Part shown: in pieces, positions 1-64,000 of the stretch
Layout: every line of letters starts with the position of its first letter
How positions within the stretch are numbered: the first letter of the stretch is position 1
Source of the DNA: Escherichia coli
GTDB taxonomy: Bacteria; Pseudomonadota; Gammaproteobacteria; Enterobacterales; Enterobacteriaceae
Assembly: GCF_003334355.1 (NCBI RefSeq)
Contig: NZ_QOWP01000007.1
Reading direction: 5' to 3' (one strand)
DNA length: 64,000 bases
Translations under genes and position numbers: made by a program
Notes under the pieces: model-generated
What the model was told of the DNA's origin: nothing
Databases searched by the model: none
Seen by the model: the letters and a program-made list of their open reading frames with translations, nothing else

Positions 1-1121
<1,121 letters not shown>

Positions 1122-2180
1122 ATGGTATTCAGAATAGCTAGCTCCCCTTATACCCATAACCAGCGCCAGACATCGCGCATTATGCTGTTGGTGTTGCTCG
1201 CAGCCGTGCCAGGAATCGCAGCGCAACTGTGGTTTTTTGGTTGGGGTACTCTCGTTCAGATCCTGTTGGCATCGGTTAGTGCTCTGTTAGCCGAAGCTCT
1301 CGTACTCAAACTACGCAAGCAGTCGGTAGCCGCAACGTTGAAAGATAACTCAGCATTGCTGACAGGCTTATTGCTGGCGGTAAGTATTCCCCCCCTCGCG
1401 CCATGGTGGATGGTCGTGCTGGGTACGGTGTTTGCGGTGATCATCGCTAAACAGTTGTATGGCGGTCTGGGACAAAACCCGTTTAATCCGGCAATGATTG
1501 GTTATGTGGTCTTACTGATCTCCTTCCCCGTGCAGATGACCAGCTGGTTACCGCCACATGAAATTGCGGTCAACATCCCTGGTTTTATCGACGCCATCCA
1601 GGTTATTTTTAGCGGTCATACCGCCAGTGGTGGTGATATGAACACACTACGCTTAGGTATTGATGGCATTAGTCAGGCGACACCGCTGGATACATTTAAA
1701 ACCTCTGTCCGTGCCGGTCATTCGGTTGAACAGATTATGCAATATCCGATCTACAGCGGTATTCTGGCGGGCGCTGGTTGGCAATGGGTAAATCTCGCCT
1801 GGCTGGCTGGCGGCGTATGGTTGCTATGGCAGAAAGCGATTCGCTGGCATATTCCCCTCAGCTTCTTAGTAACGCTGGCGTTATGCGCAATGTTGGGCTG
1901 GTTGTTCTCACCAGAAACACTGGCAGCACCGCAAATTCATCTGCTGTCTGGAGCGACCATGCTCGGCGCATTCTTTATTTTGACTGACCCGGTTACCGCT
2001 TCTACGACCAATCGTGGTCGTCTTATTTTCGGCGCGCTTGCGGGCTTATTAGTCTGGTTGATCCGCAGTTTCGGCGGCTATCCTGACGGCGTGGCTTTTG
2101 CCGTCCTGCTGGCGAACATCACGGTTCCTCTGATCGATTACTACACGCGTCCGCGCGTCTACGGCCATCGCAAAGGGTAA
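1122..2180 (+). CDS. rsxD: RsxD/RnfD membrane subunit (352 aa)
   Basis: Track ORF 1122..2180; polytopic hydrophobic protein; ATG immediately after rsxC stop; length matches recalled RsxD. Confidence 0.92.
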
Positions 2181-2183
2181 ACC

Positions 2184-2804
2184 ATGCTGAAAACTATCCG
2201 AAAACACGGCATTACGTTGGCGCTATTTGCAGCGGGTTCAACAGGGTTAACTGCGGCCATCAACCAGATGACCAAAACGACGATTGCTGAACAGGCCAGT
2301 CTGCAACAAAAGGCGTTATTTGATCAGGTGCTGCCAGCCGAACGCTATAACAATGCGCTGGCACAGAGTTGCTATCTGGTAACTGCGCCAGAGTTAGGTA
2401 AAGGTGAGCATCGGGTTTACATCGCCAAACAGGATGACAAACCGGTAGCCGCCGTTCTGGAAGCAACCGCGCCAGATGGCTATTCCGGTGCGATTCAGCT
2501 GCTGGTGGGAGCCGATTTTAACGGCACGGTACTTGGCACGCGCGTGACAGAGCACCACGAAACGCCAGGGCTTGGCGATAAAATCGAACTGCGCCTTTCT
2601 GACTGGATCACCCATTTTGCGGGTAAAAAAATCAGTGGTGCAGATGATGCGCACTGGGCGGTGAAGAAAGATGGTGGTGATTTCGACCAGTTCACCGGCG
2701 CGACGATTACTCCCCGCGCGGTGGTTAATGCGGTAAAACGCGCCGGATTGTACGCTCAGACGTTACCGGCACAACTTTCTCAACTTCCTGCCTGTGGAGA
2801 ATAA
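2184..2804 (+). CDS. rsxG: RsxG/RnfG FMN-binding subunit (206 aa)
   Basis: Track ORF; N-terminal membrane anchor; 3-bp spacing from rsxD; operon context. Confidence 0.92.
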
Positions 2805-2807
2805 AGC

Positions 2808-3503
2808 GTGAGCGAAATTAAAGACGTTATTGTTCAGGGGTTGTGGAAAAACAACTCTGCGCTGGTCCAGTTGCTCGGCCTTTGTCCTCTGTTGGCGGTC
2901 ACGTCCACTGCCACTAACGCTCTGGGTTTAGGACTTGCGACTACGCTGGTACTGACGCTGACCAACCTGACCATTTCGACGCTGCGTCACTGGACGCCAG
3001 CCGAGATCCGCATTCCCATTTACGTGATGATCATCGCCTCGGTGGTCAGCGCTGTACAGATGCTGATCAACGCCTACGCCTTTGGCCTGTATCAATCATT
3101 AGGGATTTTTATTCCGCTGATTGTCACTAACTGTATCGTTGTGGGCCGCGCTGAAGCCTTCGCCGCCAAAAAAGGTCCGGCGCTTTCGGCACTGGACGGC
3201 TTTTCAATTGGTATGGGCGCAACCTGCGCCATGTTCGTGCTGGGTTCACTACGCGAAATTATCGGCAATGGCACATTGTTTGACGGTGCAGATGCGCTGT
3301 TAGGTAGCTGGGCAAAAGTATTACGCGTGGAGATTTTCCACACCGACTCCCCTTTCCTGCTGGCGATGCTGCCACCAGGTGCATTTATTGGCCTGGGACT
3401 GATGCTGGCAGGAAAATACCTGATTGATGAAAGAATGAAAAAGCGCCGTGCTGAAGCAGCTGCAGAACGTGCATTGCCAAACGGTGAAACAGGGAATGTC
3501 TGA
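2808..3503 (+). CDS. rsxE: RsxE/RnfE membrane subunit (231 aa), GTG start
   Basis: Track ORF 2808..3503; hydrophobic NqrD/RnfE-like sequence; operon context. Confidence 0.9.
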
Positions 3504-4138
3504 TGAATAAAGCAAAACGCCTGGAGATCCTCACTCGCCTGCGTGAGAACAATCCTCATCCCACCACCGAGCTTAATTTCAGTTCGCCTTTTGAATTGCT
3601 GATTGCCGTACTGCTTTCCGCTCAGGCGACCGATGTCAGTGTTAATAAGGCGACGGCGAAACTCTACCCGGTGGCGAATACGCCTGCAGCGATGCTTGAA
3701 CTGGGCGTTGAAGGGGTGAAAACCTATATCAAAACGATTGGGCTTTATAACAGCAAAGCAGAAAATATCATCAAAACCTGCCGTATCTTGCTGGAGCAGC
3801 ATAATGGCGAGGTTCCGGAAGATCGTGCTGCGCTTGAAGCCCTGCCCGGCGTAGGTCGTAAAACAGCCAACGTCGTATTAAACACTGCATTCGGCTGGCC
3901 GACTATTGCTGTCGACACGCACATTTTCCGCGTTTGTAATCGTACTCAATTTGCGCCGGGGAAAAACGTCGAACAGGTAGAAGAAAAGCTACTGAAAGTG
4001 GTTCCGGCAGAGTTTAAAGTCGACTGCCACCATTGGTTGATCCTGCACGGGCGTTATACCTGCATTGCCCGCAAGCCCCGCTGTGGCTCTTGTATTATTG
4101 AAGATCTTTGTGAATACAAAGAGAAAGTTGACATCTGA
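3503..4138 (+). CDS. nth: Endonuclease III (211 aa)
   Basis: Track ORF; HhH-GPD region and C-terminal Cys cluster CIARKPRCGSCIIEDLC; start overlaps rsxE stop (ATGA). Confidence 0.93.
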   Translation: MNKAKRLEILTRLRENNPHPTTELNFSSPFELLIAVLLSAQATDVSVNKATAKLYPVANTPAAMLELGVEGVKTYIKTIGLYNSKAENIIKTCRILLEQHNGEVPEDRAALEALPGVGRKTANVVLNTAFGWPTIAVDTHIFRVCNRTQFAPGKNVEQVEEKLLKVVPAEFKVDCHHWLILHGRYTCIARKPRCGSCIIEDLCEYKEKVDI

Positions 4139-4748
4139 AGAAAAGGGGTAACACCGATTACCCCATTGATAACCTTTCTTTATCCTCTTTTAAAACATCT
4201 TTTTAACGTCAATGATGCCATTGCTTAGCGTTATCATCAGGTAATCCGTTTGCGGATAACCAAAAATGCAGGTTAATTGTTTTTTTAATAGCGAAATTTT
4301 CTATTCATTCGTGATCAAGATCACGATGCTGTCGCAATGTAAAAACATTGCAAGAATCAGGTTAAAATCATTTAAATTTACACACGCAACAAATATTGAC
4401 CTACAAAACATTACACTGGCTATTTTTCAGAAACTGGACTATCTCACTAGTAAAAACGCTAAATAGCAGAACATATCGCCGTTAAGCCATCCCCCCCCTC
4501 TCAGTGCAGTGAAAAAATCTGCCGTTACGTTTTTTGAAAAATTTAACGCTGGATAACATTTCCCGGAATGGTTGAATTCCCCGCCTCAGTTATATGTAAC
4601 AGATTATTACAAAGGACTTGTCTGAAAGTGCAAGATAGTGAACATTACCTGCCGTTTCCCCTCCCACTATAACAATTGCGCGTATGTTTTTTATACATAA
4701 CGCGAGAAAGCACCCCCGTTAATATGGGATGTAAAAAAAGAGGTAAAA

Positions 4749-6251
4749 GTGTCCACTGCAAACCAAAAACCAACTGAAAGCGTCAGTTTGAACGCTTTCA
4801 AACAACCGAAGGCGTTCTATCTCATCTTCTCGATTGAGTTATGGGAACGTTTTGGTTATTACGGCCTACAAGGAATTATGGCTGTTTACCTGGTTAAACA
4901 ACTGGGTATGTCTGAAGCGGATTCAATCACCCTTTTCTCTTCCTTTAGTGCCCTGGTTTATGGTCTGGTCGCTATCGGCGGCTGGTTAGGTGACAAGGTA
5001 CTGGGTACTAAACGCGTAATTATGCTCGGCGCTATTGTGCTGGCGATTGGTTATGCTCTGGTTGCCTGGTCTGGTCACGACGCCGGTATCGTTTATATGG
5101 GTATGGCGGCTATTGCGGTCGGTAACGGCCTGTTTAAAGCTAACCCGTCTTCTCTGCTTTCTACATGCTATGAGAAAAACGACCCGCGTCTGGACGGTGC
5201 ATTCACCATGTACTACATGTCCGTCAACATCGGCTCTTTCTTCTCTATGATTGCTACGCCGTGGCTGGCCGCGAAATACGGCTGGAGTGTTGCGTTTGCG
5301 TTGAGCGTTGTAGGCCTGCTGATCACTATCGTTAACTTCGCCTTCTGCCAACGCTGGGTTAAACAGTACGGTTCAAAACCAGACTTCGAGCCTATCAACT
5401 ACCGTAACCTGCTGCTGACCATTATTGGTGTTGTGGCACTGATCGCTATCGCCACCTGGCTGCTGCACAATCAGGAAGTTGCGCGTATGGCGCTGGGCGT
5501 TGTTGCCTTCGGTATCGTGGTTATCTTCGGTAAAGAAGCCTTCGCGATGAAAGGTGCTGCGCGTCGTAAAATGATCGTTGCCTTCATCCTGATGCTCGAA
5601 GCCATTATCTTCTTCGTGCTGTACAGCCAGATGCCAACGTCACTGAACTTCTTTGCGATTCGTAACGTTGAGCACTCCATTCTGGGTCTGGCCGTAGAAC
5701 CTGAGCAGTATCAGGCACTGAACCCGTTCTGGATCATCATCGGTAGTCCGATTCTGGCCGCTATCTATAACAAGATGGGCGATACCCTGCCGATGCCAAC
5801 CAAGTTTGCAATCGGCATGGTGATGTGTTCTGGTGCGTTCCTGATTCTGCCGCTGGGTGCGAAATTCGCGTCTGACGCTGGTATCGTGTCTGTAAGCTGG
5901 CTGGTCGCAAGCTATGGCCTGCAGAGCATCGGGGAACTGATGATCTCTGGTCTGGGTCTGGCAATGGTTGCTCAACTCGTTCCGCAGCGTCTGATGGGCT
6001 TCATTATGGGTAGCTGGTTCCTGACCACTGCCGGTGCAAACCTGATTGGTGGTTATGTTGCGGGTATGATGGCTGTGCCGGATAACGTTACCGATCCGCT
6101 GATGTCACTGGAAGTCTATGGTCGCGTATTCTTGCAGATTGGTGTCGCTACTGCCGTTATTGCAGTACTGATGCTGCTGACCGCGCCGAAACTGCACCGC
6201 ATGACGCAGGATGACGCTGCAGACAAAGCGGCGAAAGCAGCCGTAGCGTAA
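4749..6251 (+). CDS. dtpA: Proton-dependent di/tripeptide permease DtpA (500 aa), GTG start
   Basis: Track ORF; POT-family signature region [22 protein letters not shown]; strong terminator downstream. Confidence 0.93.
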
Positions 6252-6272
6252 AATTCAGGGAAACTCTTTTAC

Positions 6273-6307
6273 AAGCCGCTAACTTTTCGTTAGCGGCTTT
6301 TTTTTTG
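6273..6307 (+). terminator. Intrinsic terminator of dtpA
   Basis: Hairpin AAGCCGCTAAC/GTTAGCGGCTT followed by T9. Confidence 0.85.
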
Positions 6308-6356
6308 TTCAGCAACGCACTACCATACTTTAAACCACAGACAAAAGGAGTTACCG

Positions 6357-6962
6357 ATGAAATTGTTCTACAAACCGGGTGCCTGCTCTCTCGCTTCCCA
6401 TATCACCCTGCGTGAGAGCGGAAAGGATTTTACCCTCGTCAGTGTGGATTTAATGAAAAAACGTCTCGAAAACGGTGACGATTACTTTGCCGTTAACCCT
6501 AAGGGGCAGGTGCCTGCATTGCTGCTGGATGACGGTACTTTGCTGACGGAAGGCGTAGCGATTATGCAGTATCTTGCCGACAGCGTCCCCGACCGCCAGT
6601 TGCTGGCACCGGTAAACAGTATTTCCCGCTATAAAACCATCGAATGGCTGAATTACATCGCCACCGAGCTGCATAAAGGTTTCACACCTCTGTTTCGCCC
6701 TGATACACCGGAAGAGTACAAACCGACAGTTCGCGCGCAGCTGGAGAAGAAGCTGCAATATGTGAACGAGGCACTGAAGGATGAGCACTGGATCTGCGGG
6801 CAAAGATTTACAATTGCTGATGCCTATCTGTTTACGGTTCTGCGCTGGGCATACGCGGTGAAACTGAATCTGGAAGGGTTAGAGCACATTGCAGCATTTA
6901 TGCAACGTATGGCTGAACGTCCGGAAGTACAAGACGCGCTGTCAGCGGAAGGCTTAAAGTAA
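6357..6962 (+). CDS. gstA: Glutathione S-transferase GstA (201 aa)
   Basis: Track ORF; sequence recalled as E. coli GstA; length match. Confidence 0.92.
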
Positions 6963-6969
6963 TAGCCAT

Positions 6970-6993
6970 CGGCCCACAGGTCGTTGTGGGCCG
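6970..6993. terminator. Hairpin between convergent gstA and pdxY (possible bidirectional terminator)
   Basis: GGCCCACAGGTCGTTGTGGGCC inverted repeat. Confidence 0.55.
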
Positions 6994-7005
6994 AAATGAG
7001 ATATT

Positions 7006-7869
7006 TCAGAGCTTTGTTGCGCTGAAGTAATGTTCTGGTTTGGCAATACGATCCTGAGCAGCCACCACTTGCAGCTCATATTCCTGCATTGCTTTGGTGG
7101 TCACCATGATTTCGTAGACTGCAGCGGTCACATGTTCCAGCGCCTCCTGCAGCGTTGCCCCCTGAAGCAGTTTCACCAGCAGTAAACCGCTCGTCACATC
7201 ACCAACACCTACCGGCTGGCGCATACCAAAATCCACCAGCGGACGGCTGATATGCCAGGCTTCATCGGCGGTGACCAGCAGCATTTCAAAACGGTCACGG
7301 CTGTAGCCAGCTCGCGCCAGGTGTTTAACCAACACAATTTGTGGCCCTTGCGCAATGAGTTCGCGCGCTGCCAGAACCGCTTCTTCGACGTTATTTACCG
7401 CATGCTCACAGAGTATTTCCAGCTCAACCAGATTTGGCGCAATGATATCGCTGGCAGGCAAACCGTGCCGCACATGAAACTCTGCGACACCCGGTGCAAC
7501 GATACAGCCTTTTTCCGGATGCCCCATTACCGGATCGCAAAAATATTTCGCCTGCGGATTCGCGGCTTTCACCTGACGGACGATACCGAGGATATGTTCA
7601 CCCTGCTCCGCCGATCCCAGATAGCCACTTAATACGGCATCACAGGTGTGTAATTTATCAATGGCGGCAATGCCTTGCACAATTTCGGTTAAATGGCTGG
7701 GCGGCATCACGCAGCCAGTCCATTTGCCGTATTGGGTGTGATTAGAAAATTGAACGGTGTTCAGCGGCCAGACGTTCGCGCCCAGGCGGCGCATCGGAAA
7801 CTCTGCCGCACTGTTACCCGCATGACCATAAACAACGTGAGACTGGATAGCGAGAATATTTTTCATCAT
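7006..7869 (-). CDS. pdxY: Pyridoxal kinase PdxY (287 aa)
   Basis: Track ORF; downstream of tyrS on same strand; length match. Confidence 0.92.
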
Positions 7870-7877
7870 GTTCCCTG

Positions 7878-7912
7878 TATAAAAACCAGGGGGAGTGATT
7901 TCTCACTCCCCC
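7878..7912 (-). terminator. Hairpin plus T-run between tyrS and pdxY (reverse strand)
   Basis: GGGGGAGTGA/TCACTCCCCC stem; A5 on + strand immediately 5' (T-run on - strand). Confidence 0.6.
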
Positions 7913-7927
7913 TTTCCACTTAATGCA

Positions 7928-9202
7928 TTATTTCCAGCAAATCAGACAGTAATTCTTTTTACCGCGACGCAGTAAGGTAAAACGACCAAATAGACGATCT
8001 TCTTCTTTAAAGAAGTATTCAGGATCGGACTGTTTTTCACCGTTAATGGTGATGGCATTGGAGGCGATAGTTTTACGTGCCTGACCACGGGAAGGTTGCA
8101 GTTCAGAATCGACCAGTGCCTGCATCAGGTCTGCGCCCTTTTCCATCTCAACCATCGGTACGCCGTCCTGCGCCAGCTGTTCGAAGTCCGCTTCACTCAG
8201 CGCACTCAAAGAACCGCTGAACAGGCATTCGGTAATACGTTTTGCCGCCTGTAAACCTTCTTCACCGTGAACCAGACGAGTCACCTGCTCCGCCAGTACA
8301 TACTGGGCGCGCGGTGCTTTACCGCTGTTTTTATCTTCTTCTTCCAGGGCGTTGATCTCTTCAATGCTCATAAAGGTGAAGAACTTCAGGAAGCGGTAAA
8401 CGTCGGCATCCGCAGTGTTGATCCAGAACTGGTAGAATTTGTACGGGCTGGTTTTCTTCGGATCCAACCAGACTGCGCCGCCTTCAGTTTTACCAAATTT
8501 GGTGCCATCTGCTTTAGTGATCAGCGGAACGGTCAGGCCAAACACCTGATTCTGATGCAGACGACGGGTCAGGTCGATACCAGAAGTGATGTTACCCCAC
8601 TGGTCAGAACCACCAATTTGCAGCACCACACCGTACTGTTTGTTCAGACAGGCGAAGTCATAACCCTGCAACAGGTTGTAGGAAAACTCAGTGAACGAAA
8701 TCCCCTGATCTTCACGGTTGAGACGCTGCTTAACCGCTTCTTTGTTGATCATCTGGTTAACGGAGAAGTGTTTGCCAATATCGCGCAGGAAGGTCAGCAC
8801 ATTCATATTGCCGAACCAGTCATAGTTGTTCGCCGCGATAGCAGAGTTTTCTCCACAGTCGAAATCGAGGAACGGGGCAACCTGCTTACGGATTTTGTCC
8901 ACCCACTCCTGAACAGTTTCTTCGGTGTTCAGCTTACGCTCGGCAGCTTTGAAGCTCGGGTCGCCAATCAGACCCGTCGCGCCGCCTACCAGCGCAACCG
9001 GCTTGTGGCCCGCCTGCTGGAAGCGTTTCAGGCATAACAATGGAACAAGATGCCCCAAATGCAAGCTGTCAGCGGTAGGATCGAAGCCGCAATAGAGCGC
9101 GATCGGGCCTTGCGCCAGTCGCTCTGCTAACGCTTCCTCGTCCGTCACCTGGGCTACCAGCCCCCGCTCTTGCAATTGTTTAATCAAGTTACTGCTTGCC
9201 AT
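7928..9202 (-). CDS. tyrS: Tyrosyl-tRNA synthetase (424 aa); track ORF trimmed by 4 codons to [10 protein letters not shown] start
   Basis: Class I aaRS motifs visible (HLGH region [10 protein letters not shown]; KFGKT); recalled N-terminus MASSNLIK. Confidence 0.92.
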
Positions 9203-9330
9203 CAAAATCTCCATGTATATAACGACTGCACCTTTGCCGGTACACGACTTTTCGCCAGATGCGAAAGAGACATAGAATAAAGTGCCAGAATCAGGAGTAC
9301 CAGCGATTAAAGCAAGATTTTTGCATCTTT

Positions 9331-9987
9331 TCAGGGTGCAAGACGATCAATCTTCCACGCATCATTTTCACGCTGGTACAAAAAGCGGTCATGCAGGCGA
9401 TGCTCACCACCCTGCCAGAACTCAATCTGTTCAAGGCTGACGCGAAAACCGCCCCAAAAGCTCGGCAATGGCACTTCGCCCTGTTGAAACTTCTGCTTCA
9501 GCTCCAGGAATTTACTTTCAAGGATACCGCGGGCAGAAATGCGACTGGACTGCTTCGAAACCCATGCACCAATCTGGCTATCACGCGGGCGGCTATGAAA
9601 ATATTTCATCACTTCGAGAGTCGAAAGTCGTTCTGCTTTACCGATCACCATCACCTGGCGCTCAAGGGTATGCCACGGGAACAGCAGGCTAACGCGCGGA
9701 TTATTTTCGATTTGATGTGCTTTACGGCTGCCGAGGTTGGTGTAAAACACCATGCCTTTTTCGTCGTAATGTTTGAGTAAAACGATGCGCTGATAAGGCT
9801 GACCATGTTCATCCACGGTAGCGACCACCATCGCGGTAGGGTCCGCCAGTTTGGCTTCACAAGCCTGAGAGAGCCAACGTTCAAAAAGGGTTAATGGATC
9901 GGCGGGAAGATCGCGGCGGCGTAACCCGCCTTTGGTGTATTCACGGCGCAGATGCGCGATTTGCTGCAATTCGTCGTTATCAGACAT
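9331..9987 (-). CDS. pdxH: Pyridoxine/pyridoxamine 5'-phosphate oxidase PdxH (218 aa)
   Basis: Track ORF; upstream of tyrS on same strand (pdxH-tyrS-pdxY arrangement). Confidence 0.92.
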
Positions 9988-10045
9988 GGTTTTCTTTACG
10001 GATTGTCAGTGGGTGACGCTATTGTGCGCCGCCCCTGGAAAAATC

Positions 10046-10375
10046 TCAACGCTGTGGATTTTGTAACTGACAGTTATTCAAGACGATGCGGTCGCGTTTA
10101 TAGACAGTCGCTTCATCGCCTTTCGACCAGAAAACATAGATTCCGTCAGTGTAACGCGCGCCAGAGGCTGAAATGCCCTGTTTGAGATGCAGTAGTTGAT
10201 TATCGTAAACAAAACTGACCTCCTGGCGCGGATTATTCAGTTTGACCGTCAACGGTTTTTCATCACACTGGTATTCCAGCGTATCGGTTTGCATGCGCTC
10301 AACCAGCTGATTAAAGGCGCTACAGCCGGAGAGAAGGACCGGCAAAATGATAATTAACAGTTTTTTCATAGTCAT
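10046..10375 (-). CDS. mliC: Membrane-bound lysozyme inhibitor of C-type lysozyme, lipoprotein (109 aa)
   Basis: Track ORF; lipobox LLSGC at N-terminus; length match. Confidence 0.9.
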
Positions 10376-10472
10376 ATCCCGAAGACTTTCCTGGTCTGGA
10401 GGGCAATACGCCCTCCCTAACGTTCCAAGTGTAACGGCAGACGCGGTAAGAAAAATTCAGTTAACTCTGATA

Positions 10473-11582
10473 TCACGGGTTAGCGGGGAAAATAGCCCCC
10501 AGTACCGTCTCCTGGCTTGCGCCAGTGACGGAAGGCAGATTTCCTGGTAATCCCGCCAGCGTCCGCCAGGCAAGCCAGGCGAAAGCCAATGCTTCCATGT
10601 CATCGCCACTAATGCCAACGGCATCGGTGGTGGTGACTTCTGTGCCTGGCAGTAATGCCGCCAGACGCGCCATGAGTAGCGGATTACGACTACCTCCACC
10701 ACATACCATCAATCGTTCGCAGCCACCGCTCAACAAAACTTGTTCAGAAATGGTCACGGCGGTGAGTTCTGCCAGTGTCGCCTGCACATCTCGGGGATCA
10801 ACACCCGGAAAATGGCGCAAATGGCGCTCCAGCCAACCATAGTTAAAGTATTCGCGTCCGGTGCTTTTCGGTGCAGGTTGCGAGAAATACGGGTCGCTGA
10901 GCATATTTTGCAGCAGTGGGAGAATAACTTTACCCGCCCGTGCCCACTCGGCATCTTTATCGTAAGGTTTACCGGCCTGACGCCAGATCCAGGCATCCAT
11001 CAGCATGTTACCAGGACCGGTATCGTAGCCCCCAACCGGCTGCCCAGGAATGAGCAGTGACAGATTGGCGATGCCGCCAATATTGAGCACCATTCGTCGC
11101 TCGGTTGGGTGAGCCAGCAGCGCATGATGGAACGCAGGTACCAGCGGTGCGCCTTGTCCTCCCAAGGCAATATCGCGACGGCGAAAATCACCGACAACCG
11201 TAATTCCGGTGCGTGCCACAATTTGATTGTTATCGCCAATCTGTAAAGTGTGTGGTGCCACGCCCGTCGGTTCATGCCAGACGGTTTGACCGTGACAACC
11301 GATCGCAACTATATCTCTTGCCTGCAGATTTTGTTCCTTAAGCAAGGCATTGACCGCATCAGCAAAAAGTCGCCCGAGTTGAGTATCAAGCTGTCCAAAC
11401 TGCGAAAGTGTAAGCTGCTGGCCCTGGCAAATATCCAGTACAGCCTGTTTCAGAGATACCGGGATCGGCCAACTCAAACTTGCCAGCTGTGCGACCCGGT
11501 GTTCATCAATTGTCGCCAACACAACATCAACACCATCAAGGCTGGTGCCTGACATAACGCCAATAAAGCGGCCCGATTTCAT
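10473..11582 (-). CDS. anmK: Anhydro-N-acetylmuramic acid kinase AnmK (369 aa)
   Basis: Track ORF; N-terminal [19 protein letters not shown] typical of AnmK; length match. Confidence 0.92.
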
Positions 11583-11855
11583 AGTTCATCCTTTTTCAAT
11601 CTGACGTTTGCGCACCACTCAAACATAAACTTTTCGTGAATACCATGCGGAATGACCGATTTTTACCGTTGGTAGTAAAACATTATCTTCAAATCAATAA
11701 TCATCATGAATGTTTTGTTTATAATTGGTTGATCCTACTTTCATTATGATTTGCTCATATTTGGTAGAACATGTAACCATGGATTCACATATGCCATATA
11801 CTTTGACCATGAGGGATGCTTGCGTGGCGTTTCATGGTGAACAGGAGATTTTTCA

Positions 11856-12323
11856 ATGATTAAACGCGTATTGGTTGTTTCAATGGTAGGTCTGTCTCTT
11901 GTCGGTTGTGTTAATAACGACACCCTGTCAGGGGATGTTTATACCGCTTCTGAAGCGAAACAAGTACAGAATGTCAGCTATGGCACCATCGTTAACGTAC
12001 GTCCGGTACAGATTCAGGGCGGTGATGATTCCAACGTTATCGGTGCAATTGGCGGTGCTGTTCTTGGTGGTTTCCTGGGGAATACTGTTGGTGGCGGAAC
12101 CGGGCGTTCTCTGGCTACTGCAGCAGGCGCTGTTGCAGGTGGCGTAGCTGGTCAGGGCGTACAGAGTGCAATGAACAAAACGCAGGGTGTCGAGCTGGAA
12201 ATTCGTAAAGACGATGGTAATACCATCATGGTGGTACAGAAACAAGGCAACACTCGTTTCTCTCCGGGCCAACGTGTCGTACTGGCCAGCAATGGCAGTC
12301 AGGTGACCGTTTCTCCGCGCTAA
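11856..12323 (+). CDS. slyB: Outer-membrane lipoprotein SlyB (155 aa)
   Basis: Track ORF; lipobox LVGC; glycine-zipper stretch GAIGGAVLGGFLGNTVGGGTG. Confidence 0.93.
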   Translation: MIKRVLVVSMVGLSLVGCVNNDTLSGDVYTASEAKQVQNVSYGTIVNVRPVQIQGGDDSNVIGAIGGAVLGGFLGNTVGGGTGRSLATAAGAVAGGVAGQGVQSAMNKTQGVELEIRKDDGNTIMVVQKQGNTRFSPGQRVVLASNGSQVTVSPR

Positions 12324-12331
12324 ATAAGTTT

Positions 12332-12359
12332 GCGTGTGGTCAGGTTACTGACCACACGC
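12332..12359. terminator. Shared hairpin between convergent slyB and slyA
   Basis: GCGTGTGGTCAG/CTGACCACACGC 12-bp perfect stem. Confidence 0.7.
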
Positions 12360-12369
12360 CCCCTTCATT

Positions 12370-12810
12370 TCACCCTTTGGCCTGTAACTCAATGATATTA
12401 TGCTCAAGTTTTGCGATGAGCGTAATCAGTTGCTCCAGTTCCTCTGCGGAGATGCCATGTAATATTTCCGCGCGGGTTTTGTTAATAACAGCTTCCATTT
12501 CGCTGATCAGCGGCTCTGCCTTTTCCGTCAGTTTAATACGTTTAGCCCGACGATCGCTGGCACAAGTTTGACGCGAAATTAACCCTTTTTCTTCCAGTTG
12601 GTCCAGAGTACGGACCAGTGATGGCTGCTCGATGCCAATCGCTTTTGCCAGTTGAATTTGCGACTGGTCTGGAGGTAACTGATGGATATTGTGTAACGTA
12701 ACCCAATGGGTTTGTGTTAACTCCAGCGGTTTCAGGCGATGGTCTATCAGAGCACGCCATATGCGCACCAACCGTGCCAGATCAGAACCTAGTGGCGATT
12801 CCAATTTCAT
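12370..12810 (-). CDS. slyA: MarR-family transcriptional regulator SlyA (146 codons as drawn; annotated start may be 2 codons downstream)
   Basis: Track ORF; winged-helix MarR-like sequence recalled as SlyA; convergent with slyB across a shared hairpin. Confidence 0.92.
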
Positions 12811-12820
12811 CTCCTTATAA

Positions 12821-12832
12821 TTAGCTTGCTAA
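12821..12832. promoter_or_regulatory. SlyA-type palindrome TTAGCTTGCTAA in slyA/ydhI divergent region
   Basis: Perfect 12-bp palindrome 11 bp upstream of slyA start; matches recalled SlyA consensus TTAGCAAGCTAA. Confidence 0.6.
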
Positions 12833-13013
12833 GATATTATGCGGCTTTTAGAATAGTGTGCAGCAATTGTATTGCTAAAACAAATGTATTGCTGCATTTG
12901 GTTACCGTCAGACATATTTTTCAGAAATTGCGCGTAAATTTTTCGCACTTAAAGAATATTTATTAATCTAACGCAATATATTCGGTCGTAAAGGAATCTA
13001 CTTTGTAAAGTTT

Positions 13014-13241
13014 ATGCTCAATGCAACAGGATTGCCCTTACAAGATCTGGTGTTCGGTGCGTCCGTCTACTTTCCTCCGTTTTTCAAAGCCTTCGCGTTT
13101 GGATTCGTCATCTGGCTTGTCGTACACCGCCTGCTTCGTGGCTGGATCTACGCCGGTGACATCTGGCATCCCTTGTTAATGGATTTATCGCTGTTTGCGA
13201 TTTGCGTTTGCCTTGCTCTGGCAATACTGATTGCGTGGTAA
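13014..13241 (+). CDS. ydhI: Small inner-membrane protein YdhI (DUF1656, AaeX-like); start uncertain
   Basis: Track ORF 75 aa; two hydrophobic segments; immediately precedes ydhJ (3-bp gap). Confidence 0.8.
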
Positions 13242-13243
13242 CT

Positions 13244-14101
13244 ATGTCAATTAAAACAATTAAGTATTTCTCAACAATCATTGTAGCGGTAGTTGCGGTT
13301 CTTGCCGGATGGTGGCTGTGGAATTATTACATGCAATCTCCGTGGACACGCGACGGGAAAATACGCGCAGAACAGGTTTCTATCACCCCACAGGTGTCGG
13401 GACGTATTGTTGAGCTGAATATAAAAGACAACCAGCTGGTTAACGCGGGGGATCTTCTGCTCACGATCGATAAAACGCCCTTTCAGATCGCCGAGCTGAA
13501 CGCACAGGCTCAGCTGGCGAAAGCGCAATCTGACCTCGCAAAAGCCAATAACGAAGCGAATCGTCGTCGTCATCTCTCACAAAATTTTATTTCTGCCGAA
13601 GAACTCGATACCGCTAACCTCAATGTTAAAGCGATGCAGGCCAGTGTTGATGCCGCACAGGCGACGCTGAAACAGGCACAATGGCAACTGGCGCAAACGG
13701 AAATTCGCGCTCCGGTGAGTGGATGGGTGACTAACCTTACTACCCGCATCGGCGATTACGCTGATACCGGGAAACCGCTGTTTGCCCTTGTCGACAGCCA
13801 CTCGTTTTACGTCATTGGTTATTTTGAAGAAACCAAGTTGCGCCATATCCGCGAAGGTGCACCAGCACAAATTACCCTCTATAGTGATAACAAAACGTTA
13901 CACGGTCACGTTTCCAGTATCGGTCGGGCGATTTATGATCAGAGCGTTGAAAGTGACTCAAGCCTTATTCCGGATGTTAAACCTAACGTCCCCTGGGTTC
14001 GACTCGCCCAACGCGTTCCCGTCCGCTTTGCGCTGGATAAAGTCCCAGGCGATGTCACGTTGGTGTCGGGCACCACCTGTAGCATTGCCGTAGGTCAATA
14101 A
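13244..14101 (+). CDS. ydhJ: HlyD-family membrane fusion protein YdhJ (285 aa); track ORF trimmed to MSIKTIKYF start
   Basis: Track ORF 13202..14101 over-extended into ydhI; N-terminal TM anchor then coiled-coil, AaeA-like. Confidence 0.88.
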
Positions 14102-16113
14102 TGAACGCATCGTCATGGTCCTTGCGCAATTTGCCCTGGTTCAGGGCCACGCTGGCGCAATGGCGTTATGCGTTACGCAATACCATTGCCATGTGTCTGG
14201 CGCTGACGGTTGCCTATTATTTAAATCTGGATGAACCCTATTGGGCGATGACCTCGGCTGCAGTGGTTAGCTTTCCCACCGTTGGCGGTGTTATCAGCAA
14301 AAGCCTCGGACGCATCGCTGGCAGTTTGCTCGGAGCCATTGCGGCACTGCTTCTTGCCGGGCATACGCTCAATGAGCCGTGGTTTTTTCTATTGAGCATG
14401 TCGGCGTGGCTTGGCTTTTGTACCTGGGCCTGTGCGCACTTCACGAATAACGTCGCGTATGCATTTCAACTGGCGGGCTACACGGCTGCCATCATCGCCT
14501 TTCCGATGGTTAATATTACTGAGGCCAGCCAGCTGTGGGATATCGCTCAGGCGCGCGTTTGCGAGGTGATTGTCGGCATTTTGTGCGGCGGCATGATGAT
14601 GATGATCCTGCCTAGCAGTTCCGATGCTACAGCCCTTTTAACCGCATTGAAAAACATGCACGCCCGACTACTTGAACATGCCAGTTTACTCTGGCAGCCT
14701 GAAACAACCGATGCCATTCGTGCAGCACATGAAGGGGTGATTGGACAGATACTGACCATGAATTTGCTGCGTATCCAGGCTTTCTGGAGCCACTATCGTT
14801 TTCGCCAGCAAAACGCGCGCCTTAATGCGCTGCTCCACCAGCAATTACGTATGACCAGTGTCATCTCCAGCCTGCGACGTATGTTGCTCAACTGGCCCTC
14901 ACCGCCAGGTGCCACACGAGAAATTCTCGAACAGTTGCTGACGGCGCTCGCCAGTTCGCAAACAGATGTTTACACCGTCGCACGTATTATCGCCCCGCTA
15001 CGCCCGACCAACGTCGCCGACTATCGGCACGTCGCCTTCTGGCAGCGACTACGTTATTTTTGCCACCTTTATCTGCAAAGTAGTCAGGAATTACATCGTC
15101 TGCAAAGCGGTGTAGATGATCATACCAGACTCCCACGGACATCCGGCCTGGCTCGTCATACCGATAACGCCGAAGCTATGTGGAGCGGGCTGCGTACATT
15201 TTGTACGTTGATGATGATTGGCGCATGGAGTATTGCTTCGCAATGGGATGCCGGTGCCAATGCATTAACGCTGGCAGCAATTAGCTGCGTACTCTACTCC
15301 GCCGTCGCAGCACCGTTTAAGTCGTTGTCACTTCTGATGCGCACGCTGGTGTTACTTTCGCTATTCAGCTTTGTGGTCAAATTTGGTCTGATGGTCCAGA
15401 TTAGCGATCTGTGGCAATTTTTACTGTTTCTCTTTCCACTGCTGGCGACAATGCAGCTTCTTAAATTGCAGATGCCAAAATTTGCCGCATTGTGGGGGCA
15501 ACTGATTGTTTTTATGGGTTCTTTTATCGCTGTCACTAATCCCCCGGTGTATGATTTTGCTGATTTTCTTAACGATAATCTGGCAAAAATCGTTGGCGTC
15601 GCGTTGGCGTGGTTAGCGTTCGCCATTCTGCGTCCAGGATCGGATGCTCGTAAAAGCCGCCGCCATATTCGCGCGCTGCGCCGGGATTTTGTCGATCAGC
15701 TAAGCCGCCATCCAACACTGAGTGAAAGCGAATTTGAATCGCTCACTTATCATCACGTCAGTCAGTTGAGTAACAGCCAGGATGCGCTGGCTCGCCGTTG
15801 GTTATTACGCTGGGGTGTAGTGCTGCTGAACTGTTCTCATGTTGTCTGGCAATTGCGCGACTGGGAATCGCGTTCCGATCCGTTATCGCGAGTACGGGAT
15901 AACTGTATTTCACTGTTGCGGGGAGTGATGAGTGAGCGTGGCGTTCAGCAAAAATCACTGGCGGCCACACTTGAAGAATTACAGCGGATTTGCGACAGCC
16001 TTGCCCGTCATCATCAACCTGCCGCCCGTGAGCTGGCGGCAATTGTCTGGCGGCTGTACTGCTCGCTTTCGCAACTTGAGCAAGCACCACCGCAAGGTAC
16101 GCTGGCCTCTTAA
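14101..16113 (+). CDS. ydhK: FUSC-family efflux transporter YdhK (670 aa)
   Basis: Track ORF; start overlaps ydhJ stop (TAATG); two hydrophobic domains separated by soluble region, AaeB-like. Confidence 0.9.
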
Positions 16114-16635
16114 TTACTTAATTACACCACAGGCATAGCGTTCACCGCCACCGCCCAGCGGTTTAGGTTGATCGGACATATTATCGCCGCCAACGTGGAC
16201 CATCAGCGCTTTGTCTTTGATTTCATCCAGTGATTTCAGACGAGGCGCGATGACGGCATCGGTAGCTTTGCCGTCATTATTGACGACCAGTGCAGGCAGA
16301 TCGCCTAAATGCCCGGCACCTTCTGGCCCTTCATGTTTACCGGTATTTTGTGGATCAAGATGCCCGCCTGCGGATTCCGCGGCGCTGGCTTTGCCATCTT
16401 TGGTGGCTGGCTGGCAGCTTCCTTTGGCATGAATATGGAAGCCATGTTCACCGGGGGGTAATGCTTTCAGATCGGGCGAAAACTCCAGACCTTTATCGGT
16501 TTCAGTAATGGTGACGCTACCAATTGACTGCCCTACCCCTTGCGACGTGACGAGGTTCATCTCGACTTTTTCACTGGCAGCTTGTGCGCCGGTTGCAACA
16601 ACCAGCGCCAGAATAGCCAGACTAAAACGTTTCAT
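16114..16635 (-). CDS. sodC: Periplasmic Cu,Zn superoxide dismutase (173 aa); track ORF trimmed to MKRFSLAIL start
   Basis: Signal peptide MKRFSLAILALVVATGAQA; His-rich Cu/Zn SOD motifs (HGFHIHAKGSC, GGHLDP). Confidence 0.9.
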   Translation of the reverse strand: MKRFSLAILALVVATGAQAASEKVEMNLVTSQGVGQSIGSVTITETDKGLEFSPDLKALPPGEHGFHIHAKGSCQPATKDGKASAAESAGGHLDPQNTGKHEGPEGAGHLGDLPALVVNNDGKATDAVIAPRLKSLDEIKDKALMVHVGGDNMSDQPKPLGGGGERYACGVIK

Positions 16636-16715
16636 AGGACCTCCGTTCATTGTGCATTCCTGAATAAGTGTAAACCAGTGACACATTTTTGAACGGCGGC
16701 TATTCCTAAAAGTGC

Positions 16716-17612
16716 TTACGGTACGTCGTACCCCAGTGCCGCTTTACGGATACGAAACCATTGTTGACGGGTCATTTTCAGTGTTTCTGCTTCGACAGCT
16801 GCCCGTACGCGCTCAATTTTACCTGAACCGATAATTGGCAGCGGCTGCGATGGTAAACGTAATACCCAGGCGTAAACCACCTGTTCAATCGAGCCCGCGT
16901 TTAACTCCTCTGCCACCACAGCCAGTTCATCACGCAGCGGCTGGAAATAATCATCATTAAACAGACGACCACCACCAAGGCAGGACCACGCCATCGGACG
17001 AACACGCAGTTGTTGTAGTTGGTCGAGCGTGCCATCCAGCAGTAACGGCTGATGCACCGGGGATATTTCCACCTGATTAGTGGCAAGGGTAAACGGCAGA
17101 CGTGATTGCAACAGGGCAAATTGCGCAGGCGTAAAGTTCGATACGCCAAAATGACGCACTTTGCCGCTCTGATGCAGATGTTTGAACGCGTCCGCCACTT
17201 CATCGGCATCCATTAACGGGTCTGGTCGGTGGATTAACAGCAAATCCAGATGATCGGTCGCGAGATTAATTAGCGACTGTTCGGCGCTCTTAATGATGTG
17301 ATCGCGGTCAGTGATGTAATGACCAATGACGTTTTCTTCACGCGCGGTCGTCGCGATACCGCATTTACTGACGATTTCCATCCGTTCACGCAGGTGAGAT
17401 GCCAGTTTCAGTGCCTCGCCAAACGCCGCTTCGCACTGATAGCCACCATAAATATCAGCATGGTCCACGGTGGTCACGCCGAGATCCAGATGCTCTTCAA
17501 TAAAACTGACCAGCTGGCGGGCGGACATATTCCAGTCCATCAATCGCCAGTAGCCCATCACAAAACGGGAAAACTCCGGGCCTTGCGGCGCAATAGTAAT
17601 ACGCTGAACCAT
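16716..17612 (-). CDS. ydhF: Aldo-keto reductase family oxidoreductase YdhF (298 aa)
   Basis: Track ORF; AKR-like sequence; length match. Confidence 0.9.
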   Translation of the reverse strand: MVQRITIAPQGPEFSRFVMGYWRLMDWNMSARQLVSFIEEHLDLGVTTVDHADIYGGYQCEAAFGEALKLASHLRERMEIVSKCGIATTAREENVIGHYITDRDHIIKSAEQSLINLATDHLDLLLIHRPDPLMDADEVADAFKHLHQSGKVRHFGVSNFTPAQFALLQSRLPFTLATNQVEISPVHQPLLLDGTLDQLQQLRVRPMAWSCLGGGRLFNDDYFQPLRDELAVVAEELNAGSIEQVVYAWVLRLPSQPLPIIGSGKIERVRAAVEAETLKMTRQQWFRIRKAALGYDVP

Positions 17613-17660
17613 AATCGCTTCCTCTTATCAGATATGAGAGGAGTATACGCAAGATTAGGT

Positions 17661-17900
17661 TCAAAAGAGTGATGGTTGCTCCGGTTCGTCTGATGACGCT
17701 GGCTTATTTGCGCGTAATTTGCGCATTAATCGCTGCCGACAAAGGCGCAGCACCTCTTGTTTTTCGCCATCGCTCATTTTATTCCAGTTAAAACGCTCAT
17801 CACGACTACGAAAACAGCCGCGACAAAACCCGCGTTCGTCAGACTGGCAAATTCCCCGGCACGGGCTCTGGACGGGAAAGAACTCTAATTGCTCCGCCAC
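17661..17900 (-). CDS. ydhL: DUF1289 Cys-rich small protein YdhL (79 aa, GTG start); track ORF trimmed
   Basis: C-terminal 79 codons of track ORF 17661..18071; CxGxC...CxGC cluster (CRGICQSDERGFCRGCFRSRDE). Confidence 0.78.
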   Translation of the reverse strand: MAEQLEFFPVQSPCRGICQSDERGFCRGCFRSRDERFNWNKMSDGEKQEVLRLCRQRLMRKLRANKPASSDEPEQPSLF

Positions 17901-17972
17901 TTCGCCCTCCTCAGATAAGATTATTACCATTATTGAAGCTGTTAATGTCCAAAGTAGCAACTTTGCTTGCAC

Positions 17973-17988
17973 TAGACCGACTGGTCTA
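17973..17988. promoter_or_regulatory. NemR operator palindrome TAGACCGACTGGTCTA
   Basis: Perfect 16-bp palindrome 15 bp upstream of nemR start, in nemR/ydhL divergent region. Confidence 0.75.
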
Positions 17989-18002
17989 CTACACTCCAAC
18001 GC

Positions 18003-18602
18003 ATGAACAAACACACCGAACATGATACTCGCGAACATCTCCTGGCGACGGGCGAGCAACTTTGCCTGCAACGTGGATTCACCGGGATGGGGCTAAGCGA
18101 ATTACTAAAAACCGCTGAAGTGCCGAAAGGGTCCTTCTATCACTACTTTCGCTCTAAAGAAGCGTTTGGCGTTGCCATGCTTGAGCGTCATTACGCCGCA
18201 TATCACCAGCGACTGACTGAGTTGCTGCAATCTGGCGAAGGTAACTACCGCGACCGCATACTGGCTTATTACCAGCAAACACTGAACCAGTTTTGCCAAC
18301 ATGGAACCATCAGTGGTTGCCTGACAGTAAAACTCTCTGCCGAAGTGTGCGATCTGTCAGAAGATATGCGCAGCGCGATGGATAAAGGTGCTCGCGGCGT
18401 GATCGCCCTGCTCTCTCAGGCGCTGGAAAATGGCCGTGAGAACCATTGTTTAACCTTTTGTGGCGAACCGCTGCAACAGGCACAAGTGCTTTACGCACTG
18501 TGGCTTGGCGCGAATCTGCAGGCCAAAATTTCGCGCAGTTTCGAGCCACTGGAAAACGCGCTGGCCCATGTAAAAAACATTATTGCGACGCCTGCCGTTT
18601 AG
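18003..18602 (+). CDS. nemR: TetR-family repressor NemR (199 aa)
   Basis: Track ORF; TetR HTH N-terminus; perfect palindrome just upstream; followed by nemA. Confidence 0.92.
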   Translation: MNKHTEHDTREHLLATGEQLCLQRGFTGMGLSELLKTAEVPKGSFYHYFRSKEAFGVAMLERHYAAYHQRLTELLQSGEGNYRDRILAYYQQTLNQFCQHGTISGCLTVKLSAEVCDLSEDMRSAMDKGARGVIALLSQALENGRENHCLTFCGEPLQQAQVLYALWLGANLQAKISRSFEPLENALAHVKNIIATPAV

Positions 18603-18638
18603 CAGGCATTTTTTATCACCAGACGACCGGGAGCCTTT

Positions 18639-19736
18639 ATGTCATCTGAAAAACTGTATTCCCCACTGAAAGTGGGCGCGATCACGGCGGCAAACCGTAT
18701 TTTTATGGCACCGCTGACGCGTCTGCGCAGTATTGAACCGGGTGACATTCCTACCCCGTTGATGGCGGAATACTATCGCCAACGTGCCAGTGCCGGTTTG
18801 ATTATTAGTGAAGCCACGCAAATTTCTGCCCAGGCAAAAGGATATGCAGGTGCGCCTGGCATCCATAGTCCGGAGCAAATTGCCGCATGGAAAAAAATCA
18901 CCGCTGGCGTTCATGCTGAAAATGGTCATATGGCCGTGCAGCTGTGGCACACCGGACGCATTTCTCACGCCAGCCTGCAACCTGGCGGTCAGGCACCGGT
19001 AGCGCCTTCAGCACTTAGCGCGGGAACACGTACTTCTCTGCGCGATGAAAATGGTCAGGCGATCCGTGTTGAAACATCCATGCCGCGTGCGCTTGAACTG
19101 GAAGAGATTCCAGGTATCGTCAATGATTTCCGTCAGGCCATTGCTAACGCGCGTGAAGCCGGTTTTGATCTGGTAGAGCTCCACTCTGCTCACGGTTATT
19201 TGCTGCATCAGTTCCTTTCTCCTTCTTCAAACCATCGTACCGATCAGTACGGCGGCAGCGTGGAAAATCGCGCACGTTTGGTACTGGAAGTGGTCGATGC
19301 CGGGATTGAAGAATGGGGTGCCGATCGCATTGGCATTCGCGTTTCGCCAATCGGTACTTTCCAGAACACAGATAACGGCCCGAATGAAGAAGCCGATGCA
19401 CTGTATCTGATTGAACAACTGGGTAAACGCGGCATTGCTTATCTGCATATGTCAGAACCAGATTGGGCGGGGGGTGAACCGTATACTGATGCGTTCCGCG
19501 AAAAAGTACGCGCCCGTTTCCACGGTCCGATTATCGGCGCAGGTGCATACACAGTAGAAAAAGCTGAAACGCTGATCGGCAAAGGGTTAATTGATGCGGT
19601 GGCATTTGGTCGTGACTGGATTGCGAACCCGGATCTGGTCGCCCGCTTGCAGCGCAAAGCTGAGCTTAACCCACAGCGTGCCGAAAGTTTCTACGGTGGC
19701 GGCGCGGAAGGCTATACCGATTACCCGACGTTGTAA
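18639..19736 (+). CDS. nemA: N-ethylmaleimide reductase, Old Yellow Enzyme family (365 aa)
   Basis: Track ORF; OYE-like sequence; operon context nemR-nemA-gloA. Confidence 0.92.
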
Positions 19737-19816
19737 TCCAACATTGCGAGCGGCGTAAAGCCGCCGCTATACTAAAACAACATTTTGAATCTGTTAGCCA
19801 TTTTGAGGATAAAAAG

Positions 19817-20224
19817 ATGCGTCTTCTTCATACCATGCTGCGCGTTGGCGATTTGCAACGCTCCATCGATTTTTATACCAAAGTGCTGGGCATGAAACTG
19901 CTGCGTACCAGCGAAAACCCGGAATACAAATACTCACTGGCGTTTGTTGGCTACGGCCCGGAAACCGAAGAAGCGGTGATTGAACTGACCTACAACTGGG
20001 GCGTGGATAAATACGAACTCGGCACTGCTTATGGTCACATCGCGCTTAGCGTAGATAACGCCGCTGAAGCGTGCGAAAAAATCCGTCAAAACGGGGGTAA
20101 CGTGACCCGTGAAGCGGGTCCGGTAAAAGGCGGTACTACGGTTATCGCGTTTGTGGAAGATCCGGACGGTTACAAAATTGAGTTAATCGAAGAGAAAGAC
20201 GCCGGTCGCGGTCTGGGCAACTAA
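19817..20224 (+). CDS. gloA: Glyoxalase I (135 aa)
   Basis: Track ORF; [22 protein letters not shown]-terminus characteristic of GloA. Confidence 0.93.
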
Positions 20225-20326
20225 TCTCCTGCCGGGCGTGAACTCATCGCGCCCGCATCTTTACTGCATCGACAAGTAATATTTGTCATAATGCGCGCTG
20301 CAATTTATCCGTATTAAGAGAATCAG

Positions 20327-20974
20327 ATGTCCGATAACGCTCAACTTACCGGTCTGTGCGACCGTTTTCGTGGTTTTTATCCTGTTGTGATCGATGTTGA
20401 AACAGCCGGATTTAACGCCAAAACCGATGCGCTGCTTGAGATTGCCGCCATCACCCTGAAAATGGATGAACAAGGCTGGCTGATGCCGGACACCACATTA
20501 CATTTCCACGTCGAACCATTTGTCGGCGCAAATTTGCAACCAGAAGCCCTCGCCTTCAACGGCATTGACCCGAACGATCCCGATCGCGGCGCGGTCAGCG
20601 AATACGAGGCGCTGCACGAAATTTTTAAAGTTGTACGTAAAGGTATTAAAGCGAGCGGCTGTAACCGCGCCATTATGGTGGCGCACAATGCCAATTTTGA
20701 TCACAGCTTTATGATGGCCGCCGCAGAACGCGCCTCACTGAAACGTAACCCGTTCCACCCTTTCGCCACTTTTGACACTGCTGCACTGGCCGGGCTGGCA
20801 CTCGGACAAACCGTATTGTCAAAGGCTTGCCAGACCGCTGGCATGGACTTCGACAGCACCCAGGCGCACTCCGCGCTGTACGACACCGAACGCACTGCTG
20901 TGCTGTTTTGTGAAATCGTCAACCGCTGGAAACGTCTGGGAGGCTGGCCGCTACCTGCCGCCGAAGAGGTGTAA
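20327..20974 (+). CDS. rnt: Ribonuclease T (215 aa)
   Basis: Track ORF; DEDDh exonuclease motifs (VVIDVETAG). Confidence 0.93.
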
Positions 20975-21066
20975 TCGAGTCGATGCCTGATGACATGCAA
21001 TGATTAAGGCATCTATAGTGAGGCTATTCCACGCATCCTGCATGATATTCACGGGGAATAGCGTTA

Positions 21067-24000
21067 ATGGCAGATAATCCAGACCCTTCATCGCTCCTGC
21101 CGGACGTGTTTTCACCGGCGACCCGCGACTGGTTTCTTCGCGCCTTTAAACAGCCGACCGCTGTCCAGCCGCAAACCTGGCATGTGGCGGCGCGAAGCGA
21201 ACATGCGCTGGTGATTGCACCGACCGGCTCCGGGAAAACGCTGGCAGCATTTCTCTACGCCCTCGATCGGCTCTTCCGCGAAGGCGGCGAAGATACCCGC
21301 GAGGCGCATAAGCGTAAAACCTCACGCATCCTCTATATTTCACCGATAAAAGCCCTGGGCACCGACGTTCAGCGCAACTTGCAGATCCCGTTGAAGGGTA
21401 TTGCCGATGAACGGCGGCGGCGCGGCGAAACGGAAGTCAATCTTCGCGTAGGGATCCGTACTGGCGATACGCCTGCACAGGAACGCAGCAAACTCACCCG
21501 TAATCCGCCGGATATTCTGATCACCACACCCGAATCACTCTATCTGATGCTGACCTCCCGCGCGCGCGAAACGCTACGCGGCGTCGAAACGGTAATTATT
21601 GATGAAGTCCACGCGGTAGCGGGCAGTAAACGTGGTGCGCATCTGGCGTTAAGTCTGGAGCGGCTCGATGCGCTGCTCCACACCTCAGCACAGCGAATTG
21701 GCCTTTCTGCCACTGTGCGCTCAGCCAGCGATGTGGCAGCATTTCTTGGTGGCGATCGCCCGGTTACGGTAGTCAACCCGCCCGCAATGCGCCATCCGCA
21801 GATACGAATTGTCGTACCGGTCGCCAATATGGATGATGTCTCATCGGTCGCCAGCGGCACCGGCGAAGACAGCCATGCCGGCCGGGAAGGCTCCATCTGG
21901 CCATATATTGAAACGGGTATCCTTGATGAAGTGTTGCGCCATCGCTCGACCATTGTCTTTACTAATTCACGCGGGCTGGCGGAAAAACTGACGGCACGAT
22001 TAAATGAGCTTTACGCCGCACGCTTACAGCGTTCCCCGTCTATCGCCGTTGATGCGGCCCATTTCGAGTCGACCTCCGGCGCAACCTCTAACCGTGTACA
22101 AAGTAGCGACGTTTTTATTGCCCGCTCACACCACGGCTCCGTCTCTAAAGAACAACGAGCAATCACCGAACAGGCGCTGAAATCGGGTGAATTACGCTGC
22201 GTGGTCGCAACCTCCAGTCTTGAACTGGGGATTGATATGGGCGCGGTGGATCTGGTGATTCAGGTGGCAACGCCGCTTTCTGTTGCCAGTGGGTTACAAC
22301 GCATTGGTCGCGCCGGACATCAGGTTGGCGGTGTATCTAAAGGGCTGTTTTTCCCCCGTACCCGGCGTGATTTAGTCGATTCCGCAGTCATTGTAGAGTG
22401 TATGTTCGCAGGCAGGCTGGAAAACCTGACACCACCGCATAATCCTCTCGACGTCCTTGCGCAGCAAACCGTTGCCGCCGCGGCGATGGATGCATTACAG
22501 GTAGACGAATGGTACTCCCGCGTACGCCGTGCCGCACCGTGGAAAGATCTGCCAAGACGTGTTTTTGACGCCACGCTGGATATGCTTTCCGGGCGCTATC
22601 CCTCTGGCGATTTTTCTGCTTTTCGCCCCAAACTGGTCTGGAACAGGGAGACCGGGATATTGACCGCCCGACCTGGCGCTCAATTGTTGGCGGTTACCAG
22701 CGGCGGCACCATTCCGGATCGTGGCATGTATAGCGTGTTATTACCCGAAGGTGAAGAAAAGGCCGGTTCGCGGCGGGTGGGTGAACTGGATGAGGAGATG
22801 GTATATGAGTCGCGGGTGAACGACATTATCACTCTCGGCGCTACCTCATGGCGGATCCAGCAAATCACCCGCGATCAGGTGATTGTGACTCCTGCTCCGG
22901 GTCGTTCTGCCCGGCTCCCCTTCTGGCGTGGTGAAGGTAACGGACGTCCGGCTGAATTAGGCGAGATGATCGGCGATTTTCTTCATTTGCTGGCGGATGG
23001 CGCGTTCTTTTCCGGGACTATTCCCCCGTGGCTGGCAGAAGAAAATACGATCGCCAATATTCAGGGGTTGATTGAGGAGCAGCGCAACGCAACGGGCATC
23101 GTTCCGGGGAGTCGCCATCTGGTCCTCGAACAGTGCCGTGATGAAATTGGTGACTGGCGTATTATTTTGCACTCTCCCTATGGAAGACGGGTGCATGAAC
23201 CCTGGGCGCTGGCGATTGCCGGGCGAATACATGCGCTATGGGGCGCTGACGCGTCGGTGGTCGCCAGTGATGACGGCATTGTTGCACGTATTCCTGACAC
23301 CGATGGTAAATTGCCCGATGCCGCGATTTTTTTGTTTGAACCAGAAAAGTTGCTGCAAATTGTCCGCGAGGCGGTAGGCAGCTCGGCACTTTTCGCCGCC
23401 CGTTTTCGCGAATGCACCGCGCGGGCATTATTAATGCCGGGGCGCACTCCGGGCCATCGCACCCCGCTTTGGCAACAACGGCTGCGCGCCAGTCAGTTGC
23501 TGGAAATCGCTCAGGGATATCCGGATTTTCCGGTCATTCTCGAAACCCTACGCGAATGTCTGCAAGATGTTTATGATCTTCCCGCACTGGAACGTTTGAT
23601 GCGTCGCCTGAACGGTGGCGAAATTCAAATATCCGATGTAACGACCACTACGCCCTCGCCTTTCGCCACAAGTTTATTGTTCGGCTATGTCGCGGAATTT
23701 ATGTACCAGAGCGACGCCCCGCTGGCAGAGCGCCGGGCATCCGTACTGTCGCTGGACAGCGAGTTACTGCGCAATCTACTCGGACAGGTCGATCCGGGGG
23801 AATTACTCGACCCGCAGGTCATTCGCCAGGTGGAAGAAGAGTTGCAACGACTGGCTCCTGGCAGAAGAGCGAAAGGTGAAGAAGGATTGTTCGACCTGCT
23901 GCGCGAACTGGGGCCAATGACCGTTGAAGACCTGGCGCAACGGCATACAGGCAGCAGTGAAGAGGTTGCGTCGTATCTGGAAAATCTTCTTGCAGTAAAA

Positions 24001-46985: not shown

Positions 46986-47195
46986 TCATTTTACCAGTGC
47001 GTTAATGACGGTTTCCATCGCCTGCTTTTCCAGCTCACTGCGCTGAATGCGTTTATTGGCTAATGCTGTACGTAATACGCCTGCGATAACAATATGCTTT
47101 GGTTCCTGCCCCAGATCGCGCATTTCCAGCACAACTTTACCGACAACTCTGCACATTTCTCGGTACAGTTCATCCTCTTTTGTCCGATTTCCCAT
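46986..47195 (-). CDS. fumD: Small protein FumD/YdhZ (69 aa)
   Basis: Track ORF; isolated in AT-rich surroundings; sequence recalled as YdhZ. Confidence 0.8.
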   Translation of the reverse strand: MGNRTKEDELYREMCRVVGKVVLEMRDLGQEPKHIVIAGVLRTALANKRIQRSELEKQAMETVINALVK

Positions 47196-47509
47196 TCTTT
47201 ATACCTATTTATCATGCCAACTATCAGCATATATCAATCTAACCAATTAAACAAAAATCAAACAAAATCAGACAAATAACGCGATAAATTATTTTAACTG
47301 TAGCAATTGAGCGATGATATATTTATACACCGGATGAACTTTCACTTATCCTCACACTGACAACTTCGGCACCAGACGTTGCGCAAACAGCGAAGTTTTT
47401 GCGTAACCTTTTCCCTGGAACGTTAAATCTTTGATAACAATTTATTGTCTAACAAGTTGTATATTTTTTGAAACGCTGTTTTTGTTTTCCTTTTGGATTA
47501 ATTTCAGCG

Positions 47510-47515
47510 TATAAT
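47510..47515 (+). promoter_or_regulatory. Candidate pykF promoter -10 hexamer TATAAT
   Basis: Perfect TATAAT about 240 bp upstream of pykF ATG; no clean -35 identified. Confidence 0.4.
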
Positions 47516-47530
47516 GCGCGCCAATTGACT

Positions 47531-47546
47531 CTTGAATGGTTTCAGC
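47531..47546. promoter_or_regulatory. Candidate Cra (FruR)-like site CTTGAATGGTTTCAGC
   Basis: Imperfect dyad TGAAT-GG-TTTCA resembling Cra consensus, just downstream of the -10. Confidence 0.35.
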
Positions 47547-47751
47547 ACTTTGGACTGTAGAACTCAACGACTCAAAAACAGGCACTCACGTTGGGCTGAG
47601 ACACAAGCACACATTCCTCTGCACGCTTTTTCGATGTCACCTATCCTTAGAGCGAGGCACCACCACTTTCGTAATACCGGATTCGCTTTCCGGCAGTGCG
47701 CCCAGAAAGCAAGTTTCTCCCATCCTTCTCAACTTAAAGACTAAGACTGTC

Positions 47752-49164
47752 ATGAAAAAGACCAAAATTGTTTGCACCATCGGACCGAAAACCGAATCTG
47801 AAGAGATGTTAGCTAAAATGCTGGACGCTGGCATGAACGTTATGCGTCTGAACTTCTCTCATGGTGACTATGCAGAACACGGTCAGCGCATTCAGAATCT
47901 GCGCAACGTGATGAGCAAAACTGGTAAAACCGCCGCTATCCTGCTTGATACCAAAGGTCCGGAAATCCGCACCATGAAACTGGAAGGCGGTAACGACGTT
48001 TCTCTGAAAGCTGGTCAGACCTTTACTTTCACTACTGATAAATCTGTTATCGGCAACAGCGAAATGGTTGCGGTAACGTATGAAGGTTTCACAACTGACC
48101 TGTCTGTTGGCAACACCGTACTGGTTGACGATGGTCTGATCGGTATGGAAGTTACTGCCATTGAAGGTAACAAAGTTATCTGTAAAGTGCTGAACAACGG
48201 CGACCTGGGCGAAAACAAAGGTGTGAACCTGCCTGGCGTTTCCATTGCTCTGCCAGCACTGGCTGAAAAAGACAAACAGGACCTGATCTTTGGTTGCGAA
48301 CAAGGCGTAGACTTTGTTGCTGCTTCCTTTATTCGTAAGCGTTCTGACGTTATCGAAATCCGTGAGCACCTGAAAGCGCACGGCGGCGAAAACATCCACA
48401 TCATCTCCAAAATCGAAAACCAGGAAGGCCTCAACAACTTCGACGAAATCCTCGAAGCCTCTGACGGCATCATGGTTGCGCGTGGCGACCTGGGTGTAGA
48501 AATCCCGGTAGAAGAAGTTATCTTCGCCCAGAAGATGATGATCGAAAAATGTATCCGTGCACGTAAAGTCGTTATCACTGCGACCCAGATGCTGGATTCC
48601 ATGATCAAAAACCCACGCCCGACTCGCGCAGAAGCCGGTGACGTTGCAAACGCCATCCTCGACGGTACTGACGCAGTGATGCTGTCTGGTGAATCCGCAA
48701 AAGGTAAATACCCGCTGGAAGCGGTTTCTATCATGGCGACCATCTGCGAACGTACCGACCGCGTGATGAACAGCCGTCTCGAGTTCAACAATGACAACCG
48801 TAAACTGCGCATTACCGAAGCGGTATGCCGTGGTGCCGTTGAAACTGCTGAAAAACTGGATGCTCCGCTGATCGTGGTTGCTACTCAGGGCGGTAAATCT
48901 GCTCGCGCAGTACGTAAATACTTCCCGGATGCCACCATCCTGGCACTGACCACCAACGAAAAAACGGCTCATCAGTTGGTACTGAGCAAAGGCGTTGTGC
49001 CGCAGCTGGTTAAAGAGATCACTTCTACTGATGATTTCTACCGTCTGGGTAAAGAACTGGCTCTGCAGAGCGGTCTGGCACACAAAGGTGACGTCGTAGT
49101 TATGGTTTCTGGTGCACTGGTACCGAGCGGCACTACTAACACCGCATCTGTTCACGTCCTGTAA
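47752..49164 (+). CDS. pykF: Pyruvate kinase I (470 aa); track ORF trimmed to [12 protein letters not shown] start
   Basis: Canonical PK N-terminus [20 protein letters not shown]; track ORF 47536..49164 is a 5' over-extension. Confidence 0.95.
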
Positions 49165-49193
49165 TATTGCTTTTGTGAATTAATTTGTATATC

Positions 49194-49220
49194 GAAGCGC
49201 CCTGATGGGCGCTTTTTTTA
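49194..49220 (+). terminator. Intrinsic terminator of pykF
   Basis: GAAGCGCCC/GGGCGCTT stem with TGAT loop, then T7. Confidence 0.85.
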
Positions 49221-49462
49221 TTTAATCGATAACCAGAAGCAATAAAAAATCAAATCGGATTTCACTATATAATCTCACTTTATCTAAGATGAATCCGATG
49301 GAAGCATCCTGTTTTCTCTCAATTTTTTTATCTAAAACCCAGCGTTCGATGCTTCTTTGAGCGAACGATCAAAAATAAGTGCCTTCCCATCAAAAAAATA
49401 TTCTCAACATAAAAAACTTTGTGTAATACTTGTAACGCTACATGGAGATTAACTCAATCTAG

Positions 49463-49711
<249 letters not shown>

Positions 49712-49731
49712 TAGTACCTGTGAAGTGAAAA

Positions 49732-49760
49732 ATGGCGCACATTGTGCGCCATTTTTTTTG
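49732..49760 (+). terminator. Intrinsic terminator of lpp
   Basis: ATGGCGCAC/GTGCGCCAT stem followed by T8; preceded by A5. Confidence 0.9.
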
Positions 49761-49774
49761 TCTGCCATTTACCG

Positions 49775-50779
49775 CTACTGCGTCGCGCGTAACATATTCC
49801 CTTGCTCTGGTTCACCATTCTGCGCTGACTCTACTGAAGGCGCATTGCTGGCTGTGGGAGTTGCTCCACTGCTCACCGCAACCGGATACCCTGCCCGACG
49901 ATACAACGCTTTATCGACTAACTTCTGATCTACAGCCTTATTGTCTTTAAATTGCGTAAAGCCTGCTGGCAGTGTGTATGGCATTGTCTGAACGTTCTGC
50001 TGTTCTTCTGCCGATAGTGGTCGATGTACTTCAACATAACGCATCCCGTTAGGCTCCACGGAATATTTCACCGGTTCGTTGATCACTTTCACCGGCGTTC
50101 CCGTCCGCACGCTGGAGAACAAGGCTTTAATATCCGGTGCATTCATGCGAATACACCCTGAACTGACGCGCAAACCGACGCTGTCCGGCGCACTGGTGCC
50201 ATGAATGAGGTATTCGCCATTACCATGCGCGAGGCGCAGTGCGTAACGTCCTAGTGGGTTATTTGGCCCGGCAGGGACGACTGGAGGTAATTTAATGCCA
50301 CGCTCCAGCGAACGCTGACGAATGCCTGCCGTAGGCGTCCAGGTTGGGTTAGGGATTTTCTGCCCCACACGCGTTTCCATCACCGGCGTTTCCAGCCCCT
50401 GCAAGCCAATACCTATCGGATAAACCTGCACGATATTTTCTCCCGGCGGATAATAATAAAGGCGCAGCTCTGCAAGGTTAACGATAATCCCCTGACGCGG
50501 CGCATCAGGTAATAACAGTTGCGAAGGAATAGTTATCGTCGTACCAGGTTTTGGCACCGGGGCGATAGTGTTATTGGCTTCAAGGATCAACATTGCCGCA
50601 GTATCAAAACGACGGGCAATAGCCTGAAGGTTTTTATCCCCTTCCTGCACCGTATACGTTTGATTTTGCCCAACCAGTCGGCTTCCGGTTGGTGGTAGCG
50701 GATAATCAACCGCCCAGGCAGCCTGGATGGCGCTAAAAGCGCCGATAAGCGTGAGTGTAAGCAAAGACGCGCGTTTCAT
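49775..50779 (-). CDS. ldtE: L,D-transpeptidase LdtE (YnhG), 334 aa
   Basis: Track ORF; signal peptide; LysM-like region; YkuD catalytic motif [20 protein letters not shown]. Confidence 0.92.
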
Positions 50780-50927
50780 TGTAAACCTCCTGTATTTGCC
50801 GGAGACTCACGCTGAAACGTCGGATGGCGCTTATGTTCACCTGAAACCGAAACACTCCTGTGCAGGTCAGTGTAAACATTGACCATCCGGCAATGTGAGC
50901 CAACCGGATGAAAGCTGTCCCTTTAGT

Positions 50928-51344
50928 TTAGCTAAGTGCAGCGGCTTTGGCGCGAATTGCGCGAATTATCGCTTCCAGACCTTGTGAACGAGATGGGGTG
51001 AGATGTTGGGTGAGCGCCATTTTTTCAAACCACGGACGCACATCGAAACTGACAATATCCTGCGGCGTCATCTGATCGTAGAGAATAAAGACGACCGCAA
51101 TAAGCCCTTTCACAATCGCCGCATCGCTGTCGCCCTGCAATTCAATAATTCCCTGCGCATTCTGGCGCATGACAATCCACACCTGACTCTGGCAGCCCTG
51201 AATGCTATTTTGTGGGCTTCGGTCTTCGTCGCGTAATTCTGGCAGACGCTGGCCCAGCTCAATAATGTAGAGATATTTCTCTTCCCAGTTGGCGCAGCGT
51301 AAAAAATTACGCAGCAATTTTTCTTTATCCGGCAATACAGCCAT
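50928..51344 (-). CDS. sufE: Sulfur acceptor SufE (138 aa)
   Basis: Track ORF; last gene of suf operon. Confidence 0.92.
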
Positions 51345-51356
51345 AGTGCCTCCCTG

Positions 51357-52577
51357 TTATCCCAGCAGACGGTGAATACGTTGCAATCCGGTCACCAGAC
51401 GATCCACTTCTTCATGGGTGTTATACATGGCCAGCGACGCCCGACACATCGCAGAGACGTTGTAATAGGCCATCAATGGCATTGCGCAGTGATGTCCGGT
51501 ACGCACAGCAATGCCGTAATTATCGAGAAAACTGCCAACATCATAGGCGTGGTGTTTACCGAGATTAAAAGCAATAACGCCAAGCCTGTTTTGTGGGCCA
51601 TAGAGAGTGAGATCCGGTACAGATTCCAGCTGTGATAGCGCATAATGCATCAGATTCTGTTCATACTCGGCTATGTTATTAAGCCCCAGCGCCGAAACAT
51701 ACTCCAGCGCCGCGCCAAGACCAATGATGCCCCCGGTATTGGGTGTACCGGCTTCAAACCGCCATGGTGCTTTGGTCCAGGTAGTGCCTTCACTCAGGCT
51801 GACGGTGGCGATCATAGAACCGCCCCCTTCCCACGGCGGCATCTCCTGCAACAAGGCTTCTTTGACATAAAGAATGCCAATTCCGGTGGGGCCATACAGT
51901 TTATGCCCGGAGAACACGTAAAAGTCGCAATCCAGCGCCTGAACATCCACCAGATGATGCATCACCGCCTGAGCGCCATCCACCAGCACTTTTGCGCCAT
52001 GCTGGTGCGCAAGCGTGATCATTTCCGCCAGTGGATTTTCTGTGCCAAGCACGTTGGAGACATGAGTAATTGCCAGCAGGCGAGTTTTCTCATCAAACAG
52101 CGTAGGCAGCGTCTCCAGTTGCAACGTACCGTCGGGATTGAGCGGGATCACACGCAGCTCTGCGCCAACGCGTGCGCAAAGCATCTGCCAGGGAACAATG
52201 TTAGCGTGGTGCTCCATCTGACTTATGATGATGTTATCGCCCGCCCGCACGTTGCTGTTGCCCCAGCTATTGGCGACCAGATTGATCCCTTCCGTCGTGC
52301 CGCGGACGAACACCAGCTCTTCCGCCGAACGGGCGTTGATAAACAACGATGCCTGCTTGCGTACGTTCTCCATTTTCTCGGTCGCCTGGGCGCTTAAGGT
52401 ATGAATACCGCGATGCACCGCCGCGTAGCCGTGACGATAAAACTCGGCCTCGGCGTCAATCACCTGGCCCGGTTTCTGCGCACTGGCGGCGCTGTCGAGA
52501 TAAGCCAGCGGCAAACCGTTTACCTCACGAGAAAGCACCGGAAAGTCGGCCCGCACTTTGTCGACGGAAAAAGTCAT
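51357..52577 (-). CDS. sufS: Cysteine desulfurase SufS (406 aa)
   Basis: Track ORF; class II aminotransferase-like PLP enzyme sequence. Confidence 0.93.
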
Positions 52578-53845
52578 CTTACACCTCCTGGCAGTCGTTG
52601 ACCGATTCGGGCCAGCACCTGCTGTTTAAGCCCCTCATCACGCAGTGCTTCCGTCAGTTCAGCAGCAAAGGCGTAAATGATCATCTGCTGGGCATCCTGC
52701 TGATTGATCCCGCGCGAGCGCAGATAGAACATCTGTTCATCATCAATACGCCCCACCGTCGCGCCGTGGCTGCATTTCACATCATCTGCATAGATTTCCA
52801 GCTGCGGTTTCGTATCCACTTCCGCCAGTTTGCCCATCAGCAGATTATTGTTGGTCATCTGACCATCCGTTTTGATGGCGTGCTGCGCGACGTTGATCAA
52901 ACCGTTAAATACCGCGCGGCCTTTGTCGCTGACGATAGTTTTGTGCAACTGTCGGCTGTTACAAAAACCTTTATTGTGTTCCAGCCAGGTGCGGGTATCA
53001 CACACCTCGTTTTTCACCGGCATCGCCAGGCTATTGATCCGCAGCGTGCTGTTTTCGCCATTGAGTTGCGTACTGGTGTTGTGTCGTAACACTGCGCCAC
53101 CCAGCAGGAAACTATGGCTAAATGCGGTGGCATCGTCAGCCAGCAACAAATCGTTATGGGCAAAGTGGTGACTGACCGGGTTTTCAAACGCCAGCTTGAT
53201 ATGCTGCAAGTGGGCGTTCGCTGCGACATTGATAGTGAACCGTGCGCCGGTGAAGTGACGAGCATCATTAAGGCTGACAAAATGTTCGATCACCGTTGCT
53301 TCGGCACCTTCCGCCAGATCCAGATGATGTCGGTAATGGGCAGTGTTGACCTCTTCACCTGCCACGCCCTGGGTAATATGCATTAACAGCAATGGCTTTG
53401 CCGGCCGTTGACCGCGCTTCACGGCGATATGCGTCACGCTTTGTGCCAGGCTTTCCGTCAAATGCAGAAACACTTCCGCCTGAATAGCGTCGGGTACCCC
53501 CTGACGGTCGTCGTTAATGCTCACTTCATACCCGCTGCCTTCAGTCGCATCGCTCAGTGCTGACACGTAACGTCCATCGACAAAAACCAGCCGCACAGCG
53601 TCTAATGTTAACGCTAAGGCATCACGCTGCTGTGGGGATATCTCTCCCGCAATGCTGACAAACTGGCTATTGGTCAGCCCTTCCAGCGGCGTATATTTCC
53701 AGTTTTCATGTTTACGTGTCGGCAGTCCGGTACGCAGCAATTGTTGTAAATGCTGCTGTGCTTGCGGAGAGCGTTTCGCTCCGTCAGCTTCAAACAAGTG
53801 ATGCCACTGTTGCAGCGCGTTACTGCTGTTCGGTAAGCCAGCCAT
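52574..53845 (-). CDS. sufD: Fe-S cluster assembly protein SufD (423 aa)
   Basis: Track ORF; 4-bp overlap with sufS start. Confidence 0.92.
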
Positions 53846-54566
53846 AACCCTGCTCCTCCAGTTGTTTGACCAACGTGAAATCGCCGGATTTCACAATTCG
53901 TCCCTGATACAGCACATGGACGTAATCAGGCTTGATGTAGTCGAGAATGCGTTGGTAGTGCGTAACAATGATGAATGAACGCTTGCCGTCACGCAGCGAG
54001 TTCACGCCATCGGCAACCACTTTTAATGCGTCAATATCCAGCCCGGAGTCTGACTCATCAAGAATGCATAACTCCGGTTCCAGCACCGCCATTTGCAAAA
54101 TATCGTTGCGCTTTTTCTCGCCGCCGGAAAAACCAACGTTTACCGAACGGGTTAATAAATCTTCCGGCATCTTCAGGAGAGCGATTTTCTCTTCCATCAA
54201 ATCCTGAAAATCAAAGCGGTCGAGCGTTTCCTGGCCGCGATAGCTGCGCACCGCATTAAGTGCCGTTTGCAGGAAAAACTGGTTACTGACGCCGGGAATT
54301 TCCACCGGATACTGTAAGGCCATAAAGATGCCTTCGCCCGCGCGATCTTCCGGCGACAGCGCAAGCAAATCTTTGCCTTTGAACTCAACCGTGCCGCCCG
54401 TCACTTCATAATCTTCTCGCCCGGCAAGCGTTGCCGATAAGGTACTTTTGCCCGAACCGTTTGGCCCCATAATGGCGTGAACTTCGCCGGGATGAACGTC
54501 GAGGCTTAATCCGCGCAGGATAGCTTTATCTTCCACGCTGACGTGTAAATCTTTAATACTTAACAT
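53820..54566 (-). CDS. sufC: Fe-S cluster assembly ATPase SufC (248 aa)
   Basis: Track ORF; Walker A GPNGSGKST; ABC signature region; 26-bp overlap with sufD start. Confidence 0.94.
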   Translation of the reverse strand: MLSIKDLHVSVEDKAILRGLSLDVHPGEVHAIMGPNGSGKSTLSATLAGREDYEVTGGTVEFKGKDLLALSPEDRAGEGIFMALQYPVEIPGVSNQFFLQTALNAVRSYRGQETLDRFDFQDLMEEKIALLKMPEDLLTRSVNVGFSGGEKKRNDILQMAVLEPELCILDESDSGLDIDALKVVADGVNSLRDGKRSFIIVTHYQRILDYIKPDYVHVLYQGRIVKSGDFTLVKQLEEQGYGWLTEQQ

Positions 54567-54575
54567 GTTTATTCC

Positions 54576-56063
54576 TTATCCGACGCTGTGTTCAAGACTG
54601 ATGGCGAGGAGTTTTTGTGCTTCAACGGCAAATTCCAACGGCAGCTCCGAGAACACGTCTTTGCAGAAACCGTTAACAATCATCGAGATGGCGTCTTCTT
54701 CGCTGATCCCGCGTTGCAGGCAGTAAAACAGTTGATCTTCACCAATACGTGATGTCGTTGCCTCGTGTTCCAGTTGCGCACTATTGTTACGACACTCAAC
54801 ATACGGGAAGGTATGCGCCCCACAATTAGCGCCAATCAGCATTGAGTCGCACTGAGTGAAATTGCGCGCATTGGTTGCCGTCGGCATGATTTTCACTAAG
54901 CCGCGATAACTGTTCTGACTATGTCCGGCAGAGATCCCTTTCGAGATAATGGTCGATTTGGTGTTTTTACCGATGTGGATCATCTTGGTGCCGGTATCCG
55001 CTTGCTGATGACCGCTGGTCAGCGCCACTGAGTAAAACTCACCAATGGAGTTATCGCCGCGCAAAATGCAGCTGGGATATTTCCACGTAATCGCTGACCC
55101 GGTTTCTGATTGCGTCCATGACATTTTGCTGTTTTCGCCTTCGCACAAAGCACGCTTGGTGACGAAGTTGAGAATACCGCCGGTGTTGTTATCGCCAGGG
55201 AACCAGTTTTGTACCGTGGAATATTTCACCTCGGCGTTTTTATGGATGATGACTTCCACCACTGCCGCGTGTAACTGATAGCTGTCACGCACCGGAGCGG
55301 AACAGCCTTCAATGTAGCTGACGTAGCTGTCTTCGTCGGCCACCAGAATGGTGCGCTCAAACTGCCCGGTTTTTTCCGCGTTAATGCGAAAATAGGTGGA
55401 AAGTTCCATAGGGCAGCGCACACCTTTAGGCACATAAATAAACGTACCGTCAGAGGCTACCGCCGCATTAAGCGCGGCAAAGAAGTTGTCATTCCCCGGT
55501 ACCACGGTGCCGAGATATTTACGCACCAGTTCCGGGTGATCGTGGATCGCCTCACCAAAGGAACAGAAAATAATTCCCTGCTCCGCCAGTTTTTCACGAT
55601 AAGTGGTGGCAACCGAAACAGAGTCGAAAATGGCATCCACCGCCACCTCTTTGCCTTCCCGCACGGGAACGCCCAACTGCTCAAACGCCGCCTCCACCTC
55701 TTTACTTAAAAAGGCGTTCGCGCCAGTTTGCTGCACCGCGCCGGGTTCAGACGCGCAAGTGTCGTCACAATTACCGCACGATGGTGCTGAGTAGTAGCTG
55801 TAATCCTGATAATTCAGCTTGTCGTAGTGCGCTTTCAGCCAGTGCGGCTCTTCCATCTCCAGCCATGCGCGATAGGCATTGAGACGAAACTCCAGCATCC
55901 ACTCCGGCTCATTACGCTTCGCCGAAATTGCGCGCACCACCTCTTCGTTTATCCCCTTTGCCAGCTCATCGGTGGCTAACTGGGTGAAGAATCCTTCTTT
56001 ATAATTCAGCGGGCCGCCGGTCCAGGTTTTGACATCGTCAGTTGCTTCAGTATTACGAGACAT
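54576..56063 (-). CDS. sufB: Fe-S cluster scaffold SufB (495 aa); track ORF trimmed to [10 protein letters not shown] start
   Basis: Recalled SufB N-terminus; track ORF 54576..56102 over-extended by 13 codons. Confidence 0.92.
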
Positions 56064-56071
56064 AGTACCGC

Positions 56072-56440
56072 CTATACCCCAAAGCTTTCGCCACAGCCAC
56101 ATTCATTCTGGGCTTTAGGGTTGTGAAATTTGAATATCTGATTAAGTCCTTCACGAACGAAATCGACTTCCGTGCCATCAATAAACGGCATCGCTTGCAG
56201 CGGGACAAACAGCTTCGCGCCGTCGTGTTCAAACAGCAGATCGTCTTTGTCCGGCTCGCTAACACTGTCGAGCACATAGCCAAAGCCCGCGCAGCCCGTT
56301 TGCTTCACGCCTAAGCGCACGCCGACCATACCTGGCTGCTTTGCCACCAGCTCGCGGATGTGTATCGCCGCTGCGGGTGTCAACGTTAAGCCTTGCCAGG
56401 CGAAATCTTGTGGGTTAAAGGTTCCTGAATGCATGTCCAT
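56072..56440 (-). CDS. sufA: A-type Fe-S carrier SufA (122 aa)
   Basis: Track ORF; C-terminal CGCGESF motif; first gene of suf operon. Confidence 0.93.
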
Positions 56441-56485
56441 CGATTTACCTCACTTCATCGCTTTCAGCGTATAACAGCATGTTAG

Positions 56486-56500
56486 TGATAATGATTATCA
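56486..56500. promoter_or_regulatory. Fur box in suf operon promoter region
   Basis: TGATAATGATTATCA near-palindrome about 45 bp upstream of sufA start; matches Fur consensus GATAATGATAATCATTATC. Confidence 0.75.
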
Positions 56501-56723
56501 GTTCAACCCAGCAAACGCAGGGGCTTTACCGTAAAACATGCTTTTTGCCTGCTTTTAATAAGCATAGACCCTGATGTGTGGGTTAACAGGCACGCTAAGA
56601 ATTAGGTATCTCATTGTTAGATAATGGTTATTATCTAAGGAGCATTAAGGCTGTGATGAAAAAGAAAAAGTTGTATTGAAAATGACTATTTAAGAGATAG
56701 GTAAAAAAGTGCAGCGTTCAGAA

Positions 56724-56800
56724 ATAAGAAAACCCTTAAGTCTGTGCGACACAGGCTTAAGGGTTTCTACCCCATCCGGCGCTTATCTCCGGCACTCTCA
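56724..56800 (-). ncRNA. rydB: Candidate small RNA (RydB-like) ending at a reverse-strand intrinsic terminator; boundaries approximate
   Basis: Hairpin CCCTTAAGTCTGTG/CACAGGCTTAAGGG at 56733-56763 preceded on + strand by A-run (T-run on - strand); recalled that sRNA RydB lies between sufA and ydiH; exact ends not determinable here. Confidence 0.35.
56726..56763 (-). terminator. Reverse-strand intrinsic terminator in sufA-ydiH intergenic region
   Basis: 14-bp stem (one G-U pair) with A-run on + strand 5' side, i.e. T-run after hairpin on - strand. Confidence 0.6.
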
Positions 56801-56987
56801 GTGGCTTAGCTCTTGAAGGGGCGATAAGAATAATCTCATAAAGCTAACCCGCCGTTTTAACACAAACTGCGATTAGTATTATTTTTGAACAATATCAGGC
56901 GGTAGATAAGCAGTATTAAGAAGGTCATCGAACCTGGACGGAGGTTAATCCAGGTCGATTTGGCGAACTTGCGGCATTAAGTCAGGA

Positions 56988-57176
56988 TCAATGCACGCCC
57001 AGACGCCAGGCAAAGTAGATTTCTTCTTTTAATTCAGCAGAAGAGAGAGTAAGCAGGTCAGCAAATTCAAGTTCTAGTTGTTTCAGACGTTTGAGATATT
57101 GGGCAGGTGAAAGATTGCTCTGGTCACGGCGTAAAAATTCAATGGCCAGCTGGGTGGGATCAAGTTGAGTAGACAT
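56988..57176 (-). CDS. ydiH: Small protein YdiH (62 aa); track ORF trimmed to MSTQLDPTQL start
   Basis: C-terminal 62 codons of track ORF 56988..57257 match recalled YdiH. Confidence 0.78.
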   Translation of the reverse strand: MSTQLDPTQLAIEFLRRDQSNLSPAQYLKRLKQLELEFADLLTLSSAELKEEIYFAWRLGVH

Positions 57177-57275
57177 AGCATCCTCGCTTTTAGACAAGAC
57201 CTGCACAGTATACCACCGTTTACTGTGCAGATAATGACCAAAAGCAATATGCGTCACACTTTTCTGGTGACAACG

Positions 57276-57686
57276 TCACAAAATGGCGGTCGTCAATCGT
57301 GACGAACAGCACAAACGCCCTTTCTCATCGAAGATTTCAATCTGCCAGACCTGGTGACGCGAACCGAGATGCAACGGTTTGCATACGCCGCGCACCCGCC
57401 CTTCTCGTGCCGAGCGGACGTGGTTAGCATTGATTTCCAGACCAACCACTTTTTGCTCACCTTCGGTACATAAATAACCGGCAACGGAACCGATACTTTC
57501 GGCCAGTACCACGGATGCTCCTCCATGCAGCAACCCGAAAGGCTGCTTTGTCCGCGAGTCTACTGGCATTGTCGCTTCAAGGGTGTCATCACCAATATGT
57601 TCAAAGCGAATATCCAGGAACCCCACCATGTTTCCTTCACCCATAGCATTCAGTGCTTCCAGGGTGATTTTCCGTTTCCATATCAT
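57276..57686 (-). CDS. menI: 1,4-dihydroxy-2-naphthoyl-CoA hydrolase, hotdog-fold thioesterase (136 aa)
   Basis: Track ORF; PaaI-type thioesterase sequence; start overlaps ydiJ stop. Confidence 0.9.
   Translation of the reverse strand: MIWKRKITLEALNAMGEGNMVGFLDIRFEHIGDDTLEATMPVDSRTKQPFGLLHGGASVVLAESIGSVAGYLCTEGEQKVVGLEINANHVRSAREGRVRGVCKPLHLGSRHQVWQIEIFDEKGRLCCSSRLTTAIL

Positions 57687-64000: not shown

Follow-up and report, generated by a model that had tools for sequence, protein, structure and literature searches.

Introduction

Phase-variable promoter tracts, among them the poly-C tract of Bordetella pertussis fim, the poly-G and poly-C tracts of Neisseria porA and opc and the TA repeats of Haemophilus hif, lie between the -35 and -10 elements or between an activator site and the -10, usually comprise nine or more units, are kept across strains and switch at high frequency. 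Indel hotspots at mononucleotide runs are ordinary in mismatch-repair-proficient E. coli, as mutation-accumulation studies have established. The Lrp-bound upstream regions of ilvIH and pap exemplify a further arrangement, in which multiple sites are phased over 150-300 bp. The gltBDF upstream region is also bound by Lrp (PMC1784095).

The segment analysed here controls dtpA (tppB), the gene of a proton-coupled di/tripeptide permease, at the transcriptional and post-transcriptional levels, and was already known to do so. The gene has long served as a model for OmpR control and, in the older Salmonella literature, for anaerobic, leucine and supercoiling control, negamycin may be taken up via its product, and Goh, Siino and Igo reportedly described dtpA/tppB as an OmpR-activated promoter in 2004. 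Its permease carries peptide antibiotics such as alafosfalin, and alafosfalin resistance has been traced to loss of dtpA activation. Expression of dtpA depends on OmpR and is lost in an ompR deletion; this regulation is reported to be insensitive to osmolarity and dependent on the level of OmpR.

Here we describe the organization of this control region around a run of eight C residues. We consider it probable that the region consists of an nth terminator, a spacer, an array of conserved blocks at fixed spacing, an OmpR site with a weak promoter, and a leader, and that the C8 run is a derived allele of a mutational hotspot lying outside these elements.

Results

The window, by which we mean the entire 64,000-nucleotide stretch of DNA that was analysed, contains a 610-bp intergenic gap (4139-4748) between nth (3503-4138) and dtpA (4749-6251, with a GTG start). 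A first-pass annotation made from the sequence had described this gap as an unusually long, AT-rich leader/promoter region upstream of dtpA; its coordinates and composition were confirmed (GC 0.37 versus 0.506 for the whole window), and RefSeq genomes whose intergenic region is identical annotate the 500-aa open reading frame at 4749-6251 as DtpA. The remaining terms of that description hold in part: the gap is among the three or four longest in the window on a crude ORF-based list and is not unique in this respect, and it is indeed the regulatory region of dtpA (tppB), of which only ~96 nt (4653-4748) form a transcribed leader, the remainder being upstream DNA. Of 5426 complete E. coli genomes, 5424 have this nth-dtpA gap; RefSeq annotates nth and dtpA on either side of it and places no feature within. 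Compared to the MG1655 reference, the sole difference across the gap is an A-to-C substitution at 4492. A search of the gap against Rfam (E <= 10) returned best matches of 11-19 bits against gathering scores of 37-229, which is chance level. No frame in the gap stays open beyond 25 codons across 90% of species, and a hidden protein gene was set aside, as the 66-aa and 36-aa open reading frames of E. coli are broken in other species.

The core promoter could be placed from a published mutation. An A-to-T change at nth/dtpA (+503/-108) raised dtpA mRNA ~23-fold and occurred in three of four long-term stationary-phase cultures; this position is 4641 in the window, where the change converts AACATT to TACATT. 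The up-mutation thus fixes the -10 element at AACATT (4641-4646), with the -35 element TTGTCT (4618-4623) 17 bp upstream on the plus strand, and this sigma-70 promoter (4618-4646) is invariant across species. A simple sigma-70 consensus scan of 4000-4900 found zero promoters, a negative that carries no weight since the real promoter is too weak for such a scan. From peak centres and stated distances in two ChIP-exo tables, that is, from secondary sources, the dtpA transcription start site was approximated at ~4651-4653 on the plus strand, in agreement with the placement of the -10. The dtpA start is 1712769 in NC_000913.3. For mapping of published peaks we took the offset between NC_000913.2 and NC_000913.3 at dtpA to be 1976 bp, which agrees with the ompF row of the same table.

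Immediately upstream of the -35 lies a tandem OmpR site on the minus strand (TGTAACAGAT/TATTACAAAG, box TGTAACAGATTATTACAAAG; 4595-4614, -58 to -39), identified from a ChIP-exo peak, a motif match and conservation. The OmpR peak (NC_000913.2 1710621-1710680, activator, -46.5) maps to 4577-4636, centred on the conserved tandem site, and the published motif KWWGTTACAT matches 4594-4603 on the minus strand beside the -35, which bears out the first-pass expectation that dtpA is under OmpR control. Within the 64 kb of E. coli sequence alone, the numbers of OmpR and CRP motif matches were not above chance, and support comes from cross-species conservation and the published ChIP data: the OmpR site is nearly invariant in ~70 species, and the distance from the OmpR box to a downstream GATAGT motif is 39 bp in 69 of 69. 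Bound at -58 to -39, OmpR recruits RNA polymerase to the weak promoter, a step shown by others. As in the OmpR promoters of ompF and ompC, tandem 10-bp GTTACA half-sites sit just upstream of a weak -35; the porin genes have three or four OmpR sites and dtpA a single tandem site, and dtpA further differs from the ompF/ompC type in that its GTTACAT half-site is on the strand opposite dtpA. The wider expectation of multiple regulators was likewise borne out. ChIP-exo binders of the gap are OmpR, GadX and YdcI, the GadX peak (NC_000913.2 1710534-1710554, repressor, -151, S/N 2.54) mapping to 4490-4510; Lrp is named as a dtpA regulator by citation; and GcvB acts post-transcriptionally.

Upstream of the promoter, conservation extends much further. 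We compared 80 dtpA loci from other Enterobacteriaceae, in all of which (80/80) nth is the upstream neighbour. In most species the gap spans 578-650 bp; one species has 741 bp, and nine (mostly Kosakonia) reach 1067-1188 bp. A conservation profile returned conserved blocks at 4269-4286, 4294-4304, 4310-4325, 4403-4450, 4462-4481, 4505-4522, 4538-4561, 4590-4678 and 4709-4748. Block A (CAGGTTAAT followed by a T-run, 4269-4286) and block B (AAATTTTCTAT, 4294-4304) are ~90-100% identical across ~70 species and are spaced by 27 bp in 62 of 70; judged by eye, block B presumably agrees with 13 of the 15 positions of the Lrp SELEX consensus. A perfect palindrome follows (CGTGATCAAGATCACG, 4310-4325; TGTGATCnnGATCAC in most other genera), which is like the CRP consensus TGTGA-N6-TCACA and lies ~335 bp upstream of the start site and 323 bp from GATAGT in 51 of 57 species, while in E. 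coli alone a CRP match with two mismatches is not above chance. An element of a CRP-dependent promoter would be expected at a class I or class II distance from a start site. Profile and alignment together delimit blocks D and E (ACATTACAC, ATTTTTCAGA, CTATCTCACT) and F (AGCAGAACATATCGCC, 4465-4480) within 4403-4481, and blocks G (CAGTGAAAAAATCTGCC) and H/I (AAAATTTAACGCTGGATAACATT) within 4505-4561. The minus strand of H/I reads TGTTATCCAGCGTTAA, which we take to resemble an ArcA direct repeat (4546-4561).

The spacing between these blocks is kept to an unusual degree. D to E is 17 bp and E to F 26 bp in the large majority of species; F to H, across the C-run, measures 73 bp in 59 of 59; the OmpR box lies 130 bp from F in 61 of 61 and 57 bp from H in 66 of 66. 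For the entire core, from CAGGTTAAT to GATAGT (4269-4633), 53 of 63 species have a length of 364 bp, five of 365 bp and one of 363 bp; four more values are artefacts of anchoring, so the proportion among correctly anchored species is 53/59. By comparison, the nth-proximal part varies from 101 to 428 bp and GATAGT is separated from the start codon by 110-117 bp, and the proximal spacings are kept in Kosakonia too. This fixed core length was unexpected, and we found no description of the length invariance (364 bp, 53/59) in the literature. Two candidate causes were rejected. Structured RNA does not account for it, as consensus folds were near zero energy (RNAalifold on 30 species over the 400 nt of 4264-4663 gave -1.05 and -3.9 kcal/mol for the two strands, with essentially no covariation), and neither does coding, as there is no conserved open reading frame of more than 25 codons. 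From the conservation pattern we infer that the ~ten blocks over 364 bp constitute a fixed-geometry array of protein-binding sites. CRP at the palindrome, Lrp at block B and ArcA at H/I are candidate binders by motif resemblance. As we picture it, a freely evolving spacer of ~105 bp separates the nth hairpin from the array, which opens at the CRP-like palindrome region and closes at the OmpR site abutting the weak promoter; the upstream blocks would bind further regulators in fixed geometry, and the spacer holding the C-run is free in sequence and fixed in length between species.

At the downstream end, the 96-nt 5' leader (4653-4748, plus strand) carries a conserved CCCCUCCC(A) motif at 4658-4666, two hairpins and a strong Shine-Dalgarno sequence (AGAGG, 4739-4743) before the GTG at 4749. 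Hairpin 1 (4679-4704) persists in 30 of 30 species although its sequence differs among them (mean z = -2.4), and hairpin 2 (4710-4732) has two pairs with compensatory changes; it is only in this leader that RNA from the gap forms conserved hairpins. In Salmonella, tppB/dtpA is a verified target of the R1 region of GcvB, and RIL-seq chimeras have been reported in E. coli. An RNAduplex comparison between dtpA and an approximate R1 sequence was uninformative (-25.6 kcal/mol against a shuffle mean of -24.8); the best compact pairing candidate covers codons 3-9 (4755-4775).

At the upstream end, the first-pass annotation had noted a terminator-like hairpin after nth. A stem-loop is present at 4145-4164 (GGGGTAA at 4145-4151, loop CACCGA, TTACCCC at 4158-4164; fold -11.2 kcal/mol, z = -2.1 on both strands), with a 7-bp stem (8 bp on the minus strand) that begins 7 nt past the nth stop codon. 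The terminator-like character is seen by consensus scan on the minus strand only, where TTTTCTT (UUUUCUU) directly follows the stem; no U-run was found after the stem on the plus strand, on which the tail (ATTGATAACC/AUUGAUAACCUUUCUUU) is T-poor. Different hairpins occupy the same place in other genera, a pattern expected of a terminator, and the hairpin is plausibly that of the rsx-nth operon. Its T-rich minus-strand tail in E. coli suggests that it may be bidirectional, and it may terminate weakly or in both directions. No supported minus-strand gene needing the hairpin was found. A CRP-dependent small transcript on the minus strand, running from ~4277 to the terminator (4164 to 4145), was set aside: other genera do not conserve its presumed -10 (TATTAA), and no part of the gap is less conserved or more variable in length than 4139-4268. 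The hairpin tail does fit such a transcript.

The C8 run noted by the first-pass annotation is present at 4491-4498 (plus strand; -162 to -155 relative to the dtpA start site), within a non-conserved spacer of 27 bp. Its occurrence by itself is not beyond chance, given that dinucleotide-preserving shuffles of the 64 kb yield about as many C8/G8 runs (mean 0.95; at least one in 54 of 100 shuffles) as the single one observed. K-12 (DH5alpha and the MG1655 reference) reads CACCCCCC at the tract. To type it among complete genomes we used queries of 67-70 nt with 30-nt K-12-like flanks, rather than 30-nt exact k-mers, because the BLAST low-complexity filter would mask the run, and counted identity of at least 99% as an exact match. 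The ~2937 genomes typed in this way leave out ~1050 with SNPs in the 30-nt flanks and ~1436 of other haplotypes without seedable flanks. The majority allele was CAC6 (equal to CACCCCCC; 2791 genomes), followed by C8 (62), CAC5 (54), CAC7 (18), C9 (8), C10 (2), C7 (1) and CAC8 (at least 1), with pure C-runs in 73 of the typed genomes in total. None of the other haplotypes holds a long run: the tract is CATCACCC in a B2-type strain, differing at several positions, CATCCCCC in another strain, AATCACCC in E. albertii and TATCCCCCC in two further Escherichia species. C8 is therefore no feature of the locus, as it had first been presented: it is a rare derived strain allele (62 of ~2937 typed) that, by sequence comparison, arose through a single A-to-C change at 4492 in the ancestral interrupted run CACCCCCC.

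Comparison across strains, which had been proposed as a check, showed that tract length varies. Among the 2937 typed genomes, 84 (2.9%) have a non-canonical length; the share is 2.5% for alleles around the C6 run and 15% for those around the C8 run. In a SNP matrix of the 8-kb flanks, the pure-C alleles are spread over three or more local haplotypes. One group, which is K-12-like, comprises the window, 13C1065T, MB20, one C9 lineage and the C10 strains J3 and E1; ECCRA-119 (C8) has a B1-like haplotype that differs by 8 SNPs from an O104:H4 strain carrying CAC6 and by 57 from the window; and strain 67-1 (C9) is separate from both groups. Within the C9 lineage, EC20, AMR2684, 3502, 8600 and 361 are 0-1 SNPs apart in 8 kb, and EC22 was placed in it by identical C9 match coordinates; these six assemblies come from four countries (China, India, USA and Thailand) and are all C9. 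EC5 (C7) shows 0 SNPs in 8 kb against the C9 strains 3502, 8600 and 361, with C10 at 2 SNPs, although these are single-genome calls. The distribution over at least three flanking haplotypes identifies the site as a recurrent mutational hotspot, and together with the near-identical relatives it implies that the A-to-C change and the length changes each arose more than once. The substitution at the border lengthens the pure run from six to eight, after which replication slippage is more frequent; more slippage in a longer pure run would account for the existence of C7, C9 and C10 relatives.

At least part of this variation is real, as judged from the CAC7 tract of the Sanger-sequenced E24377A and the recurrence of C9 in six assemblies: the C8/C9 and CAC5/6/7 length differences, at least, are genuine. 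Homopolymer errors of long-read sequencing may lie behind the calls made in single genomes (C7, C10 and the CAC7 of one MG1655 re-assembly, where reference MG1655 has CAC6). The tract is most likely a neutral or weakly deleterious mutational hotspot and not a switch.

We weighed this reading against those in which the run has a function. Its position is mostly outside any regulatory element. The spacer scores 0-5 of 10 in conservation and holds unrelated sequence in other genera (~60 enterobacterial species compared), and the run lies ~97 bp from the distal edge of the OmpR site and 155-162 bp upstream of the start site; the one overlap is with the weak GadX ChIP-exo peak. The run was found neither in the core promoter nor between an activator site and the -10, the locations that mark phase variation, and it is not kept as a repeat across E. 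coli strains, the majority CAC6 being interrupted and the B2-type tract a different sequence. The run is contained in the -201 to +15 fragment that has been used as an OmpR-dependent reporter. It does sit between conserved blocks of fixed spacing.

That spacing underlies the first alternative, in which blocks A-F and the unit from block G to the OmpR site and promoter need a fixed distance and helical phase, such that slippage by 1-2 bp would alter dtpA expression and the tract would act as a spacing tuner or an emerging contingency locus. Because the spacer is length-invariant between species (73 bp from F to H), length changes there may not be neutral, and the length of the run may have an indirect geometric effect. 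The lengths from F to H, from F to the OmpR box and of the 364-bp core are locked across species, yet E. coli has variants in 84 of 2937 genomes, which are recurrent and in some cases found in near-identical backgrounds. Starvation cultures strongly select dtpA promoter mutations, and alafosfalin resistance follows loss of dtpA activation. On this reading, lineages would have a reversible yet heritable setting for the uptake of peptides and peptide antibiotics. However, the two commonest states, CAC6 and C8, are both of canonical length; the stability of C9 in six same-lineage assemblies and the spread of CAC5 through 54 genomes resemble ordinary inheritance and not rapid switching; runs of 6-8 units are short for phase variation in a repair-proficient species; and 110 bp separate the tract from the closest activator site with experimental support. 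We regard the tuner as unlikely. Its fullest form, in which a ~364-bp fixed-geometry assembly is frozen across Enterobacteriaceae and slippage of the E. coli run by 1-2 bp would re-phase the upstream half against the OmpR-promoter half, as a contingency locus acting via helical phasing, strikes us as decidedly unlikely; if true, it would produce lineages differing heritably in dtpA expression, peptide scavenging and peptide-antibiotic uptake.

A second alternative takes the C-rich stretch as part of an Escherichia-specific GadX operator, in which repression of dtpA by GadX under acid stress would be altered by the A-to-C substitution and by shifts in tract length. The K-12 peak on 4490-4510 puts the tract on or next to a site of reported binding, the peak is listed as repressing, and dtpA is reported to be GadX-repressed. 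The spacer is unconserved outside Escherichia, as expected for a genus-limited regulator. To our knowledge, GadX is confined to Escherichia and Shigella. Peak strength is low, however (S/N 2.54), and the published motif AKGKCTGWTWTTWWYMYVAK has no match with three or fewer mismatches anywhere in the intergenic region, its best by-eye alignment having five mismatches and falling on block G (4505-4524), off the C-run. Moreover, GadX sites are AT-rich, which makes a C-run atypical, and B2 strains differ here at several positions. A GadX operator at the run is, on these grounds, very unlikely. Any functional reading of the run has a low probability, kept alive by the frozen length of the spacer and the weak overlapping GadX peak.

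The remaining alternative, that all length variation (C7, C9, C10, CAC5 and CAC7) reflects long-read homopolymer miscalls over a tract of truly fixed length, is highly improbable: C7 in one genome, C10 in two genomes of one wastewater study and the CAC7 of the MG1655 re-assembly would suit it, but it is at odds with CAC7 in the Sanger-era E24377A, with C9 repeated across six assemblies from four countries, with CAC5 in 54 genomes, those listed including several STEC and O121 strains from different laboratories, and with the A-to-C substitution, which is not a homopolymer-length error.

Discussion

The C8 run itself matters little, as it is a rare polymorphism, at chance level for the window, in the documented promoter of dtpA/tppB. 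Of greater consequence is the size and rigidity of the region around it, which go far beyond the single OmpR site usually drawn: ~ten blocks over 364 bp, with spacing kept in some 59 species, point to a multi-protein architecture that would be new to the description of this promoter. Given the selection on the promoter during starvation and the uptake of antibiotics through the permease, natural variants that alter dtpA expression would matter for fitness and for drug uptake.

In its overall layout, the region is like the upstream regions of ilvIH, pap and gltBDF, in that many short blocks extend over ~360 bp before a weak promoter, with the spacing kept and the sequence between blocks free, and dtpA, too, has been reported to be a target of Lrp; it differs from them in that Lrp, CRP and ArcA are predicted occupants of the dtpA blocks.

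The C-run shares with the tracts of fim, porA, opc and hif that it is a non-coding tract upstream of a surface or transport gene, that its length apparently differs among close relatives and that it lies between conserved elements of otherwise fixed spacing. Unlike those tracts, it is 155-162 bp upstream, is interrupted in most strains, remains unchanged within lineages and is absent as a repeat in B2 strains and in other genera. The likeness to ordinary mononucleotide-run hotspots is closer: the share of off-mode lengths rises with run length (2.5% at C6, 15% at C8), and the border substitution that turns CAC6 into C8 is as expected from transient misalignment. We favour the reading of the tract as an ordinary mononucleotide-run hotspot, whose sole oddity is the species-invariant length of the spacer in which it sits.

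A block array of fixed length upstream of dtpA

Within the 610-bp intergenic gap between nth and the di/tripeptide permease gene dtpA (tppB) (4139-4748), conserved sequence blocks alternate with spacers of free sequence from 4269 to 4633, a span of 364 bp. Of the 59 enterobacterial species with correct anchor placement, 53 share exactly this array length and the others deviate by ±1 bp; its flanks within the same gap vary in length by tens to hundreds of bp. Neither RNA structure nor an ORF explained the constant length of the array. One strain, GZ2408C, carries the IS66-family element ISCro1 (tnpA and tnpB; locus L002, 1295-4000) at approximately 4350/4351, an insertion that splits the far-upstream blocks from the remainder of the dtpA control region.

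Probable flanking terminators and neighboring loci

In the hairpin directly following the nth stop codon (4145-4164), it is the minus strand rather than the nth strand that provides the T-rich tail (TTTTCTT). Such a tail would suit a transcript arising inside the gap and heading to nth; no transcript running from the gap towards nth was supported. On the other side of dtpA, the short dtpA-gstA gap contains a T9 run (6298-6306), presumably belonging to the dtpA terminator as its tail. The coding length of rsxC, a gene of the rsx-nth operon that lies before window position 1, is strain-dependent (2127, 2181, 2223 and 2319 bp; strain loci L090-L105), which suggests an in-frame repeat polymorphism, and the gene is a pseudogene in O121 RM8352. 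Elsewhere in the window, a crude ORF-based gap list returned two long stretches lacking a large ORF, 46565-47535 (971 bp, 36% GC) and 56441-57275 (835 bp), which may contain small genes or RNAs.

Promoter, leader and a CRP-like palindrome

A published A-to-T change, selected under starvation and raising dtpA mRNA ~23-fold, corresponds to window position 4641, where the inferred -10 element starts (AACATT to TACATT); the natural dtpA promoter is therefore kept weak. The dtpA leader (4653-4748) contains two hairpins, one of them kept in 30 of 30 species despite differing sequences, and a CCCCUCCC motif with the potential to base-pair with the Shine-Dalgarno sequence. Farther upstream, a perfect 16-bp palindrome, CGTGATCAAGATCACG (4310-4325), which reads TGTGATCnnGATCAC in the majority of genera, is a candidate CRP-like site by its similarity to the CRP consensus. 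The palindrome lies ~335 bp upstream of the dtpA transcription start site, a distance that is excessive for classical CRP activation of the dtpA promoter.

Follow-up and report, generated by a model that had tools for sequence, protein, structure and literature searches.

A conserved hairpin between tyrS and pdxY of Escherichia coli is very probably the known leaky intrinsic terminator within the pdxH-tyrS-pdxY operon

In Escherichia coli the genes tyrS, for tyrosine--tRNA ligase (TyrRS), and pdxY, for pyridoxal kinase 2, follow each other on the same strand, and the locus raises the question of how an abundant, essential synthetase and a kinase made at a low level can both be produced from shared promoters. 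The DNA analysed here, referred to as the window, is a stretch of 64,000 nucleotides (GCF_003334355.1, contig NZ_QOWP01000007.1). Comparison of its open reading frames (ORFs) with the RefSeq annotation of strains ER1709, which has a near-identical sequence, and MG1655 identified window positions 4749-11582 as the dtpA-gstA / pdxY-tyrS-pdxH-mliC-anmK region of E. coli. MG1655 positions were converted to window positions with an offset of 1,708,020, which places the pdxY start (MG1655 1715889) at window 7869. The tyrS and pdxY genes are both encoded on the minus strand and are separated by a spacer of 58 nt. The features of this locus are listed below.

7928..9202, minus strand: tyrS coding sequence, tyrosine--tRNA ligase (ORF and RefSeq annotation of identical sequence; MG1655 1715948-1717222)
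7930-7928, minus strand: tyrS stop codon TAA (ORF)
7914..7927, minus strand: stop-to-stem spacer of 14 nt, UGCAUUAAGUGGAA (read from the sequence)
7903..7913, minus strand: 5' arm of the terminator stem, AGGGGGAGUGA (fold; covaries with the 3' arm across species)
7899..7902, minus strand: GAAA tetraloop of the GNRA type (fold; found in nearly all relatives)
7888..7898, minus strand: 3' arm of the terminator stem, UCACUCCCCCU (fold; covariation)
7878..7887, minus strand: tail GG-UUUUU-AUA, with the U-run at 7885-7881 and two G's right after the stem that break the proximal U-tract
7884, minus strand: mapped RNA 3' end (Term-seq, MG1655 1715904, coordinates converted)
7871..7876, minus strand: putative Shine-Dalgarno-like motif AGGGAA before pdxY (proposed from the letters alone)
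7006..7869, minus strand: pdxY coding sequence, pyridoxal kinase 2 (ORF and RefSeq), a gene that appears to be expressed by read-through

From the tyrS stop codon to the pdxY start codon, the spacer RNA on the minus strand reads UAA-UGCAUUAAGUGGAA-AGGGGGAGUGA-GAAA-UCACUCCCCCU-GGUUUUUAUACAGGGAAC-AUG. It contains the hairpin AGGGGGAGTGA-GAAA-TCACTCCCCCT, running from window 7913 to 7888 and followed by GGTTTTTATA (7887 to 7878). The stem has 11 perfect pairs, of which seven are G-C and four are A-U. The hairpin starts 14 nt past the tyrS stop, ends 18 nt ahead of the pdxY start and lies on the sense strand for both genes. A preliminary description of this stretch had noted a hairpin with a T-run on the reverse strand between the tyrS stop and the pdxY start, and the stem at 7913-7888 within the 58-nt spacer bears this out. 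The span that it gave, 7878-7912, is correct apart from missing the outermost A-U pair at 7913, and the stem that it called a 10-bp GC stem is real but has 11 pairs, four of them A-U, so that "GC" was slightly overstated. Two traits of an intrinsic terminator are found here, namely a stable, G+C-rich, short-loop hairpin on the sense strand and a U-rich tract directly 3' of it, the latter weaker than canonical through the proximal GG. In the tail GGUUUUUAUA, five U's fall within the first 8 nt 3' of the stem. The E. coli U-tract is both short and offset from the stem by the GG, which makes it weaker than the textbook form and than the tract of most relatives.

Taken by itself, the hairpin of 26 nt has a folding energy of -21.6 kcal/mol; that of the 76-nt spacer region is -24.8 kcal/mol (z = -3.98), a value that none of 200 shuffles equalled. 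Within a 201-nt context, the hairpin is kept in both the minimum free energy (MFE) structure and the centroid, and no competing pairing or antiterminator for the terminator arms was found in that 201-nt fold. A weak helix between the U-run and the pdxY Shine-Dalgarno region, which would sequester the latter, appeared in the MFE structure of the 76-nt region; it is present neither in the centroid nor in the 201-nt fold and was rejected as not robust. A scan of the 6-kb neighbourhood ranked the tyrS-pdxY hairpin as the top terminator-like match. To obtain the chance expectation, the complete 64-kb window was shuffled 200 times by a dinucleotide-preserving procedure, and both strands were scanned for sites having at least 10 perfect pairs, at least six G-C pairs, a loop of 3-8 nt and at least five T in 8. 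Comparable sites occurred with a mean of 0.05 per shuffled window over both strands, and any site at all was found in 2.5% of the shuffles. The combination of hairpin and T-run is not a chance occurrence.

Other strong hairpin-plus-T-run sites of the window are located at 6273-6299 (plus strand), 12332-12359 (minus), 36892-36917 (both strands), 49728-49756 (plus), 28139-28164 (plus) and 25691-25720 (minus). The site at 6273-6299 comes after dtpA, the hairpin at 12359-12332 is the slyA terminator and has a Term-seq 3' end, and the site at 36892-36917, which scores on both strands, may be a bidirectional terminator.

An intrinsic terminator is also expected to leave a discrete RNA 3' end in or beside its U-tract in vivo. 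The preliminary description had pointed to Term-seq as a check, and an abundant end has in fact been published. A curated Term-seq 3' end, classified as the primary 3' end of tyrS, lies at MG1655 1715904 on the minus strand with a mean of 41,205 reads in LB at an OD600 of ~0.4, and the flanking sequence given for it is exactly the tyrS-pdxY hairpin (Adams et al. 2021, eLife 10:e62438, PMC7815308, supplementary file 1). Once converted, this in vivo end falls at window 7884, on the second U within the U5 run and 4 nt past the stem. The offset was cross-checked at slyA, whose 3' end at 1720347 corresponds to window 12327, 5 nt past the hairpin at 12359-12332. The tyrS 3' end is found in one of the three curated condition lists, that for LB OD 0.4, and is missing from those for LB OD 2.0 and M63 (Adams et al. 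2021). The Rho-termination-region file of the same study (PMC7815308) is without a tyrS or pdxY entry, which gives indirect support for Rho-independence. No tyrS or pdxY entries were found in the supplements of TERMITe 2025 or SMRT-Cappable-seq 2018.

A mapped end of this kind might have another origin. The hairpin could act mainly in mRNA stabilisation or processing, with transcription running on through pdxY and the tyrS-only end being generated by a 3'-5' exonuclease or by endonucleolytic cleavage. Term-seq alone cannot tell termination from processing, and the mapped end, 4 nt past the stem, is nearer to it than the 7-9 nt at which release usually occurs. However, terminated transcripts are commonly trimmed back to near the stem, and an end at this distance suggests 3' trimming following release. 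The comparison of related genomes below bears further on this point.

Within E. coli the element is conserved. Every one of the 5,426 complete E. coli genomes has a match to a 401-nt query over the site, flanked by annotated tyrS and pdxY. Each genome carries a single copy of the 76-nt element, which is at least 99% identical in 5,285 of the 5,426; for the 76 nt across the spacer in the window, thousands of E. coli genomes show 100% identity. The tyrS Leu codon at window 7991 (minus strand) reads CTA here versus CTG in ER1709, a synonymous change; this base is shared by none of the top E. coli genomes, and the best of the 5,426 matches the 401-nt query at 99.8%. The change sits 78 nt upstream of the hairpin, and the hairpin element itself is unchanged.

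The survey of relatives took one genome per species and comprised 80 Enterobacteriaceae loci encoding PdxY, with 72 distinct spacers. The tyrS gene lies directly upstream of pdxY in 79 of the 80 loci, the remaining locus having too little upstream sequence. Nearly all of the 72 distinct tyrS-pdxY spacers have a hairpin followed by a T-run at the corresponding position; the hairpin begins 11-15 nt past the tyrS stop in most of them and ends 21-46 nt ahead of pdxY. The stem sequence falls into families. One, GGGAGUGA/UCACUCCC, is carried by Escherichia, Salmonella, some Citrobacter and Kosakonia, and a second, GGGGCGUGG/CCACGCCCC, by Enterobacter, Klebsiella, Raoultella, Kluyvera and most Citrobacter; further paired variants include GCAUGG/CCAUGC, GCGCGG/CCGCGC and GAGCGA/UCGCUC. 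The loop is almost always GAAA. In most other genera the tail is an unbroken T-rich run of the TTTATTTTTT type, and a stem-adjacent interruption of the U-tract is seen as GG in E. coli and as GA in other Escherichia. Between the two families, conservation is poor in the 14 nt that lie upstream of the stem.

When 40 distinct stems were aligned on their loops, standard pairs filled 91.4% of cells, and both sides had changed in 7 of the 11 pairs. Covariation scored 0.341 versus 0.181 ± 0.013 in shuffles, and 0 of 500 shuffles reach the observed value. When the partner column was moved by 1-3 columns as a slid control, pairing fell to 40-68%. The structure has been kept by selection, as these compensatory changes demonstrate. 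A count over the inner nine pairs gave 12 G·U cells for the tyrS-sense strand and a single A·C cell; selection therefore acts on the structure of the sense-strand RNA and not on an antisense RNA or duplex DNA. Cedecea neteri and the Enterobacter sp. Ag1 group (loci L074, L075, L076 and L078) carry an unrelated hairpin, CACGGC-UUAU-GCCGUG followed by U8, in the same place; the function is therefore conserved without conservation of the sequence. In DNA, this replacement hairpin, CACGGC-TTAT-GCCGTG, stands between an A-run and T8 and looks bidirectional.

These data also bear on whether the element works at the level of DNA. It is a perfect inverted repeat in DNA and could on that ground be taken for the site of a dimeric regulator or for a copy of a REP/BIME-type repeat. 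REP/BIME elements have many dispersed copies, and this candidate was rejected, the element occurring at one place per genome in the 5,426 E. coli genomes. A binding site is likewise at odds with half-sites that covary rather than stay conserved, with G·U pairs tolerated on the sense strand only (the 12 versus 1 above), which indicates RNA and not duplex DNA, and with an unrelated hairpin taking its place in some genera. We consider a DNA-level palindrome scarcely credible.

As for a hairpin that mainly stabilises or processes the message, such a role is compatible with conservation and covariation. However, a T-run is conserved after the hairpin in nearly all relatives, even after the unrelated replacement, and a pure exonuclease barrier needs none. 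The literature also describes termination at tyrS-pdxY, as reportedly do Yang and colleagues. A purely stabilising or processing element is in our judgement very unlikely, and the stabilising and terminating roles of the hairpin are in any case compatible with each other and not exclusive.

The spacer of Enterobacter sp. BIGb0383 (L056:2296-2503) is of a different size, 208 nt versus about 60. An insert of ~150 nt, which has terminal inverted repeats (CCCATTAGGC...GCCTAATGGGG), follows the tyrS stop and precedes the conserved hairpin; it has the look of a small insertion of mobile or MITE-like type.

How pdxY is transcribed beyond this hairpin depends on the operon around it. Yang and colleagues reportedly found that an attenuator lying between tyrS and pdxY, putatively Rho-factor-independent, ends ~92% of the transcripts of tyrS, and that pdxY is completely cotranscribed with tyrS. 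The layout of the locus points in the same direction. No promoter fits downstream of the terminator because the gap from the stem to the pdxY ATG is only 18 nt; pdxY mRNA would therefore come from read-through, which would make the element a leaky internal terminator, that is, an attenuator. In the literature pdxH-tyrS-pdxY is treated as a single operon, and its termination has been the subject of earlier work (Lam & Winkler 1992, J Bacteriol 174:6033; Yang, Tsui, Man & Winkler 1998, J Bacteriol 180:1814).

A complete terminator, with pdxY transcribed from its own promoter, would be in keeping with the strength of the hairpin, and nothing further was found in its favour. Against it, 18 nt from stem to ATG are too little for a promoter and a 5' UTR, and a promoter inside tyrS would still need read-through of the hairpin. 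A scan of the minus strand at 7870-9200 found no sigma-70-like promoter; its sensitivity is low, as it was also blank in the pdxH-tyrS spacer where the tyrS promoters are expected. Together with the operon named in the literature, these points make a complete terminator extremely unlikely. The preliminary description had proposed a partial terminator that sets the ratio of tyrS to pdxY expression, and this proposal is supported by the canonical architecture, the Term-seq end, the 18-nt gap and the published operon, although it is not new.

The pdxY start reads ATGATG (window 7864-7869). The Shine-Dalgarno-like AGGGAA is spaced by only 1 nt from the first of these ATG codons and by 4 nt from the other, at 7866, so that translation may really begin at the second. 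For PdxY of relatives outside Escherichia, the alignment mostly begins at residue 2 (MKNIL...).

Read-through into pdxY could be constant, or it could be modulated by a ligand, a protein, an sRNA, ProQ/Hfq or a ribosome at the tyrS stop. The stop-to-stem distance of 11-15 nt in most species and the nearly invariant GAAA loop would suit a regulated attenuator, as would a 3' end that is curated in one of three growth conditions. However, ordinary terminators commonly have GNRA loops and lie a short distance past the stop codon, and absence from two condition lists could reflect thresholds or expression level. A search of window 6900-10100 against Rfam gave no match at E<=1, and a known structured RNA family was rejected on this result. 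A riboswitch, T-box or regulated-leader class was likewise rejected, with no Rfam match at E<=1 and no competing pairing in the 201-nt fold. A regulated attenuator has against it the lack of antiterminator pairing in that fold and of an Rfam family at E<=1, and also the poor conservation of the 14 nt upstream of the stem between stem families. Such regulation is highly unlikely in our view: with Rfam blank, no antiterminator fold and an upstream segment that is poorly conserved, nothing points to it. To our knowledge, no regulatory input at the tyrS-pdxY site is known or indicated. In the part of PMC6172242 considered here, pdxY figures only as a predicted sRNA target, with no binding.

A narrower version, in which the extent of the leak is tuned by a ribosome at the tyrS stop 11-15 nt upstream or by ProQ/Hfq on the GAAA-capped hairpin, is improbable. 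If it were true, expression of PdxY, an enzyme of vitamin B6 salvage, would be coupled to translation status or growth phase, and the Escherichia-specific GG or GA in the U-tract would be an evolved setting of the leak.

We conclude that the hairpin is very probably the known Rho-independent (intrinsic) terminator at the tyrS 3' end, acting as a constitutive, leaky attenuator in the pdxH-tyrS-pdxY operon. Its structure, its conservation with covariation, the acting strand and the in vivo 3' end are matters of observation. In the mechanism that we propose, RNA polymerase would pass the tyrS stop codon and the nascent RNA would fold into the 11-bp stem capped by GAAA. The U-run would then weaken the RNA:DNA hybrid, and most complexes would release the transcript there, while a minority reading through would supply all pdxY mRNA. 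The mechanism of termination, its Rho-independence and the fraction of read-through are drawn from inference and from the literature. Part of the leak may be due to the interrupted proximal U-tract of E. coli. The retained hairpin probably also shields the 3' end of tyrS mRNA from exonucleases. The same promoters could in this manner yield an abundant, essential synthetase and a low-abundance salvage kinase at very different levels, and a leaky internal terminator between tyrS and pdxY would be how E. coli makes abundant, essential TyrRS and low-level PdxY from shared promoters.

Partial termination inside an operon has precedents. The internal attenuators of rpsU-dnaG-rpoD and rplKAJL-rpoBC are intra-operon partial terminators that set expression ratios. 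The tyrS-pdxY element resembles them in being a terminator between cotranscribed genes with shared promoters, with high expression upstream and low expression downstream, and differs in the genes concerned, there being no sequence relationship to the tyrS-pdxY site. The element was further compared with canonical E. coli intrinsic terminators as mapped by Term-seq (Adams et al. 2021, PMC7815308; Dar & Sorek 2018, PMC6061677). It shares with these a G+C-rich stem (here of 11 bp), a stable GNRA tetraloop, a downstream U-run and a sharp 3' end located in that run, whereas its U-tract has only five U's and is offset from the stem by GG. Unlike operon-end terminators, it is intra-operon, 18 nt ahead of the next start codon, and would work as a leaky internal element. 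It is the same element at the same locus as the E. coli K-12 tyrS-pdxY attenuator (Lam & Winkler 1992; Yang et al. 1998), already known since it was established in the 1990s and seen again in genome-wide 3'-end maps. What is added here is modest and consists of conservation of structure and not of sequence, with compensatory changes, one lineage-specific replacement and an atypically interrupted U-tract in E. coli.

A second Term-seq 3' end lies in the first gene of the same operon. This pdxH end, classified as internal, is located at MG1655 1717931 on the minus strand with 26,039 reads (Adams et al. 2021), which corresponds to window ~9911 (minus strand), ~76 nt past the pdxH start, and it could be a site of premature termination or of processing at the operon head.

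Follow-up and report, generated by a model that had tools for sequence, protein, structure and literature searches.

The stretch of Escherichia coli DNA analysed here over its full 64 kb (the window) carries the chromosomal gene order anmK-slyB-slyA<>ydhI-ydhJ-ydhK-sodC. The gene slyA (12370–12804, minus strand) encodes a MarR-family regulator of 144 aa which scores 277 bits against the NCBIfam SlyA equivalog (cut-off 120) and matches PDB entries 3q5f/3deu with an E-value of 1e-79. When the E. coli HS annotation from RefSeq is transferred to the window, its start is a TTG at 12804, located 6 nt from the Shine-Dalgarno sequence AAGGAG (12816–12811), which lies 0 nt from the ATG at 12810 that had been taken as the start in an earlier, sequence-only reading. 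The start of ydhI had likewise been placed at 13014, and the annotated one is at 13005. The three plus-strand open reading frames recognised divergent from slyA are borne out. They encode a two-helix DUF1656 membrane protein, 78 aa long where annotated (ydhI, 13005–13241; GTA replaces the GTG start here), a membrane-anchored periplasmic adaptor of the HlyD/EmrA/AaeA type with 285 aa (ydhJ, 13244–14101), and a FUSC-family inner-membrane transporter with 670 aa (ydhK, 14101–16113). Stop/start overlaps had been proposed for this gene cluster; one exists at the ydhJ/ydhK junction (1 nt, TAATG), and the ydhI stop and ydhJ start are 2 nt apart. Among 82 loci compared for junctions and start codons, the gap between ydhI and ydhJ measures 1–6 nt in most and 2 nt in 41, and 50 have a 1- or 4-nt overlap between ydhJ and ydhK, a packing which appears tight enough for coupled translation. 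The divergent arrangement is kept in nearly every one of the 80 related loci retrieved for linkage, from Escherichia to Serratia, Yersinia and Pantoea; outside the core enteric cluster, the linkage of slyA to ydhIJK has repeatedly disappeared (PMC6401476). No outer-membrane factor gene was found between slyA and sodC, and an Rfam scan of 11500–17000 returned nothing credible. Relative to strain HS, the window contains 35 synonymous and 14 non-synonymous differences as well as an intergenic excess; because of this pattern, the differences are attributed to natural divergence from HS, and artificial noise as the source of the private substitutions is ruled out.

The proposed likeness of the parts list to that of AaeXAB is confirmed by Pfam, which assigns DUF1656 (PF07869, 1.8e-14) to YdhI, the domains HlyD_D23, Biotin_lipoyl_2 and HlyD_3 to YdhJ, and FUSC (PF04632, i-Evalue 4.2e-140, model positions 1–658 of 660) to YdhK. 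The best NCBIfam models are those of AaeX for YdhI, AaeA for YdhJ and AaeB for YdhK. Pairwise alignment, which had been suggested as a check, detects homology for all three pairs, with 33% identity between YdhI and AaeX (E 1e-5), 41% between YdhJ and AaeA (E 7e-68) and 24% over 521 residues between YdhK and AaeB (E 5e-27). The AaeXAB equivalog cut-offs are missed by YdhI (21.3 of 82 bits, NF008615), YdhJ (244.7 of 400 bits, NF007850) and YdhK (120.2 of 870 bits, NF007916). Because these scores lie far below the cut-offs, the three proteins are classed on their sequences as paralogs, not orthologs, of AaeXAB that share its module type of DUF1656 protein, HlyD/EmrA-type adaptor and FUSC transporter; the true aaeXAB genes are located elsewhere in the E. 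coli chromosome. The homology of YdhIJK to AaeAB has also been stated explicitly in the literature (Will 2025, PMC12506092).

YdhI, encoded first in the operon, has two hydrophobic segments. The adaptor YdhJ scores 245 bits against AaeA (cut-off 400), 203 against MdtN and 177 against EmrA/EmrK, and exceeds the cut-off of the NCBIfam model RND_mfp (134.6 vs. 94.9 bits). It has a single N-terminal anchor, located at residues 8–26 by hydropathy and modelled by AF2 as a helix spanning residues 3–31. The AF2 model further exhibits a hairpin formed by helices 78–109 and 118–150 and a beta-barrel, and is devoid of a membrane-proximal domain. With two helices of ~32 residues, the modelled hairpin would be of AcrA length.

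The AF2 model of YdhK (pLDDT 93.9) exhibits two clusters of transmembrane helices. Its only solved relatives are the plant anion channels ALMT1, ALMT9 and ALMT12, a relationship which is new here. In a profile search these channels were matched with E-values of 1.2e-6 to 1.1e-5 over profile positions 40–258, and in Foldseek they occupied ranks 1–9 with a probability of 1.00, the following matches having a probability of at most 0.2. The Foldseek E-values, between 1.7e-3 and 5e-2, are modest, the alignments cover only roughly half of YdhK, and the TM-score, normalised to the target, is ~0.5 at ~15% identity. ALMT channels conduct organic anions. Searching PDB sequences with YdhK and YdhI as single sequences gave no match, and no solved structure of a bacterial FUSC transporter or DUF1656 protein was found in the PDB search with these two proteins. 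Profile comparison revealed that the N-terminal half of YdhK resembles its C-terminal half (hhalign 93%, E 3e-7), a similarity for which BLASTP between the two halves gave no significant match. YdhK is an internally duplicated fusion of the ALMT fold, which is likewise new here. The plant proteins (ALMT1, ALMT9 and ALMT12/QUAC1), related to YdhK by both sequence profile and fold, are homodimers with one repeat per chain, whereas YdhK unites two diverged repeats in a single chain and, unlike the channels, operates together with an adaptor and a small subunit. As the conduit of the system, YdhK would thus present, in one chain, two homologous halves that each resemble a protomer of the dimeric plant channel. 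It is a tentative and rather doubtful extension of this likeness that YdhK and bacterial FUSC exporters are single-chain, pseudo-dimeric ALMT-type channels and not proton antiporters; in that case the membrane potential would drive an electrogenic efflux of aromatic carboxylate anions, YdhJ would form a funnel in the periplasm, and YdhI would serve in gating or assembly. The channel likeness of the model, however, does not prove channel-like energetics.

E. coli has three FUSC-type pumps with adaptors: AaeAB, YdhJK and MdtNOP. The aaeXAB and ydhIJK operons share their gene order (small DUF1656 protein, HlyD-type adaptor, FUSC transporter) and short junctions, and neither contains an outer-membrane gene; the outer-membrane partner of AaeAB has been listed as “AaeAB-?” (PMC8277102), and ydhIJK does not encode the outer-membrane factor typical of a tripartite TolC-type operon. 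They differ in their regulators, a divergent LysR-type activator (AaeR) for aaeXAB and the MarR-type SlyA with ligand-relieved repression for ydhIJK, which in addition receives a sigma-E input. Regarding substrates, AaeAB is reported to export 4-hydroxybenzoate and two other aromatic carboxylates (summarised in PMC12506092), whereas the only proxy for ydhIJK is fusaric acid in Salmonella (PMC6401476). The pumps Bucl8-FusCDE of Burkholderia and FuaABC of Stenotrophomonas resemble ydhIJK in combining a FUSC inner-membrane protein, a small DUF protein of 67 aa and an adaptor, and their substrates are fusaric acid and p-hydroxybenzoate (PMC7682875). Unlike ydhIJK, the Fus/Fua operons include an outer-membrane factor and have a LysR regulator, and the Fus gene order (outer-membrane factor, FusC, FusD, FusE) is also different. 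In its regulation, the locus resembles the MprA/EmrR-emrAB or MarR type: the locally encoded regulator, a MarR-family dimer, occupies a pseudo-palindrome in the shared spacer until aromatic carboxylates displace it, as they do SlyA (PMC6401476). Consistent with this type, an exact SlyA consensus is located in the divergent spacer at 12821–12832 and is conserved in 57–70 of 77 loci. In contrast to MprA/EmrR or MarR, SlyA additionally counteracts H-NS silencing on a global scale.

Binding of SlyA to the intergenic fragment, a further check that had been suggested, is already on record for E. coli, where the fragment used in a published EMSA maps exactly to window positions 12805–13004 and was bound with an apparent Kd of 50–100 nM (Curran 2017, PMC5797941). 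Position 12821–12832 had been described as a perfect SlyA-like palindrome. The 12-mer TTAGCTTGCTAA is indeed present there, and on the reverse strand it matches the published SlyA consensus exactly as TTAGCAAGCTAA, which occurs once in the 64-kb window against ~0.008 matches expected by chance (own estimate, 2 x 64000 / 4^12); the palindrome itself is imperfect, as TTAGCTTGCTAA is self-complementary at only 10 of 12 positions, with 5-bp arms flanking a non-palindromic TT centre. Among the 77 other slyA-linked loci compared for spacer motifs, the 12-mer is identical at the same offset in 57, and TTAGCnnGCTAA is present in 70. The same box has been tabulated as a PslyA site “22 bp upstream of slyA” (PMC5797941, Table 3). 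Two weaker sites, each matching the consensus at 9/12 positions, lie further into the spacer. The first, TTAGCAATACAA (12867–12878, minus strand), identified by a consensus scan of the spacer, overlaps the right arm of a second palindrome and is also found in C. amalonaticus, with TTGGCAATACAA in Enterobacter. The second, TTATTAATCTAA (12960–12971, plus strand; TTAGATTAATAA on the slyA strand), has been tabulated as “161 bp upstream of slyA” (PMC5797941, Table 3), overlaps a candidate sigma-E -10 element and is confined to Escherichia loci (5/77).

Promoter and operator positions in E. coli are ones we infer from the letters of the spacer. A consensus scan returned a candidate sigma-70 promoter-like pattern facing ydhI, TTGCTA-17-TAGAAT (12826–12854, plus strand, 9/12), which is kept in 58/77 loci and whose putative -35 element (TTGCTA) falls inside the SlyA box. 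This conserved match made the 12/12 box attractive as a ydhI operator, an unproven candidate. As the ydhI operator the box was set aside: in Salmonella, the salicylate-sensitive operator was placed at a 9/12 site near the -35 of the ydhI start site (PMC6401476), and on the minus strand the conserved block could alternatively represent a slyA promoter (-35 TTAGCA at 12878–12873, -10 TATTCT at 12855–12850). In S. enterica subsp. diarizonae the spacer holds a single 9/12 site, TTGGTAAGCAAA, and this has no conserved counterpart in E. coli. Because it is located in the slyA leader, the box at 12821–12832 most likely serves autoregulation, and the weaker SlyA-like sites further into the spacer would be the likelier ydhI operators.

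Two more motifs had been pointed out in the spacer, and both are present at the positions given: the second palindrome AGCAAT-TGT-ATTGCT (AGCAATTGTATTGCT, 12862–12876) and the direct repeat TGTATTGCT (12868–12876 and 12885–12893, plus strand). They lie within a block of the spacer, 12808 to ~12890, that Enterobacteriaceae conserve well; the hexamer ATTGCT/AGCAAT occurs three times, and the motifs could in principle be sites for a further regulator. Neither motif, however, is better than chance: in dinucleotide shuffles of the spacer (200 bp, 31.5% GC), a 6+3+6 palindrome at least as good appeared in 63% and a direct repeat of at least 9 nt in 15%. Moreover, the palindrome is kept in only 7/77 loci, all from Escherichia and Citrobacter amalonaticus, and both repeat copies in only 5/77; apart from Escherichia, just a few Citrobacter retain these motifs. 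A SlyA half-site (TTAGCAA) combined with slyA and/or ydhI promoter hexamers accounts better for the conserved bases. A further regulator is considered very improbable, and the two motifs were rejected as regulatory sites.

In a purified Salmonella system, SlyA repressed ydhI 19-fold and salicylate relieved the repression (Will 2019, PMC6401476), and in Klebsiella pneumoniae kvrA mutants YdhJ rose between 45-fold and >100-fold (bioRxiv 10.1101/845925), which would suggest the same SlyA-type repression in that genus. In E. coli, by analogy, SlyA bound to the 200-bp spacer would repress ydhI directly until aromatic carboxylates such as salicylate bind SlyA and relieve it, the course of events established for Salmonella. 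A 3.5-fold rise of YdhJ with vanillin in E. coli (PMC6561319) fits such ligand-relieved repression. On the other hand, overproduction of SlyA in E. coli K-12 MG1655 raised ydhIJK RNA 2.2-fold, opposite to the direction in Salmonella and Klebsiella, and the operon was flagged as H-NS-associated (PMC5797941). Together with the low GC content of the spacer and the divergence of its ydhI-proximal half between genera (seen in the alignment and in PMC6401476), this could mean that E. coli SlyA is mainly an activator of ydhIJK which, as a counter-silencer, relieves the AT-rich spacer from silencing by H-NS. The increase is small, though, and stems from multicopy expression, and it is set against the direct repression in Salmonella and the massive derepression in Klebsiella; a mainly activating role is accordingly considered unlikely.

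A second input may come from sigma-E. The loose form of the sigma-E-type promoter consensus (GGAACTT-16-TCNNA) has only seven matches on both strands of the 64 kb, and one of these, GCACTT-16-TCTAA (12945–12971, plus strand), is correctly placed ~34 nt upstream of the ydhI start codon. Such a promoter would add envelope-stress induction to the control of ydhIJK. In published work, transcription from PydhIJK starts at a sigma-E-dependent site and the RNA increases 20-fold when sigma-E is induced (PMC7075262); another study treats ydhK as a member of the sigma-E regulon, with lower viability upon its overexpression (PMC2685091). In addition, ydhK insertions were among the bloodstream fitness candidates of UPEC (PMC3855560), and the operon has been described as having no clearly established function, with a primary substrate that is probably an as yet unidentified endogenous compound (PMC12506092). 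YdhIJK might hence primarily serve an envelope-stress function under sigma-E or act as a relief valve for an endogenous metabolite, with efflux of xenobiotics and fusaric acid being incidental. Against this stands the finding that the candidate sigma-E -35 is not conserved in the alignment outside E. coli, whereas the linkage to slyA is, and initiation frequency at PydhIJK showed only weak changes (PMC7075262). A primary role of this kind is thus possible at best, and it would be compatible with SlyA-controlled aromatic-carboxylate export without excluding it.

In the genome studied here, the operon may be compromised at its first gene. Relative to E. coli HS, position 13007 carries a G>A change which converts the GTG start codon of ydhI into GTA, and the sole in-frame start left in the window is the ATG at 13014 (75 aa). 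At the position aligned to the ydhI start, 74 of the 82 loci have GTG and 4 have ATG, amounting to a start codon in 78/82, and GTA is found in the window alone; an exact 61-mer carrying the GTA allele matched none of 5,424 complete E. coli genomes. The rare loss of this conserved start codon is a new observation, and because of it YdhI output is probably reduced. The ATG at 13014 is kept in only 25/82 loci and sits 18 nt from the Shine-Dalgarno sequence AAAGGA (12990–12995), and translation of ydhJ, which starts 2 nt past the ydhI stop, could also suffer if coupled. Still, ydhJ and ydhK are intact, with Q220H and R322H as their only changes, low-level initiation at ATG 13014 may persist, and the role of DUF1656 proteins gives no prediction of the consequence; a sequencing error is also possible, although the other differences from HS resemble natural divergence. 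The odds that ydhIJK is partly disabled in this genome are therefore judged to be about even.

The reading that best accounts for the locus, to which we assign a probability of roughly 85%, is that ydhIJK is a SlyA-controlled aromatic-carboxylate export operon and a paralog of AaeXAB. The homology, the architecture and the binding of SlyA are established, as are, in Salmonella, the repression and the protection against fusaric acid, where, at 30 ug/ml fusaric acid, growth of ydhIJK mutants was delayed and that of slyA mutants improved (PMC6401476). The earlier statement that the substrate is undefined is partly out of date, fusaric acid being a substrate proxy in Salmonella, and holds for the physiological substrate only; the literature searched contained no phenotype of ydhIJK in E. 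coli. The three genes would form an inner-membrane export system for small aromatic carboxylates in which YdhJ would be the membrane-anchored HlyD/EmrA-type adaptor and YdhI a two-helix DUF1656 accessory subunit. For the physiological substrate, the energy source and any outer-membrane partner we infer only, and anion export through the ALMT-like pore driven by the membrane potential would be the favoured energy source.

As a discovery, the slyA-ydhIJK locus matters little, since the locus, its regulator, the SlyA site, the kinship to AaeAB and the fusaric-acid phenotype that serves as substrate proxy have all been published. For E. coli, the direction of control by SlyA is at odds with that in Salmonella and Klebsiella. 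The ALMT-like fold of YdhK provides a testable idea for the mechanism of transport. If the loss of the start codon acts as proposed, the genome would be a natural ydhI hypomorph, and the GTA variant would offer a naturally occurring allele with which to probe the role of the DUF1656 subunit.

The ydhIJK genes lie divergently from slyA. Gene coordinates were obtained by mapping the RefSeq annotation of E. coli strain HS onto the window, which places slyB at 11856-12323 (+), slyA with its TTG start at 12370-12804 (-), ydhI at 13005-13241 (+), ydhJ at 13244-14101 (+), ydhK at 14101-16113 (+) and sodC at 16114-16635 (-). All 5,426 complete E. coli genomes contain a match to the 3.9 kb surrounding ydhIJK, and the best reaches 99.9% identity. 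The region between the convergent slyB and slyA holds a strong GC-rich 12-bp hairpin (12332-12359), after which the minus strand is rich in T; this structure probably terminates slyA transcription and could work bidirectionally. At the other end, the ydhK stop codon TAA (16111-16113) directly abuts the convergent sodC stop (TTA on the + strand, 16114-16116), which leaves 0 intergenic bases and hence no space for a terminator between ydhK and sodC.

YdhI carries a DUF1656 domain (1.8e-14) and two hydrophobic helices, YdhJ contains HlyD-type domains and YdhK matches the FUSC family over its full length (4.2e-140). Their similarity to AaeX (33% identity, E 1e-5), AaeA (41%, E 7e-68) and AaeB (24% over 521 residues, E 5e-27) bears out the AaeXAB-type parts list proposed by the sequence-only reading. 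In NCBIfam the three proteins are best matched by the AaeX, AaeA and AaeB models, though all scores fall far under the equivalog cut-off, and the genuine aaeXAB-aaeR lies at another chromosomal site. As judged by sequence comparison, ydhIJK is therefore a paralogous module of this type. The neighboring regulator of AaeXAB is of the LysR type, whereas that of ydhIJK is of the MarR type. The original observation is largely accurate and its interpretation right, and the finding restates what is already known: the AaeAB homology of YdhJK has been stated outright, their physiological function being called unknown (PMC12506092).

The proposed stop/start overlaps apply to ydhJ and ydhK, which share 1 base (TAATG), and not to ydhI and ydhJ, where stop and start are 2 nt apart. 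Across 82 related loci the junctions stay tight, with an ydhI-ydhJ gap of mostly 1-6 nt, and in 50 of them ydhJ and ydhK share 1 or 4 nt; translational coupling across the operon is therefore plausible from the gene layout.

All three motifs previously reported for the slyA-ydhI spacer are found at their assigned positions. The 12-mer TTAGCTTGCTAA (12821-12832), described as a perfect SlyA-like palindrome, consists of two perfect 5-bp arms around a TT center that is not palindromic; read on the opposite strand it is TTAGCAAGCTAA, identical to the SlyA consensus in the literature and found only once in the 64-kb window. The box is centered 22 bp upstream of the slyA TTG start and corresponds to the PslyA site in Table 3 of PMC5797941, where TTAGATTAATAA is also listed at 161 bp upstream (window 12960-12971). 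The palindrome AGCAAT-TGT-ATTGCT (12862-12876) and the 9-nt direct repeat (12868-12876 and 12885-12893) fared differently: in dinucleotide shuffles of the 200-bp spacer (31.5% GC), a 6+3+6 palindrome at least as good arose in 63% and a direct repeat at least as good in 15%. Both motifs are unremarkable by this measure, and among 77 related loci the palindrome is found in seven, the double repeat in five and the second SlyA-like site (12960-12971) in five, with occurrences essentially limited to Escherichia plus a few Citrobacter. The palindrome and the repeat, two of the three motifs cited, are not meaningful. A third SlyA-like site, TTAGCAATACAA (12867-12878, 9/12 to the consensus), extends across the palindrome's right arm and explains more simply why TTGCTAA/ATTGCT strings recur.

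Scanning a single genome from each species yielded 80 loci, nearly all of which keep the order slyB-slyA<>ydhI-ydhJ-ydhK, in Escherichia, Citrobacter, Salmonella, Enterobacter, Klebsiella/Raoultella, Serratia, some Yersinia, Pantoea and Erwinia. Within the spacer, strong conservation covers the slyA-proximal ~85 bp but does not extend into the ~100 bp that follow, a pattern that has also been reported previously (PMC6401476). The SlyA box is identical and at the same offset in 57/77 loci, and TTAGCnnGCTAA is present in 70/77. In Aeromonas rivuli (L079, 3243-5370), an ydhIJK-like operon with about 60-63% protein identity has neither slyA nor slyB adjoining, which suggests that the pump was acquired horizontally, or independently retained, without its regulator.

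The binding of SlyA to the intergenic fragment, put forward as a check, has already been published: the EMSA primers map to window 12805-13004, and SlyA binds with an apparent Kd of 50-100 nM (PMC5797941). In Salmonella, SlyA represses ydhI 19-fold in vitro, 2 mM salicylate relieves this repression, and the salicylate-sensitive contact is a 9/12 site near the -35 of the ydhI start site; in fusaric acid, ydhIJK mutants grow late and slyA mutants grow better (PMC6401476). Furthermore, YdhJ rises 45-fold to more than 100-fold in K. pneumoniae mutants of kvrA (10.1101/845925), and vanillin raises E. coli YdhJ 3.5-fold (PMC6561319). A 2.2-fold increase of ydhIJK upon SlyA overproduction in E. coli K-12 (PMC5797941) conflicts in direction with the Salmonella and Klebsiella data. 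The operon also has a sigma-E-dependent promoter, with a 20-fold rise upon sigma-E induction (PMC7075262; see also PMC2685091). A correctly placed candidate for this promoter is the pattern match GCACTT-16-TCTAA (12945-12971, +). The loose sigma-E pattern matches only seven times in the window; a second of these matches, GCACTT-17-TCAAA just upstream of sodC on the sodC strand (16687-16715, -), may be due to chance.

Position 13007 is A in the window and G in E. coli HS, converting the annotated ydhI start GTG (13005-13007) into GTA, and a search of 5,424 complete E. coli genomes found no copy of the window 61-mer with GTA. Two local substitutions besides this one each occur in a single genome. 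The aligned position holds a start codon in 78 of the 82 related loci (GTG in 74, ATG in 4), with a conserved AAAGGA Shine-Dalgarno sequence 5' of it. In frame, only ATG 13014 is left as a start; it is 18 nt away from the Shine-Dalgarno sequence and conserved in just 25/82 loci. YdhI output is therefore probably reduced in the source strain, and coupled YdhJ translation possibly so. Relative to HS, the window shows 77 differences (35 synonymous, 14 non-synonymous, 28 intergenic), 58 of them transitions, most often G>A and C>T, and against the nearest complete genomes about 1.5 substitutions per kb (747-50003; e.g., at 13711, 13903, 14745 and 15065). The substitutions that were tested each occur in none or one of ~5,400 genomes, the genomes being different ones, and local coding effects comprise ydhJ Q220H and ydhK R322H. 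The differences are mostly synonymous or intergenic, a pattern that indicates natural divergence of a rare, poorly sampled lineage rather than noise. Separately, rsxC (193-1072) contains internal tandem-like repeats with offset self-matches at 91-94% identity, which account for a left-end length difference from HS, and between nemR and nemA the window has 2 inserted nt that HS lacks (18614-18615).

In the predicted YdhJ structure, a membrane anchor is accompanied by a lipoyl domain, a beta-barrel domain and a two-helix hairpin (~32 residues per helix); a membrane-proximal domain is absent. No outer-membrane factor is encoded at the locus, and the partner of AaeAB is likewise listed as unknown (PMC8277102). 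Single-sequence searches matched neither YdhK nor YdhI to a solved structure; a profile built from 85 full-length FUSC proteins retrieved only the plant ALMT anion channels (E about 1e-6). In a Foldseek search with the confident AF2 model of YdhK (pLDDT 93.9), the top nine hits were all ALMT1/ALMT9 (probability 1.00 each), and nothing MFS-, RND- or ABC-like exceeded a probability of 0.2. Because of these fold and profile matches, and because hhalign detects homology between one half of YdhK and the other (93%, E 3e-7), the modeled protein resembles two ALMT-like protomers fused together, for which electrogenic release of carboxylate anions would be a reasonable transport mechanism.

Follow-up and report, generated by a model that had tools for sequence, protein, structure and literature searches.

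The inverted repeat between ydhL and nemR in Escherichia coli is the operator of nemR, and ydhL most likely has a promoter of its own

In Escherichia coli, ydhL, which encodes a small cysteine-rich protein of the DUF1289 family, lies divergent from nemR, the gene for a TetR-family repressor, and a 16-base inverted repeat is situated between the two. The arrangement raises the question of which gene the repeat serves: nemR and the genes behind it, ydhL, or both. An earlier note on this DNA had suggested, on the basis of position, that ydhL could be co-regulated with the electrophile-responsive nemRA-gloA unit. The DNA analysed here (the window) is a stretch of 64,000 nucleotides, identified by genome matching as E. 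coli chromosome. The 1.4 kb around the repeat matched 5426 of 5426 complete E. coli genomes at an identity of at least 95%.

The RefSeq annotation of a matching chromosome agrees that ydhL, as a DUF1289 gene, is divergent from nemR. In it, ydhK, sodC, ydhF and ydhL share a strand, and the opposite strand carries nemR, nemA, gloA, rnt and lhr. The ydhL coding sequence (17661..17900, minus strand; 79 aa), which is supported by the list of open reading frames, the annotation and a Pfam match, begins with GTG and is preceded by the Shine-Dalgarno sequence GAGGAGG at 17906-17912. The nemR coding sequence (18003..18602, plus strand; open reading frame and annotation) is the first of nemR-nemA-gloA, and its ATG at 18003 leaves an intergenic region of 102 bp. 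On the other side of ydhL, 48 nt downstream of it, is ydhF (16716..17612, minus strand), which encodes an aldo-keto reductase and is a probable operon partner, the adjacency being kept in nearly all of the loci compared. The neighbourhood as a whole is syntenic and rich in detoxification genes, namely sodC, ydhF, nemA and gloA.

The repeat itself, TAGACCGACTGGTCTA, occupies 17973..17988. The earlier note had located it exactly, but its description as a perfect palindrome of 16 bp does not hold. Only the outer six bases on each side pair (TAGACC with GGTCTA), and the central GACT is not self-complementary, as is apparent from the reverse complement of the 16-mer, TAGACCAGTCGGTCTA. The element is an inverted repeat of the form 6+4+6. 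Imperfect complementarity around it reaches arms of 11 nt (17968-17993), which are 82% complementary. Sequence, conservation and a published list of RutR targets, all discussed below, identify TAGACC-GACT-GGTCTA as the NemR operator and also as a RutR site.

The element was compared across 80 loci from Enterobacterales that encode close relatives of YdhL, with neighbouring genes placed by tblastn. The box, allowing two mismatches or fewer, was found 10-19 nt, and mostly 13-15 nt, upstream of the nemR ATG in 69 of the 70 loci that carry nemR. Its arms were exact in 56 loci and had one or two mismatches in 13 more. It is the arms that are conserved, the 4-nt centre being variable (AGTC, AATC, GATT, GATC, ATTC and others). 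There are a few species in which the box is truly a perfect palindrome.

The interval separating the box from ydhL varied from 69 to 3486 nt across the loci. In Lelliottia, Enterobacter, Buttiauxella, Yersinia, Erwinia and Winslowiella, nemR and ydhL are separated by other DNA, which in the one Lelliottia locus inspected (L013) includes an inserted open reading frame resembling phosphoethanolamine transferases, and the box stays with nemR. No second box with two mismatches or fewer was found between nemR and ydhL in the loci where the genes are separated, and none was found within 400 nt of ydhL in the loci that lack nemR. In Photorhabdus, for example, nemRA has been lost and ydhL lies opposite gloA with no box. 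The sequence comparison assigns the box to nemR, because it follows nemR, and not ydhL, when the two genes are separated or nemR is lost. The linkage between operator and ydhL that a shared operator would be expected to display was not conserved across the species.

The position of the box with respect to the nemR promoter was determined by phylogenetic footprinting, in which the 60 nt upstream of nemR were aligned from approximately 70 species. The layout in these species consists of cTTGCA(T/C), the 16-bp box plus one base, TA(C/G)A(C/G/T)T, 6-8 unconserved nt and the ATG. In the window, the corresponding predicted hexamers are a -35 of TTGCAC (17967..17972, plus strand; TTGCAT in most relatives) and a -10 of TACACT (17990..17995, plus strand), the latter separated from the -35 by 17 nt and from the ATG by 7 nt. 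Both are conserved. The box fills the 17-nt spacer of this predicted core promoter, TTGCAC-N17-TACACT. NemR bound there should therefore exclude RNA polymerase, which would result in autorepression of nemR-nemA-gloA. The literature supplies the further step: once electrophiles or HOCl modify its cysteines, NemR would be released. RutR also binds the site, reportedly without a regulatory effect. The presence of a box in a promoter spacer is the classic geometry for repression by occlusion. No Shine-Dalgarno sequence was found between the -10 and the ATG in the alignment of approximately 70 species. As the -10 is only 6-8 nt from the ATG and such a sequence is lacking, the nemR mRNA is probably leaderless, or nearly so, with a predicted transcript start that coincides with the ATG.

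The NemR box of nemRA-gloA was reportedly defined by footprinting in the work of Umezawa et al. 2008. We take NemR to bind the exact 16-mer at 17973-17988 on the strength of that work and of secondary sources. The box described for nemRA-gloA is at the same locus and has the same sequence, with TAGACC/GGTCTA arms in the nemR promoter, and no difference from the present element is apparent. The published genetic data agree with this identification. A review reports that a point mutation at the site that NemR binds leads to overexpression of GloA. In an experimental evolution study on honey rich in methylglyoxal, seven isolates had mutations in nemR and the other four all had a G>A change at (-84/-19), which maps to 17984 in the window, the second G of the GGTCTA arm. 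A reviewed account in the secondary literature states that electrophiles lower the affinity of NemR for DNA. The proposal in the earlier note that the sequence fits the NemR operator was thus correct, and it was already known: the box is in the nemR core promoter and operator mutations have been published. The NemR/RutR operator of the nemRA-gloA promoter is real, functional and already described, and to confirm it, together with its role in nemRA-gloA, adds little to what is of textbook level for this locus.

The remaining part of the question concerns ydhL. A generic scan for sigma-70 promoters over 17550-18150 detected none; the putative ydhL promoter was missed because its -10, TTCAAT, has no A at position 2, and it was obtained from phylogenetic footprinting instead. 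Two terminator-like hairpins from the same scan were dismissed, both being inside the ydhL coding sequence. The footprint consists of a promoter-like -35 of TTGCTA (17955..17960, minus strand; TTGCnn in relatives) and a promoter-like -10 of TTCAAT (17932..17937, minus strand), 31 nt upstream of the GTG. The pattern TTGCnn-N17-TT[CG]A[ACT]T occurs upstream of ydhL in 71 of 81 sequences, as against 0.9 in shuffled sequences. The -10 reads TTCAAT in 60 of those 71, and in 66 of them its end is 29-32 nt away from the start codon. The element is present whatever lies upstream, be it nemR, the transferase gene or other DNA. A published sigma-54 site inside nemR was rejected as a conserved ydhL promoter, since most other genera have not kept its -12 GC. 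A second repeat of the 6-N4-6 form, CAAAGT-AGCA-ACTTTG (17950..17965), overlaps the ydhL -35. It is confined to Escherichia, which rules it out as a conserved operator, and it is probably due to chance or specific to that lineage.

It is most likely, from this footprint, that ydhL has its own conserved promoter, back-to-back with that of nemR. Transcription from TTGCTA-N17-TTCAAT would have a predicted start near 17925. The -35 hexamers of the two promoters are 6 bp apart. In E. coli, 12 bp separate the ydhL -35 from the operator on its upstream side; the operator occupies about -48 to -63 with respect to the predicted start and overlaps no core element of this promoter. Escherichia, Citrobacter and Salmonella have a spacing of 12 nt between box and ydhL -35; in Kosakonia, Kluyvera, Atlantibacter and others it is at least 31 nt. 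The adjacency of ydhL and ydhF is near-universal, and includes loci in which nemR is distant or absent. No terminator-like site was found in the 48-nt gap between the two genes in the scan of 17550-18150. By these comparisons ydhL is linked far more tightly to ydhF than to nemR, and most likely it heads a ydhL-ydhF transcription unit.

The arrangement that we regard as probable is one in which the repeat is the NemR operator within the nemR promoter, ydhL-ydhF is a separate unit and control of ydhL by NemR is not conserved. What is corrected with respect to the earlier note is the form and place of the element, a 6+4+6 repeat inside the nemR promoter, and the standing of ydhL, which would belong with ydhF under a promoter of its own and whose adjacency to nemR would be evolutionarily incidental.

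The strongest competing explanation is that there is one shared, bidirectional operator, through which NemR would repress both nemRA-gloA and ydhL, with or without ydhF, and that YdhL would belong to the electrophile and bleach regulon. The tetR/tetA pair is the familiar case of such an arrangement: the operons are divergent and have one shared operator region, the operators of which overlap both promoters. The present locus resembles it in that a TetR-family repressor gene is divergent from its neighbour across a short spacer. It differs in that the operator overlaps the promoter of the repressor gene only, nemA and gloA being downstream of nemR on the same strand, and in that the divergent neighbour of nemR changes between genera. 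A shared operator would be consistent with the situation of the box in a divergent region of 102 bp and its closeness to the putative ydhL -35, but the box is outside the core elements of that promoter, its spacing to them is not conserved, and it goes with nemR when ydhL is separated or nemR is lost. The syntenic, detoxification-rich setting may also be counted in favour of a shared operator.

Published expression data bear on the same point. In RNA-polymerase ChIP-chip after treatment with methylglyoxal, a low-resolution assay that is not strand-specific, 60% of ydhL fell within an induced region (1723800 + 1500 bp) in one of two experiments; the induced region in the other experiment excludes ydhL. 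RNA-seq of strain CFT073 after HOCl gave log2 changes of 3.0, 2.7 and 1.0 for nemR, nemA and gloA, respectively. The neighbouring tag c2040, which corresponds to ydhF or to ydhL, shifted the same way as nemR, by a log2 value of 1.0, or approximately twofold, an unspecific change where thousands of genes were altered. Overexpression of ydhL has been recovered in resistance screens for both H2O2, where it was among 20 strains that grew at the higher selection of 6 mM, and HOCl, for which it is a candidate, and this is in keeping with a place in the regulon. Genomic SELEX, however, lists NemR among the single-target regulators. We consider a shared operator unlikely. The co-regulation that the earlier note derived from position was not upheld, and conserved control of ydhL by NemR is unsupported because ydhL appears to have its own promoter and a tighter linkage to ydhF. 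What the comparisons would allow is, at most, a coupling in Escherichia, Citrobacter and Salmonella that is weak and indirect. A footprint of the TetR type could extend to about -41 and interfere with upstream contacts of polymerase at the ydhL promoter, and the divergent promoters are close enough that they could compete or be coupled through supercoiling.

A further explanation is that the repeat is mainly a RutR operator, which would tie nemRA or ydhL to the control of pyrimidine catabolism. The exact 16-mer is among the 20 in vivo targets of a RutR ChIP-chip study, centred 22.5 nt upstream of ydhM (nemR), and 16 of those 20 were bound with high affinity in EMSA. The element has the same 16-bp geometry as the RutR box, TTGACCAnnTGGTCAA, and matches it at 11 of 14 positions when checked against the published table. 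It retains consensus positions 4 and 13, which are the two key positions common to the 16 high-affinity sites, and differs at positions 2 and 15 (A/T versus T/A). However, little or no effect on transcripts was reported in that study for most RutR targets, and a review states that RutR binds upstream of nemRA-gloA and has no regulatory role there. In addition, the arms conserved in the approximately 70 species are TAGACC/GGTCTA and not TTGACC/GGTCAA, which fits a NemR-specific site. A primary role for RutR is, in our judgement, very improbable.

That the repeat is a chance feature of an intergenic region of mixed AT and GC composition has next to no probability and is already refuted by the conservation data: judged from sequence alone the repeat is not significant, with 27 perfect 6-N4-6 inverted repeats in the window against 15.6 expected and at least one match to the operator pattern, at two mismatches or fewer, in 57 of 100 shuffles, but it is significant because its arms and position are kept across nemR loci, in 69 of 70 from Escherichia to Yersinia, and published work gives experimental binding data for it as well as an adaptive point mutation that falls within it.

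The YdhL protein was of interest in its own right. It matches Pfam DUF1289 (PF06945) with an E value of 3.1e-19 over model positions 1-46 of 47 (profile HMM), the domain occupying residues 12-57. The cysteine motifs pointed out in the earlier note were confirmed as CRGIC at residues 14-18 and CRGC at residues 26-29. Together they form Cys14-x3-Cys18-x7-Cys26-x2-Cys29 (codons 14-29; 17814..17861, minus strand), a putative metal site with four invariant cysteines. Among 84 diverse family members, the invariant residues are P13, C14, C18, C26, C29, R31, E35, W39 and R57. All 80 of the 80 orthologues from Enterobacterales are exactly 79 aa long, and 1316 relatives were found among 1.84 billion representative proteins. 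In DUF1289, as in YdhL, the domain is present at full length with its four invariant cysteines; the terminal pentapeptides of YdhL, described below, are outside the family description. Database labels (COG) give DUF1289 as 'predicted Fe-S protein YdhL', and a redox or putative metal role for the protein, as the earlier note had proposed, is plausible.

In an AlphaFold2 model, the core of YdhL (residues 11-60) had pLDDT values of approximately 89-93, as means of blocks of 10 residues. It consists of a cysteine knuckle followed by helices at 33-37 and 44-65, the second of which is strongly basic. The mean pLDDT was 64 for residues 1-10, and values in the tail were 65-75. A sequence search of the PDB yielded one spurious match to a designed repeat and no fold relative. 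In a Foldseek search against AFDB50, the 50 top matches listed consisted of DUF1289 relatives, homologues without a name and one fusion of YdhL with YdhF. Searches of NCBIfam, PADLOC and Rfam produced nothing relevant, phage genomes gave seven weak matches that covered the cysteine core only, and the gene neighbourhoods of four distant homologues had no recurrent context.

The two ends of the protein carry conserved pentapeptides. The N-terminal motif, QLEFF (codons 4-8; 17877..17891, minus strand), is outside the Pfam domain and is invariant in 78 distinct enterobacterial proteins. The C-terminal motif, QPSLF-COOH (codons 75-79; 17664..17678, minus strand), is conserved in the same number of distinct enterobacterial proteins, with Q75, P76, L78 and F79 invariant and S77 97% conserved. 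In these sequences the two motifs are on a par with the cysteines in invariance, and the linker residues 65-70 are hypervariable (entropy 1.8-3.0 bits). Forms of both motifs occur in the wider family. The pattern Q-x-x-[LF]-F occurs shortly before the first cysteine in 122 of 138 family representatives. A relaxed form of the tail motif, Q-x-[SDTGEN]-[LMIF]-F, is found in 57 of 129 tails, as against 1.3 in shuffles (maximum 6 in 500), and in 37 of those 57 it sits no more than one residue from the C-terminus. For a strict form, Q-[LIVMFAPQ]-[SD]-[LM]-F, the count is 42 of 129 tails as against 0.15 in shuffles. The core consensus of the tail across the family is Q-x-[SD]-[LM]-F, and its variants include QLSLF, QLDLF, QLGLF and QLNLF. 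The N- and C-terminal motifs tend to co-occur (55/115 versus 2/14, p = 0.02).

These peptides resemble a known motif. The sequence QL[SD]LF, by which proteins bind the beta sliding clamp, is terminal in Pol II, Pol IV, UmuC and Hda, and Dalrymple 2001 reportedly described it for Pol II, Pol IV, UmuC, delta, MutS and Hda. In the YdhL family, the tail motif Q-x-[SD]-[LM]-F lies at the very C-terminal end and follows a variable linker modelled at low confidence, and a second motif, Q-L-E-[LF]-F, is at the N-terminus, as in Hda. Conserved motifs in flexible termini, joined through a variable linker, are what a clamp-binding protein would be expected to have. E. coli YdhL departs from this at position 2 of QPSLF, which is P, and at position 4 of QLEFF, which is F, so that each peptide matches the clamp consensus (QL[SD]LF or QLxLF) except at one position.

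It is possible, though on balance doubtful, that YdhL and its gammaproteobacterial DUF1289 relatives are small, basic, four-cysteine metal-binding proteins that dock on the beta clamp through QLEFF and QPSLF; one motif may serve each cleft of the clamp dimer. An AlphaFold2 fusion of the two proteins (DnaN-G30-YdhL, with the DnaN sequence verified against PDB 1MMI) was of poor quality. One of five models folded, because the clamp alignment contained only sequences at least 87% identical. The pLDDT was mostly 55-75 in domain III and approximately 52 or less at the YdhL termini, and neither motif docked or gained confidence, an outcome that counts neither for nor against clamp binding. Among the papers searched that mention ydhL or DUF1289, none was on the sliding clamp by title and abstract. 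The resemblance is put forward as a lead only, which may be new and which would have nothing to do with NemR.

Incidental as it is to the operator question, this is the most interesting outcome of the analysis, as the clamp-like terminal peptides give an uncharacterised and conserved protein a concrete hypothesis that can be tested. If it is true, YdhL would be an undescribed clamp partner in E. coli and could tie replication or repair to the state, redox or metal, of its four-cysteine site, which would fit the resistance to H2O2 and HOCl on overexpression. As regards the need for the gene, ydhL was called essential in one transposon study. However, ydhL is listed in screens of the Keio library of single-gene deletions, and there are complete E. 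coli genomes in which IS1 is inserted in the ydhL region that was matched, one of them with the DUF1289 gene annotated in two pieces.

A conserved −10 hexamer, TACACT, ends 7 nt upstream of the nemR ATG (window positions 17990-18005), and across approximately 70 species the gap from the −10 to the ATG is 6-8 nt, unconserved in sequence and devoid of a Shine-Dalgarno sequence. As judged from these sequences, nemR appears to be leaderless. The G>A change (−84/−19) that recurs in honey-adapted E. coli falls at position 17984, the second G of the GGTCTA arm of the NemR operator. Among the loci that carry nemR, a recognizable TAGACC-N4-GGTCTA box was absent upstream of the gene only in Kosakonia cowanii (L061).

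On the ydhL side, CAAAGT-AGCA-ACTTTG (17950-17965) forms another perfect inverted repeat of the 6-N4-6 type; it overlaps the putative ydhL −35 and is confined to Escherichia. A published sigma-54 ChIP-seq site, CTGGTTCAGTGTTTGCT, is situated at 18274-18290 on the minus strand, antisense within nemR and directed toward ydhL. Since CC replaces the −12 GC in most other genera, this site looks Escherichia-specific. In E. albertii and E. whittamii (L003, at about 655-785, and L005), the ydhL −10 is separated from the start codon by an insert of ~120 bp, which falls in the predicted 5′ UTR and resembles an ERIC/IRU element.

Larger rearrangements of the nemR-ydhL neighbourhood were also observed. 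In locus L013, a phosphoethanolamine-transferase-like gene (2224-4029) is inserted between nemR and ydhL, and a similar insertion is present in L012, L016, L018, L020 and L025, as well as in Buttiauxella and Yersinia loci. A conserved GATTAG-N5-CCTTAAT-like repeat, similar in appearance to a PmrA box, lies near the inserted gene. The Photorhabdus loci (L066, L070, L071, L074, L075 and L077) are missing nemR and nemA, and gloA is directly divergent from ydhL; neither ydhF nor sodC was found downstream of ydhL in these loci, nor the TTGCnn-N17-TTCAAT element upstream of it.

The integrity of ydhL itself bears on its reported essentiality. The matched ydhF-ydhL-nemR region is interrupted by IS1 in two complete E. 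coli genomes, NZ_CP104112.1 and NZ_CP148440.1, and in the former the DUF1289 gene is split into two annotated pieces. These insertions argue against the TraDIS call of ydhL as essential. Two terminator-like hairpins on the minus strand at 17796-17834, within the ydhL coding sequence, are probably due to chance. In Salmonella bongori N268-08, a 394-aa 'aldo/keto reductase' (AFDB S5N7T4) has an N-terminus corresponding to YdhL (88% identity), and represents either a YdhL-YdhF fusion or the loss of a stop codon.

Both ends of YdhL carry invariant pentapeptides encoded on the minus strand, QLEFF at the N-terminus (17877-17891) and QPSLF at the C-terminus (17664-17678), with a hypervariable linker between them. 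Tails in the wider family (P0121-P0268) follow Q-x-[SD]-[LM]-F, with examples including QLSLF, QLDLF, QLGLF and QLNLF, a pattern that resembles the beta-clamp binding motif.

Follow-up and report, generated by a model that had tools for sequence, protein, structure and literature searches.

The DNA upstream of pykF in this Escherichia coli genome is very likely a composite control region, in which a Cra-controlled distal promoter is followed by a translated leader that holds a second promoter, an RNA hairpin and a pykF start lacking a Shine-Dalgarno (SD) sequence. We analysed positions 47196 to 47751 of a 64,000-nt stretch (hereafter, the window). They belong to the E. coli fumD-pykF-lpp region, the pykF ATG being at 47752 and 47751 the last base before the gene. 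Each of the 5426 complete E. coli genomes contained the region, and fumD, ynhH and pykF were annotated there; promoter and leader were at least 99% identical in 5420 of 5427 E. coli records, and the intergenic stretch differs from that of K-12 by a single nucleotide. The core of this picture is already known: the pykF control region is the known Cra-repressed promoter with its textbook geometry, promoter and operator are already in use as a glycolytic-flux sensor, and confirming both brings no gain for the field. The corrective value lies in dropping a 542-aa open reading frame (ORF), in annotating two promoters and in treating the 'leader' as a translated segment.

The ORF to be dropped extends pykF at its 5′ end:

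47752..49164, + strand: pykF coding sequence, 470 codons plus stop; RefSeq starts pykF at 47752
47536..47751, + strand: 72-codon in-frame extension upstream of pykF, source of the 542-aa ORF; an artefact

It occupies 47536-49164, in frame with pykF, and begins at an ATG within the Cra dyad (TGAATGG). The earlier note had dismissed it as an artefact, and rightly so. In the PDB, every solved E. coli PykF chain has 470 aa and aligns to residues 73-542 only. The extension frame is interrupted by stops in Salmonella, Citrobacter, Klebsiella and all other genera, and it is open just in E. coli and E. albertii. That E. coli should make a PykF with an N-terminal extension, begun at ATG 47536, is extremely improbable, even though the 72 codons are open and this ATG lies 14 nt from the distal transcription start; besides the length of the solved chains, the RefSeq start and the stops in other genera, the ATG is merely part of the operator core TGAATGG.

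Distal promoter and Cra operator

The elements of the distal control region are the following:

47468..47499, + strand: upstream promoter block TTGAAACGCTGTTTTTGTTTTCCTTTTGGATT, conserved in 39 Enterobacteriaceae leaders; putative role
47510..47515, + strand: TATAAT, -10 hexamer of the distal sigma70 pykF promoter (direct reading, conservation, Salmonella start-site label)
47516..47523, + strand: discriminator GCGCGCC and, by orthology, the distal start at A 47523
47531..47546, unstranded: CTTGAATGGTTTCAGC, the Cra (FruR) operator; +9 to +24 counted from the distal start, -221 to -206 from the ATG

Taken by itself, a TATAAT is uninformative, since the window holds 14 copies against 22.7 expected. 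Nevertheless, the one at 47510-47515 proved to be a real -10 element, as had been claimed: in the orthologous Salmonella promoter, a TEX-enriched primary start lies 8 nt further on. In the Salmonella dRNA-seq data, the distal promoter string ...TATAATGCGCGCCA ends at +1 and carries the table label 'Sigma 70 (-10)', and the distal primary transcription start site (TSS) falls 8 nt after an identical TATAATGCGCGCC. Transferred to E. coli, this start corresponds to 47523 and yields a 229-nt leader. A consensus promoter scan did not call the distal site because its -35 is poor; the best candidate, TTCCTT at 47487-47492, matches 2 of 6 positions with a 17-nt spacer. This weak -35 is contained in the conserved upstream block, together with a T-rich tract and the dyad-like TGAAAC-N3/4-GTTT(T/C).

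A consensus -10, a weak -35 and a GC-rich discriminator are also shared by the growth-rate or stringently controlled sigma70 promoters of the rrn P1 type. In a relA spoT mutant of Salmonella, the distal start had 43 reads, ∼7-fold more than the 6 of the wild type. From the sequence and this one dataset, on which the likeness to rrn P1 is drawn for a pykF start that lies 8 nt after the -10, the distal promoter is probably ppGpp-sensitive.

The 15 bases that follow the hexamer (47516-47530, GCGCGCCAATTGACT) lead to the Cra-like dyad CTTGAATGGTTTCAGC at 47531-47546, exactly where direct reading had placed it in the earlier note. Comparison with characterized sites identified this dyad as a Cra-type operator. 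It is identical to the fruB-proximal operator TTCTTGAAACGTTTCAGC at 14 of 16 positions and agrees with the published motif gcTGAAtCGaTTCAgc at 12 of 16 positions overall and 10 of 12 in the core, with the TGAA and TTCA half-site cores correctly spaced. The core dyad TGAATGGTTTCA lies at 47533-47544; when searched as TGAAWSSWTTCA, it occurred once in the 64 kb, against 0.09 expected. Allowing up to 3 mismatches, the 16-mer consensus GCTGAAWCGWTTCAGC had 4 matches in the window (1.18 expected), and the other three are intragenic. The decisive support came from comparative conservation over 80 Enterobacterales pykF loci. In 78 of them, TGAA[AT]GG[AT]TTCAGC was present at 213-281 nt upstream of the ATG, and its distance from a preceding TATAAT or TATACT was 13-16 nt in every case (15 nt in 48 loci). 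A spacing held constant across the order makes sense only if hexamer and operator work together.

Published data agree with this assignment. The literature lists pykF as Cra-repressed, the activity of its promoter follows the levels of F1P and FBP, and, according to secondary literature, a GFP reporter of the pykF promoter was de-regulated once the Cra site was mutated. Secondary sources support the view that Cra would bind exactly this 16-mer directly. An E. coli 5′RACE paper puts the Cra site at 197 nt upstream of the ATG, whereas the dyad at -221 to -206 is the one Cra-like site that the region contains.

At low glycolytic flux, neither fructose-1-phosphate nor fructose-1,6-bisphosphate is bound to Cra, which then occupies its operator; sugar phosphates release it from there. 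Operator-bound Cra would block the binding or the escape of RNA polymerase and thereby repress pykF. The earlier suggestion that a site downstream of the -10 suits Cra repression is borne out by the location of the operator at +9 to +24 of the orthology-assigned start; an operator just downstream of the start is reportedly, after Ramseier and Saier, in the position associated with repression. The Cra operators of fruBKA (proximal), pfkA, edd-eda and pykF share an imperfect 16-bp palindrome with TGAA/TTCA cores just past the start. The central CG of the Cra consensus is GG in the pykF site (TGAATGGTTTCA), a variant conserved across the order, and nothing essential differs. The operator described here is the known pykF site and nothing new.

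A second promoter within the leader

Downstream of the operator, the leader contains a second set of promoter elements:

47595..47650, + strand: near-invariant block GCTGAGACACAAGCACACATTCCTCTGCACGCTTTTTCGATGTCACCTATCCTTAG, containing the proximal -10-like CTATCCT (47641-47647)
47654, + strand: proximal transcription start (G), a Salmonella primary TSS that equals the E. coli 5′ end '-97'

Salmonella dRNA-seq placed a proximal primary TSS 131 nt downstream of the distal one, 7 nt after TATCCT, and labelled it Sigma 38. In E. coli, the 5′RACE study detected 5′ ends at -97, -80 and -34, and both sigma70 and sigma38 yielded the -97 and -34 products when transcription was carried out in vitro; rpoS dependence has been reported for the proximal start. 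The proximal -10 reads CTAT(C/T/A)CT in Enterobacteriaceae, Serratia, Yersinia, Hafnia and Erwiniaceae and TATACT in Pectobacteriaceae, so that T1, A2, T3 and T6 of the hexamer are kept across families. A second promoter of the sigma38/sigma70 type, with its start at 47654 inside the leader, is well supported. Transcripts from this start carry a 98-nt leader that begins inside ynhH and does not include the ynhH start. The arrangement resembles the tandem sigma70/sigma38 promoters of central-metabolism genes, which share a distal regulated promoter and a proximal start, and CTATCCT is close to the sigma38 -10 CTATACT. Compared with tandem promoters elsewhere, the pykF proximal promoter is located within a probably translated ORF, 131 nt past the distal start, and transcriptional interference is possible.

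These data raise the question of which promoter works in E. coli. The 5′RACE study lists a predicted promoter, pykFP, with its start at -231 (an older prediction equals 47521), and did not detect the distal start in glucose-grown JM101 and PTS- derivatives, even with close primers. If transcription began solely at -97, -80 and -34, the TATAAT promoter would not be the working one, and Cra would act from ∼115 nt upstream, with no downstream roadblock. The in vitro -97 and -34 products, the conservation of CTATCCT across families and the primary TSS found there in Salmonella all fit such an arrangement. Nonetheless, we consider it quite unlikely: the distal start is likewise a TEX-enriched primary TSS in Salmonella, the spacing of 13-16 nt between hexamer and operator is maintained in 78 of 80 loci, and the authors of the 5′RACE study themselves noted that the -80 and -34 ends, which have no recognisable -10, could be processing products of a longer mRNA. 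It is only in its exclusive form that the internal-starts explanation fails; probably, both promoters operate.

An open reading frame and a hairpin in the leader

The leader is long, as in the earlier note (it measures 229 nt from the distal start), and it is not inert, since it holds ynhH, the second mapped promoter and a covarying hairpin:

47550..47744, + strand: ynhH (b4817), 64-codon upstream ORF; its TTG follows the operator by 3 nt, and its TAA precedes the pykF ATG by 7 nt
47685..47710, + strand: RNA hairpin GCUUUCCGG / CCAGAAAGC (8-nt loop), contained in ynhH at 42-67 nt upstream of the pykF ATG; covariation
47717..47751, + strand: pykF translation initiation region CTCCCATCCTTCTCAACTTAAAGACTAAGACTGTC, no SD, conserved

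RefSeq annotates ynhH in MG1655 and other genomes, and UniRef names its product Protein YnhH (RepID YNHH_ECOLI). A search of the available literature found no paper on ynhH or on the basis of its annotation, and none linking pykF with an upstream ORF. The start codon of ynhH is a TTG without an SD sequence. When single leaders were compared with dinucleotide shuffles, the openness of the frame was not significant (median p 0.21). For this reason, we used stop counts between frames, and only the cross-species frame bias was significant. In 39 Enterobacteriaceae leaders, over the stretch that begins at the conserved TTG and ends 25 nt short of the ATG, the TTG frame held none of the 227 stop triplets, and the other two frames held 98 and 129. 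By distinct column-and-triplet events, the three frames had 0, 23 and 24. In the other families, the frame was fixed beforehand by whichever of TTG, ATG or GTG came first past the operator, and 22 of 28 representatives had no in-frame stop until at most 22 nt before the pykF ATG, or beyond it. An open frame of 57-85 codons from the operator to the pykF start was found in Enterobacteriaceae, Yersiniaceae, Hafniaceae, Erwiniaceae, Pectobacteriaceae and some Morganellaceae; the open frame has been lost, with promoter and operator kept, in Proteus, Budvicia and two Photorhabdus.

One might argue that this is an ordinary untranslated 5′-UTR, that ynhH reflects pervasive or chance translation and that the open frame follows from G-poor composition and common ancestry. 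The TTG start without an SD, the lack of a protein family and of codon periodicity, the single-leader test and the loss of the frame in several genera are what such a view predicts. We find it doubtful. Composition cannot give a bias between frames of the size seen in Enterobacteriaceae (0/98/129 triplets, 0/23/24 events), and many of the distinct stop events fall in a segment nearly saturated with substitutions. Moreover, the other families change the start codon (TTG, ATG or GTG) and alter the length by non-multiples of three, yet 22 of 28 are open. The comparison of frames gives good support to the view that selection has kept the ynhH frame stop-free across several Enterobacterales families while the peptide sequence was not conserved, and also to the view that the leader segment made from the distal start would be translated, as ynhH.

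Translation of the frame could also mean that YnhH is a functional small protein, co-expressed with PykF, whose amino-acid sequence matters. The RefSeq annotation and the UniRef name point that way, as do motifs that recur in Enterobacteriaceae, such as FRNTGL and a 13-residue motif. These motifs, however, coincide with nucleotide elements, namely the proximal promoter block and the hairpin flank. Variability by codon position was flat in ynhH (0.224, 0.211 and 0.242), with no codon periodicity, so that third positions are as conserved as first and second ones, unlike in pykF, where the values for 38 of the same species were 0.029, 0.009 and 0.21. Across families, the frame shifts relative to the nucleotide motifs, which are read as LNGFS or VEWFQ at the operator and as PSQL, HHNL or SITT at the 3′ end. 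No NCBIfam family matches YnhH. On the flat variability and the missing NCBIfam match, we rejected ynhH as a conventional protein under purifying selection, and a sequence-dependent function of YnhH is highly unlikely.

At the RNA level, the leader is C-rich and G-poor (GC skew -0.22 to -0.29) and folds less well than its shuffles (z = +1.93). The segment from -80 to -30 had a mean z of -1.11, and the most 5′ of three upstream segments had +0.23. The hairpin at 47685-47710 had a covariation score of 0.379, compared with 0.204 in shuffles (0 of 500 reached 0.379) and 0.05-0.15 when the partners were slid. RNAalifold predicted five pairs, with compensatory changes in all of them. In most genera, the hairpin occupies the same position with unrelated stem sequences. 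A known cis-regulatory RNA (riboswitch, RNA thermometer or Rfam leader) was discarded because no covariance model matched: with E up to 10, Rfam had no match between 47196 and 47751, and sub-threshold hits fell at the pykF and lpp terminators. An intrinsic terminator or attenuator was rejected as well. The E. coli hairpin is followed by AAGUUUCUCC, and in other genera the U-run is ∼8-12 nt away, as counted in the printed sequences. A terminator scan found none in the leader, its sole match between fumD and pykF being a weak hairpin at 47377-47392, upstream of the promoter. The searchable supplements of 3′-end mapping studies contained no premature 3′ end in the pykF leader and no pykF entry. 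By eye, the hairpin loop has no GGA motif of the CsrA type.

The hairpin is followed by the pykF initiation region, within which the reported E. coli 5′ end '-34' corresponds to 47717. None of GGAG, GAGG or AGGA was present in the 45 nt before the ATG among the distinct Enterobacterales upstream sequences printed, and ATCC(A/T)TC(A/T)CAACTT is conserved before the ATG. A literature search on pykF and the SD sequence returned nothing new.

A possible regulatory role for ynhH translation

How ynhH could act on pykF expression is an inference of ours. Ribosomes that translate it on the long mRNA under Cra control would cover the C-rich, G-poor and weakly structured leader, and this cover would shield the leader from Rho and RNases. 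They would also melt the hairpin and reach the pykF start codon, so that translation of pykF would be coupled to that of ynhH. Such a coupling cannot be obligatory, because Proteus, Budvicia and the two Photorhabdus without the open frame are also without an SD sequence at pykF. Gating could proceed by ribosome coupling onto the SD-less pykF start, by shielding of the C-rich leader from Rho, or by both. Our tentative proposal, to which we give somewhat less than an even chance, is that ynhH may be an ancient, peptide-independent regulatory upstream ORF whose translation gates the synthesis of pyruvate kinase from the Cra-controlled promoter.

Translated leader ORFs of this class include coupled cistrons and the Rho-shielding topAI upstream ORF. 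Like them, ynhH spans the leader and ends within ∼20 nt of the downstream start or overlaps it; openness and position are conserved and the peptide is not, the downstream gene lacks an SD and the leader is C-rich and poorly structured. Leader ORFs that act through translation are also known from tna and mgtA. In comparison with classical leader peptides, the pykF upstream ORF is far longer (57-85 codons), and neither a run of regulatory codons nor a stalling motif nor a terminator/antiterminator pair was found in it.

If this proposal is true, the signal from GFP fused to the whole intergenic region would reflect post-transcriptional effects in addition to the control of transcription by Cra. 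The few enzymes of central metabolism that are controlled through translation of a leader would gain pyruvate kinase I as a member, and pykF output would be set by both glycolytic flux and translational capacity.

The distal pykF promoter and its Cra operator

At 46.9-49.8 kb the window carries the fumD (ydhZ)-pykF-lpp region of E. coli. When 1 kb around the feature was used as query, all 5426 complete E. coli genomes matched, with fumD, ynhH and pykF annotated beneath the match, and an O121 strain and K-12 MG1655 showed a fumD-ynhH-pykF layout identical to that of the window. Because the window differs from K-12 at only 7 positions from fumD through pykF, and the sole intergenic one (47391) lies upstream of the pykF promoter, published K-12 work is directly applicable here. 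In some E. coli genomes (e.g. NZ_CP147050.1 and NZ_CP139125.1), IS1A interrupts the match to 46900-47900 at a position assigned broadly to the equivalent of 47196-47500; the features under the match then include the IS1A transposase, fumD, a DUF2767 family protein, ynhH and pykF. A 73.8-kb plasmid of E. coli B19374 (NZ_CP142917.1, 6778-7048) carries the promoter, the leader and the start of a pyruvate kinase gene at 86.5% identity, a copy presumably originating in another Enterobacteriaceae genus. The fumD-pykF intergenic region also contains a terminator-like hairpin, CGTTGCGCAAACAGCG then AAGTTTTTGC (47377-47392, + strand), upstream of the pykF promoter.

The following elements were read from the sequence:

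47510-47515, + strand: -10 hexamer TATAAT
47516-47522, + strand: GC-rich discriminator GCGCGCC between the -10 hexamer and the start, with the CG at positions 2-3 kept across families
47531-47546: Cra operator 16-mer CTTGAATGGTTTCAGC, exactly 15 nt after TATAAT
47752, + strand: pykF start codon ATG, in agreement with the RefSeq start

The sequence confirmed the coordinates of the TATAAT hexamer and of the dyad 15 nt further on that the earlier note had reported. Taken alone, TATAAT is uninformative; the window holds 14 copies versus 22.7 expected. The site is missed by a simple promoter scan because its best -35 is only TTCCTT. The core dyad TGAAWSSWTTCA, in turn, occurs once in 64 kb (0.09 expected), and allowing at most 3 mismatches to the 16-mer consensus gives 4 matches (1.18 expected), the other three being:

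7493-7508: in another gene
38831-38846: inside ydhR
42368-42383: at the ydhU/ydhX junction, coding; this 16-mer, TCTGAAACTGTTCAGC, retains both half-site cores

The published Cra motif is gcTGAAtCGaTTCAgc. Cra binding assays have used the fruB-proximal operator, TTCTTGAAACGTTTCAGC, from which the pykF site departs at two positions, both central. The pykF promoter has served as a reporter of Cra activity: regulation is lost when the Cra site is mutated, and promoter activity tracks F1P and FBP levels. In a comparison of pykF with 1.5-kb flanks from 80 Enterobacterales species, TGAA[AT]GG[AT]TTCAGC was present in 78 loci, 213-281 nt before the ATG. All 78 carried a hexamer (TATAAT in 72, TATACT in 6) placed 13-16 nt ahead of the 16-mer, and in 48 of them the gap measured 15 nt. 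The two operator-less loci were a Plesiomonas MAG and Rosenbergiella, the latter with no Cra-like site within 700 nt; in the Plesiomonas MAG a perfect palindrome, ACTGAATCGATTCAGA, lies 674 nt ahead of pykF. The -10 hexamer and the operator, whose spacing is kept from Escherichia to Proteus, Xenorhabdus, Dickeya and Erwinia, make up a strong phylogenetic footprint. The fruB-proximal likeness, the 78 loci and the Cra-site mutant reporter all agree with the original reading of the dyad as a Cra/FruR-like operator.

In a dRNA-seq table for Salmonella SL1344, pykF has a primary TSS with the label 'Sigma 70 (-10)' and a promoter string ending ...CAGCGTATAATGCGCGCCA. With +1 taken as the final base of each string, a convention verified on the lpp row of the table, this start transfers to A47523, which gives a leader of 229 nt and places the operator at +9 to +24. 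The SL1344 annotation on which that study relied has the pykF start 18 codons too late, at M19, so that the listed 5′ UTR lengths of 283 and 152 exceed the true 229 and 98. An E. coli study lists a predicted promoter, pykFP, starting at -231 and regulated by FruR. A start after TATAAT is borne out by the Salmonella primary TSS but not by the 5′RACE of this E. coli study, which detected no distal start and gave 5′ ends at -97, -80 and -34; the -97 and -34 ends were reproduced when sigma70 and sigma38 were used for transcription in vitro. The E. coli study also puts the Cra site 197 nt before the ATG, whereas the sole Cra-like site in the pykF region spans -221 to -206.

As the earlier note had proposed, the repressor site lies downstream of the -10 hexamer, at +9 to +24 of the Salmonella-derived start. 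Cra operators located at or downstream of the start reportedly cause repression, according to the Cra literature of Ramseier, Saier and co-workers. All in all, a distal sigma70 promoter with a Cra operator at +9 to +24 is well supported, and we consider the assignment of promoter and operator very probably correct. It is an already known feature, observed and read correctly from the sequence.

The perfect -10, weak -35 and GC-rich discriminator, together with 43 reads at the orthologous Salmonella distal start in a relA spoT mutant versus 6 in the wild type (∼7-fold), suggest that the distal promoter is under stringent-type control. Further upstream, at about -54 to -40 relative to the distal start, Enterobacteriaceae keep a dyad-like TGAAAC-N3/4-GTTT(T/C) (47469-47483), whose left half is a Cra half-site and which precedes a conserved T-rich tract; the dyad may represent a second weak Cra site, a site for another factor or an UP-like element. 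Many Enterobacteriaceae genera (loci L006, L009, L012, L015 and others of the comparison set) carry, about 20 nt upstream of the TGAAAC block, the motif TGTGAAACTGCACAGA, with palindromic ends TGTG...CACA; E. coli lacks it.

One long reading frame overlaps the operator:

47536-49164, + strand: 542-aa ORF of a mechanical ORF list, with its start ATG in the dyad core TGAATGG

Its dismissal as an artefact was upheld. Solved E. coli PykF structures all have 470 residues, aligning to residues 73-542 of the long ORF, the RefSeq start is 47752, and only E. coli and E. albertii have an in-frame extension open throughout, stops interrupting it elsewhere.

A proximal promoter within the leader

47641-47647, + strand: -10-like CTATCCT, inside the block GCACACATTCCTCTGCACGCTTTTTCGATGTCACCTATCCTTAG

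This block is the most conserved part of the leader. The element reads CTAT(C/T/A)CT in Enterobacteriaceae, Serratia, Yersinia, Hafnia and Erwiniaceae and TATACT in Pectobacteriaceae, and key hexamer positions are retained in every group compared. A second primary TSS, 131 nt beyond the first, appears in the Salmonella table with a string ending ...CACCTATCCTTAGAGCG and the label Sigma 38. It corresponds to G47654 and to the E. coli -97 end, which is rpoS-dependent and was reproduced in vitro. A sigma38-type proximal promoter 131 nt downstream of the distal start is therefore well supported.

The upstream open reading frame ynhH

47550-47744, + strand: ynhH (b4817), 64 codons, RefSeq annotation

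The ynhH frame begins with a TTG 3 nt past the operator, and its TAA stop leaves 7 nt to the pykF ATG; its product is listed in UniRef as Protein YnhH (representative YNHH_ECOLI). Since the proximal start is inside ynhH, the proximal transcript lacks the ynhH start codon. For individual G-poor leaders of 230 nt, an open frame of full length was not significant (median p 0.21, dinucleotide shuffles). Across 39 Enterobacteriaceae leaders, counted between the invariant TTG and a point 25 nt ahead of the ATG, the 227 stop triplets were distributed as 0 in the TTG frame and 98 and 129 in the others (0, 23 and 24 as distinct alignment events); many distinct events fall in 47553-47596, a segment near substitution saturation. 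For 28 representatives of other families, the frame was fixed beforehand by whichever TTG, ATG or GTG comes first past the operator. In 22 of them, whose remaining frames had 0-6 stops each, the fixed frame had no stop until the last 22 nt ahead of the pykF ATG, or until past that codon. The start is TTG in Serratia, Yersinia, Hafnia, Edwardsiella and Xenorhabdus, ATG in Erwinia and GTG in Dickeya, Pectobacterium and Pantoea; the frame is lost in Proteus, Budvicia and two Photorhabdus. Leader lengths differ among families by numbers that are not multiples of three, and the open frame slides relative to conserved nucleotide motifs.

Variability by codon position was flat in ynhH (0.224, 0.211 and 0.242) versus 0.029, 0.009 and 0.21 in pykF from 38 of the same species. 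These comparisons indicate that selection maintains an open ynhH frame without acting on its amino-acid sequence. A frame kept open while its peptide is unselected is the signature of an ORF whose act of translation matters, not its product.

Leader hairpin, pykF start and proposed coupling

47685-47710 in E. coli, + strand: hairpin, 42-67 nt before the ATG, the one structured element of the leader

The leader is C-rich and G-poor (GC skew -0.22 to -0.29 versus ∼0 to +0.2 in pykF), and as a whole it folds less stably than shuffles (z = +1.93). The -80 to -30 window had a mean z of -1.11, compared with +0.23, -0.06 and -0.66 for three upstream windows. RNAalifold gave a hairpin of 5 pairs with compensatory changes in all; for an 8-pair version, covariation was 0.379 versus 0.204 ± 0.023 in shuffles (0 of 500 as high), falling to 0.05-0.15 when partners were slid. 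Most other genera have a hairpin at the same position with unrelated stem sequences, and in E. coli the fold is nearly isoenergetic with an alternative one. It is not a canonical terminator, because no U-tract directly follows. An Rfam search of the leader matched no family. Sub-threshold matches at the pykF and lpp terminators, 49034-49223 and 49720-49795 (GcvB, 26.4 bits versus a gathering score of 42; also RmaA, STnc320, STnc40 and sraA), are probably terminator-hairpin look-alikes. The E. coli 5′ ends at -80 (47671) and -34 (47717) flank the hairpin, lack recognisable -10 elements and may be processing sites of longer transcripts.

The pykF start region is conserved as ATCC(A/T)TC(A/T)CAACTT...AGA...ATG AAA AAG AC, and a Shine-Dalgarno sequence before pykF was absent in every genus compared. 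On the long mRNA, ribosomes starting at TTG 47550 would traverse the whole leader, shield its Rho-prone, RNase-accessible sequence, melt the hairpin and terminate at or beside the pykF ATG, which would favour re-initiation at a start lacking a Shine-Dalgarno sequence. Such coupling cannot be obligatory, since in genera without the ORF and on the short transcript the pykF start still has no Shine-Dalgarno sequence. That the upstream ORF truly has a regulatory role is a tentative proposal, which we judge slightly less likely than not. The papers that could be searched contained no description of the cross-family ORF conservation, the tandem promoter inside the ORF, the covarying hairpin or the start without a Shine-Dalgarno sequence. 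Together, the conserved position of the ORF, its internal promoter, the hairpin and this type of start form a layer beyond the known promoter and operator of pykF.

Follow-up and report, generated by a model that had tools for sequence, protein, structure and literature searches.

An intact Escherichia coli sufABCDSE operon with its known Fur switch and comparative support for its sufB and sufD starts

The locus described here is almost certainly the standard sufABCDSE operon of E. coli, which encodes a stress-responsive pathway of Fe-S cluster assembly and carries a known Fur switch at its promoter. It lies in a 64-kb window (the whole stretch of DNA that was analysed), which is E. coli chromosome and carries sufA-E on the minus strand, matching the RefSeq annotation. 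The operon, its gene boundaries and its regulation by Fur, IscR, OxyR-IHF and RyhB are textbook knowledge, so the value of the analysis is mainly quality control, with little beyond textbook E. coli biology. Frozen synonymous sites provide clean comparative support for starts that annotation pipelines can miscall, namely that of sufD inside sufC and that of the 495-aa sufB. The six genes are as follows.

56072-56440, minus strand: sufA, 122 aa, A-type Fe-S carrier; protein identical to K-12; C50, C114 and C116 present
54576-56063, minus strand: sufB, 495 aa, scaffold subunit, start ATG 56063; protein identical to K-12
53820-54566, minus strand: sufC, 248 aa, ABC-type ATPase; Walker A GPNGSGKST intact; private F84L
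52574-53845, minus strand: sufD, 423 aa, scaffold subunit; H360 present
51357-52577, minus strand: sufS, 406 aa, type II cysteine desulfurase; K226 and C364 present
50928-51344, minus strand: sufE, 138 aa, sulfur acceptor; C51 present

The six ORFs run in the order A-B-C-D-S-E on one strand, all of them full length, free of internal stops and equal in length to their K-12 counterparts, and RefSeq gives them the same names. The view in the preliminary description that the operon is intact is thus borne out. The catalytic and ligand residues known for the E. coli proteins are all present (SufS K226/C364, SufE C51, SufA C50/C114/C116, SufB C405/E434, SufD H360 and the SufC Walker A motif). The genes are separated by 8 nt at A/B, 9 nt at B/C and 12 nt at S/E; they overlap by 26 nt at C/D and by 4 nt (ATGA) at D/S, and both overlap lengths agree exactly with those first proposed. 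Each downstream gene is preceded by a Shine-Dalgarno of its own, and one mRNA from the sufA promoter (PsufA) would serve all six genes across these very tight junctions.

Comparison with annotated suf operons revealed the same boundaries in the RefSeq models of PSS-12, the nearest genome, and of K-12. The K-12 operon (b1684-b1679) shares the gene order, the six protein lengths and the five junctions. SufA and SufB are identical proteins in the two strains, whereas the coding regions as a whole differ at ~1.6% of nucleotides, with 10 amino-acid changes in SufD, five in SufS, three in SufE and one in SufC. In other Enterobacterales and Vibrio (Citrobacter, Serratia, Yersinia, Pectobacterium, Photorhabdus, Vibrio), the same six genes occur in the same order, the sufD ATG falls in the same sufC GYGW codons, the sufD/sufS junction is mostly ATGA, and most share the same -35/Fur box/-10 module. 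The sufA-sufB spacer is variable among them, and many lack an upstream in-frame ATG. The best Fur box of Erwinia, Pantoea and Pectobacterium is found at a much greater distance 5' of sufA. The sufBCDS-type operons of other phyla (Bacteroidota, Xanthomonadales, Thiotrichales and others) encode a SufC that is 62-70% identical, with sufD directly after it. In those sampled, however, no 26-nt sufC/sufD overlap is seen: the two genes share 4 nt (ATGA/GTGA) or 1 nt, or are separated by a short gap. Their SufC lacks the C-terminal GYGWL motif, and sufA and sufE are often missing.

The elements of PsufA, from upstream to downstream, are listed here.

56502-56529 (approximate, inferred bounds), minus strand: IscR type II activator site, from published mutations mapped with the start at 56472; the -35 lies inside its right half
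56501-56506, minus strand: -35 hexamer TTGAAC, from the sequence and PMC8561392; TTGAAG/TTGAAC in most Enterobacterales sampled
56486-56500, minus strand: Fur box TGATAATCATTATCA, a perfect 7-1-7 palindrome at -28 to -14 that fills the promoter spacer
56479-56484, minus strand: inferred -10 hexamer TAACAT, spacer 16 bp; TAACAT/TACCAT in relatives
56472, minus strand: transcription start (+1) of sufABCDSE, back-calculated from published numbering, 32 nt 5' of the sufA ATG

The Fur box had been described as near-consensus. Its location just upstream of sufA was correct, but "near" does not do justice to the match: TGATAATCATTATCA agrees with the 15-bp 7-1-7 motif TGATAATnATTATCA at all 14 specified positions, and with the classical 19-bp consensus GATAATGATAATCATTATC at 15-16 of 19. 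A Fur motif scan of the 64-kb window returned it (56486-56500) as the sole zero-mismatch match to the 7-1-7 motif. A general caution applies, in that a consensus match is not proof of function, and the box could in principle be an AT-rich palindrome that arose by chance and regulates nothing. The number of exact matches expected by chance in the window is only ~5e-4 (128,000 positions x 4^-14). In addition, a Fur box with 0-2 mismatches occupies the same place, between TTGAAG and CTAACAT/CTACCAT, in ~30 of the 40 species compared, and conservation of the -35/Fur box/-10 module reaches from Escherichia as far as Yersinia, Photorhabdus and Arsenophonus. The intergenic region from sufA to ydiH (547 nt), which includes the Fur box, IscR site, -35 and rydB, is 100% identical to K-12, in which repression by Fur and activation by IscR have been demonstrated experimentally, and a Fur-site mutant of that very promoter is in published use. 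We rejected the chance reading, to which we assign a vanishingly small probability, as contradicted by published genetics. The box is instead supported as the experimentally characterised PsufA Fur operator, an assignment made through secondary citations and exact sequence identity to K-12. The primary Fur footprint papers on suf are reportedly Outten 2004 and Lee 2008.

Iron- and Fur-dependent repression in vivo and binding of Fur in vitro have been published for the identical K-12 promoter sequence in reviews and strain tables (PMC8593673, PMC12533949, PMC12594620). A Fur cluster was also predicted at sufA -53 (PMC2189734), and regulation of suf by Fur, IscR, OxyR-IHF and NsrR has been reviewed (PMC8593673). 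The mutations described in K-12 PsufA affect the Fur site (-26 ATA -24) and the IscR site (-50C to G, and a deletion of -56 to -51) (PMC12594620). In the window, -26 ATA -24 maps to 56498-56496 and -50 is the C at 56522. Since this numbering fits no other start, transcription is placed at 56472, which in turn puts the Fur box at -28 to -14. The TTGAAC -35 hexamer forms part of the IscR right half-site, and it lies one nt nearer the -10 in PsufA than in PydiU (PMC8561392). Given the transcription start and this remark on PydiU spacing, TAACAT is the probable -10. The Fur box therefore overlaps the core promoter, sitting between the -35 (56506-56501) and the inferred -10 (56484-56479). PsufA matches the sigma-70 consensus at only 8 of 12 positions, which explains why a generic promoter scan missed it.

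With regulation taken from the literature, the switch operates as follows. PsufA, the sole and weak sigma-70 promoter, drives suf from a start at ~56472. Under iron-sufficient conditions, a Fur dimer on the spacer palindrome blocks RNA polymerase from a position directly adjoining the IscR activator site. During iron scarcity or oxidative stress, Fur departs and apo-IscR recruits the polymerase, and OxyR and IHF also activate from farther upstream.

At the sufA/sufB junction, the longest ORF for sufB opens at ATG 56102, 13 codons 5' of ATG 56063, and includes one additional segment.

56064-56102, minus strand: spurious 13-codon extension of sufB, overlapping the sufA 3' end and lacking a Shine-Dalgarno

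The preliminary description regarded the sufB model as over-extended by 13 codons. This is true of the longest ORF, whose extension is unconserved and has no Shine-Dalgarno, but not of the RefSeq models. The upstream ATG is a by-product of the SufA codons Glu-Cys (GAA TGY), and in many species it is missing or reads GTG, or a stop codon lies between it and sufB. In contrast, ATG 56063 is universal in the 38 Enterobacterales of the 40-genome comparison. Contigs with the 495-aa SufB numbered at least 1000, and those with the 508-aa form 15. The curated K-12 SufB record (NP_416198.2) has 495 aa, as does SufB in the functional SufBCD structure (PDB 5AWF), although PDB constructs of SufB and SufD follow annotation and so are not independent evidence for either start.

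Escherichia and Citrobacter, at least, might nevertheless make a 508-aa isoform initiated at 56102. Both have the ATG and the open frame, as do some others, and the longer protein has been deposited in a few GenBank records; older ones, such as Shigella sonnei Ss046 AAZ88176.1, contain a 508-aa model of exactly this protein. Given the missing Shine-Dalgarno, the origin of the ATG in SufA codons, the loss of the extension in many relatives and the 495-aa length in both RefSeq and PDB, we consider such an isoform very unlikely and rejected it. On these sequence grounds, the 508-aa ORF is best read as a longest-ORF artefact, including where it appears in GenBank. The 40-genome comparison, the curated RefSeq models and the SufBCD structure all favour 56063 (495 aa) as the start.

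The long out-of-frame overlap between sufC and sufD raises a similar annotation question, which involves two features.

53820-53845, minus strand: 26-nt sufC/sufD overlap; sufC Tyr241 TAT and the G of Gly242 together supply the sufD ATG
53853-53859, minus strand: sufD Shine-Dalgarno GGAGGAG, within sufC codons L236-E238, 7 nt before the sufD ATG

All 40 related genomes, 38 of them Enterobacterales and two Vibrio, have the sufD ATG at this position and retain the GGAGGAG Shine-Dalgarno. The synonymous choices in sufC are constrained at exactly these sites. Tyr241 is TAT in 39 of 39 sequences, compared with 58% TAT elsewhere in the gene; E237 is GAG in 39 of 39 and E238 in 35 of 37, whereas Glu elsewhere in sufC is GAG in 33%. 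Only six of 168 synonymous columns in sufC have low entropy, and five of these six fall in codons 234-244. The frozen sites cover the sufD ATG, its Shine-Dalgarno and the sufD codons M-A-G-L.

In general experience, a long out-of-frame overlap often points to a wrongly called start. SufD might instead begin 3' of sufC, perhaps at an in-frame TTG that exists in E. coli 48 nt after the ATG, which would make the 26-nt overlap an annotation artefact. However, this TTG is not conserved, and the open frame of many species offers no start codon other than the ATG. SufD BLAST alignments begin at residue 1 in most species, and the chains in PDB 2ZU0, 5AWF and 1VH4, again following annotation, comprise residues 1-423. 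Together with the frozen ATG, Shine-Dalgarno and M-A-G-L sites, these observations make a downstream start extremely unlikely; the TTG was rejected in favour of ATG 53845. Our literature search found no N-terminal sequencing or start-site mapping of SufB or SufD. Beyond simple compaction, the 26-nt overlap with its frozen sites could set the SufC:SufD synthesis ratio, an idea that we hold to be rather improbable. In one such device, only a fraction of the ribosomes that finish sufC would step back to the sufD ATG and start again, in keeping with the SufB1C2D1 stoichiometry.

The second overlap joins sufD to sufS.

52574-52577, minus strand: 4-nt ATGA overlap of the sufD stop and sufS start; Shine-Dalgarno AGGAGG at 52584-52589, 6 nt before the sufS ATG

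Both downstream starts lie inside the upstream gene, with ATGA at sufD/sufS and the sufD ATG 26 nt before the end of sufC, and both arrangements are conserved. The ATGA, or a 1-nt TAATG/TGATG overlap, is kept at sufD/sufS in most Enterobacterales. Termination-reinitiation classically involves ATGA or 1-nt overlaps, and short sufC/sufD overlaps are preserved in other phyla as well. Translational coupling at these overlaps is therefore plausible and consistent with the layout, which is as far as the preliminary description went. It is also quite possible, if somewhat doubtful given this preservation, that the overlaps reflect genome compaction only, with sufD and sufS initiated independently and upstream translation having little effect. 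Both genes have strong, well-spaced Shine-Dalgarno sequences (GGAGGAG at 7 nt for sufD and AGGAGG at 6 nt for sufS), an RNA fold of the sufC/sufD junction gave no significant structure masking the sufD ribosome-binding site (z-score -1.68), and a literature search found no report of suf translational coupling. A separate proposal, in which this site is masked until sufC has been translated, was dropped on the same z-score, so that the fold offers no structural hint that coupling is obligatory. The choice between coupling and compaction concerns mechanism alone, and the gene models are the same either way.

Post-transcriptional control involves a further known site.

56030-56057, minus strand: RyhB sRNA pairing site, sufB codons 3-12

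A lead-acetate footprint of RyhB covers +51 to +74 of a sufAB fragment (PMC12533949), which maps to 56057-56034 in the window. The RyhB-sufB duplex was the best predicted in the operon, at -29.7 kcal/mol compared with a median of -12.3, with RNAduplex prediction restricted to the single-stranded region of RyhB, since the full-length sRNA gave meaninglessly long duplexes. An Rfam scan returned rydB alone and no cis-regulatory RNA within the suf operon. At the other end of the operon, a generic terminator scan detected no intrinsic terminator 3' of sufE; the sufE-ldtE spacer folds into hairpins without a T-run (z-score -1.97).

Finally, two amino-acid changes are rare among E. coli. Among 5,426 complete E. 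coli genomes, one carries SufS P375S and none carries SufC F84L, a change read at position 54315 of the window. SufC residue 84 adjoins the Q-loop Gln85 and is invariant in 80 orthologues.

The 6-kb query across the suf locus found matches in 5,425 of 5,426 complete E. coli genomes, and the best match, PSS-12, differed at 5 of 9,001 nt over the locus and 1.5-kb flanks. This near-universal match, with PSS-12 closest, assigns the window to the E. coli chromosome. All six suf genes are full length, lack internal stops and retain the catalytic and ligand residues that were checked. They follow the RefSeq gene order of PSS-12 and K-12 MG1655 (ydiJ-menI-ydiH-sufA-sufB-sufC-sufD-sufS-sufE-ldtE-lpp), bearing out the preliminary description of an intact sufABCDSE operon. 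SufA and SufB are identical to the K-12 proteins, whereas SufC, SufD, SufS and SufE differ at 1, 10, 5 and 3 residues, respectively. The features of the locus are as follows.

56762-56822, minus strand: rydB small RNA gene, between ydiH and sufA (Rfam RF00118, 81.6 bits; annotated in K-12)
56072-56440, minus strand: sufA
54576-56063, minus strand: sufB
53820-54566, minus strand: sufC
52574-53845, minus strand: sufD
51357-52577, minus strand: sufS
50928-51344, minus strand: sufE

On the plus strand (51645-53089), opposite sufS and sufD, lie two long antisense ORFs (250 and 246 aa) that have no RefSeq annotation and most likely represent shadow ORFs of the coding strand. Hairpins such as CAUCCGG...CCGGAUG at ~50910-50884 form in the fold of the 148-nt spacer between sufE and ldtE (50780-50927, minus strand); no T-run follows any hairpin in this spacer, and a terminator scan of it returned no canonical intrinsic terminator.

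The Fur box close upstream of sufA, previously described as near-consensus, proved to be a perfect 7-1-7 palindrome: on the suf strand, 56500-56486 have the sequence TGATAATCATTATCA, the only zero-mismatch match of the motif scan in the 64-kb window, and agree with 15-16 of the 19 positions in the 19-bp consensus. Since the 547-nt sufA-ydiH intergenic region is 100% identical to that of K-12, published K-12 promoter data are directly applicable. The Kiley laboratory mutants of the sufA promoter, PsufA, alter the Fur site (-26 ATA -24 changed) or the IscR site (deletion of -56 to -51; -50C to G) (PMC12594620). These coordinates fit the window sequence only if +1 is 56472, which precedes the sufA ATG by 32 nt, and the Fur box therefore spans -28 to -14. 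It sits between the -35 hexamer published for PsufA, TTGAAC (56506-56501; PMC8561392), and a probable -10 element TAACAT (56484-56479), which are separated by a 16-bp spacer. Because only 8 of 12 consensus positions are matched, PsufA is activator-dependent and was missed by a generic promoter scan. The TTGAAG / Fur box / CTAACAT module occupies the same position from Escherichia through Citrobacter, Serratia, Yersinia, Photorhabdus and Arsenophonus. A Fur cluster at sufA -53 was among the predictions of an information-theory scan of 2007 (PMC2189734).

Two further Fur-like elements were seen. At 56617-56638 (minus strand, ~-145 to -166 of PsufA), a perfect 9-bp inverted repeat, TTAGATAAT-AACC-ATTATCTAA, resembles two Fur half-sites with a spacer of 4 bp rather than 1 bp and departs from the 15-mer at 3 positions; both E. 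coli sequences sampled carry it, with no comparable match in E. albertii or further relatives. The other, TGATATTTATTATCA (46779-46793, 1 mismatch), is intergenic between fumD and ydhY, ~250 nt upstream of the latter, and coincides with a Fur cluster predicted there (PMC2189734), once the coordinates of that study are shifted to the current K-12 record.

The longest sufB ORF (508 aa) begins at ATG 56102, 13 codons 5' of ATG 56063, the start of the 495-aa form. ATG 56102 lies inside sufA, where the Glu-Cys codons (GAA TGY) in SufA's conserved C-terminal Cys motif create it, and no Shine-Dalgarno sequence precedes it. In relatives this position is often GTG or missing, or an in-frame stop falls between it and sufB. 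All 38 Enterobacterales, on the other hand, have an ATG that aligns with 56063 or stands next to that position. SufB in RefSeq is 495 aa (the K-12 record being at protein version NP_416198.2), as is the SufB chain of the solved SufBCD complex 5AWF; this form occurs on at least 1,000 contigs, versus 15 contigs for the 508-aa form, which is confined to a few older GenBank records (e.g. Shigella sonnei Ss046). The proposed 13-codon over-extension is thus correct for any track based on longest ORFs. The longest ydiH ORF (89 aa from GTG, 56988-57257, minus strand; 62 aa in RefSeq, 56988-57176) is another over-extension of this kind.

The published RyhB footprint, at +51 to +74 of a fragment beginning at +366 (PMC12533949), maps to 56057-56034, sufB codons 3-10 in the 495-aa frame. 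The best duplex predicted for the single-stranded region of RyhB in the whole operon falls at this site (-29.7 versus a median of -12.3 kcal/mol). A second predicted pairing site within sufB (55673-55709, minus strand; -29.5 kcal/mol), not mentioned in the available text of that paper, could be a computational coincidence.

The junctions from sufA to sufE measure +8, +9, -26, -4 and +12 nt, so the overlaps first given for sufC/sufD (26 nt) and sufD/sufS (4 nt) are exact. Every suf gene is preceded by its own Shine-Dalgarno sequence, that of sufD being GGAGGAG, 7 nt upstream of the ATG within sufC codons Leu236-Glu238, and that of sufS AGGAGG, 6 nt upstream. The sufD/sufS ATGA, or a 1-nt TAATG/TGATG variant, is retained in most Enterobacterales examined.

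A SufC scan with one genome per species yielded 80 loci, 40 of them from Enterobacterales or Vibrio with the full sufABCDSE order. The sufD ATG lies at sufC nucleotide 722 in all 38 Enterobacterales, and the sufC stop ends at 747 in 37, giving the 26-nt overlap; the exception is the symbiont Candidatus Pantoea edessiphila, whose stop ends at 738 (17 nt). The two Vibrio species share this ATG, and their overlaps measure 26 and 23 nt. Many species offer no other start codon between the in-frame upstream stop and the conserved SufD body. The ATG is composed of sufC Tyr241 (TAT) and the initial G of Gly242. At Tyr241 the codon is TAT in 39/39 sequences, compared with 58% at other conserved sufC Tyr columns; Glu237 and Glu238 are GAG in 39/39 and 35/37, compared with 33% elsewhere in sufC; Gly242 is GGC in 38/39 and Leu244 CTT in 37/37. 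Near-zero synonymous entropy was found at 6 of 168 conserved degenerate codon columns, five of them in codons 234-244. Frozen sites of this kind mark a second reading frame together with a ribosome-binding site, so the overlap is genuine and under selection. Outside Enterobacterales and Vibrio, sufC and sufD meet in a 4-nt or 1-nt overlap or across a short gap, which makes the long overlap a derived trait of the sampled Enterobacterales and Vibrio lineage.

Known suf regulators, as reviewed in PMC8593673 and PMC12533949, are Fur (repressor), apo-IscR (activator), OxyR with IHF (far-upstream activator), NsrR and RyhB. It has been shown or published that iron-loaded Fur sits in the PsufA spacer, adjoining the IscR site, and blocks RNA polymerase; under iron limitation or oxidants Fur leaves and apo-IscR recruits polymerase. 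With junctions this tight, translation of the six genes from their single mRNA may be coupled. Independent initiation at strong internal Shine-Dalgarno sequences, an alternative that concerns mechanism and leaves the gene models unaffected, stays live because we found neither an RNA structure masking the sufD ribosome-binding site at the sufC/sufD junction nor a published test of suf translational coupling. Overall, the original observation is confirmed and its interpretation is supported. The operon is a known and ordinary feature, and the sole, modest additions to it are synonymous-site support for where sufD and sufB start and the restriction of the 26-nt overlap to one clade.

Two coding changes in this strain are rare or absent among complete E. 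coli genomes. SufC F84L (TTC to TTA; window 54315, codon 84) adjoins Q-loop Gln85 and affects a Phe invariant in 80/80 orthologues from many phyla; its 41-mer occurs in 0 of 5,426 complete E. coli genomes, against 5,234 for the wild-type TTC 41-mer. Either the variant is genuine and private, at a residue conserved universally, or it reflects a sequencing error. SufS P375S (window 51455, codon 375), eleven residues past active-site Cys364, was found in 1 of 5,426 complete genomes and is probably tolerated, since Ser occurs here in 6 of 40 related sequences (the window included among the six). Relative to PSS-12, both private coding changes in the 9-kb stretch lie in suf genes.

Follow-up and report, generated by a model that had tools for sequence, protein, structure and literature searches.

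rydB of Escherichia coli, a small RNA gene between ydiH and sufA, and the probable terminator hairpin missing from its mature RNA

The window analysed here is a stretch of 64,000 nucleotides of Escherichia coli DNA, in which the genes sufA and ydiH are separated by a gap of 547 bp (56441-56987), the length that the initial annotation had given for it. The known E. coli small RNA gene rydB lies in this gap, on the reverse strand. Window positions correspond to those of NC_000913.3 minus 1707946. The window shows 20 differences from MG1655 in 3 kb, none of which falls between 56384 and 58090, and the sufA-ydiH gap is identical to that of MG1655 base for base. Of 5,426 complete E. coli genomes, 5,422 contain the gap region, nearly all of them with an identity of at least 95%. 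The genes and features that are discussed below are as follows.

56072-56440, minus strand: sufA
56720-56732, minus strand: U-run of the terminator, UUUUCUUAUUUCU (as DNA, the T-run TTTTCTTATTTCT), read from the sequence
56733-56763, minus strand: terminator hairpin with 13 bp, one A.C mismatch and a UCG loop, from folding, repeat search and conservation
56762-56822, minus strand: abundant (mature) RydB of 61 nt, GCCCCUUCAAGAGCUAAGCCACUGAGAGUGCCGGAGAUAAGCGCCGGAUGGGGUAGAAACC, from the RF00118 match and the Term-seq 3' end
56767-56834, minus strand: rydB as annotated in MG1655 (b4430, 68 nt; NC_000913.3 1764713-1764780), from the MG1655 record
56769-56822, minus strand: closing helix P1 of the core, 56822-56818 paired with 56773-56769, Rfam structure
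56822, minus strand: G, predicted transcription start site (TSS), by homology to the Salmonella TSS string ending in TATGAGATTATTCTTATG
56830-56838, minus strand: predicted extended -10 element TGaGATTAT (TG at 56838-56837, hexamer GATTAT at 56835-56830), from alignment A1 (see below) and type-A relatives
56855-56870, minus strand: conserved upstream block CGCAGTTTGTGTTAAAA, about -48 to -33 from the TSS, from A1 and type-A regions
56988-57176, minus strand: ydiH
57276-57686, minus strand: menI
57683-60739, minus strand: ydiJ
62426-62533, plus strand: RprA, Rfam match

The covariance match to the Rfam model of rydB (RF00118) runs from 56822 to 56762 on the minus strand, covers the full length of the model (positions 1-61 of 61) and scores 81.6 bits (E = 9.2e-18), the gathering score being 50 bits. 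The gene b4430 of MG1655, for which the synonyms tpe7 and IS082 are in use, lies on the same strand. Both agree with the initial annotation, which had placed RydB between sufA and ydiH and had tentatively pointed to the reverse strand between 56724 and 56834, coordinates that enclose the RF00118 match. Locus, strand, sequence, structure and the setting between ydiH and sufA are all the same for the window element and for RF00118 and b4430. Biologically there is no difference, only a shift of coordinates (68 nt in GenBank versus 61 nt). The rydB element is therefore already known, and what is described here is the re-discovery of an annotated small RNA and not a new element; added are its corrected boundaries and the recognition of the hairpin as a terminator that is missing from the mature RNA. 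This terminator is included neither in the MG1655 annotation nor in the RF00118 model. In the complete E. coli genomes inspected, the NCBI automatic annotation places no feature at the position of rydB. An open reading frame of 35 aa on the plus strand (56709-56816) runs antisense to the conserved RNA. Other Rfam matches in the window are two tRNAs, STnc550 and RprA (38607-38769, minus; 38488-38642, plus; 29506-29896, minus; 62426-62533, plus). A further match, HPnc0260, is probably not a real gene, because its 3' part is the antisense of the second tRNA.

Relatives of the RNA were collected by scanning one genome per species for the 20-mer GTGCCGGAGATAAGCGCCGG (RNA sense), which yielded at least 120 loci; L005, L042 and L071 were left out as chance or coding matches, leaving 117 loci. 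The first two are contigs of Bacteroidales MAGs that contain the exact 20-mer without RydB-like surroundings and are probably chance matches. Another match (L091) is a Salmonella-like rydB on a 300-bp contig filed as Microvirga antarctica, probably a contamination. The genera among the matches listed are Escherichia, Citrobacter, Salmonella, Leclercia, Silvania, Klebsiella/Raoultella, Enterobacter, Kosakonia, Phytobacter, Pantoea, Erwinia, Hafnia, Rouxiella, Serratia and Sodalis, all of them Enterobacterales, and the representatives of all sequence types score above the rydB gathering threshold (13 of 13). Among the matches listed, the RNA stands beside sufA, ydiH or menI only in Escherichia, Citrobacter, Salmonella, Leclercia and Silvania. 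Twenty-nine suf/ydiH-linked loci make up alignment A1, in which the blocks follow each other in the order CGCAaTTTGTGTTAAAA, a variable stretch, TATGAGAtTATTCTTAT, the core, and the hairpin AACCCTTAAG...CTTAAGGGTT with its T-run.

In the Rfam structure, P1 encloses P2 (56810-56808 paired with 56796-56794) and the P3 hairpin CCGGAGAUAAGCGCCGG (56792-56776), and is followed by the single-stranded tail AGAAACC, which ends at C56762. When the structure is laid over A1, 95.4% of the cells are paired, compared with 27-56% in slid controls. The initial annotation had proposed a covariance analysis across enterobacteria, and in these 29 relatives changes on both sides are indeed found at nine pairs, three of the five in P1 and six of the seventeen in the terminator. 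For P1, GCCCC/GGGGC is replaced by GCUCC/GGAGC and by GUUCC/GGAAC. RNAalifold, applied to 36 diverse cores, independently re-derives the Rfam core structure, with compensatory changes at five P1 pairs. P2 and P3 are invariant in the collected set; for P3 this holds by construction, and the invariance of both is partly due to the search 20-mer, which lay in P3. Inside the covarying P1, AGAGCUAA and GAGUGCCGGAGAUAAGCGCCGG are nearly invariant. The mature 61-nt RNA itself folds no better than shuffled sequences (z = 0).

The hairpin is formed by an inverted repeat (56733-56746 and 56750-56763) with a loop of 3 nt, which A/T pairs lengthen to 56730-56746 and 56750-56766 (17 nt, 94% complementary). 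Its top, 56763, lies 225 nt past the ydiH stop, and the T-run is found on the reverse strand (56732-56720), both as first described. The stem of 14 bp that was described with them is correct for the plus strand, where 14 pairs including one G.U give -21.0 kcal/mol, but not for the RydB-sense RNA, whose stem (56763-56733) has 13 pairs and an A.C mismatch (-16.5 kcal/mol, z = -5.0); the position of the mismatch is occupied by U-A, G-C, A-U or a mismatch in the A1 relatives. With the A/U extension, the 51-nt segment of the minus strand folds with -22.0 kcal/mol, compared with -7.65 +/- 2.26 for its shuffles (z = -6.35); of 200 shuffles, not one is as stable. Within the 64-kb window, like strength is otherwise seen in just two structures, the lpp terminator and the RprA 5' hairpin. 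The U-run follows directly after the stem with 6 U among its first 8 bases and is interrupted (UUUUCUUA), while past the stem the plus strand offers TTTCTACC only. The hairpin starts at the last base or two of the RF00118 match, 7 nt after P1 in E. coli, and lies wholly outside the GenBank rydB feature. A consensus terminator scan of the window does not list the rydB terminator, because its stem rule allows no mismatch. Like the intrinsic terminators of other small RNA genes, for example RprA, that of rydB is a G+C-rich stem-loop with a U-run right after the RNA body, and it is likewise conserved by compensatory changes. In conclusion, hairpin and U-run are very probably the transcription terminator of RydB, which would also stop read-through from ydiH.

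The initial annotation had considered that the hairpin might simply end the ydiJ-menI-ydiH transcript. That it is the terminator of this transcript, or of ydiH, with RydB merely lying in front of it, is in our judgement unlikely. Several observations would fit such a role: the stretch from the ydiH stop to rydB contains no canonical terminator, its hairpin at 56957-56929 lacking a U-run; Term-seq shows no ydiH 3' end upstream of rydB; and any read-through on the minus strand must meet the hairpin. However, the hairpin with its T-run stands at a fixed short distance from the core in the 29 relatives (7-8 nt after P1, with the T-run on the RydB side in 29/29), and it also occurs where the core is beside neither ydiH nor sufA. 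In Citrobacter, ydiH and rydB are about 2 kb apart with other genes between them, and the hairpin stays with rydB. Among the matches listed, a hairpin with T-run is found within 160 nt downstream in the sense direction at 83 of 117 loci, compared with 36 of 117 for the antisense and 28 of 113 for the upstream controls, and the sequences of the terminator hairpins are unrelated between genera. Since hairpin and T-run accompany cores that do not adjoin ydiH, the terminator belongs to RydB; it travels with the RydB core and not with ydiH. Ending the ydiH transcript is thus set aside as the main explanation, and as an extra role of the RydB terminator it is compatible with the data.

Two further repeats are located around ydiH. 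The hairpin CGACCUGGA...UCCAGGUUCG (56929-56957, minus strand), 30 nt past the ydiH stop, has a folding energy of -16.5 kcal/mol (z = -3.5) and no U-run, and may serve to stabilise the mRNA 3' end or to terminate transcription weakly. The other, located after the menI stop and ahead of the ydiH start, is a long imperfect inverted repeat (57186-57245) with arms of 28 nt, 79% complementary, and a loop of 4 nt, which overlaps the promoter-like site TTGTCA-16-CATATT of ydiH.

The 3' end of RydB in E. coli is given by published Term-seq data for MG1655, in which position 1764708 of the minus strand, i.e., 56762 in the window, is listed as 'primary, rydB', with 2,174,030 reads in LB at OD 0.4 and 4,136,120 at OD 2.0, the lpp terminator having, for scale, 175,710 and 82,465 reads (Adams et al., 2021, PMC7815308). 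The sequence printed in the table begins 50 nt before the 3' end and continues for 10 nt beyond it, as verified on the lpp, aspU and aspV rows. The end ...GGGGUAGAAACC-3' at 56762 is the last base of the RF00118 match, two bases into the 5' arm of the hairpin. By its Term-seq reads, which are open to ligation-efficiency bias, the rydB 3' end is far stronger than that of the lpp terminator; therefore RydB appears to be a very abundant RNA. The curated table contains no other 3' end between 1764500 and 1764999. None is called at 1764666-1764699 either, where the U-run lies, in a table that lists dominant stable and not nascent ends and would miss a short-lived precursor; termination at the U-run is thus inferred and not seen directly.

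For the 5' end, dRNA-seq of S. Typhimurium gives the RydB TSS as the string ATCGCCATTTGTGCTAAAAAGGCGCGCTCTCTTTATGAGATTATTCTTATG, whose last base is +1 (Ramachandran et al., 2014, PMC3963941); this convention was verified on the RybB and RydC rows. The +1 G of Salmonella stands directly before CCCCUUCAAGAGC and is homologous to G56822 of E. coli, which is position 1 of RF00118. E. coli would possibly start at C56823 instead, because it has one extra discriminator base. From G56822 it is 59 nt to the hairpin base and about 100 nt to where the U-run ends; thus the 5' end within about 120 nt upstream of the terminator, which the initial annotation had asked for on this strand, has a counterpart in the primary Salmonella TSS mapped by homology. 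The GenBank 5' end at 56834 is located 12 nt upstream of this predicted TSS, on the -11 A of the promoter element, and is probably imprecise, and the GenBank 3' end is 5 nt upstream of the mapped one. The 68-nt coordinates of rydB in GenBank and EcoCyc disagree both with the Rfam model and with the published mapping of the two ends. From the published ends in Salmonella (5') and E. coli (3'), it follows that the abundant RydB is about 61 nt long (56822..56762) and lacks both the hairpin and a tail of the Hfq type.

The 3' end at 56762 would be made by nuclease processing. RNase II and other 3' exonucleases come to a halt about 7 nt before a duplex; cleavage by an endonuclease and subsequent 3' trimming up to this distance would presumably fit the RydB end. 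tRNA precursors such as leuX, 4.5S RNA and 6S RNA are similar to RydB, i.e., they are abundant, have the 5' end in a terminal helix, carry a short single-stranded 3' tail and have the 3' terminator removed; unlike for these stable RNAs, no nuclease is assigned and no housekeeping function is known for RydB.

Upstream of the predicted TSS, the extended -10 element is conserved, T58, G59, A62 (-11) and T66 (-7) being invariant in A1. Most type-A relatives have TG at -15/-14 and the hexamer GAwTAT at -12 to -7, relative to the G before CCCC, a geometry with which the Salmonella TSS at the homologous G is in accordance. The conserved block further upstream has G26, C27, T30, T34, G35, A38 and A39 invariant in A1 and is kept in 71 distinct type-A upstream regions of different genomic contexts. 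In Pantoea, Klebsiella and Hafnia it takes the form of a palindrome, TTAGCA-N5-TGCTAA, centred near -41.5, which suggests a site of an unknown regulator. The block is likely to be a transcription factor site or an UP-like element. On the plus strand, 56855-56886 of E. coli is scored by the promoter scan as a promoter-like TTAACA-17-TATTTT, antisense towards ydiH.

Other arrangements were considered and rejected. The pair -35 GTGTTA / 17 bp / -10 TATGAG would make the invariant G its -7, and its predicted +1 is unlike the Salmonella TSS. Sigma-54, sigma-E and sigma-28 motifs, sought by eye in the upstream block, are unfit in spacing or sequence. A small open reading frame starting with the ATG at 56839 (13 codons) has its frame broken by a 1-nt indel in Citrobacter and Salmonella. 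With an internal promoter, for which the RcsB-like box described next would be the activator site and which would give a TSS near 56784 and an RNA of about 60 nt keeping the hairpin, the -10 would fall in the variable loop; besides, transcription must include both strands of P1, given their covariation.

The -10 region of rydB, ATGAGATTATTCTTA (56824-56838, minus strand), resembles ATGAGACGAATCTGA (62376-62390, plus strand), which is located at -50 to -36 of rprA and which we take to be an RcsB box. The two match at 11 of 15 positions (13 of 15 for Citrobacter sp. FP75). According to a 2024 preprint, RcsB activates a rydB reporter; an RcsB-like box over the rydB -10 would predict repression, contrary to this reported activation.

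As a whole, the locus is very probably best explained as a rydB gene whose transcription is terminated at the hairpin, which is then removed from the RNA. A sigma-70 promoter with the extended -10 element TGaGATTAT (56838-56830), behind the conserved block, would start the RNA at G56822. The RNA would fold into a compact core in which P1 pairs the very 5' end, and the polymerase, on meeting the stem-loop 56763-56733 and the U-run, would stop and leave a precursor of about 96-100 nt. Removal of the hairpin would then trim the accumulating RNA to C56762, i.e., P1 plus AGAAACC. The same stop may also shield the suf promoter region, which is controlled by OxyR, IHF and Fur, from read-through out of rydB and ydiH. 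It is plausible that, as a second role, the terminator insulates the suf control region from the very active rydB and from ydiH read-through. About 20 nt downstream of the rydB terminator is CCTATCTCTTAAATAGTCATT (56683-56703, minus strand), conserved in Escherichia and some Citrobacter; with its CTAT-N7-ATAG form it is presumably the OxyR site of the suf promoter.

The fate of the hairpin also bears on the relation of RydB to Hfq. Hfq-dependent small RNAs, RprA among them, keep hairpin and U-tail in their mature form and bind Hfq with them, whereas the abundant RydB loses the hairpin. Mature RydB lacks the Hfq module, its dominant 3' end at 56762 being upstream of the hairpin, and no ARN motif is found in it. 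The loss of hairpin and U-tail removes the usual Hfq-binding module and explains why RydB does not behave as Hfq-dependent; a mature RydB of 61 nt without hairpin or poly-U fits the Hfq-independent class, in which it has been listed, and the weakness of its co-immunoprecipitation signal in Salmonella is in line with this. One could suppose, on the contrary, that hairpin and U-tail are part of a functional Hfq-type RydB of about 100 nt, of which the 61-nt form is a decay product. The Salmonella annotation does give RydB a length of 105 nt, Hfq co-immunoprecipitation in Salmonella enriches it 2.5-fold, on very few reads (4 versus 10), and RepRanger links an intrinsic terminator to rydB. However, position 56762 is the sole curated 3' end and has millions of reads in two LB conditions, RF00118 ends at the same base, and the Hfq-independent listing and the missing ARN motif also speak against such an RNA, so that we consider it quite improbable.

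It is very improbable that core and terminator form a riboswitch-like attenuator, with the P1-closed core acting as the sensor of a ligand or protein and as the switch for read-through towards sufABCDSE or, in other species, towards other genes. The conserved junction sequence, the covarying closing helix and the terminator 7 nt after P1 would suit such a device, as would the terminator-less copies that immediately precede co-oriented genes (osmC, a prpA/B-like phosphatase gene, a membrane-protein gene) in Rouxiella/Serratia, Pantoea and Mangrovibacter. However, no conserved anti-terminator pairing is found in A1 or the 117 listed loci by eye, which is a weak test; a candidate pairing GGGG/CCCU was dropped, showing no covariation in A1. 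The change of P1 to GGAG leaves the terminator arm unchanged, and the terminators of other genera share no sequence with P1. Moreover, the suf operon is served by a promoter of its own, with a Fur box, some 250 nt farther downstream, and outside the suf group no common downstream gene is found among the matches listed. Equally hard to credit is that transcription itself, through a pause or Rho-dependent release at the hairpin foot, produces the 3' end at 56762 without processing. This would account for the lack of a longer 3' end in the Term-seq table, but there is no U-run or hairpin just upstream of 56762 except P1, the conserved hairpin and T-run would be left without a role, and curated Term-seq reports dominant stable and not nascent ends.

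Concerning the function of RydB, its overproduction is reported to lower rpoS expression; in Salmonella it is repressed by ppGpp, and its level falls 20-fold after AZT treatment. With the terminator-trimmed rydB gene as the preferred reading of the locus, there is some small chance that the RydB core, of which the matches listed show one to three copies per genome across Enterobacterales, does not act by base pairing but is a mobile module of structured RNA to which a protein or small molecule binds. Its covarying P1 around the nearly invariant AGAGCUAA and GAGUGCCGGAGAUAAGCGCCGG would suit such a module, as would the cores of several genera that have no terminator and would open transcripts towards osmC, a PrpA/B-like phosphatase or a membrane protein. 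If this were true, RydB of E. coli would be the stand-alone, terminator-trimmed and very abundant version of a cis-acting element, which would account for 25 years without a known RydB target.

Two or three RydB-family copies, which differ in sequence type, occur in several genomes, and E. coli carries one. The genomes with more than one copy include Rouxiella, Serratia sp. M24T3, Pantoea, Sodalis and an enterobacterial-looking record named Martelella alba (the sets of loci being L025/L026, L029/L030, L033/L034, L068/L069, L022/L023, L010/L053/L054, L111/L112, L119/L120 and L074/L075). Some cores without a recognisable terminator are located 50-160 nt upstream of co-oriented genes for an OsmC-family peroxiredoxin, a PrpA/B-like Ser/Thr phosphatase or a membrane protein that has no NCBIfam match. 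The terminator-less loci belong to Serratia sp. M24T3 and Rouxiella (L030, L034, L069), Pantoea (L024, L040, L055, L063, L095, L111) and Mangrovibacter (L016, L037, L047). In the osmC-linked copies, the core is then followed by TCTATACTTA, which resembles a sigma-S -10 element.
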